From the sequence record OM864357.1: a DNA stretch of 42,949 nt. The stretch is one strand, 5' to 3'. Under the pieces are notes generated by a model, which was given only the letters and a program-made list of their open reading frames with translations, did no database searches and had not been told where the DNA came from. Below are positions 1 through 42,949 of the stretch, in pieces. Position numbers and translations under genes: made by a program. This stretch comes from Escherichia phage ZH5. Numbering within the stretch: the stretch's first letter is position 1; every line of letters begins with the position of its first letter.

Positions 1-127
1 GGGGGGGGGGGGCCGTCTAGACGTCTAGATGGCTAGTTGGGGGCCAGCTGGGGGCCGTCTAGGGCGCACCAGGAGGGCCGTAGAGGCTCTCTGCGCGGTC
101 TAATGGCTATCCCTAGTGCTATCCTAT
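1..127. repeat. Left copy of direct terminal repeat (terminal redundancy), starts with a G12 homopolymer
   Basis: Bases 1-127 are identical by eye to 42823-42949. The window ends exactly where the right copy ends, so the true repeat may be longer. Confidence 0.85.
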
Positions 128-169
128 GCCTATTGCTATGCGCTCCTTGTAGGGCCGCTGGGAAGCTCT

Positions 170-202
170 GGGAGGCACTAGGGAGGCACTAGGGAGGCAC
201 TG
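170..202. repeat. Tandem repeat, 3 x 11-mer (gggaggcacta)
   Basis: Three adjacent copies read directly in the sequence; lies in the non-coding left end. Confidence 0.8.
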
Positions 203-556
203 GGTTATCTCTGCGTGCTCTCTGGGTGCTCTCTGTGGGGTATAGAGGTGCGCTCTGCCTTGCTTATTTTGTGCGTCCATTGCGGGCCTTCAGTGCCTCC
301 CTAGTGTGGGCCATAGCGGGCCGCCTAGTGCGCCGTGGTGCTATCGCTAGTGCTACCATTAGTGCTTTACATTGTGCCGATTCTATGCTACGCTGCGCGC
401 TCCCCACTAGGGCGCACTTCCACTATCCGCCACACTCTTCCGCTATCCCTAGCGCTATCACTAGTGCTTACTTTCATTCGAAAGCTATTAAGAAATGATG
501 TTACATGAGTAGGAGGGTTTTAGGGAACTACATACTACCTACTACTACTTACTACT

Positions 557-586
557 ATTCACTAGTATTCACTAGTATTCACTAGT
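557..586. repeat. Tandem repeat, 3 x 10-mer (tattcactag), preceded by an (act)n-like tract
   Basis: Three perfect adjacent copies. Confidence 0.8.
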
Positions 587-694
587 ATGGCCCAGTGCCT
601 ACGCAGTAGGCTGCCATACCTACACAGTCACCGCATCACTCCGTGACTTCACTTACGTTACGTCACTGCGTTCTGCTCCATGCAGTGTTAGATG

Positions 695-724
695 GTATTG
701 GCTAGTATTGGCTAGTATTGGCTA
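695..724. repeat. Tandem repeat, 3 x 10-mer (gtattggcta), related in sequence to the 557-586 array
   Basis: Three perfect adjacent copies. Confidence 0.8.
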
Positions 725-781
725 AATCATTGCCCTGCTTACCCTTTTTGCTCTTAAGGATAAAAAGTTTCAAAAAAGTGC

Positions 782-811
782 TTGCTTTTTTTGGTCTGTT
801 AGCGCTATAGT
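782..811 (+). promoter_or_regulatory. Candidate host sigma70 early promoter (TTGCTT, 18-nt spacer, TATAGT)
   Basis: Hexamers matching consensus 4/6 and 5/6 with an AT-rich upstream tract. By analogy to the A1-A3 host promoters at the T7 left end. Confidence 0.35.
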
Positions 812-914
812 TCAATCACCGGGAGGCGCTGAGGCGCTGAACGGGGCCGAGCCGGGAGGCTCCGCTGGATTAAGGCTAGATAGTGCGAAGGGTTAGATAC
901 TCGAATAAAAAGGG

Positions 915-943
915 TTGACACCGCGAAGGGCATAGGCTAGATT
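915..943 (+). promoter_or_regulatory. Candidate host sigma70 early promoter (TTGACA, 17-nt spacer, TAGATT)
   Basis: Perfect -35 hexamer, optimal spacer, -10 matching 4/6. Confidence 0.45.
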
Positions 944-1063
944 GAATCCCAGCAGTACGGCAGGATAGTTGAAGACAGGCCGCTAACTAGGACACTTCCA
1001 CGTAGCAAGCCGCTACAGGTGACCGGACACATAAACCGGACGGTTTAAGAGTAAGAAATAACG

Positions 1064-1092
1064 TTTGACAAGTTCTGATTCACCTAGTAACT
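1064..1092 (+). promoter_or_regulatory. Candidate host sigma70 early promoter (TTGACA, 17-nt spacer, TAACTT)
   Basis: Perfect -35 hexamer; the -10 keeps the T1, A2 and T6 positions. Confidence 0.35.
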
Positions 1093-1482
1093 TAGATAAC
1101 GAACAAGGCAAGGATAACCGCTCTAGGGCACAGGATGTGTGACCCGTCGGATTAGGCTAGACGTTAAAAATGACCTCTTAAAGGTTTAGTAGTAAGCTGG
1201 TTTGCGGGGAGGCCCAGTACCATAGTGGTACTATGACGACCAATCCTAGACAATCAGTGCAGTAAAGAAGTAACATCAAGAGCCGAGATGACAAACGGCT
1301 GGGGCGCTGAGGTGCTGCCCCTTAAAAGAATAGCACCGAGAGGTTGAGTCCCTTCCACGGTTGTGCAGTGGGTCGTACTCGTAGGTTAGCAGTCCTATGC
1401 CGATAAGTGCAGAGGCAGTCGCTCCCGTATCCAGTGAGCGCGGCAAATACTGCTGGTATCCTAGCAACCACGGAGCTAGGGA

Positions 1483-1542
1483 CGTTTGAGTTAGGTTTTA
1501 GGCGGGCGTTTACATTCCGCCAGAACCTAACCCGTCAAACGT
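1483..1542 (+). promoter_or_regulatory. Long imperfect hairpin in the 5'UTR of the first early gene (candidate RNase III-type processing or regulatory structure)
   Basis: acgtttgagttaggtt pairs with aacctaacccgtcaaacgt, with an inner ggcgg/ccgcc stem. Ends 4 nt before the AAGGAG RBS of the 1556 gene. Confidence 0.4.
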
Positions 1543-1555
1543 TATAAGGAGCACA

Positions 1556-1774
1556 ATGATGAAGTACCGAGATAAATTGAAACAACAGTTCGCTGGGCTT
1601 GAGAAGTTATCCGGTCCTGAATTGAGAAAACGCCGGGATGCGCTGAATCGCGCCGGTTATATGCGGATGAAACAATCTGCTACGTTCAGCACGAACGTTC
1701 GCGGCAAGACCAAAACAAAGGGAAGCAGCAAGGCGCCGCAAGGTTGGTACACTGCCGGGCAGTTCGGACGCTAA
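1556..1774 (+). CDS. Hypothetical early protein (72 aa, basic)
   Basis: First ORF after the non-coding left end; AAGGAG RBS 4-7 nt upstream of tandem ATG ATG. Confidence 0.6.
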   Translation: MMKYRDKLKQQFAGLEKLSGPELRKRRDALNRAGYMRMKQSATFSTNVRGKTKTKGSSKAPQGWYTAGQFGR

Positions 1775-1780
1775 TTACAG

Positions 1781-1808
1781 CCTATAGCATCCTATGGGGT
1801 GCTATGTG
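1781..1808 (+). promoter_or_regulatory. Conserved intergenic hairpin, copy 1 (cctatagcatcc / tatg / gggtgctatgtg)
   Basis: About 12-bp stem allowing G-U pairs; near-identical copy at 2699-2726; 25 nt upstream of the next gene start. Confidence 0.5.
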
Positions 1809-1832
1809 AAGTAATTAAACCAGGAGGCACTT

Positions 1833-1964
1833 ATGAGTGCGATGGAATTACATAAGGCAATCCTGGACGTATTGAGGGAGCTGGAGCGGGTTGACCTTCT
1901 CCCGACGGCTAGGATTGCGCTGAGTCGCTATCTCGAGCGGCTTACAACTATGAAAACTAACTAA
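1833..1964 (+). CDS. Small hypothetical protein (43 aa)
   Basis: AGGAGG RBS 5 nt upstream of ATG; below the 60-aa track cutoff; its stop overlaps the next start region. Confidence 0.45.
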   Translation: MSAMELHKAILDVLRELERVDLLPTARIALSRYLERLTTMKTN

Positions 1965-1975
1965 TGAGGTGTATT

Positions 1976-2563
1976 ATGATCAATTCAATAACTAACGCAA
2001 CCAAAAAAGTATTCAAATTAACCGCTGCTGGCAGCATTCGCAAGGCGCTGGGCGACGTGGTGGAAGCAAAACGCAATATTACTATCAGCGCTCTGTTCCA
2101 CGGCCTGATTAGTAGCAACGTTTCTTGGGCGACGGATATGCAGCGCAGCGATGCCGCTGACTTCGATATGGTGCTGCGTACACTGCTGCCCATCAAGTTC
2201 AACAAGGAATCCGGCAAGTACGAATTCCACGCTAAAAAGTGCTATGCGTCGGCTGAAAAGCTGGGCATTGAACTGGACACTATGCGTCTGGACTATAAAC
2301 AAGCTGACAAGCAAGGCCGTGAGGAGATTATTGCCAGCTTCTATAGCGCTTGCATGGCTCTGTACACTGCTGAAGCGGAGCAAGTGAAGAATGATGCCCT
2401 TGATGCCGATGCAGTGCGTCTGCAAGCTCTGGGGCGCGTTAAAAACGCCATCAAAAAAGCAAAAGAGACTGGCGTAAGCGATGCTGACCTTGTGTCTATG
2501 CTGGTATCGCAGGGCGTGGATGTACGCGCTGTACTGGATGCAACGTTGAAGGTGCCAGCATGA
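1976..2563 (+). CDS. Hypothetical early protein (195 aa)
   Basis: ORF in track from 1964; ATG at 1976 preferred because GAGGTG lies 4 nt upstream. Confidence 0.6.
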   Translation: MINSITNATKKVFKLTAAGSIRKALGDVVEAKRNITISALFHGLISSNVSWATDMQRSDAADFDMVLRTLLPIKFNKESGKYEFHAKKCYASAEKLGIELDTMRLDYKQADKQGREEIIASFYSACMALYTAEAEQVKNDALDADAVRLQALGRVKNAIKKAKETGVSDADLVSMLVSQGVDVRAVLDATLKVPA

Positions 2564-2691
2564 TTTATAAGGTTCCGGTTATCAAGTGGTGGGCGCTGTG
2601 CCCTGCGGCCAACGATGCGGACGCCTTCAACATCCCTACCCGCGGCCGTCACAACAAGTGGCGGTATGAGGGATTAGGGGAATACGTATAG
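2560..2691 (+). CDS. Small hypothetical protein (43 aa)
   Basis: ATG overlaps the upstream stop (ATGA); GAAGGTG upstream; fills an otherwise empty gap. Confidence 0.4.
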   Translation: MIYKVPVIKWWALCPAANDADAFNIPTRGRHNKWRYEGLGEYV

Positions 2692-2698
2692 TGGCAAG

Positions 2699-2726
2699 CC
2701 TATAGCGTCCTACGTGGCGCTATGTG
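2699..2726 (+). promoter_or_regulatory. Conserved intergenic hairpin, copy 2 (cctatagcgtcc / tacg / tggcgctatgtg)
   Basis: Same element as 1781-1808; a compensatory change converts an A-T stem pair to G-C. Confidence 0.5.
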
Positions 2727-2752
2727 ATTGCAACTAGCATATAGGGTTTCAA

Positions 2753-2971
2753 ATGAAAGCAATCATGATTTATCCGGGGCATGCTTTGTGGTTTGGTTGG
2801 TGCAATCAAGTACAAGAATATAACTTCTCTGTACTGATATTCTCCGACCGAGATACTGAGCAAGAGCACCCGCTGGATATAGTTGACACTAACACCGAAA
2901 TGGCGGCGCGTACTCTGCTGGACGCCGTGAATCTAGGTATCATCACCGACTGGAGGCAGTTATATGGTTGA
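2753..2971 (+). CDS. Hypothetical early protein (72 aa)
   Basis: ORF from track; weak RBS; fits the contiguous + strand gene array. Confidence 0.5.
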   Translation: MKAIMIYPGHALWFGWCNQVQEYNFSVLIFSDRDTEQEHPLDIVDTNTEMAARTLLDAVNLGIITDWRQLYG

Positions 2972-3239
2972 CGTATTCAATATTATTGTGACCAGCGCTA
3001 TGCTGGTGCTGGGCAACGATGTAAACAACCCGGTGCCCTACTGTACTGTGCAATTGCAGCAGCAATCACAGCAACCGGCGGCGCAGGAACCGTTAGCGCG
3101 TCCTGAGTATGATCTCTTTGAAGAGCCTGAGGGCGGTTGTAAAGAGCTGGGCGCGCGTATCCTTGCGGCGGTGCAGGGGCAGTACCTGGACGCCACCGTG
3201 ACACTCACTGTGGACGGTAAGAGCAATGATGAAATTTGA
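2964..3239 (+). CDS. Hypothetical early protein (91 aa, Gln-rich and acidic)
   Basis: GGAGG RBS upstream of ATG at 2964; overlaps the previous stop. Confidence 0.55.
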   Translation: MVDVFNIIVTSAMLVLGNDVNNPVPYCTVQLQQQSQQPAAQEPLARPEYDLFEEPEGGCKELGARILAAVQGQYLDATVTLTVDGKSNDEI

Positions 3240-3247
3240 GGTTGGGT

Positions 3248-3427
3248 ATGTACGGGAAGAATCCTGAAACGCTGCTGATGCGTAAGCAGCAACCAACAAT
3301 CGACGGGCTGGCGCGTGAATACAGCGCAAAAGCAGCGCTGCGTCAGCACTATGAGAAACAAGCGAAGCGCCTGGGTATGACCCTGCGCGGTTACTGCTTC
3401 CGGTTTAATGTGCGAGGTGTAGTATGA
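3248..3427 (+). CDS. Hypothetical early protein (59 aa)
   Basis: Track ORF 3236-3427 begins at TTG; the ATG at 3248 with GAGG upstream is preferred. Confidence 0.45.
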   Translation: MYGKNPETLLMRKQQPTIDGLAREYSAKAALRQHYEKQAKRLGMTLRGYCFRFNVRGVV

Positions 3428-3627
3428 ATGAACTAATTGAGTATGACTTGTACAAGAGCCAGTACGGGGTGCTGTACCGGGTGCAACTGCATAGCGCGCT
3501 GCATGAGCCTGCCGAGCTATACCTCCAAGTAGGGGATCGGTGGATTCAGTCATATGCCACAGTTGGCGATGTAGTAGCTGGGAGTGGGATTACCCTCGTG
3601 GCCCGCAACGTAGTATTCAAGGATTAA
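3424..3627 (+). CDS. Hypothetical early protein (67 aa)
   Basis: GAGGTG RBS; ATG overlaps the upstream stop. Confidence 0.55.
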   Translation: MNELIEYDLYKSQYGVLYRVQLHSALHEPAELYLQVGDRWIQSYATVGDVVAGSGITLVARNVVFKD

Positions 3628-3629
3628 AT

Positions 3630-3974
3630 ATGCTTACAGTAGACGAAACAGCGCTACTGTGTTGGCGCTTGCTAGAAACGCAGGGCAAGTGCGGGTGCCC
3701 GTGGGAAATATTCAAAGAGGTCCCTAATGAACTCAAGCAAATCGTACCGGTCGAGCGTAGACTCCTCCGAGTTCGTAAGCAGGACTCTACGGTGGTGCTC
3801 ACCGCATACCGGGAGTATACAGAATCTGCCGCGCGGAATCTGCAAGAACACATTGCATTCAATGTGGTTGCGGCGCTACAGCAGTATGGATATAGGGGAG
3901 CTTTTACGCGATTTAAATCCGCAGTGCGAGCCTATTACAAGCAGCAACAACTCTCTGCGTGGTATGCGCGCTGA
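3630..3974 (+). CDS. Hypothetical early protein (114 aa, Cys-containing)
   Basis: AAGGA RBS then ATG at 3630, immediately after the upstream TAA. The track ORF extends upstream to 3540 but overlaps the previous gene. Confidence 0.5.
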   Translation: MLTVDETALLCWRLLETQGKCGCPWEIFKEVPNELKQIVPVERRLLRVRKQDSTVVLTAYREYTESAARNLQEHIAFNVVAALQQYGYRGAFTRFKSAVRAYYKQQQLSAWYAR

Positions 3975-4014
3975 GCTTTTGATACATGATGAAATACAAT
4001 TCATTCAGGAGCAA

Positions 4015-5721
4015 ATGAAAATGCAAGAGACTAACAAAGTAACCGTAGATGCAAACGTACCTGCCTACGAGGGTTGGACCATCAAATTTCCAGAAGGGGC
4101 CAATGCTCTTCCACTGAAGGATAGTATGTACTCTTCCGGGGATTACTGGTGCCAACTTCCCTACCTATCAACTCAAGGCCGTGTGCGCGTGCAAAGTAAC
4201 AAAACCCGTGCGCTTTTGAATGGCTTTTATATGTTGTCAAGGGTGCTGCCGGGGTATATTGTAGCACTCGGCAACTTTACAGCTGCAGGAGAGGATTTGG
4301 GTAGGTTTGTTGGGCCGCTGGGCACGGTTGATGTTAGTGACACTCTCCTGCATAAGCTCTTTGACTGTGCAGGTACCTGCGACCAAGCATTCGGTTTATA
4401 TAGCAGAACCTTCTATGATGGCCCTGACGTAGTTACAGAACGCGTAGTAGAAGCGGTCCAATACTTTACCGGATACAAGGTGCACAAGCAGGCTATCGAG
4501 TTGTTCGAAGAGATTATGCTAGCACCTAAGTACTCCCTTCGGGCCAAATACCTTCGTGGGTACAGTGAGCGTGATGGAGATTACTGGGCAGCAACCTTGC
4601 TTATGCAGTTGCACGGATTTGTAGTATCTAGGTTTGCAATCCCGCTGGGTTTTGGCTTCCGAAACGGTGAGCCTGTAGTAATGCTGGGGCAGCCGCGACT
4701 GCACAAAGACTACGCCGCTGTTACTGAGTATCGCTGTGTAGAGATGCGAGCAGGCAAGTGGCTCGCTAATTATTACGGAAGCGGTGTAGACTTCCGGGAA
4801 TGTATTGAAGACCTCAAAGCTATGAACGTGGAGCCTACTACATATCTTTGTAAGACCGAGCGGGAGTGGTACTACGCATACGAGAACGGCCCTAGTAGCT
4901 GCATGACTGGATATGACTTCGAGGCTAGCCCGGTGCGTGTATATGCCACGACTAGTCACGGCTTGTCGGATAATGGGCTGCGCTTGTTCATCCAGTATAC
5001 TGGTGAACTTTTTGGCGACGACTTTAAAGTGCACGCCCGCGCTATCGTTAACATCGAAACCAACGAATACGTCCGTGCATACGGGGATGCTGCGGACGCC
5101 ATTCTACGTGCTAATGGGTATGAGCGCGATACAGACTGCTTAGATGGCGCACTACTGGCACGCATTCCGCACCCAGAGCATGATGGTGCCGTGCTTATGC
5201 CGTACTTGGATGGGAACCAAGACGGGGTAGATGAAGAAGGGGATACCGCGTTCGTTATCTGCGACTGCTACGACTATGAAGCACAGGACGCTGACGGGTA
5301 CATTTGGATGGATGATGGTCGCAGTGCTTGTGCAGAGTGTGGGGGACGTTTCGACGAGGATGACATGTACGTAGCTTGTGACGGTGGTTATGTATGCCAG
5401 CACTGTATCGGTGATACTTACGTACAGGTAGTGGGCCGCAGCGTAGTGTATCCATCATGGGATTGCTCATGGTCTGACTACCACGACTCTTGGGTACTCG
5501 ACCAGGACGTAGAAGATTGTGCTGTAGAGGGTACAGTGCATGATGAAGAGCCAATGGTGTGCGTACAAGGGTACAATGTTCTGAGTGTGCATGCCGAAGA
5601 GCACCCAGTGCACGGTATGATTCTCACGGAGTACGCTGCGTCTGTATTGGATGAGCCCTACCTCGGTAATGAAGAAGCCGAAGAAGACAAAGAAGTTAAA
5701 GCAGAACAGGAGGCAGCTTAA
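4015..5721 (+). CDS. Large early protein of unknown function (568 aa) with C-terminal Cys-rich CxxC clusters and an acidic tail
   Basis: Long ORF in track from 3727; the ATG at 4015 with AGGAG RBS is preferred (alternative ATG at 3964). CAECGG...CQHC motifs at about 5329-5406. No family recognised by eye. Confidence 0.7.
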   Translation: MKMQETNKVTVDANVPAYEGWTIKFPEGANALPLKDSMYSSGDYWCQLPYLSTQGRVRVQSNKTRALLNGFYMLSRVLPGYIVALGNFTAAGEDLGRFVGPLGTVDVSDTLLHKLFDCAGTCDQAFGLYSRTFYDGPDVVTERVVEAVQYFTGYKVHKQAIELFEEIMLAPKYSLRAKYLRGYSERDGDYWAATLLMQLHGFVVSRFAIPLGFGFRNGEPVVMLGQPRLHKDYAAVTEYRCVEMRAGKWLANYYGSGVDFRECIEDLKAMNVEPTTYLCKTEREWYYAYENGPSSCMTGYDFEASPVRVYATTSHGLSDNGLRLFIQYTGELFGDDFKVHARAIVNIETNEYVRAYGDAADAILRANGYERDTDCLDGALLARIPHPEHDGAVLMPYLDGNQDGVDEEGDTAFVICDCYDYEAQDADGYIWMDDGRSACAECGGRFDEDDMYVACDGGYVCQHCIGDTYVQVVGRSVVYPSWDCSWSDYHDSWVLDQDVEDCAVEGTVHDEEPMVCVQGYNVLSVHAEEHPVHGMILTEYAASVLDEPYLGNEEAEEDKEVKAEQEAA

Positions 5722-6755
5722 TGTATGGTGTTGACCTTAAACTACTGACAAAGATACTAACAACGCACCGACCTAGCTGGGGCAGTACCAAATGGTTTGA
5801 GCCGCTACTTAGTAGCGCTCTTGCCGGTGCAGAGCACTACGTTAGGGACGCTCATGGTAACTACTTTGTGCTAATTGGTAACTCCGAACAGAGTGATGTA
5901 GCGTTTACTTCACACCTCGATACAGTGGCCCGGCCTGGTAGTGCTGCGCCAGACATTGCAATCACTAACAAGGGTGTAATGTTCCTGCGGAATCCACAGG
6001 TGGCGGATTGTCTAGGTGCAGACTGTGGTGCTGGTATCTACCTGATGCTGGAGATGATTAGGCACGGTGTGCATGGGCGCTACTGCTTCTTCGTGGATGA
6101 GGAGGTAGGTTGTGAGGGCAGCAGAGCATCGGCCAAGGACGATACTGGCTTCTGGACTGGGGTCAAGGCAATGATTAGCTTTGACCGCCGAGGTGACGGT
6201 ATCATCACACATCAACGATACCAGCGTTGCTGCTCTGATACGTTCGCAAAAGAACTCGCGGCCCGGCTAGGGCGCACGGAAGCGCACTTACAGAAAGGAG
6301 TGTACACTGACTCTGCTGAGTTCGTAAGTATTATCCCAGAGTGCACTAACGTAGGCGTAGGGTACATGCACGAACATACTCCGGATGAGGTGCTGGACCT
6401 TAGTATTCTTGGCAGCGTACTGGAGCACGTACTCAGTCCGGGTACATTCAAGCACCTACCGATTGAACGGGATCCAAAGGTAATGGAACCAGATGCGTGG
6501 TTATCTGCCTCTGCGTATCCTTTTGATATGTCACTAGATGTTCCCCCTGCAGAGGATCCTCATTTACTAGCAGCATTCAAGGAGGTGTCACAGCTTTCTA
6601 AGCAGCAACTGATTAGTTGGGTATTGGATAACCCAGCAAGGGCCGCGGAATACATCATGGTGTATTCCGATTATGGCTTCAAAGAGGAACTGATTGAACT
6701 AGGCACCCGAGTTGTAGAAGACTGGGGCGGATACGATAATATTGTGGAGGGTTGA
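5721..6755 (+). CDS. MH-clan (M20/M28-like) zinc metallohydrolase / peptidase-like protein (344 aa)
   Basis: VAFTSHLDTV matches the M20 HxD[TV][STAV] signature; GADCGAG supplies the Asp; YCFFVDEEVG supplies the Glu-Glu; a later HEH may be the distal His. AGGAGG RBS; ATG overlaps the upstream TAA. Confidence 0.6.
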   Translation: MYGVDLKLLTKILTTHRPSWGSTKWFEPLLSSALAGAEHYVRDAHGNYFVLIGNSEQSDVAFTSHLDTVARPGSAAPDIAITNKGVMFLRNPQVADCLGADCGAGIYLMLEMIRHGVHGRYCFFVDEEVGCEGSRASAKDDTGFWTGVKAMISFDRRGDGIITHQRYQRCCSDTFAKELAARLGRTEAHLQKGVYTDSAEFVSIIPECTNVGVGYMHEHTPDEVLDLSILGSVLEHVLSPGTFKHLPIERDPKVMEPDAWLSASAYPFDMSLDVPPAEDPHLLAAFKEVSQLSKQQLISWVLDNPARAAEYIMVYSDYGFKEELIELGTRVVEDWGGYDNIVEG

Positions 6756-6757
6756 TT

Positions 6758-7237
6758 ATGCATAAGTTTAAAGTTGGTGATAAAGTAGTAGTAGGCGAAG
6801 CATGTACCGGGTTTATGGAACTATTGCAACGTACTCAAGGCGTTAAGAAGTATTACACTGTAACACACACTAGTGCTGAAGGCTACTGGCTGCAACTTGA
6901 CGGTATGGTGTGTTACGGGGACCCCGTCCCCTGGTGCTCTGAATACTTTGAGCTATACCAAGAGCCGGACGACGAGCTGCCGCCTGCACCAACCTCAGTA
7001 CTCTATTACCATAGCACTGCGGATGCAGACAACTTGCAGCATATGATAGTGCAACCACATTGGGAGTTAGAGGGACATCTCAGTATCGCTATCGTGAAGA
7101 GTGGTAAAAAGTTCGATCCCCTGGCTTACGGTGATGCATTATCCCTCAACCTGGAACCCGATGCAGCCTTGCAGTTGGCACATGACCTATGCCGCATGGC
7201 TATGGATATTAAACGTAAGGAGAAAGCAAATGCCTAA
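6758..7237 (+). CDS. Hypothetical protein (159 aa)
   Basis: GGAGG 7 nt upstream of ATG at 6758; track ORF begins at TTG 6752. Confidence 0.55.
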   Translation: MHKFKVGDKVVVGEACTGFMELLQRTQGVKKYYTVTHTSAEGYWLQLDGMVCYGDPVPWCSEYFELYQEPDDELPPAPTSVLYYHSTADADNLQHMIVQPHWELEGHLSIAIVKSGKKFDPLAYGDALSLNLEPDAALQLAHDLCRMAMDIKRKEKANA

Positions 7238-7436
7238 TAAAATTATTACATACAAAATGCCACCTAAGAGTATTGTGGTTGGAATTCCGTTCACTTGGGG
7301 GTTATGCAATGCTTGGGCTATAAAGGTGGAGGATGGTGATATGTACTATCTGGAAGGTGGTAGAATGGTGAATGAGGCCGAAGAAGAAATCTTGATGGAT
7401 GGCATAGTATATGCTAATAGTATCGAGATTAAATAA
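7230..7436 (+). CDS. Hypothetical protein (68 aa)
   Basis: TAAGGAG RBS then ATG at 7230; the track ORF from 7101 overlaps the previous gene. Confidence 0.5.
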   Translation: MPNKIITYKMPPKSIVVGIPFTWGLCNAWAIKVEDGDMYYLEGGRMVNEAEEEILMDGIVYANSIEIK

Positions 7437-8227
7437 TGGACCAGCCCTGGCTTAGAGCGTGCAAGCGCCTGGCCGTGGGGCAGAGGGCACGCTTTCGGTG
7501 CTGCGGCAGGGACGCCGCCGGGGTGCTCTACAATAACCCGGATGCCTGGGAATACTATTGCCACCGCTGCAAACAGGTAGGCAAGGAGCGCAAGCAGTAC
7601 CAGCGCATACAGTTACAGGAAGAGCCGAGGGTGCAGCCCTCTGCACCTGCAGATGCAATTTGTATTAGCCAAGCGCCTGCGGAAACGCAGAGTTTTATTT
7701 ACGGATTCCTTGCTTCAAAAGGAATCATGCCTGAAATGGTGGAGGATGCAGAGTGGAGCAACGAGAAACAGCGGATACTATTCCGTGTCGGAAGTGCTGC
7801 TCTGGGCCGTGCAGTGCATGCCCGACAGCAACCGAAGTGGGTAATGTACGGCCAGCCAATAGCTTTCGCTGTCGCGGCACCTGCCGTAGCACCGGCTGTA
7901 GCTGCGGGCGCACCTCTAAAGGTCGTGCTCACCGAGGACTTACTCTCAGCCCGGAAGATACAGCACGCAGTTACGAGCTACAGTGCGTTGAACGTGCAGG
8001 CTATAGCTATGCTGGGTACACGCTTGCCCACGCAGCTAAGGGCCTGGCTGATTCAGAATCGCCCAGAAGTGATTCTGATGCTGGACAATGACCCGGCAGG
8101 GCATGCCGGGGTAGCAGCAGCACGCCGAGCACTGCGCCCGTTCATGCAGTGCCGAGAACACTACTTCGCTGCGGACCCGAAGGACGCAGAAATCAAAGAG
8201 ATACTGGAGGCATTAACTTGGACTTAA
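7436..8227 (+). CDS. DNA primase (zinc-finger plus TOPRIM)
   Basis: N-terminal Cys cluster (CCGRD...CHRC); TOPRIM-like VVLTEDLLSARK and MLDNDPAG motifs; sits immediately upstream of the helicase. Confidence 0.75.
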   Translation: MDQPWLRACKRLAVGQRARFRCCGRDAAGVLYNNPDAWEYYCHRCKQVGKERKQYQRIQLQEEPRVQPSAPADAICISQAPAETQSFIYGFLASKGIMPEMVEDAEWSNEKQRILFRVGSAALGRAVHARQQPKWVMYGQPIAFAVAAPAVAPAVAAGAPLKVVLTEDLLSARKIQHAVTSYSALNVQAIAMLGTRLPTQLRAWLIQNRPEVILMLDNDPAGHAGVAAARRALRPFMQCREHYFAADPKDAEIKEILEALTWT

Positions 8228-9498
8228 TAGTTGTGCGTGCAATGTGCACACAGAAGGTCTGGAACCGACTGCGAGAGCAGATACCCAAGTCTATGCTAGC
8301 GCCGGACACCTCGAACCTACTGGACTGGATAGGACTGTACTGGAACACGTACCCGGAGCACCAGGAGGTGCAGTGGGACGCGATGCAGAGCATGCTCAAT
8401 CTCCGCGCTGGGCACTTGTCCCGTGAAGAGCGGGTGATTATGGACGAGCTTATGCGAGGAGTACAAGCCGTACCACAGGATTCTGTGGTGGGGATTGTCC
8501 AGACCCTGAACGAGCTAGCCTACAGCGGAGAGGTTGCAGCTCTTACACAGCGCTACCAAGACGGTGAGGAGGTTGATTACCTGCTGGAGATGAAGCACCT
8601 CCAGCGCAAGTACGGTGATGGTGCTGCTGTTCATGATTCGCTACTGGAATGGGAGAGCGGAAGTGTTGATGAGATACTTGCCGCGACTGATGAAAGTGGC
8701 GGTCTTAAGCTGGGCGTATTTGAGCAACTCTCTAATAGCATTCGCGGGCTTCGCGGAGGTGATTGCATCGCCGTTGCTGCCCCTGTTGATTCTGGTAAAA
8801 CTAGCCTACTCGCTGCTATTGCTGTGGACTTTGCTAAACAGATGCAGCAGCAACCTGAAGTGTACGGGGATCGTCCGATTCTGTGGTTGGTTAACGAAGG
8901 TCCGGCGACGCGTACAGTGCCGAGGGTATATCAAGCGGCGCTGCATTGGACTCTGGCTGAGATTAAGGACAGGCACAGTAGGCAAGAGTTTGTGCCAGCC
9001 TATCTGGAGAAAGTAGGCAGGGCCGACCGTATTCGTATTAAGGCGGCACACTCCCTTACGATGGCTCAAATCTCTACGCTCATGGAGGAGATGCGCCCAG
9101 CGGTAATCATCATCGACATGGTGGCTAATATCCGTGGCGGTACTATGGAGAGTGAGCACCAGAATCTAGAGGCGAAGTGGCAGGAGCTGCGTATCCTGGG
9201 GTGTGAGAATGACTGTGCCGTTATCGGGACTATGCAGCTTTCACTTGAAGGTTATAACCTGCTGTTCCCACCGCTCACGGCAATGAAGCAGAGTAAGATT
9301 GGCGTACAAGGTGCTTTGGATTTGGCAATTATGATGGGGTGCTTGGACAGGAACGAGCAGCCGCACATGCAAAACATCCGTGGTATCAGTACACCCAAGA
9401 ACAAGATGGCACTATCAGGTAAAGAGTCGCTATTGCAGTTTGAGGTAGCATTCGACCCAGGCAGATGCCGCTTTAATGAGGGTCAGATTAACAAGTGA
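8218..9498 (+). CDS. Replicative DNA helicase (DnaB-like, RecA-fold)
   Basis: Walker A APVDSGKTSLL and Walker B-like VIIIDM. Start uncertain: TTG 8218 with GGAGG 7 nt upstream is preferred over GTG 8149 (inside primase) or ATG 8242. Confidence 0.75.
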   Translation: MDLIVVRAMCTQKVWNRLREQIPKSMLAPDTSNLLDWIGLYWNTYPEHQEVQWDAMQSMLNLRAGHLSREERVIMDELMRGVQAVPQDSVVGIVQTLNELAYSGEVAALTQRYQDGEEVDYLLEMKHLQRKYGDGAAVHDSLLEWESGSVDEILAATDESGGLKLGVFEQLSNSIRGLRGGDCIAVAAPVDSGKTSLLAAIAVDFAKQMQQQPEVYGDRPILWLVNEGPATRTVPRVYQAALHWTLAEIKDRHSRQEFVPAYLEKVGRADRIRIKAAHSLTMAQISTLMEEMRPAVIIIDMVANIRGGTMESEHQNLEAKWQELRILGCENDCAVIGTMQLSLEGYNLLFPPLTAMKQSKIGVQGALDLAIMMGCLDRNEQPHMQNIRGISTPKNKMALSGKESLLQFEVAFDPGRCRFNEGQINK

Positions 9499-9501
9499 CT
9501 T

Positions 9502-9532
9502 CCCTAGCGCCTTCCTAGAGGGCGCTATGTAG
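9502..9532 (+). promoter_or_regulatory. Third, diverged copy of the intergenic hairpin element (tagcgcc / loop / ggcgcta, then tgtagg)
   Basis: Shares the right-arm 10-mer GGCGCTATGT with copy 2; lies between helicase and the next gene. Confidence 0.4.
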
Positions 9533-9560
9533 GTACAAAGGCTCGGAGGGCTAAGTGGAA

Positions 9561-9743
9561 ATGAAGATATACATGCTGATGTATAGCTATAGCTGGGACT
9601 ATGAGGATTACGGCGAGGAGGTGTTGGGGTGTTTCAAAGACCGGTACCACGCGGAGCTTGCTGCGTATTGGTTGAATGATAGCCGCAAACGCTACAACGT
9701 TCCGCACGAAGACTTTTACGTAGAGGAGGTGCGTGTAGTATGA
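9561..9743 (+). CDS. Hypothetical protein (60 aa, Tyr/acidic-rich)
   Basis: GGAGGG RBS upstream of ATG 9561 (GTG at 9555 also possible). Confidence 0.5.
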   Translation: MKIYMLMYSYSWDYEDYGEEVLGCFKDRYHAELAAYWLNDSRKRYNVPHEDFYVEEVRVV

Positions 9744-12106
9744 CAACCAGTATAATGCACATCGACTTGGAGACAGAGAACCATGAATATTATGGCTCTA
9801 AAGCAAGCCCATACTGCCCTGACAACTATGTTGTTGAGTCAGCATGGCGTATCGACACGACACAGGCTGACGGTACTACCACTGTTGGCGCGACTCAATC
9901 GGTGCGCTTCAATTCAAGAGCTGATTTCTTGGCGGGAAACAGTGCAGCAGAAGGCTGCCGGTGGTTTCATATCCCCGAAGATTGCTGGCTTATTGTTGCG
10001 CACAACGCAGCCTATGAGATTTCTTGGTTTCTCACGTACCAGCGGCAGCAGTTTGAGGCCTTCCTCAAGCGCGGCGGCAGGGTGTTCTGCACAATGCACG
10101 GGGAATACATCGCCTCGGACTTTCAGAGCATGTATCCGTCACTGGACGAGACGGCTCCTAAGTACGGCGGTACGCACAAAGTAGATGGGGTTAAGATCCT
10201 CTGGGAGCAAGGTGTATTAACCTCCCAGATTGATCCTATGCTATTGCATGACTACCTAGTGAATGGGGATATACCGAACACGGCCCTGTGCTTCTATGGA
10301 CAGTGCGCGACGTTCGCCCAGCGTAATCAGATGCAGTATGTGTGGGAGCGTATGGATGCGTTGCTGGCATGGGCATACTGTGAATGGTTTGGACTGTTCG
10401 TGAATATGCCTATTGCTCGCAAGAACCAAGAGGAGCAGGAGCAGCGTATCCTGGAGATTAAGAAGGAGCTGCAACAATACATCCCGAAGGACTTGCCGGA
10501 GACACTGGATTTCAACTTCGGCTCAGACTTCCATATGTCTGCACTGGTATACGGTGGCCCTATCAAGTATCGCAAGAAAGTACCATACGACCCTCCACAG
10601 TATGTTAAGTGTGATGCGTACCTGGTGCAGGGCACTGACGGAACATTCGTACCTTGTGATAGCACCGACGTATCTGGACCACACAATTATGTAACCTACA
10701 AAGCAGGGAAGAACAAGGGCCTACCAAAAGTGTTCCGAGTGGACACTGACGAGGAGAAACTTAAGTGGGAGGACGACCTCTACTTCTGTCCAGGCCTAGT
10801 TAACATCCAAGAACTCCCAGAGGTGCTCCGAGAGAAATACGCCGAGCGTGGAGAGTTCAGGCAAGCTCGGTGCTTGCAGGATGGGACTCCAATCTACAGC
10901 ACCAGCACAGATGCAATGGAAGCCCTAGCACGTCATGGATTTGAGTTCTGTCGATTGGTGAACGAGCTAGGCGCTCTGGAGAAGGACACAGGAACCTACT
11001 ATCTACGAACGGAGTACAACGAAGATGGGTCAGTTAAAAAGACCTCAGGCATGCTTCAATACGTCATACCTCAGAACCCTGATGGTTCAGGTATTATCCA
11101 CCACCGTCTTAACACCTGTGCCACTGTCACTGGGCGACTGTCAGGTTCTAACCCGAATCTCCAGAATCTACCGCGCGATGGGACGAGCCGGGTTAAGCAG
11201 ATGTTCACCTCTCGTTTCGGAGAGTCTGGTCGCATCACTGAGGTTGACTACTCGGCCCTGGAAGTGGTTATGTCTTGTGTTCACACTGGAGACCTTAAAC
11301 TACTGGGGCTACTGCAGTCCGGCACGGATATGCACTGCTACCGCCTAGCGTTCAAGGAGGGCAAAACCTACGAAGAGATGTATGACCTCTGCCACAACGC
11401 CGATGGGCCGGACTACAAATACTGGAAGCAGCAGCGTACGGACATTAAGCCTCCGAGCTTTGCTGCACAGTACGGGGCTACGGCTAAAGGGATTGCGTTT
11501 GCTACGGGCTGTACAGTGGAGTATGCACAGTCGTTCCTGGATAACGAGGCGAAGCTGTTCCCAGACACCATCGGATTCCGGGCGGTAGTAAAGGAGGAGG
11601 TAGAGCGCACCGGGGCGGCTGGGCGCATTTACCGGGAGCAAGCGGATGATGGCAGCTACCGCATCTACCGCATTGGCACCTGGACCAGCCCAGCTGGTGC
11701 ACGGTACAGCTTCCGCCAGAAGGAGCAGTGGAAGGAAGTAGTCCCTGGCCAGCGCAAACAAAAGGTGATGGACTACAAAGAAACTGAGATGGCTAACTAC
11801 TGGTGTCAGGGTGAGGCATTCTTCCTGATGGCGGTAGCAGCTGGTATGGTTCTGCGTGCAATGCTGGCACGGGATTGGTTCGATAATCAGGTGTGTTTGA
11901 TTACGAACGTGCACGATGCATTGTATCTGGATAGTGCTAATCCGGAAGTAGGCAGAGAGGCGAGCCTGTTGGTCAAGCAGTGTATGGAGGATGCACCTAA
12001 GCGTATCCACCAGCTCTGGCCTAACTACGGCATAATTGGTGAGGTCCCGTTCCCAGCGGAAGCTGAAATGGGTACAAGCATGTACAGTAAGGAGAAAGTA
12101 GAATGA
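9740..12106 (+). CDS. DNA polymerase, family A (T7 gp5-like) with 3'-5' exonuclease domain
   Basis: Pol A motifs DYSALEV (A), KPPSFAAQYG (B) and VHDALY (C); 788 aa; GGAGGTG RBS. Confidence 0.9.
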   Translation: MTTSIMHIDLETENHEYYGSKASPYCPDNYVVESAWRIDTTQADGTTTVGATQSVRFNSRADFLAGNSAAEGCRWFHIPEDCWLIVAHNAAYEISWFLTYQRQQFEAFLKRGGRVFCTMHGEYIASDFQSMYPSLDETAPKYGGTHKVDGVKILWEQGVLTSQIDPMLLHDYLVNGDIPNTALCFYGQCATFAQRNQMQYVWERMDALLAWAYCEWFGLFVNMPIARKNQEEQEQRILEIKKELQQYIPKDLPETLDFNFGSDFHMSALVYGGPIKYRKKVPYDPPQYVKCDAYLVQGTDGTFVPCDSTDVSGPHNYVTYKAGKNKGLPKVFRVDTDEEKLKWEDDLYFCPGLVNIQELPEVLREKYAERGEFRQARCLQDGTPIYSTSTDAMEALARHGFEFCRLVNELGALEKDTGTYYLRTEYNEDGSVKKTSGMLQYVIPQNPDGSGIIHHRLNTCATVTGRLSGSNPNLQNLPRDGTSRVKQMFTSRFGESGRITEVDYSALEVVMSCVHTGDLKLLGLLQSGTDMHCYRLAFKEGKTYEEMYDLCHNADGPDYKYWKQQRTDIKPPSFAAQYGATAKGIAFATGCTVEYAQSFLDNEAKLFPDTIGFRAVVKEEVERTGAAGRIYREQADDGSYRIYRIGTWTSPAGARYSFRQKEQWKEVVPGQRKQKVMDYKETEMANYWCQGEAFFLMAVAAGMVLRAMLARDWFDNQVCLITNVHDALYLDSANPEVGREASLLVKQCMEDAPKRIHQLWPNYGIIGEVPFPAEAEMGTSMYSKEKVE

Positions 12107-12324
12107 CTATTAAACCGGGTAGTATTGTGGAGATACTAGGACTTGGGCCGGAACCCTTAGAACCTAGACATCGTGATTACTTTGCACCGGGCACACAGCA
12201 TCGTGTGATATCTTATGATCCTGAATTCTGGGAGGTGGAGTTAATGAATCCAGACAATAATTCAGAGAAGCCTGGGGATGGTATTACCTTCTTCTCTGGA
12301 GAGTACAAACTTATAGCGGAGTGA
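12103..12324 (+). CDS. Hypothetical protein (73 aa)
   Basis: AAGGAG RBS; ATG overlaps the polymerase stop. Confidence 0.55.
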   Translation: MTIKPGSIVEILGLGPEPLEPRHRDYFAPGTQHRVISYDPEFWEVELMNPDNNSEKPGDGITFFSGEYKLIAE

Positions 12325-12419
12325 TGATAGGTGTACCCTTGGGTGGTGTAGGGGGTTAGGGTAACATGGAAATACGCTAGGGTCAAGTAGATAATTAAAT
12401 AAAATTATTCGTTGACTCT

Positions 12420-12432
12420 GGCTTGATTCTGT
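12420..12432. promoter_or_regulatory. 13-bp inverted repeat (ctgtga-t-tcacag) in the longest internal intergenic region; candidate operator
   Basis: Perfect 6+1+6 palindrome flanked by an AT-rich tract and TTGACT / TTGATT -35-like hexamers, about 55 nt upstream of the phosphoesterase gene. Confidence 0.3.
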
Positions 12433-12486
12433 GATTCACAGAGAATTAATGTGATACGAGTAGGAACAACATAAGAGAGGCAACCC

Positions 12487-13464
12487 TTGGCTAAAGTAAG
12501 TCTAATCAAACTATTCACCAAAGAGCAGCACCAAGAAATCCTGAGTAAGTACAGCAGTAATACAGAGGCGGCTTGGGCTTACAATGAGAGCTGCAAAGTG
12601 AGGGGTGCAGTGTCCCGCCAGCTTGTACGCTACTGGCGTAGCATCTTCATGGATAACAATGGGAGTAAAGTGAATGCTAACCGTGGTTTACAGGAAGCTC
12701 GTAAGCTTATTCAGCCGAGCCCAACCGACGACATTGGAAATACTAGCGTTCCTAGTACATGTCACCGTATTCTTGTTGTGGGTGATTTGCATGCTCCTTA
12801 TACTCACGTAGATGCTATGGACTTCCTAAAAAGTGTGCGGGATGAGTATTGTCCGGATATGGTGGTACAGGTCGGTGATGAGACTGACGGGCACGCAATC
12901 AGTTTCCACGACTCTGATCCTAACCTAGATAGTGCTGGGGTTGAGCTGGAGAAAGCCAAGCTCGTGCTGGAGGAGCTGCATGAACTGTTCCCGAACCTTC
13001 TGGTGTGTGACTCCAATCACGGCAGTCTGGTTTACCGCAGGGCGAAAGCTCATGGGCTACCAGTGCAATTTATCAAGAAGTACCGCGATATCTTGTTCCC
13101 TGAGCACGGTGCCCCGGCATGGTCGTGGGCCGATGCTTGGGTACTTAATACACCGCTGGGACCTGTCCGCTTCCAGCATCAAGTATCAGGTGACTTCATG
13201 CTTAATGCGTCCCATGAGCGCACTTCACTGGTTCTCGGTCACGAGCATGGGCGGTTCGAAGTTCAGTATGCAGCGTCTTCGACGGCACTGTATTTTGGCG
13301 CGTATGCAGGCTGCTTGATTGACCGTAAGAGTCTGGCCTTTGCATACGGTAGGTTAGCCCGTAAGAAACCAATCCTAGGCGTACTGGTAATCACAGAGGG
13401 TTGTCCGCAGCTAATTCCGATGCTGCTCGATGACGAGGGTCGTTGGGTTGGTCGTTCTAAATAA
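12487..13464 (+). CDS. Calcineurin-like metallophosphoesterase (325 aa)
   Basis: GDLHAPY and GDETDGH motifs typical of the metallophosphoesterase fold. TTG start with GAGAGG RBS; first in-frame ATG is about 54 codons downstream. Confidence 0.65.
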   Translation: MAKVSLIKLFTKEQHQEILSKYSSNTEAAWAYNESCKVRGAVSRQLVRYWRSIFMDNNGSKVNANRGLQEARKLIQPSPTDDIGNTSVPSTCHRILVVGDLHAPYTHVDAMDFLKSVRDEYCPDMVVQVGDETDGHAISFHDSDPNLDSAGVELEKAKLVLEELHELFPNLLVCDSNHGSLVYRRAKAHGLPVQFIKKYRDILFPEHGAPAWSWADAWVLNTPLGPVRFQHQVSGDFMLNASHERTSLVLGHEHGRFEVQYAASSTALYFGAYAGCLIDRKSLAFAYGRLARKKPILGVLVITEGCPQLIPMLLDDEGRWVGRSK

Positions 13465-13474
13465 CGTAGAGGTG

Positions 13475-13642
13475 ATGATGAAAATGGGAATCTGTTCTGT
13501 ACTGGGCCTTATCTTTGTAACCCTGAAACTGACTGGCGTTATCGCCTGGTCTTGGCTGTGGGTGCTGCTCCCGTTCTGGGGCCCTGCTGCGCTGGCTATA
13601 ATCCTGGTGTTCGTTGCCGCCGCCATCGCTTCAAAACGCTAA
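13475..13642 (+). CDS. Small membrane protein (55 aa, two predicted TM helices)
   Basis: GAGGTG RBS then ATG ATG; almost entirely hydrophobic (ICSVLGLIFVTL..., WLWVLLPFWGPAALAIILVFVAAAI). Confidence 0.5.
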   Translation: MMKMGICSVLGLIFVTLKLTGVIAWSWLWVLLPFWGPAALAIILVFVAAAIASKR

Positions 13643-13693
13643 GCCCTGCATCTGCACATAAATTTTATTTAAGCTAAACGAGGACGTAATTAT

Positions 13694-14563
13694 ATGACTA
13701 TGAATGCACTGGACACTCTGAACTCTCTGGTTGCTGCTGCGATTGAAACCCAAGAAGTTGATATGACGGAGACCTCCCAGGGTGGGGCATACGAGGACGT
13801 TCTGCTGCCAAAGGGTGAATACTATGGTTACTTCACTGAGTACGTGGAAATCGGTAAGCGCCTCCCGACTAAGGGTGGTAAGCCTACTGGTAAACCTGCC
13901 GCAGCTAACGTGCGTATCGGGATTGTAGTGTATGGTCCGAACGGCGAGGTTAAGCGTATTCGTCCGTATCCGATGACTATCAGCAACTTTGAGCGTGCGG
14001 GCTTCAAGAAGTTCTTCGACAAGCTCAACTACGATGGCAGCATTAAGCACGCTGCGCAGCGACTGGGACAGGCGTTTGTGTTCCCGCTGGACGAACACAC
14101 CAGCGCCGCTGGCAAGAAGTCCAACATCGTAGACCTCGCGGCAATCCGTCCGATTCCGAAATTCGACCCGAATACCGGTGAGCCGATTAAAATGCCTGAG
14201 CTGGATGCTTCCGAGATTAAGCTGTTCCTGTGGAACAACCCGACTAAGGAAACCTGGGATAGCTTGTATATCGAAGGGACCAAGGATGATGGTAAGAGTA
14301 AAAACTGGATTCAGGAGGATATGTACAAGGCCGTAGACTTCCCGGGCAGTGCTCTGGATATTATGCTGAACGCCAGCTCAGTTCCTAGCCCAGCAGCTAT
14401 GCAGGCTCCAGCGGCCCCAGCTGCTCCTACTGCACCTGCTACACCAACAGCCCCGGCAGCCCCGGCTGCACCAGTGGCTCCAGCAGCCCCTGTAGCCCCT
14501 GTAGCCCCTGTAGCCCCTGTAGCCCCTGTAGCGCCAGCAGCACCTGCTGCGCCTCAAGCCTAA
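13694..14563 (+). CDS. Hypothetical protein (289 aa) with C-terminal Pro/Ala/Val-rich tail
   Basis: GAGGA RBS; the C-terminal ~50 aa are (A/V)P-type repeats encoded partly by a 9-bp tandem repeat. Confidence 0.6.
   Translation: MTMNALDTLNSLVAAAIETQEVDMTETSQGGAYEDVLLPKGEYYGYFTEYVEIGKRLPTKGGKPTGKPAAANVRIGIVVYGPNGEVKRIRPYPMTISNFERAGFKKFFDKLNYDGSIKHAAQRLGQAFVFPLDEHTSAAGKKSNIVDLAAIRPIPKFDPNTGEPIKMPELDASEIKLFLWNNPTKETWDSLYIEGTKDDGKSKNWIQEDMYKAVDFPGSALDIMLNASSVPSPAAMQAPAAPAAPTAPATPTAPAAPAAPVAPAAPVAPVAPVAPVAPVAPAAPAAPQA
14487..14531 (+). repeat. Tandem repeat, 5 x 9-bp (cccctgtag), in frame inside the 13694-14563 CDS
   Basis: Five perfect adjacent units encoding the PVA repeats. Confidence 0.85.
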
Positions 14564-14586
14564 CCTACCTTACTACTAACTAATAT

Positions 14587-14602
14587 GGCCCCACCTGGGG
14601 CC
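14587..14602 (+). promoter_or_regulatory. GC-rich hairpin (ggcccc / acct / ggggcc) without a U-tract; possible RNA-stability or attenuator element
   Basis: 6-bp perfect stem 24 nt after the 14563 stop. Confidence 0.3.
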
Positions 14603-14621
14603 TTAGAGGAGTGTATAATTG

Positions 14622-14996
14622 ATGGATAAAGTATTAGAAGCATATAAGAACCTATCTATTACGGTTGGTGCTGCAGTGTGTGATGCAGCAGCGTGTGGTG
14701 TACACGACATTAGTCTGGACAATATCTATGATGCCTTAGACGAACTGGCGGCCCTATATGGTATGGATCTGGAACTGGCCGCTACCGCCTTCAAGGAGCA
14801 CAACGACCTAGCTGCGCATGCCGACAAGTTGAAGGGAGATGATCTAGCGGTTATCCGCGTAGTAGGCACGCTCAGTATCGGGCTTGCGGAGATTGGTTCC
14901 TGTATCTATGATGTAGACCAGAGCCTGCGTACGCCGGAAGTAATCGGGGACATGCTTGGTACCGTGCTGGTGCTGTCTGAGTTGGAGCCGTGCTGA
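14622..14996 (+). CDS. Hypothetical protein (124 aa, acidic)
   Basis: GAGGAG RBS; ATG at 14622 (TTG at 14619 also possible). Confidence 0.55.
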   Translation: MDKVLEAYKNLSITVGAAVCDAAACGVHDISLDNIYDALDELAALYGMDLELAATAFKEHNDLAAHADKLKGDDLAVIRVVGTLSIGLAEIGSCIYDVDQSLRTPEVIGDMLGTVLVLSELEPC

Positions 14997-15154
14997 TGCT
15001 ATACTTACATCGTGCAATTTACGTAGTTTTGATTCTCCCACTAATCCCCTTGGCGGGACTCTGCTATCTGTGTGATAAGCTCACCAAGGCGAAGTGGGCT
15101 GAACGTTGGGTTAACTGGGCCGATAAGAAGGCCCGCGATATTACGGGGCGCTAA
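14996..15154 (+). CDS. Small membrane protein (52 aa, one predicted TM helix)
   Basis: ATG overlaps the upstream TGA and its stop overlaps the exonuclease ATG; hydrophobic N-terminus (AIYVVLILPLIPLAGLCYL). Confidence 0.4.
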   Translation: MLYLHRAIYVVLILPLIPLAGLCYLCDKLTKAKWAERWVNWADKKARDITGR

Positions 15155-16122
15155 TGATTATCAACGGGGTTGACTTATCCCAGCTCCCAGAGCAGTTAGC
15201 TCCGCAGAACTCTGGGAAGATTCTGCTGTATGATGCGGACTTTTGCGTGTACAAAGCCGCTGCTACAGTGAAACGGCTAGATACCGCGATACGCCGCTTC
15301 TATCAGCTGCTGCTTGAGGACATGTTCCTGGTCGGTTGCTCAGAAGCAGTGGCGTATCTAACGCCTACGGGCTGTGCTAAGTGCTTGCGCTGGCACCTGC
15401 CTACGGCTAAGCCCTACCAGGGGCAGCGAGCTAACCGGCAGGAGCTACCACTGAAGGCCCCTTTGAAGCGGCACCTGATTGATAACCCGGACCAGTATTC
15501 TGAGCAAGGTATCCAGGTGGTTAGCAGTGACTTCTTCGAGGCGGATGACCTGTTCGTAATGGATTCATACGCCTTCGGTGAGCGCGGTATCCTGATGTCA
15601 CAGGATAAAGATTCCTGGCTCAGTCCTATGGCCCGGTTTGATATCCCAACCGGTACAGTGTGGCCTGCACTGGAGGACCCATTCGGATGGATTAAGTGGG
15701 ATGACACCCAGGCTATGCCTGTACGAGCACACGGGTTGAAGTTCTTCTGGTGGCAGATGCTAGCAGGGGACGACGCAGATAACGTCAAAGGCATCACGTT
15801 GCTTGATGGGAAGCCCTGTGGCAAGCGAACAGCCTTTGATGCTATCTACCCTATTACCTCAGAGCAAGACGCCGCAGAGTTCGTTGTAGCGGCTTATGCT
15901 CGAAACAATCAAGATGTACTCGCAGAGGCTGAATGCCTGTTCCTGCGACGCTCCCAATCAGATTCTGCCTATCAGTATCTGATGTCACTGTTGACTACTC
16001 CCAGTCTACGTGACTGGGTGCAGTCGCTGCACGAGTACCATAAACAGCACATACAGTGGATACAGGAGCACCCAGACAATGGCGAAGATGTCTGCGAAGG
16101 AAATGAGCCTGCGGGCGATTGA
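15154..16122 (+). CDS. 5'-3' exonuclease (FEN/T7 gp6-like)
   Basis: N-terminal ILLYDADFCVYKAAA resembles the acidic nuclease motif of phage exonucleases; position between polymerase and endonuclease VII as in phiKMV-like genomes. Confidence 0.6.
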   Translation: MIINGVDLSQLPEQLAPQNSGKILLYDADFCVYKAAATVKRLDTAIRRFYQLLLEDMFLVGCSEAVAYLTPTGCAKCLRWHLPTAKPYQGQRANRQELPLKAPLKRHLIDNPDQYSEQGIQVVSSDFFEADDLFVMDSYAFGERGILMSQDKDSWLSPMARFDIPTGTVWPALEDPFGWIKWDDTQAMPVRAHGLKFFWWQMLAGDDADNVKGITLLDGKPCGKRTAFDAIYPITSEQDAAEFVVAAYARNNQDVLAEAECLFLRRSQSDSAYQYLMSLLTTPSLRDWVQSLHEYHKQHIQWIQEHPDNGEDVCEGNEPAGD

Positions 16123-16276
16123 GTTATACTACGAGGGGAAACATGATGAACTGGAAACTATTCTGGACGCGCTACGTGAACGAGCACCCAAAACACATCG
16201 AAGAACGGTTGAGCATTTGGATTCTATCATTCACGACAATGCTATGTTGGATTTAGTTGGGGAGATTGAATTATGA
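16079..16276 (+). CDS. Hypothetical protein (about 65 aa)
   Basis: Track ORF 16010-16276 overlaps the exonuclease 3' end; ATG 16079 preferred (alternatives 16088 and 16106). Confidence 0.4.
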   Translation: MAKMSAKEMSLRAIELYYEGKHDELETILDALRERAPKTHRRTVEHLDSIIHDNAMLDLVGEIEL

Positions 16277-16485
16277 AATTGAACGTTGAGGCACCACGCC
16301 AAAAGAACAGAGAGTGTGTAACATGCGACCCTTGTCCCTTTTCGTACATGTGGGCCGTTAGCAGCCCTAGCGAAACTTACTACTGGTTCTTCTGGGCGCG
16401 CCCTACTAAGAAGCAACTACGCAGGTTGCAGCGCACCTACCGCAGAATCTTGGCAGAGGGAGTTGTGTTGCATGAGCCTGCGTAA
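16273..16485 (+). CDS. Hypothetical protein (70 aa, basic, with CxxC)
   Basis: ATG overlaps the upstream stop; compact fit in the gene array. Confidence 0.5.
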   Translation: MKLNVEAPRQKNRECVTCDPCPFSYMWAVSSPSETYYWFFWARPTKKQLRRLQRTYRRILAEGVVLHEPA

Positions 16486-16894
16486 GATTACACGGGCACA
16501 GATTCGCTCTGTGGCTATTAAACTTGCCAAAGACCAGGGAGGTATATGCCTCCTTTGTGGTAAACCTTTGGACTTCACGATCAAGGGGGTGACTGGTGAT
16601 TCTGTTGTCGTTGACCACTGTCATATTACTGGGCGTATTCGGGGTGCTCTTCATCGCTCATGCAATGGAGGGGAGGGCAAGGTGGCATCTGCCGCTGGGC
16701 GCTGGATTGTTGGTAGCATGCAATCTTCTAGGGCTATTGCTGAATCTCTGCGTAGGGTTGCCGACTACCTAGACCGTGAACCCACGGATATGCTATACTA
16801 TACATATAAGACGCCGGAAGAACAGGCACAGGCACAGAAGCTCAAGGCACGCAAGGCCAGAGCACGACGCAAAGCACGGGAGACTATTAAATGA
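16472..16894 (+). CDS. Recombination endonuclease VII (Holliday junction resolvase)
   Basis: VVDHCHITGRIRGALHRSCN matches the T4 endonuclease VII catalytic/zinc motif; AGAGGGA RBS. Confidence 0.8.
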   Translation: MSLRKITRAQIRSVAIKLAKDQGGICLLCGKPLDFTIKGVTGDSVVVDHCHITGRIRGALHRSCNGGEGKVASAAGRWIVGSMQSSRAIAESLRRVADYLDREPTDMLYYTYKTPEEQAQAQKLKARKARARRKARETIK

Positions 16895-17265
16895 CGGACG
16901 TTATTCTAGGTAAATGCGCAGGTTATTGTAAGGCTTGCGCTGGGGATATCAGATACCCTCACAGAGACTCTTTAGCTGTTAGGATGCAAAGACTTAAACC
17001 AGCAACTACACAGGAACCTACTGCACCTGTAATCACTGACGCAGTGAACTCCCCGAAGCACTATCAGTTCTTCCCGGACCTAGAGGCTATCGAAGTTATC
17101 GCTCGTAGCATGACTCAGGAGCAGTTCTACGGCTATTGTCTGGGTAACAGATTAAAATACAGACTCCGAGCCGGGAACAAGGATAAACTGGAGCAGGACA
17201 TTGCTAAGTCCGACAAGTACTCAGAACTGTATGAACAACACCGAGGTAAGTGCATTGATGCCTAG
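16891..17265 (+). CDS. Hypothetical protein (124 aa), possibly DUF3310-like
   Basis: Contains an SPKHYQ motif that I recall from a phage domain of unknown function; weak recognition only. Confidence 0.5.
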   Translation: MTDVILGKCAGYCKACAGDIRYPHRDSLAVRMQRLKPATTQEPTAPVITDAVNSPKHYQFFPDLEAIEVIARSMTQEQFYGYCLGNRLKYRLRAGNKDKLEQDIAKSDKYSELYEQHRGKCIDA

Positions 17266-17409
17266 TGCATGGTGTCACATGATGTGGCAGAAAGCAATAG
17301 AGCGGGGCGATGAAAGCTCCGCTAATGACTACCTGGAGATGTACAATCTCTGGGTAAGTCGAAACCTGTAGTTAGAAATACCGGACATAACCAAGGAGAC
17401 TAAGCGCCT

Positions 17410-19878
17410 ATGATTAGCGCCCTGAATACGGTTGTAGTACCAGAGGAAGCACTGGTGGAACGTCAGCTGGAGCTTGAAGAGACCTACAAGATTCGAGGTA
17501 TTGAGCGTGCTCGTAAGTTGATTACTGATGCTCTGCAGAATGGCGGGATTATGAACCTGCCAATGACTCAGCGCATGCTCACCTCTGCGTACGACGTGGC
17601 CTCTGTAGCCATTGAGGAAATGCGTAATGCCAAAGCCCCGGGTATCGGTGGAAAGTACCGCCGATTCCTACGCTTAGTCCCCTTGGATGTTCTAACTACT
17701 CTGAGCCTGTGCACAATGTTTGAGGCGTTCAGTGTTGCCCCTGGTGAGTCCGCCAGTCGCCGCCAGACAGCTCAGGCAGTGATGTCCGCTCTGGGTAGGA
17801 ATGTACAGTCAGAGCTGCTGGCCCTACAACTACGTAACGTTGCCCCAGCGTATATGGACCGGGTATATGAATACCTCACTGAGCGCCGTACTAAGTCGCC
17901 TACGCACATTCTGCGTACGCTCCGCGCCAGTGCTGAGAACGTGCACTATGGGCATGAGCCTTGGACCAACGCTCAGAATATTTCTGTGGGACGTCTGCTG
18001 TGTTCCGCAGTGTTTGAGACAGGGCTGTTCCAGTGGAAGACTGGTAGCGGGAACTTGAGTATGCTCTATCCCGCAGATAATGTTATGGAAGCATTTCAGC
18101 AGTTAGTGGAATCTGCTGACACTGTAACTATGAAGCCTCCGATGCTGGTACCGCCGGTGCAACATACTACACTGTGGGATGGTGGATACCTCACCCCAAT
18201 CGATAACCGTGGGACGTACCACAACTCGCACATTGACCGCGCCAGACTGCGTGAAGTAGCGGAAGCGTTTAAGTCTGCGGACGGTATCAAGAAGGCACTT
18301 AATAAGGCGCAGGAAACTCCTTATCGCATTAATAAGCGAATACTGGAACTGGTACAAGAAGCACGGGCCTTGGGTATTGGGGTAGGTATGCCCCGCTCAG
18401 TACCGGAGCCGAAGCCTGAGTGGTACTTGGACGGCGTGCCAAAAGAGAACTACACCGAAGAAGAACTGGACCGATTCGGTGAGTGGAAGACGCGTATGTC
18501 CCTATGGTACAGCGCAGACCGTAAGCGTGTATCGCAACTGCGTAGCCTGTTGACCACGCTGGAAATGGCGGAGGAATTCAAAGATGAGAAGGCCCTGTAC
18601 TTCCCGACTTGTGTGGACTGGCGTTACCGCCTGTACTTCAAGTCCTCGCTGCACCCCCAAGGTTCTGATTTGCAGAAGGCACTTCTTGAATTCGGACGAG
18701 GTAAACCTCTGGGAGAGAGAGGGTTGTTCTGGCTTAAAGTGCACGTCGCCACTTGCTTTGGTTATGACAAAACCCTATTCAAAGACCGCGCAGATTGGGT
18801 TGATAAAAATATGGCAGTTGTCCGCTCAGTTGCAGAGAATCCATTTGATTCGGACGCTTTTAAGCAGGCCGATTCACCGTGGTGTTTCTTGGCAGCAGTG
18901 CTCGACCTGGTGGCTGCTCTGGATTCTCCGTGCCCAGAAGAGTACATCTCCAGAACTCCGGTTGCTATGGATGCTACAAACTCAGGTGGGCAGCACCTCT
19001 CAGCGCTCCTGAGAGACCCTGTAGGCGGACGCCTGACGAACCTATACTGGGAGGGTAACGACAAGAAAGCGGACCTGTATATGGACGTGAAGCGCCGTAC
19101 GGACGAGAAGGTGATACTGGATCTGGACAAAGAGGATTTCGTTATCCAGAGCACGTACTGGAGAGAGAACGAAATCACTCGAAGCATGACCAAGCGTCCT
19201 AGCATGACCTACTTCTACAGCGCCACAGTGCGCAGCTGCAGCGACTACATCTTTGCAGGGGCCTGTGAAGAGGGGTATGAAGGAACAGACACGCACAGTC
19301 TCTGGAACTTATCATGCTACCTTGCCCCCAGAATGCGTAGCGCTATTGAGGAAGCTAACCCGGCAGCGGCAGCAGCTATGGGGTATCTGCAGAACCTCGC
19401 TAGGCGTGTACCTGCTAGTCAGCATCTGCAGTGGAAGACTCCACTAGGTGGGCTGGTGATGAACCGGTATTCTCAACGAGAGGAGGTGCGTGTACGTATT
19501 GACTGCATGAACTTGTCTGCCGTGCTGGTGCACAACCGTGACTTTAAGACCTGTAATAAGCGCAAGGCTGCCTCCGGTATTGCTCCGAACTTTGTGCATA
19601 GCCTAGATAGCACACACCTCATGATGGTGCTCTGTGCTGCAGAGGGTCTGGATATTGTCCCGATTCACGACTCAATGGCTACTCACGCATCTGATGTTGA
19701 TGCTCTGCACCGACATATACGCGAACAGTTTGTAAAGCTGTACGAGGAGCACGATCTTCTGGGGGATATTACCAGAGCAGCTGCCGAAGCAGGGGCGGAC
19801 CTCACAGACCTGGAGATGCCTGCAATCGGTACTTTGGACATCCGACAAGTGCTTGAATCTCCATTCTTCTTTTGCTAA
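17410..19878 (+). CDS. DNA-directed RNA polymerase, single-subunit T7-type
   Basis: PVAMDATNSGGQH corresponds to T7 RNAP motif A (D-x-x-x-SG) and PIHDSMATH to motif C (HDSF); 822 aa; AAGGAG RBS. Confidence 0.9.
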   Translation: MISALNTVVVPEEALVERQLELEETYKIRGIERARKLITDALQNGGIMNLPMTQRMLTSAYDVASVAIEEMRNAKAPGIGGKYRRFLRLVPLDVLTTLSLCTMFEAFSVAPGESASRRQTAQAVMSALGRNVQSELLALQLRNVAPAYMDRVYEYLTERRTKSPTHILRTLRASAENVHYGHEPWTNAQNISVGRLLCSAVFETGLFQWKTGSGNLSMLYPADNVMEAFQQLVESADTVTMKPPMLVPPVQHTTLWDGGYLTPIDNRGTYHNSHIDRARLREVAEAFKSADGIKKALNKAQETPYRINKRILELVQEARALGIGVGMPRSVPEPKPEWYLDGVPKENYTEEELDRFGEWKTRMSLWYSADRKRVSQLRSLLTTLEMAEEFKDEKALYFPTCVDWRYRLYFKSSLHPQGSDLQKALLEFGRGKPLGERGLFWLKVHVATCFGYDKTLFKDRADWVDKNMAVVRSVAENPFDSDAFKQADSPWCFLAAVLDLVAALDSPCPEEYISRTPVAMDATNSGGQHLSALLRDPVGGRLTNLYWEGNDKKADLYMDVKRRTDEKVILDLDKEDFVIQSTYWRENEITRSMTKRPSMTYFYSATVRSCSDYIFAGACEEGYEGTDTHSLWNLSCYLAPRMRSAIEEANPAAAAAMGYLQNLARRVPASQHLQWKTPLGGLVMNRYSQREEVRVRIDCMNLSAVLVHNRDFKTCNKRKAASGIAPNFVHSLDSTHLMMVLCAAEGLDIVPIHDSMATHASDVDALHRHIREQFVKLYEEHDLLGDITRAAAEAGADLTDLEMPAIGTLDIRQVLESPFFFC

Positions 19879-19902
19879 AAATTTAATGTTACAGGAGTAG
19901 GA

Positions 19903-20346
19903 ATGAAGTTAAAACACACTAGTAAAACACCCAATACTTACTCGCTAAAAGTCCTGCATAATCACGACGATATTAGAAAAGCAGTGGGAGCTCTGCACGA
20001 ACTCGGTCACGGCATCAGTAGGGGCCTTACCACAGAGCAACACTATTGGAGAGTACAAAAAAGTATAATAGGTAAACAGTATATACTAGGAGTCTATGAC
20101 TCCCAGGGCGACTTGGTCGGCGCTGTCAGTTACTACCCAAAAGCTGTAGAGGACTGCCATTACGTAGAGCCTGTGTTGTACACAGACTTCTTCGTATTGA
20201 AACCAGGAAACAGTGAGGCAATGCCTGTAGTTATGAAGGGTCTGCAAGAAATCGCTAAGTGTATGCGAGCTGGGCGCATCGCCATTAGTCGCAATACATC
20301 GGATAATACTTACAAAACAACTTACCATTTAGTGAGGTCAGCATGA
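19903..20346 (+). CDS. Hypothetical protein (147 aa)
   Basis: AGGAG RBS; first gene after RNAP. Confidence 0.6.
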   Translation: MKLKHTSKTPNTYSLKVLHNHDDIRKAVGALHELGHGISRGLTTEQHYWRVQKSIIGKQYILGVYDSQGDLVGAVSYYPKAVEDCHYVEPVLYTDFFVLKPGNSEAMPVVMKGLQEIAKCMRAGRIAISRNTSDNTYKTTYHLVRSA

Positions 20347-20606
20347 GCGGTGGATTAGGTAAACTGTTAGGTAAGGCCACGGATATGCTTGGCCTTACTG
20401 ATAACGAAGGATTAGAACAACAGCAGCGCATGGCACAACAGCAGGCTGAAGCAGCAAAACAGCAGGCAGCCTTAGAGGCTAACAGTGCAGCTGACAATAT
20501 TGCTGAGGTAAACCCCTCCGGCGCGGCCTCTGCATCTGCAGATGCAATTACGTCTGAGCAGAAGAAACGGCGACGGGCAGGGCAGAGCAACCCCCTGGGC
20601 CTGTAA
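20343..20606 (+). CDS. Hypothetical virion-associated protein (87 aa, Gln/Ala-rich)
   Basis: ATG overlaps the upstream stop; immediately precedes the portal gene. Confidence 0.55.
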   Translation: MSGGLGKLLGKATDMLGLTDNEGLEQQQRMAQQQAEAAKQQAALEANSAADNIAEVNPSGAASASADAITSEQKKRRRAGQSNPLGL

Positions 20607-20615
20607 GGAGGAAGC

Positions 20616-22211
20616 TTGGACTATAAAAAGACATTAGCGGAACTGTTCCTGGGGGACCAGGATGCTGGCGTACTGGATGCGTCAGAGAAGTTTGCTGAGT
20701 GGACGCTGCCTACAATCTTTACCCGAGAGCTCTACACTGATGGGCGGCGTATGCAGCTTAGTCGAGACTATCAGAGTACAGGTGCTCAGCTGGTCAATAC
20801 AGCAGCGACTAAAATTGTAGGTGCGTTATTCCCGCAAGGTACCAGCTTCTTTCGGTTCTCTAAGAGTGCAGCCCTTGACAACTTTATTAGTAGTCTGGGA
20901 AGTTCTAGCACTGCGGAATCCCGTTTATCCGAGGTAGAGAACACCGCCTCTCAGAAGGTGTTTGAGAAGGATGGGTATGCTGCTAAGCTTCAAGCTGTGA
21001 AGTTGCTGCTTATCACCGGGAACGCATTGGAGTATATCGATGAAAGAACCGGGAAATCCATTATCTACTCGGTCCGTAACTTTACCGTTCGAAGGGACGG
21101 TAGCGGGAACGTGCTGCGACTCATTATCAAAGAGCGCGCCAGCATCCAGGACCTCCCAGAAGACATTCAAAAAGCACACTACAATGGTCGAGACCCATAC
21201 AGCGACATTGATATCTACACTGCCGCTTGTCGTAAGATTAAGCACCTTCCAAATGGAGAGGAAGCAGTAAGCTATGAGGTGTATCAAGAAGTTGATGGCC
21301 GTCGCCTAGGTGAGAGCAGCACCTACCCTGAGCTGGAACTTCCGTATAACGTATTGGTGTGGAACCTAGTTAACGGTGAGCACTACGGACGCGGTCTGGT
21401 GGAAGACTATGCGGGTGACTTTGCGCGACTGTCTGTGCTGACCGAAGCGTTGACCAACTACGAGATTGAGGCTTCCCGCCTTATCCCTATGGTTGATGCT
21501 AGTTCTGGACTGGATGTGGACGAGTTCTCTCAAGCCGAGACTGGTGAGGCAGTACAGGTTGGCGGTGGTGGTAGTAATGGTAACACCAAGTCCCCTGTAA
21601 CAGCTTACGAGGGTGGTGCAGCTCAGAAGATTCAGTGGATTGCCAGTGACATTCAGATGCTTGAGCAGAAACTGGCTCGTGCATTTATGTACACCGGCAA
21701 TGCTCGACAGGGTGAGCGTGTAACTGCTTATGAGATTCGTCAGAATGCTAAAGAGGCAGAGTATGCTATGGGTGGTGGATTCAGCATCCTCAGTGACTCC
21801 TGGCTGCGTAAGCTCGCGTACCTGTATACTATCGTGGCATATCCTAAGTTCAAGGTGTATCTCACCGAGGGCGTAGTGGATATCAACGTGATGGTAGGTA
21901 CTGCAGCACTAGCTAAAGCAGCAGCAGCAGATAAACTGCTAGAAGCTACCCAGGCTATGCAGCTGGCTATTCCTGTGCTCAAACAGCTTACTCCTCGCTT
22001 TAATGAGGATGCCTGCGTAGATTGGTACTTGGATGCATACGGTATTGTAAGTGGACCGTTCATGCTCACAGAAGAGCAACTGCAAGAGAAGCAGCAAGTT
22101 CAAGATAATGCAGCGGCGGCATCGGCAGCACAAGCACAGTCGCAGGTACAAGATCTCCAGGCAGCGGATCCTACTGTAGCAGGACAACAACTAGGCCTGT
22201 TACCGGGCTAA
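20616..22211 (+). CDS. Head-tail connector (portal) protein
   Basis: 531 aa, the size and position of T7 gp8; TTG start with AGGAGG 5 nt upstream. Confidence 0.75.
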   Translation: MDYKKTLAELFLGDQDAGVLDASEKFAEWTLPTIFTRELYTDGRRMQLSRDYQSTGAQLVNTAATKIVGALFPQGTSFFRFSKSAALDNFISSLGSSSTAESRLSEVENTASQKVFEKDGYAAKLQAVKLLLITGNALEYIDERTGKSIIYSVRNFTVRRDGSGNVLRLIIKERASIQDLPEDIQKAHYNGRDPYSDIDIYTAACRKIKHLPNGEEAVSYEVYQEVDGRRLGESSTYPELELPYNVLVWNLVNGEHYGRGLVEDYAGDFARLSVLTEALTNYEIEASRLIPMVDASSGLDVDEFSQAETGEAVQVGGGGSNGNTKSPVTAYEGGAAQKIQWIASDIQMLEQKLARAFMYTGNARQGERVTAYEIRQNAKEAEYAMGGGFSILSDSWLRKLAYLYTIVAYPKFKVYLTEGVVDINVMVGTAALAKAAAADKLLEATQAMQLAIPVLKQLTPRFNEDACVDWYLDAYGIVSGPFMLTEEQLQEKQQVQDNAAAASAAQAQSQVQDLQAADPTVAGQQLGLLPG

Positions 22212-22225
22212 CAACAGAGGTATAA

Positions 22226-23098
22226 ATGGACGGCGTAGAAACCACTCAAACTAACGTAACAACTACCCAGGTAGAGAACCAAGGCGGCCCTAAGATTCCG
22301 GGCCTGGGCGCTCCTCTTAACGCCCCAAATAATCAGGGTGTGCAGGATGCGCAGATCTCTATGCAGCAGCAACAGGGCAAAGATTCCCCTGCATCTGCAG
22401 TAGTTCCACCAGCAGCTCCAGCACAGATTCCTCTGGATATCGAAGCCCTAAAAGCGGCCCTTAATGACAAGGGTGGCGAAAGCGCCAAAGAGCAGCCTCA
22501 GGAGCTAGCCCAAACAGGCAACCCGACAATTGATGCCGGTGTAGCAATGTTGAAGCAAGTCTCTGGGTTAACTGACTCGGACATGGTGCGGGCACTTAGT
22601 AAGGCCCTGGAGTATCAGGACCCTAACCTAATCGATACAGCCTTCATCAAGGAGCGCTTCGGTGAGCACGCTGCGTATGCAGAGCTGCTGGCTAAGGCGT
22701 ATCTTGAAGACCAGGTGGGACAAGCCACTAAGGCTGTACAGGAAGCGTATGACCTCGTAGGCGGGAAGGAGAATTGGGAGGTAGCAGCGCAGCTATTTAA
22801 TTCCAAGGCTCCAGAGCCTCTGCGTAAGGCTGCACGAGTCCTAGCTGATTCTGGTGAGCTTAAACAGGCAGCAGAGTTGGTGGCAGGTTACTGCCGTGAT
22901 ATGGGTCTTATCAAGACCTCAAATCCATTGGTACGTGGTGTCCCTGGCAACAATGCCTTGTCCGCTGCGGACTTCAAAGTAGAGTATGCTAAACTGCGTC
23001 AGGAGGCAGGGAACCGAAGCCTGGAATCTCAACAGTTCAGTCAACGTTATCACGATTTACTCGCACGCCGTGAAGCCGGTAAACGCGTAGGTCTTTAA
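22226..23098 (+). CDS. Capsid assembly scaffolding protein
   Basis: 290 aa, acidic, Ala/Gln-rich and predicted helical; lies between portal and capsid genes. Confidence 0.65.
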   Translation: MDGVETTQTNVTTTQVENQGGPKIPGLGAPLNAPNNQGVQDAQISMQQQQGKDSPASAVVPPAAPAQIPLDIEALKAALNDKGGESAKEQPQELAQTGNPTIDAGVAMLKQVSGLTDSDMVRALSKALEYQDPNLIDTAFIKERFGEHAAYAELLAKAYLEDQVGQATKAVQEAYDLVGGKENWEVAAQLFNSKAPEPLRKAARVLADSGELKQAAELVAGYCRDMGLIKTSNPLVRGVPGNNALSAADFKVEYAKLRQEAGNRSLESQQFSQRYHDLLARREAGKRVGL

Positions 23099-23110
23099 TA
23101 TCATTTAACT

Positions 23111-23587
23111 ATGGAGGTAAACCTCTTGAAAGAAATTGCAGCGCGCTATACTTATACTCCTGAGGGTCGTCTAGTTAGTAAAGTCACTGGAAGTTACGGG
23201 GACACCTACATCAATAACTGGGGTTATCGCCGAGTTACTTGGGACAGGGGAAAGCTTGGGCGGGTACGTGAGTATGCCCACCGCTTGGTGTGGTTTATGC
23301 ACTACGGGGATATACCAGAGGGTTTAATGGTAGACCATATCAACCTAGACAGGTGTGATAATCGCATTGAGAATCTACGGCTAGTAGACAAATCTGGGAA
23401 TGCCCAAAACTCTAAATGGAGAGGGTGCTTCTGGGATAAGCGGGAGGGCAAATGGCGCGCAGCTATTAAGTTAAATGGGAAAACGAAGCACCTCGGGTAT
23501 TTTGACTGCGAGCAAGCAGCACGGGATGCCTATCTAGTAGCAAAATCTGAGATGCACGAGTATGCGTCTATTCATGTACTTAAATAA
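23111..23587 (+). CDS. HNH homing endonuclease with AP2-like DNA-binding domain
   Basis: VDHINLDRCDNRIENLRLV HNH motif plus a C-terminal AP2-like segment; inserted between scaffold and capsid genes. Confidence 0.8.
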   Translation: MEVNLLKEIAARYTYTPEGRLVSKVTGSYGDTYINNWGYRRVTWDRGKLGRVREYAHRLVWFMHYGDIPEGLMVDHINLDRCDNRIENLRLVDKSGNAQNSKWRGCFWDKREGKWRAAIKLNGKTKHLGYFDCEQAARDAYLVAKSEMHEYASIHVLK

Positions 23588-23599
23588 AGGAAATTAAAT

Positions 23600-24619
23600 A
23601 TGGCTGATACCATTTATAAGGCAGGGGATACAAGAGCACACTGGGGCGGCGCGGCGTCCGACGTCGATATTCACCTGGAAGTGTACCAGAACGAAGTGGA
23701 CACCCGCTTCCAGTACCAGGCGCTGTTCCTAGGCCTCTCTAGCCAGCGCTCTATCAGCGGCTCTAACACCTACCGTATCGACCGCCTGAATACCTCTGCG
23801 GTGAAGGGTCGTCGTTCTGGTGAAGCGCTGGATAGCACTCCGGTCCGTAACGATAAGATGATTATCGTGGTGGATACGGTGCTGTACATCCGTAACCCAA
23901 TCGACTACCAGGACGACTGGACTGGTCCGGACTTCCTCTCTGAGATGGGTCAGAACAACGGTTCCGAATTCGCGGAGACCTTCGACCAGGCGCACCTGAT
24001 TCAGCTCATCAAGGGCCGTTCCTGGGTTGCACCAGAGCACCTGAAGCCTGCGTTCAACGACGGTATCGAAGTAGGTGCCTCTATCCTCGTAGCGGGTAAC
24101 ACTCCGGATAAGCAGCTGACTCAGGCTGAGATGGAAGCCAACGCCATGAACATCAACCTGGCTCACAAGGCTGGTATCGATGAACTCATCAAGCGTAAGA
24201 CCCCTCTGATGGATATGATTACTCTGGTGGACGTGGATACCTACTCCCGACTGCTGGAGCATCCGAAGCTGTTAAATCTCGAGTTCGGCGCGACTAACGA
24301 CGATGGCTATAAGAATCGCCGGGTTGTGAAGATGAACGGTGTGCCGGTAGTAGAGTGCACTGAGTTCCCGACCGAAGCTGGTACGCACCCGCTGGGTTCG
24401 GCTTACACCGTTACCGCGGATGATGCGAAGTGCCGCATGGTAACTTTCAGCAAGTCCAAGACCCTGGTGACGGTAGAGGCTAAGCCGTTCACTTCTCGTA
24501 TCTGGGATGACCAGCGCGAGTTCAACAACGTTCTGGACTGCTACGCGATGTACAACATCGGCCTGCGTCGTCCGGATACAGCGGCAGTGACTAAGTTCAC
24601 CTTCACCACTAAAATCTGA
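23600..24619 (+). CDS. Major capsid protein
   Basis: 339 aa; AAGGA RBS; position after the scaffold gene and before a strong terminator, as in T7-like late operons. Confidence 0.75.
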   Translation: MADTIYKAGDTRAHWGGAASDVDIHLEVYQNEVDTRFQYQALFLGLSSQRSISGSNTYRIDRLNTSAVKGRRSGEALDSTPVRNDKMIIVVDTVLYIRNPIDYQDDWTGPDFLSEMGQNNGSEFAETFDQAHLIQLIKGRSWVAPEHLKPAFNDGIEVGASILVAGNTPDKQLTQAEMEANAMNINLAHKAGIDELIKRKTPLMDMITLVDVDTYSRLLEHPKLLNLEFGATNDDGYKNRRVVKMNGVPVVECTEFPTEAGTHPLGSAYTVTADDAKCRMVTFSKSKTLVTVEAKPFTSRIWDDQREFNNVLDCYAMYNIGLRRPDTAAVTKFTFTTKI

Positions 24620-24630
24620 TTGGAGGTTAA

Positions 24631-24828
24631 ATGGCAGTAATCGCCGTGTTCGGTCTGGAGACTCTCCAGGCCAACGCTGCTCAACGTGAGGCGGTAAAAG
24701 CCGCCTCTGAGGTAGCGAAGCACATTCAAGTAGGTTCGGTAGAATCTGGCCGTAAAGCTACTAAGCGTACCCGCAAAGCTGTTGATGCAGTAGCCGACGC
24801 AGCAGCTGGTACAGAAACTAAAGAGTAA
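24631..24828 (+). CDS. Hypothetical protein (65 aa), possibly a minor capsid protein
   Basis: GGAGG RBS; separate gene, with a stop codon immediately 5' of its ATG in that frame. Confidence 0.5.
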   Translation: MAVIAVFGLETLQANAAQREAVKAASEVAKHIQVGSVESGRKATKRTRKAVDAVADAAAGTETKE

Positions 24829-24833
24829 TATGC

Positions 24834-24869
24834 GCCCCTGGTGCCTTCGGGTGCCGGGGGCTTTTTTTT
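24834..24869 (+). terminator. Rho-independent terminator
   Basis: 12-bp GC-rich stem (gcccctggtgcc / ttcg / ggtgccgggggc, with G-U pairs) followed by T8. Confidence 0.8.
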
Positions 24870-24914
24870 GTCCCTGTCTTAAGGGTCCTAGGGGTCTTTA
24901 ATAGAGGAACAAAT

Positions 24915-25475
24915 ATGAGAGAATTAGACGCCATTAATTTGACGCTGGAAGCCCTAGGGGAGTCTCGCGTTATGGATATCAACACTTCAAACCCTAGTGC
25001 GGGGTTAGCACGTTCTGCGCTCGCGCGTAATCGCAGAGGGTTGCTCAGTACTGGTTACTGGTTCAATGTAGTTGAGCGAGAGGTTACTCCTACGACTGAC
25101 GGTTTTATTAAAATTCCATGGAACCAGCTAGCAGTGTATGATGCGTGCTCCGACAATAAGTATGGTGTACGTGATGGAAACCTTTACAACCTGGTCGAGC
25201 AGGACGAGTACTTCGATTCCCCTGTTAGGATTAAGGTGGTGTTGGACCTCAACTTTGAGGATCTCCCAGAGCACGCCGCCATGTGGATTGCAAACTACAC
25301 TGCTGCGCAGGTGTACCTGAATGACCTTGGCAGTGACGGCAATTACGCCAACTACGCTGCAGAGGCGGAGCGGTACAAGTCCCTGGTGTTGCGAGAGCAT
25401 CTGCGTAACCAGAAGTACAGTACCAGTAAGACCAGATTCGCACGTCGTATTCGTCGTGCACGCTTCATGATTTAA
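24915..25475 (+). CDS. Tail tubular protein A (T7 gp11-like)
   Basis: 186 aa; position and size; first of the tail tube pair. Confidence 0.7.
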   Translation: MRELDAINLTLEALGESRVMDINTSNPSAGLARSALARNRRGLLSTGYWFNVVEREVTPTTDGFIKIPWNQLAVYDACSDNKYGVRDGNLYNLVEQDEYFDSPVRIKVVLDLNFEDLPEHAAMWIANYTAAQVYLNDLGSDGNYANYAAEAERYKSLVLREHLRNQKYSTSKTRFARRIRRARFMI

Positions 25476-25484
25476 GGAGGGCAC

Positions 25485-27863
25485 ATGGCCCAGTCCCTAG
25501 AGGGTACCATTCAGAGTTTGCTCCAGGGCGTGTCCCAGCAGATTCCAAGAGAGCGCCAGCCTGGGCAACTTGGGGCGCAACTGAACATGCTCAGTGACCC
25601 GGTATCCGGAATACGTAGACGACCCCCAGCAGAGATTGTATGGGAGAGTAGTATCGACAATCCGGATTTAGACTCACTGTATACAGAATACGTTGAGCGT
25701 GGTTCCGACGGTAGGCACCTGCTGATTAACACCCGTAACGGTAATTGGTGGTTATTGTCCAAGGACGGTAAATCTATTGTAAACAGCGGGAACGACCCGT
25801 ACTTCGTAACAACGGTAGGTCAAACCTCTATCCAGACTGCGAGCATTGCTGGGTTGACCTACATCCTGAATACGGAGATGGCCCCAAATGCGACCGTGGA
25901 CAACACTGGTCGAATTGACCCGAGCACCACGGGATTCTTCTACATCAAGACGGTGGCCTTTCAGAAGCGTTGGGAGGTTACTGTATCCTGGACAGGTGGT
26001 TCCGTATCAGGTTACTATAATGCCCCCGACTCAAGTAGCGCCGAATCGGCAGAGTGGGTTTCAGCACCTTATGTAGTTAGGGCCTTAATCGATGGGGATC
26101 CTAATGGTCGGGGTATAGGCTCAGCTATTACGGCGGCTGGTGGAAGTATAAGCCGTTTCGAGGGGTATATGTATATATCCGGGCTGCCTAATCTCGTAGT
26201 CAGTACGTCTGCTGGAGACACCTACGCCGTGGCATCTGGGCAGAGTAGGGTTCATCAAGAACAGGATTTACCTGCACAGCTACCAGCACAGGCTCACGGT
26301 ACGATGTGCCAAGTGGGTACAGCTTCAGCTGAGACAGCATGGTATCAGTTCGACTATAATTCCCGCACCTGGTCTGAAGTTGGAGCCTATGGTAGCATCT
26401 CCAAAATTACTAACATGCCCCGGGAACTAGCATCGGATGATAACATCATTGCTCGTGAATGGGAGGGGCGTCTTGCTGGGAACGACGAAAACAATCAGGA
26501 TCCTGGGTTTATTGAGAATGGTTACATTACAGGTATAGCAGCATTCCAGGGCCGTCTGGTGCTGCTTAGTGGTAGTGTAGTGGACATGTCAGCCTCTGGG
26601 CTGTATCAGCGATTCTATCGCTCTACAGTAACCTCTCTGCTGGATACAGACCGTATCAGCATTAGCTCGGCATCTGCTCAGGATTCCGTGTACCGTACAG
26701 CTATACAATTCAACCGAGACTTGGTTCTGTTTGCAAATAGCATGCAGGCTGTAGTGCCTGGGTCAGCAGTGCTTACTCCAACTAACGCCAGTATCAGCAT
26801 CACTAGCACCTACGAATGTGACAGCCGAGTAACGCCAGTAATGGCTGGGCAGACTGTGATTTACCCGAACAAGCGCAACAACAGCTACGCGGGTATTCTG
26901 GAGCTTATCCCATCCCCGTATACTGCCTCACAATATACTACGCAGGATGCGACTGTGCATCTCCCTCGGTATATCCATGGGAGGGTGCTGCAGATGCAAA
27001 ACTCCAGTGTCACTAATATGGCGTTTGTGCGTATGTCCGGACAGCGCAAGAGTCTGCTGGTATATGAGTTCATGTGGGGTGGACAGGATGGTGGTAAGGT
27101 GCAATCAGCCTGGCACCAATGGACGTTCCCGTATAATATTCTGAGCGTGCAGGCACTTGAAGATGAAGTGTTCCTGTACCTGCAAGGGCCTAGTCCCGGT
27201 AATAAACTTCTAATTTTAGCTATGGACCCCCGCGAAGGGTACAACCTCGGCAGCGAGTATACGGATGCGTACTCGGACTTGCAGACGCAAGTTACTGTAA
27301 GCGGAGGGGTACTAGACGTGCCCGCAGTGCTGCGTCCGGTTGGTTGGGCAGATACATACAAAGAGGACTTAATCCTTACGTATCCAGCCAATAGCCCCAT
27401 GGGGCCTACTGAGGTGGGTCTCAAGGATATTGCCGGTACAAACCAGCTCAGCGTAGTGCGAGGTGTTCCTGATGGGCAGTATATCCTGGGTCGCAGGTAC
27501 AATAGCTCATTCACTCTGACTACCCCAGTACTCCGGGATCAGAATGATAAGCTAGTTGGTAGTGGGCACGTGCGCTTACTGCGTCTGGATGTAGCAGTAC
27601 GTAACTCCGGGCACTTTGATGTGCATGTAACGGATACGCCCCGGGATGTTGATTGGAGTGGAGAACTCACAGGTATCTTGATGAACTCCAAGGAGCTGAC
27701 GCTGGGGCAGACCTTGCGTATGGACTTGGCTACCATCACAGTACCGTGCCGTACTAACGCGGACACTACCGAAATCACTTTGTATACAAAAGGCTCCCAG
27801 GAGCTTAACGTGCTGGATATCTCTTATATCCTGCGCTACAACCAACGCAGACGGAGGATTTAA
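25485..27863 (+). CDS. Tail tubular protein B (T7 gp12-like)
   Basis: 792 aa; GGAGGG RBS; follows tail tube A. Confidence 0.75.
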   Translation: MAQSLEGTIQSLLQGVSQQIPRERQPGQLGAQLNMLSDPVSGIRRRPPAEIVWESSIDNPDLDSLYTEYVERGSDGRHLLINTRNGNWWLLSKDGKSIVNSGNDPYFVTTVGQTSIQTASIAGLTYILNTEMAPNATVDNTGRIDPSTTGFFYIKTVAFQKRWEVTVSWTGGSVSGYYNAPDSSSAESAEWVSAPYVVRALIDGDPNGRGIGSAITAAGGSISRFEGYMYISGLPNLVVSTSAGDTYAVASGQSRVHQEQDLPAQLPAQAHGTMCQVGTASAETAWYQFDYNSRTWSEVGAYGSISKITNMPRELASDDNIIAREWEGRLAGNDENNQDPGFIENGYITGIAAFQGRLVLLSGSVVDMSASGLYQRFYRSTVTSLLDTDRISISSASAQDSVYRTAIQFNRDLVLFANSMQAVVPGSAVLTPTNASISITSTYECDSRVTPVMAGQTVIYPNKRNNSYAGILELIPSPYTASQYTTQDATVHLPRYIHGRVLQMQNSSVTNMAFVRMSGQRKSLLVYEFMWGGQDGGKVQSAWHQWTFPYNILSVQALEDEVFLYLQGPSPGNKLLILAMDPREGYNLGSEYTDAYSDLQTQVTVSGGVLDVPAVLRPVGWADTYKEDLILTYPANSPMGPTEVGLKDIAGTNQLSVVRGVPDGQYILGRRYNSSFTLTTPVLRDQNDKLVGSGHVRLLRLDVAVRNSGHFDVHVTDTPRDVDWSGELTGILMNSKELTLGQTLRMDLATITVPCRTNADTTEITLYTKGSQELNVLDISYILRYNQRRRRI

Positions 27864-27864
27864 T

Positions 27865-28446
27865 ATGTGGTGGGCCGTCGCTGCCTTAGCGGGCACTAAG
27901 CTGCTTGGTGCTGCTGCACAGATTGAGGTTGCCAAAGCACGTAACAAAGCAGTAATTCAGCAGACAGCGAAGCAGTTAAACGATATCGCACTGCAACGGG
28001 CTCAGTCCAGGGATCGGACTGAGGTTGCCCTGTTCAACGTTCAACAGCAGAAGCTGCAAGCACAGAGTCAGGTAGGCCTACAAGCTGCTGCGTCCGGTAC
28101 TATGGGGGCGTCTGTTAAGGATGCCGTAGCAACCGTGAATACAGTAGCAGATCGTCAGGTATCTGGAATCAAGTCCCAGCAGGCCACTCAGGAAGAGGGC
28201 TACCGAATGATGGTGGATAAGGCCGTGGATAGCGGATTAGCCAATATGGACCTGGAGAGCGGATACGACAAGATGTTTAATGCTGCCTTGGGCTTTGGTG
28301 GGCAACTGCTCGGGCAATACATAGGGAATGAACTATCCAAGAGCACTCCCGATAGTACCGACACCACCCCGGAGCCTGCAGCAGATAATTCGTTCTTGTA
28401 TGACCTATGGGGCAGCAAGGGTAATAGCAAAGTACACACCTGGTAA
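27865..28446 (+). CDS. Internal virion protein A (ejection/core protein)
   Basis: 193 aa; position between tail tube B and the larger internal virion proteins. Confidence 0.6.
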   Translation: MWWAVAALAGTKLLGAAAQIEVAKARNKAVIQQTAKQLNDIALQRAQSRDRTEVALFNVQQQKLQAQSQVGLQAAASGTMGASVKDAVATVNTVADRQVSGIKSQQATQEEGYRMMVDKAVDSGLANMDLESGYDKMFNAALGFGGQLLGQYIGNELSKSTPDSTDTTPEPAADNSFLYDLWGSKGNSKVHTW

Positions 28447-28461
28447 ACTAAGGGGAAGTAA

Positions 28462-31146
28462 ATGCCTGTAATTCAACCCAACCGACAGGGTCTAAATATC
28501 GGCGGCGTGCAATTGCAGGCCAACGAGGTTAACTTGCCCTCTACAGTCGGGGATGTAGTAGTAGACACGTCCAAAGCAAACCGCCTTGCAGCACTCTCTG
28601 GCTTCGTCCAGGACTTCGGTATAGGGTTTGATGCAGCAGTAAAAGAAAATGCAGCAGCAGCCACTGTGCGAGGTGCTATGGATGCCCAGGGTGCAGTAGA
28701 TGCAATGGCCTCTAAAGATGAGGCGGTACAGAAGCAGAATATATTTGTACGAGAAGCCTACCAGGATGGTTATGTATCTGCTGCGGCCTACGATTCTCTA
28801 GCTAAGTGGCGTACGGATAGTATTACTCGAGCTAAGAAGGCAGCTGAGGCTGGACTGACTGATGAGGAATTCCACCAGCAGGAGCAAGAGTATGTTCAAG
28901 CTATGTCTGACAAGCTCGGTATGTATCTTCCGGATATGTCCAAACAGTCCGCTACGGCGGTACTGCAACAGCTCCGTGCAACCAGCTTAGCTAACTACAC
29001 GGCCTTCCAGAAAGGTCGCGCAGAGTTTGCAGTAGCACAAGCAGACCGTGCGCTGGACCGTGGGCTCAGCTCCTCCGTTGATGAGTTCTATCAGCGCCTG
29101 GATGCTGGGCAGGGTGCTGCCGCGCAGATGTCAATTAAGACAGGGTTGGATAGTATCCTGGCAGCTGAGCACCTGGATAAGTCCAAGAAGTTGGACCGAG
29201 CCAAGCAGTATCTGGTCAGTGTAGCGCAGCAGACCCAGGACCCTCTAATCATCAACCAGTTGCAGGAAATGGCAACTAAAGAGCTTGGTGTTAACTCTGT
29301 AGACGTTAATGCTGCATTGTATCAGGAATTTAAGCGTGCTGGGACTCAGATTGAGACTCAGGCTCGCTTTGAAATCTCAGATGCAATTCAGTCTCTGGAG
29401 GGGCAGTCCCCAGAAGAGCAGGAGCAGACGATGCAGCGTATCCGCAACCGCGTGATTGAGCTATCTGCTACGGATGTACTAAGCCCCGGCACCAGTATGG
29501 AGTTCTGGAACAAGGCTCAGACTATCAGGGAGAAGACTGCCGATACACAGGCTTTACGTAGTGCCATCACAGGAAACCTTCCTACATCCACCTTAGCTGG
29601 TATGTTTAAAGGGGATTTGGATAAGGCCCGGTCACAGGTACTCAAAAACTTCCCAGACACTCCAGAGGGGAACTTGCAGCTACTGGCTTATGGTAGCAAT
29701 AGTAAAGATGCGTGGGCCATCAATGAAGCACACAAGCGCATGTCCTCGGATATGGCGCGCACCCTCACTACACTGGACCAGTTAGGTGAGGATGGGCAGG
29801 TGTCCAAGGAGAATGTCAATAGCATCAACCTGTGGGCCCAAGCATATAGTACCAGTACCGACTTAGGTAAGATGGCTCTGCTGTCTGAAGTCCCATCTGA
29901 GTGGCAGGGGGTGGTTCAGAAGGCCGTTGCACAGAACCCTAATAACGCTAGTAACACCATTCTGGACGACCTGCGTCGCCAGGCCCGTAACAAGGCTAGC
30001 GGGCGCTACAGCAACATCAGTAGCAACCCCACAGACAAAATGGTGGACCCGAGTCACACTGCTAATTGGTTCAGCTTCTTCGGCACAGCTGACGCGCAGC
30101 GCCAGGAAGCGCGCGCCGCTATGGAGGAAGAGTATCGGTACGTATATAATCACAACCCAGAGGCGTTAGTTGGTAAGGATCCTGATGATATCAACACGAT
30201 GCTCAAAGGTAACATCCAAGCCCGTAAGCTGGAGTTAGATATCTCTGGGGCTCCTCGGCACGTGTACCTGCCAGCTGGGACTTCTATTCAATCCCTAATG
30301 GGGGATTATCGAGGAGACCAGGAGCAGTTCAAGTCGTCTCTGCAGCAGCAGATTCAGAGCCAGGTAAACGCCTTAACTGACCCTAGCAACCTTGAACGAG
30401 TAGTAGTGCAAGCTGCCACAGCAGGTAACTCAGCGCAGAACATGACTGTCACCGTATTCGACAAGAAGGGAACCTTCCAGACTATGTCGGTGAATCTGCG
30501 TGACGTTCAAACCGCTGCGCAAGATGCATATGACAAAGCTCTGGCCGGTGAGATAAAGATTGGCAGTGAGCAAGTAGGTGTCCGTCCAGTTACCTTCTAC
30601 GATCATGACAACGGCAGGGTTGTAAGCACGCAGGTCAATGGACGTAACGGGGCAGGTGTAGAGCCATCGCTATTTAGTGAGATTCTCGCCAACACCATGC
30701 AGTTTGAGGGATTCCGAGAGGGTAAAGGCAACGGTAGTGTAGGCTTCGGTCTGCACAACAACTCCGGTATGCCTGTTCCGAAGAAGGTCACTATCGATGA
30801 TGGTATTAGTATTCTGAAATCCTCCCTGGAGCAGCAGTACATCCCGAACGTGAACAGACAGTTGCGCGGACAGGGCTTGAATGCCTCTGCGGATGCTATG
30901 AAGGTTATGGTTGATTTGAACTACCACGGCGGTAACGGAAGTTCTGGCCCAGTAGCTGAGGCTGTGGCACAAGTACGTAAGGCATCCAAGACCCCTGTAG
31001 GGGCGTACCAGTACCCTGTATCCGAGGCTCAGGGTAAGGCATGGCAAGCGCTACGGAATACTCCAGCTTACAAGCAGGCACAGCCTAAGCGTAAGAAATA
31101 CCTGGAGCAAGGACTGCGAAACTGGATGTTCGAGGTGACACACTAA
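28462..31146 (+). CDS. Internal virion protein B (ejection/core protein)
   Basis: 894 aa, Ala/Gln-rich; AAGGGGAAG RBS. Confidence 0.65.
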   Translation: MPVIQPNRQGLNIGGVQLQANEVNLPSTVGDVVVDTSKANRLAALSGFVQDFGIGFDAAVKENAAAATVRGAMDAQGAVDAMASKDEAVQKQNIFVREAYQDGYVSAAAYDSLAKWRTDSITRAKKAAEAGLTDEEFHQQEQEYVQAMSDKLGMYLPDMSKQSATAVLQQLRATSLANYTAFQKGRAEFAVAQADRALDRGLSSSVDEFYQRLDAGQGAAAQMSIKTGLDSILAAEHLDKSKKLDRAKQYLVSVAQQTQDPLIINQLQEMATKELGVNSVDVNAALYQEFKRAGTQIETQARFEISDAIQSLEGQSPEEQEQTMQRIRNRVIELSATDVLSPGTSMEFWNKAQTIREKTADTQALRSAITGNLPTSTLAGMFKGDLDKARSQVLKNFPDTPEGNLQLLAYGSNSKDAWAINEAHKRMSSDMARTLTTLDQLGEDGQVSKENVNSINLWAQAYSTSTDLGKMALLSEVPSEWQGVVQKAVAQNPNNASNTILDDLRRQARNKASGRYSNISSNPTDKMVDPSHTANWFSFFGTADAQRQEARAAMEEEYRYVYNHNPEALVGKDPDDINTMLKGNIQARKLELDISGAPRHVYLPAGTSIQSLMGDYRGDQEQFKSSLQQQIQSQVNALTDPSNLERVVVQAATAGNSAQNMTVTVFDKKGTFQTMSVNLRDVQTAAQDAYDKALAGEIKIGSEQVGVRPVTFYDHDNGRVVSTQVNGRNGAGVEPSLFSEILANTMQFEGFREGKGNGSVGFGLHNNSGMPVPKKVTIDDGISILKSSLEQQYIPNVNRQLRGQGLNASADAMKVMVDLNYHGGNGSSGPVAEAVAQVRKASKTPVGAYQYPVSEAQGKAWQALRNTPAYKQAQPKRKKYLEQGLRNWMFEVTH

Positions 31147-31148
31147 TA

Positions 31149-31166
31149 GAGGCCCTTCGGGGCCTC
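31149..31166 (+). terminator. Hairpin (gaggccc / ttcg / gggcctc) with an interrupted T-rich tail; weak terminator or RNA-stabilising element
   Basis: 7-bp perfect stem with tetraloop directly after the stop at 31146; the downstream T-tract is not contiguous. Confidence 0.4.
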
Positions 31167-31195
31167 CCCTTATCAAAATTCTTTTAGGAGATATT

Positions 31196-34100
31196 ATGGC
31201 TCAGTTTCTGAACCGAGAACCGAATCCACAGGAAAAGGATTCTGCTAAGGGCGCAACACTTAAACCTGCGCCTGCGCGTATAGATTGGAACGATGCGGGT
31301 GACGACGGCTTAAACGCACTGGAGCGTGCCTCCTTACTAGCACAAGCCAAGACACCTGCTACTACAGCTGCAGAGAGCTTTGCTTCTGGTATGGGCAACA
31401 GTATCATCGCCGCAGCTATCCGTAAAGCCTCTTCCCCAGCATTCGTCCCAGAGCAGGGGTTTGATGCTAAGAAACAACTAAGCACCGACTCCCGGGTTAA
31501 GTTGTATACTCCCAACCAGGAAGAGATTGATTACTTACATGGAGCAGTGTCTCTAGAGGACTATAACTACCGTATACAGCAGATGCTTGATCAGCGTCAT
31601 CGCGATCGCTTAATGGCTGACAACACAATAGCTGGGTTCGCTGGTGCCATAGCAGGTGACTCCCCATTTCCCCTAGCTCCGATGTCTGCGGCAGGTATCG
31701 CTGGTCGGGCTGGCTTAGCAGTACGCACTGCTATCCGCGCAGCGGATGTAGGTACGGCTGTTTATGCACAGGACCAACTGGGTCAGTCTGCGGCAGTTAC
31801 TGCTCTTGTAGCAGGTGTAGCTGGTCTAGACCAACTCTGGGATATCCGTAGAGCAGTGCGCGCGTCTACAGTAGCTGCCTCAACTACAAGAACTGCTGAG
31901 ACCGCACCTAATACTGCTACGGCAACTTCCCGCACTGCTCCGGAAGAAGTAGCAACAAGTCGCAATGGGGTAGATTCCCCTGCTGGCCCGTTTAATGCGC
32001 AAGCTGATAGTGCCGCGGCTGCTAAAACCACTGACGGTTTACCAGAAGGTTTAAGCTTGAACGTGCTGGATGATGTAGAGCACCACGCTTACTCTGGTGT
32101 ACGTGTACCCGGTATAGAGGTAGAAGTAAATCGCGGAGATAAGTTGGTTGGTGTTGTGCAGGCTTATCGTGTAGGTGATGATTTACAAGTAGCACATGCC
32201 TGGGTTGATAAATCCCTGCGTGGCAAGGGAGTAGGCGCGAGCATGTACAAAGCACTAGTTAAGCGCGCTACTGATGCAGGGTATGGCAACTTGTTGTCTG
32301 ATAGCTCAGTAACTGCGTCTGCTCAGCAGATGTGGCGCAAACTTGGTGCTACAAAAACCAAAGATTTTAAAGAACTAACGGACGGTATTGAAGGGCAGCG
32401 TTATGCGGTCTCTGCGGATGAAAAGTCCCCACTCTTTACTTTAGACTTGAAACGTCCTGTGTTTGACCCAGATGCGCCTACAACTCGTACAGCGAGGGAT
32501 GTTAATGTTACAGGAGTAGGAGAGGGGGAAGAAATCCTCACCAAAGCACTGGATGAACCGATAAAAGTCCTTAGAAACAACACTACTACTGTTAACATTA
32601 AAGCGCAGGACGTAGTTCGATTCCTAAAGACCTCTGAGCATTTATCTAAGGGTCAGAAGGCTATCCTGGACACCTTGGGCGATGCAGTACAGGACATTGA
32701 TTTTAAGTTGGTGGCAGGCTCTTCTAACCGTAGCCACTACAGCTTTCCACTGGTATCAAGAACTGATAGAGGTTTTATATCTTTACGTGCCCCTAAGAAA
32801 GCTAATGGAAGTACTTGGACAACTGTAGGTGACGCCCTACGCGCCATGGACGCCGATACTAGTCGAGTAGCAGTGCACGAGCTGATTCACGCTGCCACTA
32901 CTAGGGCCCTTAAGCGGAATCCTGAAATTGCTAGTAAGCTGGAAGAGGTGCGCGCTGCAATAGCAGCTGATTCAACCCTCAGTGATAAGCTTAAGTACTA
33001 CGCAAGCGATGTGCACGAGATGTTAGCTGGACTAGGTGATAGCCCTGAGTGGGTGGAATATCTCTCCAGAACTCAATCCCCTACCGGTAAGAGTATGCTC
33101 CGCCAGATTGGTGAGTATATCATGAATGCCCTTGGGATCCGTACTAAAGGCTCCGCTTTGGAGGACGTACTAGATGCGTATGAAGATGCTGTCAAGTGGA
33201 CTGCAAAAGACTACGCAGAACAAGTTCAGAGCTTCCGCAGCGAATCCTTCCAGGACCTAGCGGGTACATCGGTTAAGAATGAGGCCCTGAAAGCTCAGAC
33301 TATGATGGACACGGCCAAGCGTAAGTTAGCCACTATGTTCTCCCTGTATGATAACATCGCAGAGGGTAGTGAGGACCTGGCACGCTTATTAGTATCTGAT
33401 GCTACTGCTGTAGGCGGTCGTAAACCGTCTGTGGTGGACTTCAAGCGTAACCTTACGTTGGAGATGGATGCTAGTGCCAGTGTAGTTGAGGACGCTATAC
33501 TTGGTGCCCTCAAGGCCAAAGGTGTAGGTTTCATAGACCGCTTCTTCCACCGTAGCAACTTCCGAGCAGCTCGTGCTGACTTAGAAGGTCGCTTGGGCCG
33601 TTACCTGGACTCTGCGTACAGTGCTGAGGTTAATGGACGCCCTGTACCTCTGCCGGACTCTGACTTGGTTCCGCTAGTAGAGGCATACCGCAACTCCGGC
33701 TGGGCCAGTAAGTGGCACGATCACATGACTGCTGCCGGACTGGTGGATGACGGTACTCTGATTAAATCGGACTATTACTTCCCTCGCCAGTACAGTTACG
33801 ATAAGATGCGCCAAGGTATTGCAAACGGTCGCTCCCTGGATAATTATCGGGATCTGTTCCGTCAGGCACTGCGTGATGTGTATCCATCTATGGAGCCTGA
33901 GGTTGTTCAGCGCGTCGCTAAGGAAATGGTTGATGGTATCTACAACGGACGCTCCTCGGCCTCTGGTCCTATGTGGAAGCAACTCATCAATGGTATGGGT
34001 AATGATGAAGTAGTTATGGCCATGCGTAATGCTGGCGTAGACGAGAGTGCAATCCAGAGTTTCTTGGCAGGTAATGTCCGAGAATCTGGCGCTACCTCGC

Positions 34101-35458
34101 CTGCTAAGAACCTCCGTCAACGTACCCGCTTCAACATGGACAAAGAGTACATCGTAGATGGTCAGGTTATGCGCATGCAGGATCTGATGGATACTGACGT
34201 AGCCAAGGTTATGCATGGTTATACTAACCGAATGTCAGGTCGTGTAGGTATGGCTTACGCCGGAGTCTCTGACCTAAAAACACTAGAGACGATGATTAAT
34301 GAGTCCAAACACGCTCTGGCCGACCCTGGGAAGTGGGAGAAGACCGTTAATGACACCATCGACTTTATCTTAGGTGGGGCACCAGCCGACGCCGGGCAGA
34401 TGCCGGACCTGCTCCGTGCAGCCGGTAACATGGCCAACGCTACCATGCTTAAGAACTCTGGGTTGTACCAGCTTACTGACACCGCTCTAGCGCTGAAAGA
34501 GTTTGGTATGTCCCGAGTACTTCGCAGTATGCGTGAGCAGCCTTGGTTTAAAGAAGGTTCTGTAGCTATTCGCACTCCGGATATGGCTAGTCGTCTGGAT
34601 GCAATCCTACGTGGTAGTATCCAGAAGGAGATGCGCTTCCGCTGGTTGAATACGTACGCCGACGATAACCTGGACTTGACCCGTCAAGCCTCTTGGTTCA
34701 ACGTCACCCAGAACGTTGGGCAGGCTGCACGTCACGTCAACGGTATGAGCATGGTGCATCGGCTGCAAGTTAACCTGAACTCAGGTATTGTAGCGGATGA
34801 GCTCCAGCAGATGTTCAAGGGCGACGCTGAGGCGTTTAAGCGTCTGGAACGTTTCGGTCTTACTCGTGAAATCGCTGACCGGGCTATTGCTGCTAACAAA
34901 GCTAATCCTGGTGCTATGTTCCAGCCGGACCTGCAAATGCAAGTTGAGGTGGTAGGGACGCGTATGATGGACTATTTGGTGCAGCAAGTACGTACCGGTG
35001 AGACCTCGCACTTCGCCCAGTTCAACCCTATCGGCAAAGTAATTGTCGGCTATCAGAGCTTCGCCCTGGCTGCCACCAACAAGATTCTGCGCCGCGAGTT
35101 GAATGATGCCGGGTGGATTGGGGTTGCACACATCATGGCATACCAGTTCCCATTGATGCTTCTAGCAACTATGGCGAAGCACGGTATGGACGGCAAAGAG
35201 GCCGATACTCAGAAGCTTATCGCTGAGTCGGTTATGGGTATGAGTGCCATCGGTGGTATCTCGCTTCTGCAGGATATCTTCACTGGGGACTCTCCGCGTC
35301 ATTCTCTGGCGTCTATGGGCTACGTCACCGGGCTGTTGGGTGCGGTGCAAGCCCTGGCTACTGGGGATATGGATATCCAGACCTTCACTAAGCAGGTCCC
35401 GTTAATCCAGGAATTTGCACCTACGCGGGCTATCATCAATAACTTCGGAGACGATTAA
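31196..35458 (+). CDS. Internal virion protein C (largest ejection/core protein) with an embedded GNAT-like signature
   Basis: 1420 aa; AGGAG RBS; N-terminal Ala-rich low-complexity region; LRGKGVGASMYKAL (GNAT motif A-like) at about 32211-32243; HELIH at 32876-32890. Confidence 0.75.
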   Translation: MAQFLNREPNPQEKDSAKGATLKPAPARIDWNDAGDDGLNALERASLLAQAKTPATTAAESFASGMGNSIIAAAIRKASSPAFVPEQGFDAKKQLSTDSRVKLYTPNQEEIDYLHGAVSLEDYNYRIQQMLDQRHRDRLMADNTIAGFAGAIAGDSPFPLAPMSAAGIAGRAGLAVRTAIRAADVGTAVYAQDQLGQSAAVTALVAGVAGLDQLWDIRRAVRASTVAASTTRTAETAPNTATATSRTAPEEVATSRNGVDSPAGPFNAQADSAAAAKTTDGLPEGLSLNVLDDVEHHAYSGVRVPGIEVEVNRGDKLVGVVQAYRVGDDLQVAHAWVDKSLRGKGVGASMYKALVKRATDAGYGNLLSDSSVTASAQQMWRKLGATKTKDFKELTDGIEGQRYAVSADEKSPLFTLDLKRPVFDPDAPTTRTARDVNVTGVGEGEEILTKALDEPIKVLRNNTTTVNIKAQDVVRFLKTSEHLSKGQKAILDTLGDAVQDIDFKLVAGSSNRSHYSFPLVSRTDRGFISLRAPKKANGSTWTTVGDALRAMDADTSRVAVHELIHAATTRALKRNPEIASKLEEVRAAIAADSTLSDKLKYYASDVHEMLAGLGDSPEWVEYLSRTQSPTGKSMLRQIGEYIMNALGIRTKGSALEDVLDAYEDAVKWTAKDYAEQVQSFRSESFQDLAGTSVKNEALKAQTMMDTAKRKLATMFSLYDNIAEGSEDLARLLVSDATAVGGRKPSVVDFKRNLTLEMDASASVVEDAILGALKAKGVGFIDRFFHRSNFRAARADLEGRLGRYLDSAYSAEVNGRPVPLPDSDLVPLVEAYRNSGWASKWHDHMTAAGLVDDGTLIKSDYYFPRQYSYDKMRQGIANGRSLDNYRDLFRQALRDVYPSMEPEVVQRVAKEMVDGIYNGRSSASGPMWKQLINGMGNDEVVMAMRNAGVDESAIQSFLAGNVRESGATSPAKNLRQRTRFNMDKEYIVDGQVMRMQDLMDTDVAKVMHGYTNRMSGRVGMAYAGVSDLKTLETMINESKHALADPGKWEKTVNDTIDFILGGAPADAGQMPDLLRAAGNMANATMLKNSGLYQLTDTALALKEFGMSRVLRSMREQPWFKEGSVAIRTPDMASRLDAILRGSIQKEMRFRWLNTYADDNLDLTRQASWFNVTQNVGQAARHVNGMSMVHRLQVNLNSGIVADELQQMFKGDAEAFKRLERFGLTREIADRAIAANKANPGAMFQPDLQMQVEVVGTRMMDYLVQQVRTGETSHFAQFNPIGKVIVGYQSFALAATNKILRRELNDAGWIGVAHIMAYQFPLMLLATMAKHGMDGKEADTQKLIAESVMGMSAIGGISLLQDIFTGDSPRHSLASMGYVTGLLGAVQALATGDMDIQTFTKQVPLIQEFAPTRAIINNFGDD

Positions 35459-35459
35459 T

Positions 35460-35948
35460 ATGGCTGAGGAGAATAGGGCCACAGTGGTCTATGATGAGAC
35501 CAGCCCCAGTGGGTTGCGGTACGTAGCCAGCAGGTTTAAGTCTAGAGTAGGAGCCCCTGCGGGGGCCTTAAACTCCAAGGGCTATTATGACCTACGCTCT
35601 GCGCCTACTGGGTGTAACTCTAGGATGGCGCACGCTGTTTTGTGGGAACTACACAACGGGGGCATTCCAGAGGGGTTTGAAGTTGACCACATTGATGGCA
35701 ATCCAAGTAACAACCGAATAGAGAATCTACGTTTGGCTACCCGTTCTTTGCAGGCCTTTAACCGGGGAACACGAACCGACAAGCGCTCAGGTCTACCTAA
35801 AGGCGTATTCGTTAACGGTACAGGATTTATGGGGCGGACGTCTCGGGATGGTGTTCGTATATCTAAGACTTTTAGCACTGTAGAGGAAGCTGCCGCCTGG
35901 GTTGCCGAGGCCCGTAAAGTCTCGGCTGGGGCCTGGGTGCGTAGCTAA
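35460..35948 (+). CDS. HNH homing endonuclease with AP2-like domain (second copy)
   Basis: VDHIDGNPSNNRIENLRLAT HNH motif; ATG 35460 directly after the upstream TAA. Track ORF begins at 35415 inside the previous gene. Confidence 0.75.
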   Translation: MAEENRATVVYDETSPSGLRYVASRFKSRVGAPAGALNSKGYYDLRSAPTGCNSRMAHAVLWELHNGGIPEGFEVDHIDGNPSNNRIENLRLATRSLQAFNRGTRTDKRSGLPKGVFVNGTGFMGRTSRDGVRISKTFSTVEEAAAWVAEARKVSAGAWVRS

Positions 35949-36969
35949 GGAGGTCATCATAGCTTACTCATGGCAAGAACAAATCAAGCCAGCTGGTACC
36001 CAGGATATCCAGTGCGATATTGAGTATTTGGACAAGTCCTATATTCATGTATACCTAGACGGTGTGGAAACCACTGGGTACACCTGGACCAGCGCTACCA
36101 ATATAAGGCTGAATTCGGCCCTAACGGCGAGCACTACAGTGCTTCTCATTCGTAAGACTGAGCGCGAGTATCTGTATATTGAGTTTACTAGCGGCTCTCC
36201 GTTCATCGAGGTGAACGTAGACTCTCAAAATACACAGTTCTTGCACTTGGCGCAAGAGCTTGTGGAAGGCAGGGCTATCCCCGGATTCTACGGGGATATA
36301 AGCATGAACGGGTACCGCATCACGAATGTATCAGACCCGGTGGGCTTGCAAGATGCTGCTACCAAGCACTACGTAGACGTCGGGGATGCTAGACTAGACT
36401 CTCGTATTGATGCAGAACACGCCGCCTGGGTATCCGCTGATGCCGCCATCAAATCCTACGTTGTTTCTGAGGACGCCAGGCTAGACACCCGCATCGACAC
36501 AGAACGCGCCGCCAGGAAGGCTGCGGACGATGCCTTGAGTGTGCGTACCTCCGCTCTGGAAAACACCTTTATAAGTGGTGTAGAAACAGTAAGCTACCCG
36601 TGGAGCACGGTGCTTACAGAGGATACAGACGAGGTAACTCCAGGGCTAAAGTTTACTAAGGCTATAGTAGAACTTAATGGTGTTGGGCAGATTCGTGGCT
36701 ATAGTTTCGAGATTGTAGATAATACCATAATGTTTGCCGAGACTCTCCCTGCAGGAACGATCGTAGCTGCTCGATTAGGTGCTGATGTAACTGCAGGGGA
36801 TGGCTTCGCTACACAAGCATCTGTAGACCACTTAGCCAACTCATTAGGGGCTTTGGCGTACCTAGGCAAAGCAGAGGCTGTGGAGGATGCAACCGGTGCT
36901 GAGGACGTAGTGAATCAACTAAATGCATTACTAGCAGCACTACGTGCCAGCGGAGTAATAACATCCTAA
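35902..36969 (+). CDS. Tail fibre protein with T7 gp17-like N-terminal adaptor domain (start codon uncertain)
   Basis: CDIEYLDKSYIHVYLDGV... aligns by eye with the T7 gp17 N-terminus (NIPFEYLARKFVVVTLIGV). ORF open from TTG 35902; a TAAGGAGG RBS at 35946-35953 is followed in frame only by ATC/ATA. Confidence 0.7.
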   Translation: MPRPVKSRLGPGCVAKEVIIAYSWQEQIKPAGTQDIQCDIEYLDKSYIHVYLDGVETTGYTWTSATNIRLNSALTASTTVLLIRKTEREYLYIEFTSGSPFIEVNVDSQNTQFLHLAQELVEGRAIPGFYGDISMNGYRITNVSDPVGLQDAATKHYVDVGDARLDSRIDAEHAAWVSADAAIKSYVVSEDARLDTRIDTERAARKAADDALSVRTSALENTFISGVETVSYPWSTVLTEDTDEVTPGLKFTKAIVELNGVGQIRGYSFEIVDNTIMFAETLPAGTIVAARLGADVTAGDGFATQASVDHLANSLGALAYLGKAEAVEDATGAEDVVNQLNALLAALRASGVITS

Positions 36970-36981
36970 CAGGAGGATCAT

Positions 36982-37284
36982 ATGGCAGGGGCGGCTAAAC
37001 GCAGCCGTCTCTCGGAGCTGCATCGCATGTTCACAGAGGCTTTGATTGAAGAGATCAAACAGTCTAAAGAAGATGAGGTGCCGCTCCCGGCCGCAGATAA
37101 GTCAGTCATTGCTAAGTTCTTGAAGGATAATGATATCACTGCGGATGCAGATTCCGAGGAGATGCAGGACCTTCGTGACGAATTCGATGATGAACTAGCG
37201 GCGCGCAGAGAGGCGCGTAAACAAGAAATTTTAGGTAAGATTAGTGGATCTGACTCTGAGGACTTACTAGAAGGAATTGTCTAA
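36982..37284 (+). CDS. Terminase small subunit (DNA maturase A)
   Basis: 100 aa, acidic, directly upstream of the large terminase; AGGAGG RBS. Confidence 0.65.
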   Translation: MAGAAKRSRLSELHRMFTEALIEEIKQSKEDEVPLPAADKSVIAKFLKDNDITADADSEEMQDLRDEFDDELAARREARKQEILGKISGSDSEDLLEGIV

Positions 37285-39140
37285 TGGTATCGGTGAAGAC
37301 TGCGCGAAGACTGCGCATGCTCAACCAGAAACTTACTGGTTATAGTGTGAATCCGCGCAGTATTCCCAAAGAGGAGCGCGAGGATATCGCCATGATGATG
37401 GCGGCTACCCTCAGTAATTTCAGGGAATTCGCATACATCGGTATGCGTTTCCTAGGCTTTACGCTCACGGATATGCAAGCTGACATTGCAGAGTATATGC
37501 AGAAGGGCCCTAGGAAGCGCATGGTGGCCGCACAGCGTGGTGAGGCTAAATCTACACTGGCCGCGCTGTATGCTGTCTGGAGGCTCATCCAGGACCAATC
37601 CTGTCGTATACTGATTGTGTCTGGGGCGGAGAAGCAGGCGTCCGACGTTGCGAACTTAATCATTCGTATGCTGGAAACCTGGCCTCTGTTGTGCTACTTG
37701 AAGGCTGATCCTACTCGTGGGGATCGTACTTCATTCGAAGGTTATGATGTCAACTGCGACCTTAAACCTCTGGATAAGTCTGCTAGTGTAGCCTGTGTAG
37801 GTATCACTGCATCGCTGCAGGGTAAGCGTGCTGACCTCTTGATTCCAGATGATATTGAGACCACCAAGAACGGTTTGACACAAACCCAGCGTGAGCAGTT
37901 GCTGATGATTTCGAAAGACTTCGCAGCTATCTGTACACATGGGGATACACTGTACCTGGGTACACCGCAGACCAAGGACAGTATTTATAAAACCCTGCCG
38001 GGGCGTGGCTTCGAGGTGCGGGTATGGCCTGGACGCATCCCGTCAGTTGAAATGGAAGAACGATATGGAAGTACACTTGCTCCTTATATACTGCAGCTCA
38101 TTGAGCGGGGTTATAAACGCACCGGGTTCGGAGTAGATGGGACACTAGGTGAGAGCACCGACACCGGTCGTTATGATGAGGATGCGCTGATTGAGAAGGA
38201 GCTGGACTTCGGCCCAGAGGGCTTCCAGCTGCAGTACATGCTCGACACGACCTTGTCTGATCAGATGCGCACCCGTATTAAGCTGTCGGATATGCTTGTG
38301 TATTCCGGTAGCCTAGATTCCTCGCCTGAGACCTTCTCCTACATTGCGGACCGCCGGTACTTGTACCAGCACGAGCATGAGGGGATTATGGGTCAGCAGA
38401 TGTACTTCCCAGCATTCTATGGGGATATGCATCTACCGTATCAGCATAAGGTGCTAGTAGTGGATCCAGCAGGTTGTGGTGGGGATGAAGTGTCCTATGC
38501 TGCTGGTGGGGCTGCAAACTCATATATTCACTTGTTCTCCGTTGGGGGTTTCCAAGGAGGCGTAAGCACTGAGAATATCGATAAGCTCATTGATTTGTGC
38601 GTAGAGTTGGATATCTCTGACATGGTGGTGGAGAGTAACATGGGGCACGGTACTGTGTCTATGTTGATTCTGAACCGCCTGAGGGAGCGTCGCCTTGCCG
38701 GTATCGGTGTACGCGATATCAACAACACCACGCAGAAAGAGCGTCGTATTATTGACACAATCAGTCCTGTAACTCGACGACACCGCTTAGTGGTACATGA
38801 GCGTGCTATTCAAGATGATATTGGGACTTGTATGCTCTACTCCCGAGACCGTCGATGGCTGTACTCTGCGTTTGCACAGCTCGCAGGTATTACGTATGAT
38901 CGGGGAAGTCTAGCGAAGGATGACCGAGCAGACGCCATTGCTATGATGGTGGCAGTGCTGAACGGGCACCTGGTAGAAGATGAGAAAGTAGTAGCTGAGC
39001 GTGAGTCCGAGAAGATGGCCCTGGCCTTCATTGAGAACCCACTGGATTGGGCACAGAGTAAATTGTCTAAGGGACTTCGCGGTGTAGCGGCTCGGTTGCA
39101 GAACCGTGGCAGAGGTAAACAACATAGAGGAAGAAGATAA
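37284..39140 (+). CDS. Terminase large subunit (DNA maturase B)
   Basis: 618 aa; Walker A-like GAEKQAS/LIVSG region and VLVVDPAGCGGDE nuclease-domain motif; T7 gp19-like size and position. Confidence 0.8.
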   Translation: MVSVKTARRLRMLNQKLTGYSVNPRSIPKEEREDIAMMMAATLSNFREFAYIGMRFLGFTLTDMQADIAEYMQKGPRKRMVAAQRGEAKSTLAALYAVWRLIQDQSCRILIVSGAEKQASDVANLIIRMLETWPLLCYLKADPTRGDRTSFEGYDVNCDLKPLDKSASVACVGITASLQGKRADLLIPDDIETTKNGLTQTQREQLLMISKDFAAICTHGDTLYLGTPQTKDSIYKTLPGRGFEVRVWPGRIPSVEMEERYGSTLAPYILQLIERGYKRTGFGVDGTLGESTDTGRYDEDALIEKELDFGPEGFQLQYMLDTTLSDQMRTRIKLSDMLVYSGSLDSSPETFSYIADRRYLYQHEHEGIMGQQMYFPAFYGDMHLPYQHKVLVVDPAGCGGDEVSYAAGGAANSYIHLFSVGGFQGGVSTENIDKLIDLCVELDISDMVVESNMGHGTVSMLILNRLRERRLAGIGVRDINNTTQKERRIIDTISPVTRRHRLVVHERAIQDDIGTCMLYSRDRRWLYSAFAQLAGITYDRGSLAKDDRADAIAMMVAVLNGHLVEDEKVVAERESEKMALAFIENPLDWAQSKLSKGLRGVAARLQNRGRGKQHRGRR

Positions 39141-39514
39141 TGGCATCAATCATCGCGGCTAAAACCGCGGACGTCCAGTACGCTATTGTAGGTAAGAGCC
39201 AGAACCTCGAGAAAGAGGTGGCCCCGGATTATAATGTAGGTTTCGTGGGTACGGCTGCCCTAACTAAGCTGAATGCGTTCTTCACGTACATGCAGTCCCA
39301 GGGCTATACGGCTACCCGTGCCGGTACAGCCTTCAAGGATGATGGTACACTGCAGGCGCGCCTGTTCAGCATGCTGTCGCAGCTCTCTAAGACTGGTTAC
39401 GTTGCACTTACAGGTACTGGTATGCCACTAGGTGAGGGTTCTGGTACAGCGTTTGATACTTCGTTCACCGCACTACAGAGTGCGTTTGTAGCCGCTACTG
39501 ATGCGGAAGAATAA
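39140..39514 (+). CDS. Hypothetical protein (124 aa)
   Basis: ATG overlaps the terminase stop; Gly/Thr/Ala-rich. Confidence 0.55.
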   Translation: MASIIAAKTADVQYAIVGKSQNLEKEVAPDYNVGFVGTAALTKLNAFFTYMQSQGYTATRAGTAFKDDGTLQARLFSMLSQLSKTGYVALTGTGMPLGEGSGTAFDTSFTALQSAFVAATDAEE

Positions 39515-39525
39515 GGAGAGTACAC

Positions 39526-39708
39526 ATGGCAATTGCTAAAGCTACCCCAGCACAGCGTCAGGAGCTGCTGCGTCAGCTGAACATTCTCGGTAAGGACCTC
39601 TATGCAATCCTTACCCAGCCTCAGGATGTAGCCCAGACAGGTGCAGCGTTCGACGCTAAGATTGCTGCGTTAGAAGCTGCTGTTGCAGCTGTGAAGGCGG
39701 CCAGCTAA
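39526..39708 (+). CDS. Hypothetical protein (60 aa, Ala-rich helical)
   Basis: GGAGAG RBS; precedes the lysis cassette. Confidence 0.5.
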   Translation: MAIAKATPAQRQELLRQLNILGKDLYAILTQPQDVAQTGAAFDAKIAALEAAVAAVKAAS

Positions 39709-40112
39709 TGCGTAAACTGGTCGCTGGGTTACTACTCGTGGTTACTCTGACTGGTTGCTCAGCGACCTCTGCACTTACCGGCTTAGTTGGTTCTAAGCCG
39801 GAAGTATCTGCTCAGGTTGGCGCTGAGAATACTAAGCAGATGCTCGGGCTGAATAATAAGGTGGACTCCAGCACCACCAACAAAACCGATGTACAGGATT
39901 CTAACGTAGGTACACTGGATACTTCTAGCAAGAAGCAAGTGCAGACTATTAGTACAGGCACAATCCAGGCAGAGCGCCTACAGGTGGTTAACAACGATAG
40001 TTACAGTCTTATTCTCGCCGGATTAGCCGGGGCCAGTATTCCCTTGGTCTTCCTAGTGACCATTCTGGTGATTCGTAAGCTGTTCAGGAAGAAAGGTCAA
40101 CAGGATGATTAA
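39708..40112 (+). CDS. Candidate unimolecular spanin (N-terminal lipoprotein signal plus C-terminal TM anchor)
   Basis: Lipobox LTGC at residues 15-18 after a hydrophobic signal; Ser/Thr/Gln-rich middle; C-terminal LILAGLAGASIPLVFLVTILVI followed by RKLFRKK. Confidence 0.6.
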   Translation: MRKLVAGLLLVVTLTGCSATSALTGLVGSKPEVSAQVGAENTKQMLGLNNKVDSSTTNKTDVQDSNVGTLDTSSKKQVQTISTGTIQAERLQVVNNDSYSLILAGLAGASIPLVFLVTILVIRKLFRKKGQQDD

Positions 40113-40356
40113 AGTAGGAGACGTAGTTGGGGCAGACCTCGCTACCCGGGCAGGTGCAGCAGTTACTGGCGCTACAGTCTCAGGAGGCTGGTTGGCAGAG
40201 CTAATGAGTTGGAACTGGAGTGTTATCAGCTTCATCACTGCGACGGTATGTGCAGTGCTAACCCTGGCGTGGAATGCGTATTACAAACGGCGTACGTACA
40301 AGCTCCTAGAAGAGCATGCACGTAAGGGGGCTATTAAATATGAGTTTAAGGACTAG
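40105..40356 (+). CDS. Holin, pinholin-like (two TM segments, first Gly/Ala-rich)
   Basis: 83 aa; TM1 ATRAGAAVTGATVSGGWLAEL is weakly hydrophobic, TM2 SVISFITATVCAVLTLAW is strongly hydrophobic; basic C-terminus; adjacent to a SAR endolysin. Confidence 0.6.
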   Translation: MIKVGDVVGADLATRAGAAVTGATVSGGWLAELMSWNWSVISFITATVCAVLTLAWNAYYKRRTYKLLEEHARKGAIKYEFKD

Positions 40357-40939
40357 GGTTATAGCTGCACTCGCCGGGGCTACTATGCTTGGCGGGGCTA
40401 TTACTGAGGTAGTCCAGCACAATGAAGGTTTGAGCCTTACAGCCTACAAAGACAGTGCCGGTATCCCTACGATCTGCTACGGAGAGACAAAGGGTGTCAA
40501 AATGGGTCAGAGAGCCACTCTGAGCGACTGTCAGAAGCAACTAATAGAATCAGCAGGGGAACATGCTAAGGCTCTTGACGGGCTTCCTATGCAGCTCTCT
40601 GACGTGGCTCTGATAGGGTCTGTAGACTTCATCTATAATGTAGGCGTAGCCGGCTTCAATGGCAGCGCCGTGAAACGGCACCTCAAAAACCTTGATTACG
40701 CAGCGGCTGGAAAGGCTGTGCTGGACTGGCGTTACATTAGCAAGTATCAGCAGAAGTCCCCAGGCACCGGTTGGGTGTACAAGGGTGGCAACCGCTGGAT
40801 CTTCGACTGCTCCCAGTATATTAACGGGCAGCGCAATAAGGTGTGCTGGGGCCTATGGGAGCGCCGTGTGTGGGAAGCCAAAGCTATTGGCAATGAATAT
40901 GAGTCTGTGCAGGTAGCTGTTGCTGCTACGCCTAAATGA
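40340..40939 (+). CDS. Endolysin, GH24 lysozyme with N-terminal signal-anchor-release (SAR) domain
   Basis: EGLSLTAYKDSAGIPTICYGET matches the phage lysozyme catalytic motif (E...D...T); N-terminal VIAALAGATMLGGAI is a SAR-like segment; AAGGGGG RBS. Confidence 0.8.
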   Translation: MSLRTRVIAALAGATMLGGAITEVVQHNEGLSLTAYKDSAGIPTICYGETKGVKMGQRATLSDCQKQLIESAGEHAKALDGLPMQLSDVALIGSVDFIYNVGVAGFNGSAVKRHLKNLDYAAAGKAVLDWRYISKYQQKSPGTGWVYKGGNRWIFDCSQYINGQRNKVCWGLWERRVWEAKAIGNEYESVQVAVAATPK

Positions 40940-40948
40940 GGAATAGTA

Positions 40949-42676
40949 ATGAATCTAATTTCGTTAGTAGATGTAAGTTCAAGGCAGGTACAGAACTCCT
41001 TACTTACAGTAAATACAGTTGCCGAGTTGCGTAATATCCAAGCTAAGGCAGGTCAACGCGTTCGTTGGTTAGGATATTTTAACCTCAACGATGGTGGTGG
41101 TAATACAGGATATGTTACCGCAGGTCCACTTACTGCGGATAACGGGAGTGTGTTCCTGCTTAATAATGGAATGTACGTACGTGCAGTGTTTGAGTCTAAA
41201 GTAGACCCGCTTCAGTTCGGCGTCTCAGGAAGTAATACCTCTGCGGACAATAAGATACGGTTTGACCGTATGGTTAGTTATTGTCTCAATACAAAGACCG
41301 CTATTGAATATTCTCGTAGTATGGACTACCAGTGTGACCCGGTGCGCATTAGCGGTGCCTCTGCGGACTTCTTTAGTATTACTGCTCCGCGAGCAAGTGT
41401 AACTCACCGCTGTCCTAGCGCATCAGACCACGCATTTATTCTGCAAGGTGCAGCTCCCGTAGCCCCAGCATCATACGATACGTTCCAGCATTGTACTGTA
41501 TCAGGGCTCAGGATTGTAAGTTCATTCAGCTGCATTTATACCCGCTATACAGAGAACTTGGTCATTGAGAAGTGCTTGTTCAGCGGCGGCTCATTAGGTG
41601 CAGCTACTGGCGTGGGGATAACTATGTCATACAATGGCCCACTGGAAACCGATATTAAGCCGAGAATAAGGAACTGTATATTTTCGTACTGCAAACACGC
41701 GATACTCGGACAAACAGCAGTAGCAGAGACGGACCGAGGCCGCGTAGCGGATGGGGTATTTGAAGACCTTGTGGCATTAAATTGCGGCGGCACTACCGGA
41801 GACTTTGTGTACCACTTACCTTACATGGATGGGGCCATACTGAACAAAGTAGAGGCATACCAGGATTCTTTTAACACTGTGGCCGCTAATGGTATTCTGC
41901 TACAAAAACCTACGTTAGTTAATCTGACAAACTGCAACATGTTTGGATTAGGTGGGTACGGGATACAACTACTCAGTCCTCGTGGTGTCTGCATAGATAG
42001 CACCAACACAATACAAGGGTGTGGTAAACAAGGAAACCGCACGGCACTTGTTGTGTCCAGCCTGTCGTCAAGTATTACCACTCAGAATGTGAAATTAAGC
42101 CCTAGAATTCGTGACTGTTACGGTAGTGCTGTGCAGATGCAAGGTGTCTCTAACATAGACCTTTCAGGTTTAGAGGAGTACGGGAACTGCCGAGGTACCT
42201 CTAGTGCCGCTGGATGGTCCTTCCTGAACTGTCAGGGCGTGCGCCTGCATAATGTACGCGCAGACAGCGCAGGTACTGCCTTTCTGAACGTGGACGGGGG
42301 AAGTGTTGAACTGTTTAATCCCACGTTCCTACAGTACACCTCTCAGATATTACTGGCTAACTCGGCGACTGTCAGGGTACTTCCTGCTGAGCGTATTCTG
42401 CAAGTAAACGCAGCTACCTCTCCTGGCGGTATTGTAGATGAAGTACAGTATGACGCCAGTACAGGCTCAGCTATCGTCACCTTACCCAGCGCCAGTAGCT
42501 TCCCCGGTAAGGTTATTCGTATCATTAAGACTGATTCAACTTCTAATGGCATAGGTATCTTCCCGGCAGCGGGTCAATCTATTAATGGGGCAACCTCCTA
42601 CAGCCTTACTGCACAGTATTCGTTCGTGCAGCTGCGCAGTACAGGGTCTAACTGGTTAGTTATAGGTAAGTCCTGA
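40949..42676 (+). CDS. Tailspike protein, candidate polysaccharide depolymerase; lacks a gp17-like N-terminal anchor
   Basis: 575 aa, last gene before the right terminal repeat; Gly/Ser/Thr/Asn-rich periodic sequence consistent with a beta-helix; no T7 gp17-like N-terminus. Confidence 0.6.
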   Translation: MNLISLVDVSSRQVQNSLLTVNTVAELRNIQAKAGQRVRWLGYFNLNDGGGNTGYVTAGPLTADNGSVFLLNNGMYVRAVFESKVDPLQFGVSGSNTSADNKIRFDRMVSYCLNTKTAIEYSRSMDYQCDPVRISGASADFFSITAPRASVTHRCPSASDHAFILQGAAPVAPASYDTFQHCTVSGLRIVSSFSCIYTRYTENLVIEKCLFSGGSLGAATGVGITMSYNGPLETDIKPRIRNCIFSYCKHAILGQTAVAETDRGRVADGVFEDLVALNCGGTTGDFVYHLPYMDGAILNKVEAYQDSFNTVAANGILLQKPTLVNLTNCNMFGLGGYGIQLLSPRGVCIDSTNTIQGCGKQGNRTALVVSSLSSSITTQNVKLSPRIRDCYGSAVQMQGVSNIDLSGLEEYGNCRGTSSAAGWSFLNCQGVRLHNVRADSAGTAFLNVDGGSVELFNPTFLQYTSQILLANSATVRVLPAERILQVNAATSPGGIVDEVQYDASTGSAIVTLPSASSFPGKVIRIIKTDSTSNGIGIFPAAGQSINGATSYSLTAQYSFVQLRSTGSNWLVIGKS

Positions 42677-42822
42677 TTAAGTCCTAAGTAAGTCCACTGC
42701 AAAGGCTCCTGTCCTGAGCACGTGTAGACAGGCACCTAGAAAATATTAGACTCACGCGAGGCCCTCCCTCACCCTCAACGCGCCCCAGTGCCCCCATAGG
42801 GGGTGCCTAGCGTATAAATGAG

Positions 42823-42949
42823 GGGGGGGGGGGGCCGTCTAGACGTCTAGATGGCTAGTTGGGGGCCAGCTGGGGGCCGTCTAGGGCGCACCAGGAGGGC
42901 CGTAGAGGCTCTCTGCGCGGTCTAATGGCTATCCCTAGTGCTATCCTAT
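42823..42949. repeat. Right copy of direct terminal repeat
   Basis: Identical to 1-127; preceded by one extra G (13-G run at 42822-42834). Confidence 0.85.

Follow-up and report, generated by a model that had tools for sequence, protein, structure and literature searches.

The lysis cassettes of the KP34-like phages are the closest described counterparts of the locus studied here. A u-spanin, a pinholin and a SAR endolysin, in that order, have been given as a trait of the genus 'Kp34likevirus' by Eriksson et al. 2015 (PMC4411677), and the same three families in the same order, between terminase and tailspike genes, are found in Minorna (MK598851). This type of cassette is already known: it is published as genus-defining for the KP34-like phages and is routinely annotated in GenBank, and in the literature on Drulisvirus we found no paper testing the function of any of the lysis proteins. 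The same functional logic is seen in T1, a siphovirus (Drexlerviridae) that has the pinholin gp13, the SAR endolysin gp12 and the u-spanin gp11, arranged as holin-endolysin-spanin. Phage 21 provides the paradigm holin S21 and endolysin R21, but has a two-component spanin (Rz/Rz1). The Pseudomonas phage phiKMV, also a member of Autographiviridae, likewise has its cassette after the terminase genes and uses the pinholin/SAR-endolysin strategy, but with the order holin-endolysin-Rz/Rz1 and a two-component spanin (PMC4411677).

The window analyzed here is the whole 42,949-nucleotide stretch of DNA from the podophage Escherichia phage ZH5 (OM864357.1). Megablast of this stretch matched 250 phage records, nearly all of them Klebsiella or Escherichia Drulisvirus with an identity of 86-94%, and a 25-kb stretch had a nucleotide identity of 92-93% to SFN6B, phiHAO78-1, KPV811 and Minorna. 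These matches identify the window as a Drulisvirus genome that is almost complete. Three overlapping genes, located between the terminase and tailspike genes in the order spanin-holin-endolysin, very probably serve this KP34-like podophage (Drulisvirus, Autographiviridae) as its late lysis cassette, with a predicted three-step pinholin / SAR-endolysin / u-spanin pathway. The features of the region are as follows.

39526-39708, plus strand: conserved 60-aa soluble protein, PHROG 7375 (function unknown), whose stop overlaps the spanin ATG
39708..40112, plus strand: predicted u-spanin gene, 134 aa, T1 gp11 homologue (ORF, PHROG 1804, identity to T1 gp11)
39708..39758, plus strand: predicted lipoprotein signal peptide ending in the lipobox LTGC, with the Cys17 codon at 39756-39758 (LPAM_1, regex)
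40008..40073, plus strand: predicted TM helix at the C-terminus of the u-spanin (aa 101-122), then a basic tail on the cytoplasmic side, RKLFRKKGQQDD (KD, Hessa dG, AF2)
40105..40356, plus strand: predicted holin gene, 83 aa, P21 S-family (pinholin-type) (PF04971, PHROG 20)
40150..40206, plus strand: holin aa 16-34, weakly hydrophobic and Gly/Ala/Ser/Thr-rich, candidate SAR-like TMD1 (KD, Hessa, GAST)
40216..40272, plus strand: holin aa 38-56, strongly hydrophobic predicted TMD2, followed by a basic C-terminal tail (KD, Hessa)
40340..40939, plus strand: predicted SAR endolysin gene, 199 aa, GH24 lysozyme, with the Shine-Dalgarno sequence AAGGGGG nine nt upstream of 40340 (PF00959, 3HDE)
40358..40414, plus strand: predicted SAR segment of the endolysin, aa 7-25, VIAALAGATMLGGAITEVV, located after R4 and R6 and lacking Cys (KD, GAST, R21 alignment)
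40424..40471, plus strand: predicted catalytic motif E29-x8-D38-x5-T44 (translation, alignments)

The three reading frames (39708-40112, 40105-40356 and 40340-40939) and their overlaps of 8 and 17 nt were exactly as a preliminary description of this DNA had given them. The holin ATG at 40105 precedes the spanin stop (TAA, 40110-40112; ATGATTAA), and the endolysin ATG at 40340 precedes the holin stop (TAG, 40354-40356). Both overlaps are also annotated in Minorna and in PhiM1, and the gene order is common to Minorna, vB_EcoP_P64441 and PhiM1. In the KP34-type relatives the proteins have the same lengths (134, 83 and 199 aa), and the cassettes differ from that of ZH5 by point substitutions only, with a nucleotide identity of 86-94% and a u-spanin identity of 93-99%, whereas the flanking tailspike gene of ZH5 is unrelated to those of the relatives. 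The counts of predicted promoters and terminators between 36900 and 42949 did not clearly exceed those expected from shuffled sequence, and none of the sites was well placed. Together with the overlaps of 1, 8 and 17 nt, the lack of convincing internal promoters and terminators suggests that the lysis genes are co-transcribed with the terminase genes and translationally coupled.

Several lines of evidence support the prediction of the 134-aa protein as a u-spanin of the T1 gp11 family. It matches PHROG 1804, 'Rz-like spanin' (E 1e-50), has more than 1,100 homologues and is 40% identical to the u-spanin prototype T1 gp11 (51/126 residues, E 2e-26). Its identity to the proteins of F19 and others of the KP34 group is 93-96%, and the F19 homologue aligns over 100% of its length with 93.3% identity. 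Kongari et al. 2018 (PMC6139136) list KP34, F19 and NTUH-K2044-K1-1 in this family, for which they clustered proteins with minimum values of 40% for both identity and the share of the length covered. The ZH5 protein lies within these limits relative to both T1 gp11 (40%) and F19 (93.3%). According to the same paper, T1 gp11, the one member for which this has been shown, complements the lambda RzRz1 defect, and the u-spanin mode of action is still a model. The homologue in Minorna is annotated as 'unimolecular spanin', which is also the identity that had been proposed for the ZH5 protein.

The proposed topology, a lipobox LTGC after a signal peptide combined with a C-terminal TM helix, was likewise recovered. 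Residues 1-18 match Pfam LPAM_1 with 20.1 bits (cut-off 20), the lipobox with Cys17 matches a PROSITE PS51257-like pattern (by regex), and G16-C17-S18 is invariant in the alignment of six homologues including T1 gp11. The residue at +2 is Ser18, as in T1 gp11, and not Asp. In Lol sorting, Asp at +2 leads to retention in the inner membrane, and Ser at this position is not a retention residue, so the u-spanin would be sorted to the outer membrane. The predicted TMD at 101-122 has a Kyte-Doolittle value of ~2.4 and a summed Hessa dG of ~-0.1 and is followed by RKLFRKK; in the AF2 model, residues 96-129 form a helix with the highest pLDDT in the protein. The periplasmic residues 28-95 have low confidence in this single-sequence model (pLDDT ~48), and only a short helix (36-44) is modelled there. 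For the gp11 family, Kongari et al. 2018 (PMC6139136) describe a beta-rich periplasmic domain in which several beta strands come after a short helix.

A single protein had been suggested to replace the usual i-/o-spanin pair. When all six frames of the entire stretch were scanned for lipoproteins from all ATG, GTG and TTG starts, the 134-aa ORF was the sole credible candidate, and no hidden or embedded o-spanin was detected. The other three pattern matches were out-of-frame or antisense ORFs within large structural genes. As there is no other lipoprotein candidate, the stretch appears to contain no o-spanin, and a two-component spanin was rejected. The 134-aa lipoprotein could in principle have another role, for example in superinfection exclusion like T5 Llp or Cor, with some other factor breaching the outer membrane; the function of the Drulisvirus protein is predicted from its sequence, and several records annotate it only as 'lipoprotein' or 'hypothetical protein'. 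However, the homology to T1 gp11 with its complementing activity spans the whole periplasmic domain, the TMD at the C-terminus is conserved, the lysis cassettes of several genera have this gene overlapping that of the holin, and no alternative spanin was found in the stretch, which makes such a role extremely improbable.

The 83-aa protein encoded next is supported as a predicted pinholin-type holin of the P21 S family, in line with the earlier suggestion of a pinholin-like holin. It matches PHROG 20, holin (E 8e-17), and is annotated as a holin in the relatives. It also matches the PF04971 model 'P21 holin S', although marginally (27.6 bits, gathering score 26, E 2.8e-6) and over residues 27-67 only, which correspond to profile positions 21-61 of 64. 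Its predicted partner is the SAR-type GH24 enzyme encoded by the next gene, which overlaps that of the holin. Sequence identity to S21 in the alignment is 19%, and the similarity to T1 gp13 is weak, covering the TMD and the C-terminal tail.

Of the two TM segments previously described for this holin, the hydrophobic second one stands (aa 38-56, KD 1.81, Hessa sum 0.5) and aligns with TMD2 of S21 and the TMD of T1 gp13, whereas the Gly/Ala-rich first one is weak. This candidate TMD1 (aa 16-34) has E32 within it and D11 and R15 as flanking residues, and does not reach ordinary TMD thresholds; its KD is 0.98, its Hessa sum 6.5 and its GAST fraction 0.63. The corresponding values for TMD1 of S21, calculated from a sequence checked against phage 21, are 0.64, 6.4 and 0.63, and the pattern of a weak candidate TMD1 and a strong TMD2 is comparable to that of S21. 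By analogy, aa 16-34 may be an S21-like TMD1. These holins are described as single-TMD proteins of class III in Eriksson et al. 2015 (PMC4411677) and in the Minorna announcement. A canonical single-TMD (class III-like) holin forming large holes, with the Gly/Ala-rich N-terminal segment soluble or amphipathic, is an unlikely alternative to an S21-type pinholin with two TMDs. The conventional hydropathy threshold is passed by 38-56 alone, D11 and R15 lie within the 19-residue window 7-25, and the marginal PF04971 match does not include residues 1-26. In contrast, TMD1 of S21 is proven to exit the membrane and is no more hydrophobic than the ZH5 segment by the measures above, and a large hole is unnecessary with a partner endolysin that has a SAR domain. 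Furthermore, the authors of PMC4411677 count one TMD yet conclude that the holin is a pinholin.

S21 is also produced as a holin and antiholin from two starts (M1 and M4), while the predicted ZH5 pinholin lacks a dual-start motif: M1 is the only Met near its N-terminus, the next being M34, and neither GTA nor GTT, which occur early in the frame, is a start codon. The dual-start motif is typical of S21 and is not required for pinholin function. Upstream of the spanin gene, the stop of the 60-aa ORF shares one base with the spanin ATG (TAATG), a coupling found also in the more distant phage vB_EcoP_P64441. The 60-aa protein might be a fourth component of the cassette, for example a lysis regulator acting as a cytoplasmic antiholin or as a timing factor for the spanin or holin, and in that case it would stand in for the dual-start antiholin missing from the 83-aa holin. 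Position and coupling are the support for this role, which we regard as very unlikely.

The 199-aa protein is supported as a predicted R21-type SAR endolysin. It matches PF00959 with 75.1 bits (cut-off 22.3, E 8e-21), and its matches in PDB are 3HDE, 4ZPU and 3HDF. The best of these is 3HDE, the full-length P21 SAR endolysin R21 (E 9e-10, residues 2-139), and the alignment begins at residue 2, within the N-terminal SAR region, and includes the E-D-T triad, which agrees with the SAR segment preceding a GH24 motif that had been described earlier. The segment has a KD of 1.79 and a GAST of 0.53 and is conserved in homologues. Six aligned homologues, T1 gp12 among them, all have E29, D38 and T44, which correspond to EG..D..T in R21. 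The ZH5 endolysin and T1 gp12 are homologous GH24 SAR endolysins (28% identity, E 7e-14), but gp12 lacks two features of the ZH5 protein, an insertion of ~25-35 aa at roughly residues 139-168 and a C-terminal extension of 12 aa. The start at ATG 40340, giving the 199-aa form, is the one used in the preliminary description and the one annotated in Minorna. A 207-aa product from the mechanical ORF start at 40316 was rejected, as no Shine-Dalgarno sequence precedes this start, P64441 and PhiM1 do not have its ATG, and the relatives annotate 199 aa.

R4 and R6 followed by a hydrophobic stretch are laid out like the n-region and h-region of a signal peptide, and a cleavable Sec signal at the N-terminus of the endolysin (making it a secreted SP-endolysin) could be considered instead of an uncleaved SAR anchor. 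This seems highly improbable, as no AxA-type cleavage site could be read from the sequence after the h-region (…AITEVVQHNEG), the h-region is Gly/Ala-rich as in known SAR domains, and the segment aligns residue for residue with the SAR domain in 3HDE. R21 keeps its SAR domain, which becomes part of the active enzyme on refolding. Residues 1-45 of the predicted ZH5 SAR endolysin contain no Cys, and the second catalytic residue is Asp and not Cys. Because the SAR segment lacks Cys and the triad has Asp, activation by disulfide caging of the P1 Lyz type was rejected.

The analysis shows the ORFs, motifs, topology signals, homology and conserved synteny, and all functional steps of the lysis pathway outlined here are drawn by analogy from the P21 and T1 paradigms. 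The endolysin would be exported by Sec and held inactive in the inner membrane by its Gly/Ala-rich N-terminal SAR helix, while the 83-aa holin would build up in the inner membrane and at a programmed time form small holes that collapse the proton-motive force. Depolarization would then release the SAR helix, and the GH24 domain, with a SAR helix lacking Cys, is expected to refold to its active form as in R21, and not through the disulfide isomerization of P1 Lyz, and then to degrade the murein. After lipoylation at Cys17, the 134-aa u-spanin would be sorted to the outer membrane with its C-terminal TMD kept in the inner membrane, and its 83-residue periplasmic domain would pass through the murein meshwork. 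Loss of the murein would leave the u-spanin free to bring both membranes together and to disrupt the outer one, probably through fusion.

For annotation, the value of these results is that the three gene calls of the predicted lysis cassette are fixed, including the endolysin start at 40340, and that the stretch is identified as a Drulisvirus genome.

An earlier reading of the sequence alone had proposed a lysis cassette made of a unimolecular spanin (u-spanin), a pinholin-like holin and a SAR endolysin, and both the observation and this interpretation proved correct. The three ORFs are present on one strand in the ORF list and in the sequence, and when recomputed, the overlaps were the 8 nt between spanin and holin (ATGATTAA) and the 17 nt between holin and endolysin that had been described. 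The cassette and the genes discussed with it are:

35902-36969, + strand: second receptor-binding gene, 355 aa, lying 5' of the terminase genes; its N-terminal domain is that of the T7 tail fibre (PF03906)
39140-39514, + strand: 124-aa conserved protein, PHROG 7128 (E 1e-78), no Pfam match
39526-39708, + strand: 60-aa alanine-rich conserved protein, PHROG 7375, no TMD
39708-40112, + strand: spanin, 134 aa (ORF list and sequence)
40105-40356, + strand: holin, 83 aa (ORF list and sequence)
40340-40939, + strand: endolysin, 199 aa from the ATG at 40340 chosen in the preliminary description; start at 40316 in the mechanical ORF list
40949-42676, + strand: tailspike, 575 aa, with a right-handed beta-helix domain (PF13229), directly 3' of the endolysin

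The spanin has the lipobox (LTGC) and the C-terminal TM helix that had been claimed. MRK and a hydrophobic stretch accompany the lipobox, and the helix, a strongly hydrophobic segment at residues 101-122, is followed by RKLFRKK. Its only Pfam match is the lipoprotein attachment site LPAM_1 (residues 1-18; 20.1 bits, cut-off 20), and it matches PHROG 1804, 'Rz-like spanin', at full length (E 1e-50). The residue after Cys17 is Ser, which is not one of those that keep lipoproteins in the inner membrane. That this single protein replaces the i-/o-spanin pair is supported by its homology to the T1 u-spanin gp11 (NC_005833; 40% identity over 126 residues, E 2e-26) and by a six-frame scan of the window, in which no other lipoprotein start was credible and thus no separate o-spanin was found. 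When aligned with five homologues, the protein shares invariant G-C-S, S-A-L, P31, Q36, G38, E40-N41, K43-Q44, G47, K51 and D53. By tblastn the family was present in 1,140 phage records, with identities of 93-99% in Drulisvirus at one end of the range and about 38-50% in T1-like Drexlerviridae at the other, and Phimunavirus between them; many of these records are labelled 'U-spanin' or 'unimolecular spanin'. A single-sequence AF2 model recovered the two terminal helices and was uninformative for the periplasmic domain.

The holin scores 27.6 with PF04971, 'Bacteriophage P21 holin S', for which the gathering score is 26, and it also matches the PHROG 20 holins (8e-17); no dual-start motif was found in it. 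Of the two TMs originally assigned, the second stood as the only conventional TMD (residues 38-56), whereas the first (residues 16-34, AGAAVTGATVSGGWLAELM) is a marginal candidate: its Kyte-Doolittle value is 0.98, its Hessa free energies sum to 6.5, and Gly, Ala, Ser and Thr make up a fraction of 0.63. TMD1 of S21, the paradigm pinholin of phage 21 (P21), is a segment that leaves the membrane and is exactly as marginal (0.64, 6.4 and 0.63, computed with one script for both; the S21 sequence used matches the holin/antiholin annotated in Escherichia phage 21, OL657228.1, at 100% identity). This is why one TMD is counted in the literature and two were counted in the earlier reading.

The endolysin is a phage lysozyme (PF00959, E 8e-21) with the expected GH24 motif, E29-x8-D38-x5-T44, which is invariant across six homologues including gp12, the SAR endolysin of T1. 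Its best solved-structure match is the full-length P21 SAR endolysin (3HDE), in an alignment that starts at residue 2 and spans the proposed SAR segment, where R4 and R6 precede the Gly/Ala-rich VIAALAGATMLGGAITEVV. As this segment lacks Cys and no AxA site follows it, we infer that activation is best explained by R21-type refolding, as in P21, rather than by disulfide isomerisation of the P1 Lyz type. Compared to T1 gp12, the endolysin has about 25-35 extra residues (about 139-168; 40754-40843), which contain Cys157, and a 12-residue C-terminal extension (40901-40936); the insertion is full in PhiM1 and only partial in P64441. The mechanical ORF list over-extends this gene. The additional in-frame stretch at 40316-40339 (MHVRGLLN) has no Shine-Dalgarno sequence and is probably unused. 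Its ATG is missing from vB_EcoP_P64441 and PhiM1; of the relatives compared, Minorna alone, a very close one, retains it. AAGGGGG stands before the ATG at 40340 with a spacing of 9 nt, and the product is therefore 199 aa long.

With megablast, 39400-41000 matched 250 phage records, nearly all Klebsiella and Escherichia Drulisvirus phages (86-94% identity), and over a stretch of 25 kb the window shares 92-93% identity with Shigella phage SFN6B, Escherichia phage phiHAO78-1, Klebsiella phage KPV811 and Escherichia phage Minorna. Together with the Autographiviridae layout, in which the + strand carries all long ORFs, these comparisons indicate that the window is an essentially complete KP34-like podophage genome. 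Its ends carry an exact 127-nt direct repeat (1-127 and 42823-42949). This could be a true terminal repeat or an overlap from circular assembly, and 127 is a common maximum k-mer of assemblers. For the drulisvirus fHe-Kpn01 a terminal repeat of 222 bp has been reported, longer than that seen here. An assembly overlap is more likely, and in that case the unique genome length would be 42,822 bp.

The start of the 124-aa protein overlaps the stop of the terminase large-subunit gene, and the stop of the 60-aa ORF overlaps the spanin start (TAATG), with the same one-base coupling, TGATG, in vB_EcoP_P64441. By its position and this coupling, the 60-aa ORF might be a fourth lysis-associated gene. On the other side, none of the Drulisvirus relatives remains similar in nucleotide sequence beyond about 40894-40951, where the endolysin gene stops, and among 50,697 phage records the tailspike has a full-length relative only in Escherichia phage Alux-21 (46% identity). 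The second receptor-binding gene would give phage ZH5 the two-RBP arrangement that is typical of KP34-like phages.

The order spanin-holin-endolysin between terminase and tailspike is also found in Minorna, vB_EcoP_P64441 and Pectobacterium phage PhiM1, with identical 8- and 17-nt overlaps in Minorna and overlaps of 8 and 17 nt in PhiM1 as well. In contrast, the order is holin-endolysin-spanin in T1 and in Cronobacter phage ESP2949-1, and thus the same three gene families occur in two permutations. Matches to consensus promoters and terminators in 36900-42949 were not clearly above shuffled expectation and none was well placed; on the simplest reading, the cassette would be co-transcribed with the packaging genes and translationally coupled.

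Previously, the cassette of KP34, SU503, SU552A, NTUH-K2044-K1-1 and F19 has been described as 'successively: spanin-holin-endolysin', with a u-spanin, an 83-residue holin concluded to be a pinholin and a SAR endolysin, and used as one criterion for a new genus in contrast to the holin-endolysin-Rz-Rz1 of phiKMV (Eriksson et al. 2015, PMC4411677); the fHe-Kpn01 paper repeats this genus-level description. The 28-member T1 gp11 u-spanin family includes KP34, F19, NTUH-K2044-K1-1 and phiKDA1, its members are located in pinholin/SAR-endolysin cassettes, and gp11 complements a lambda RzRz1 defect (Kongari et al. 2018, PMC6139136). The Minorna homologue is annotated as a unimolecular spanin in its announcement (PMC6554615). 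The cassette is already known and routinely annotated. In the literature we found no Drulisvirus lysis protein that had been tested by experiment; we infer by homology that the cassette's mechanism of lysis would be that of T1 and P21.
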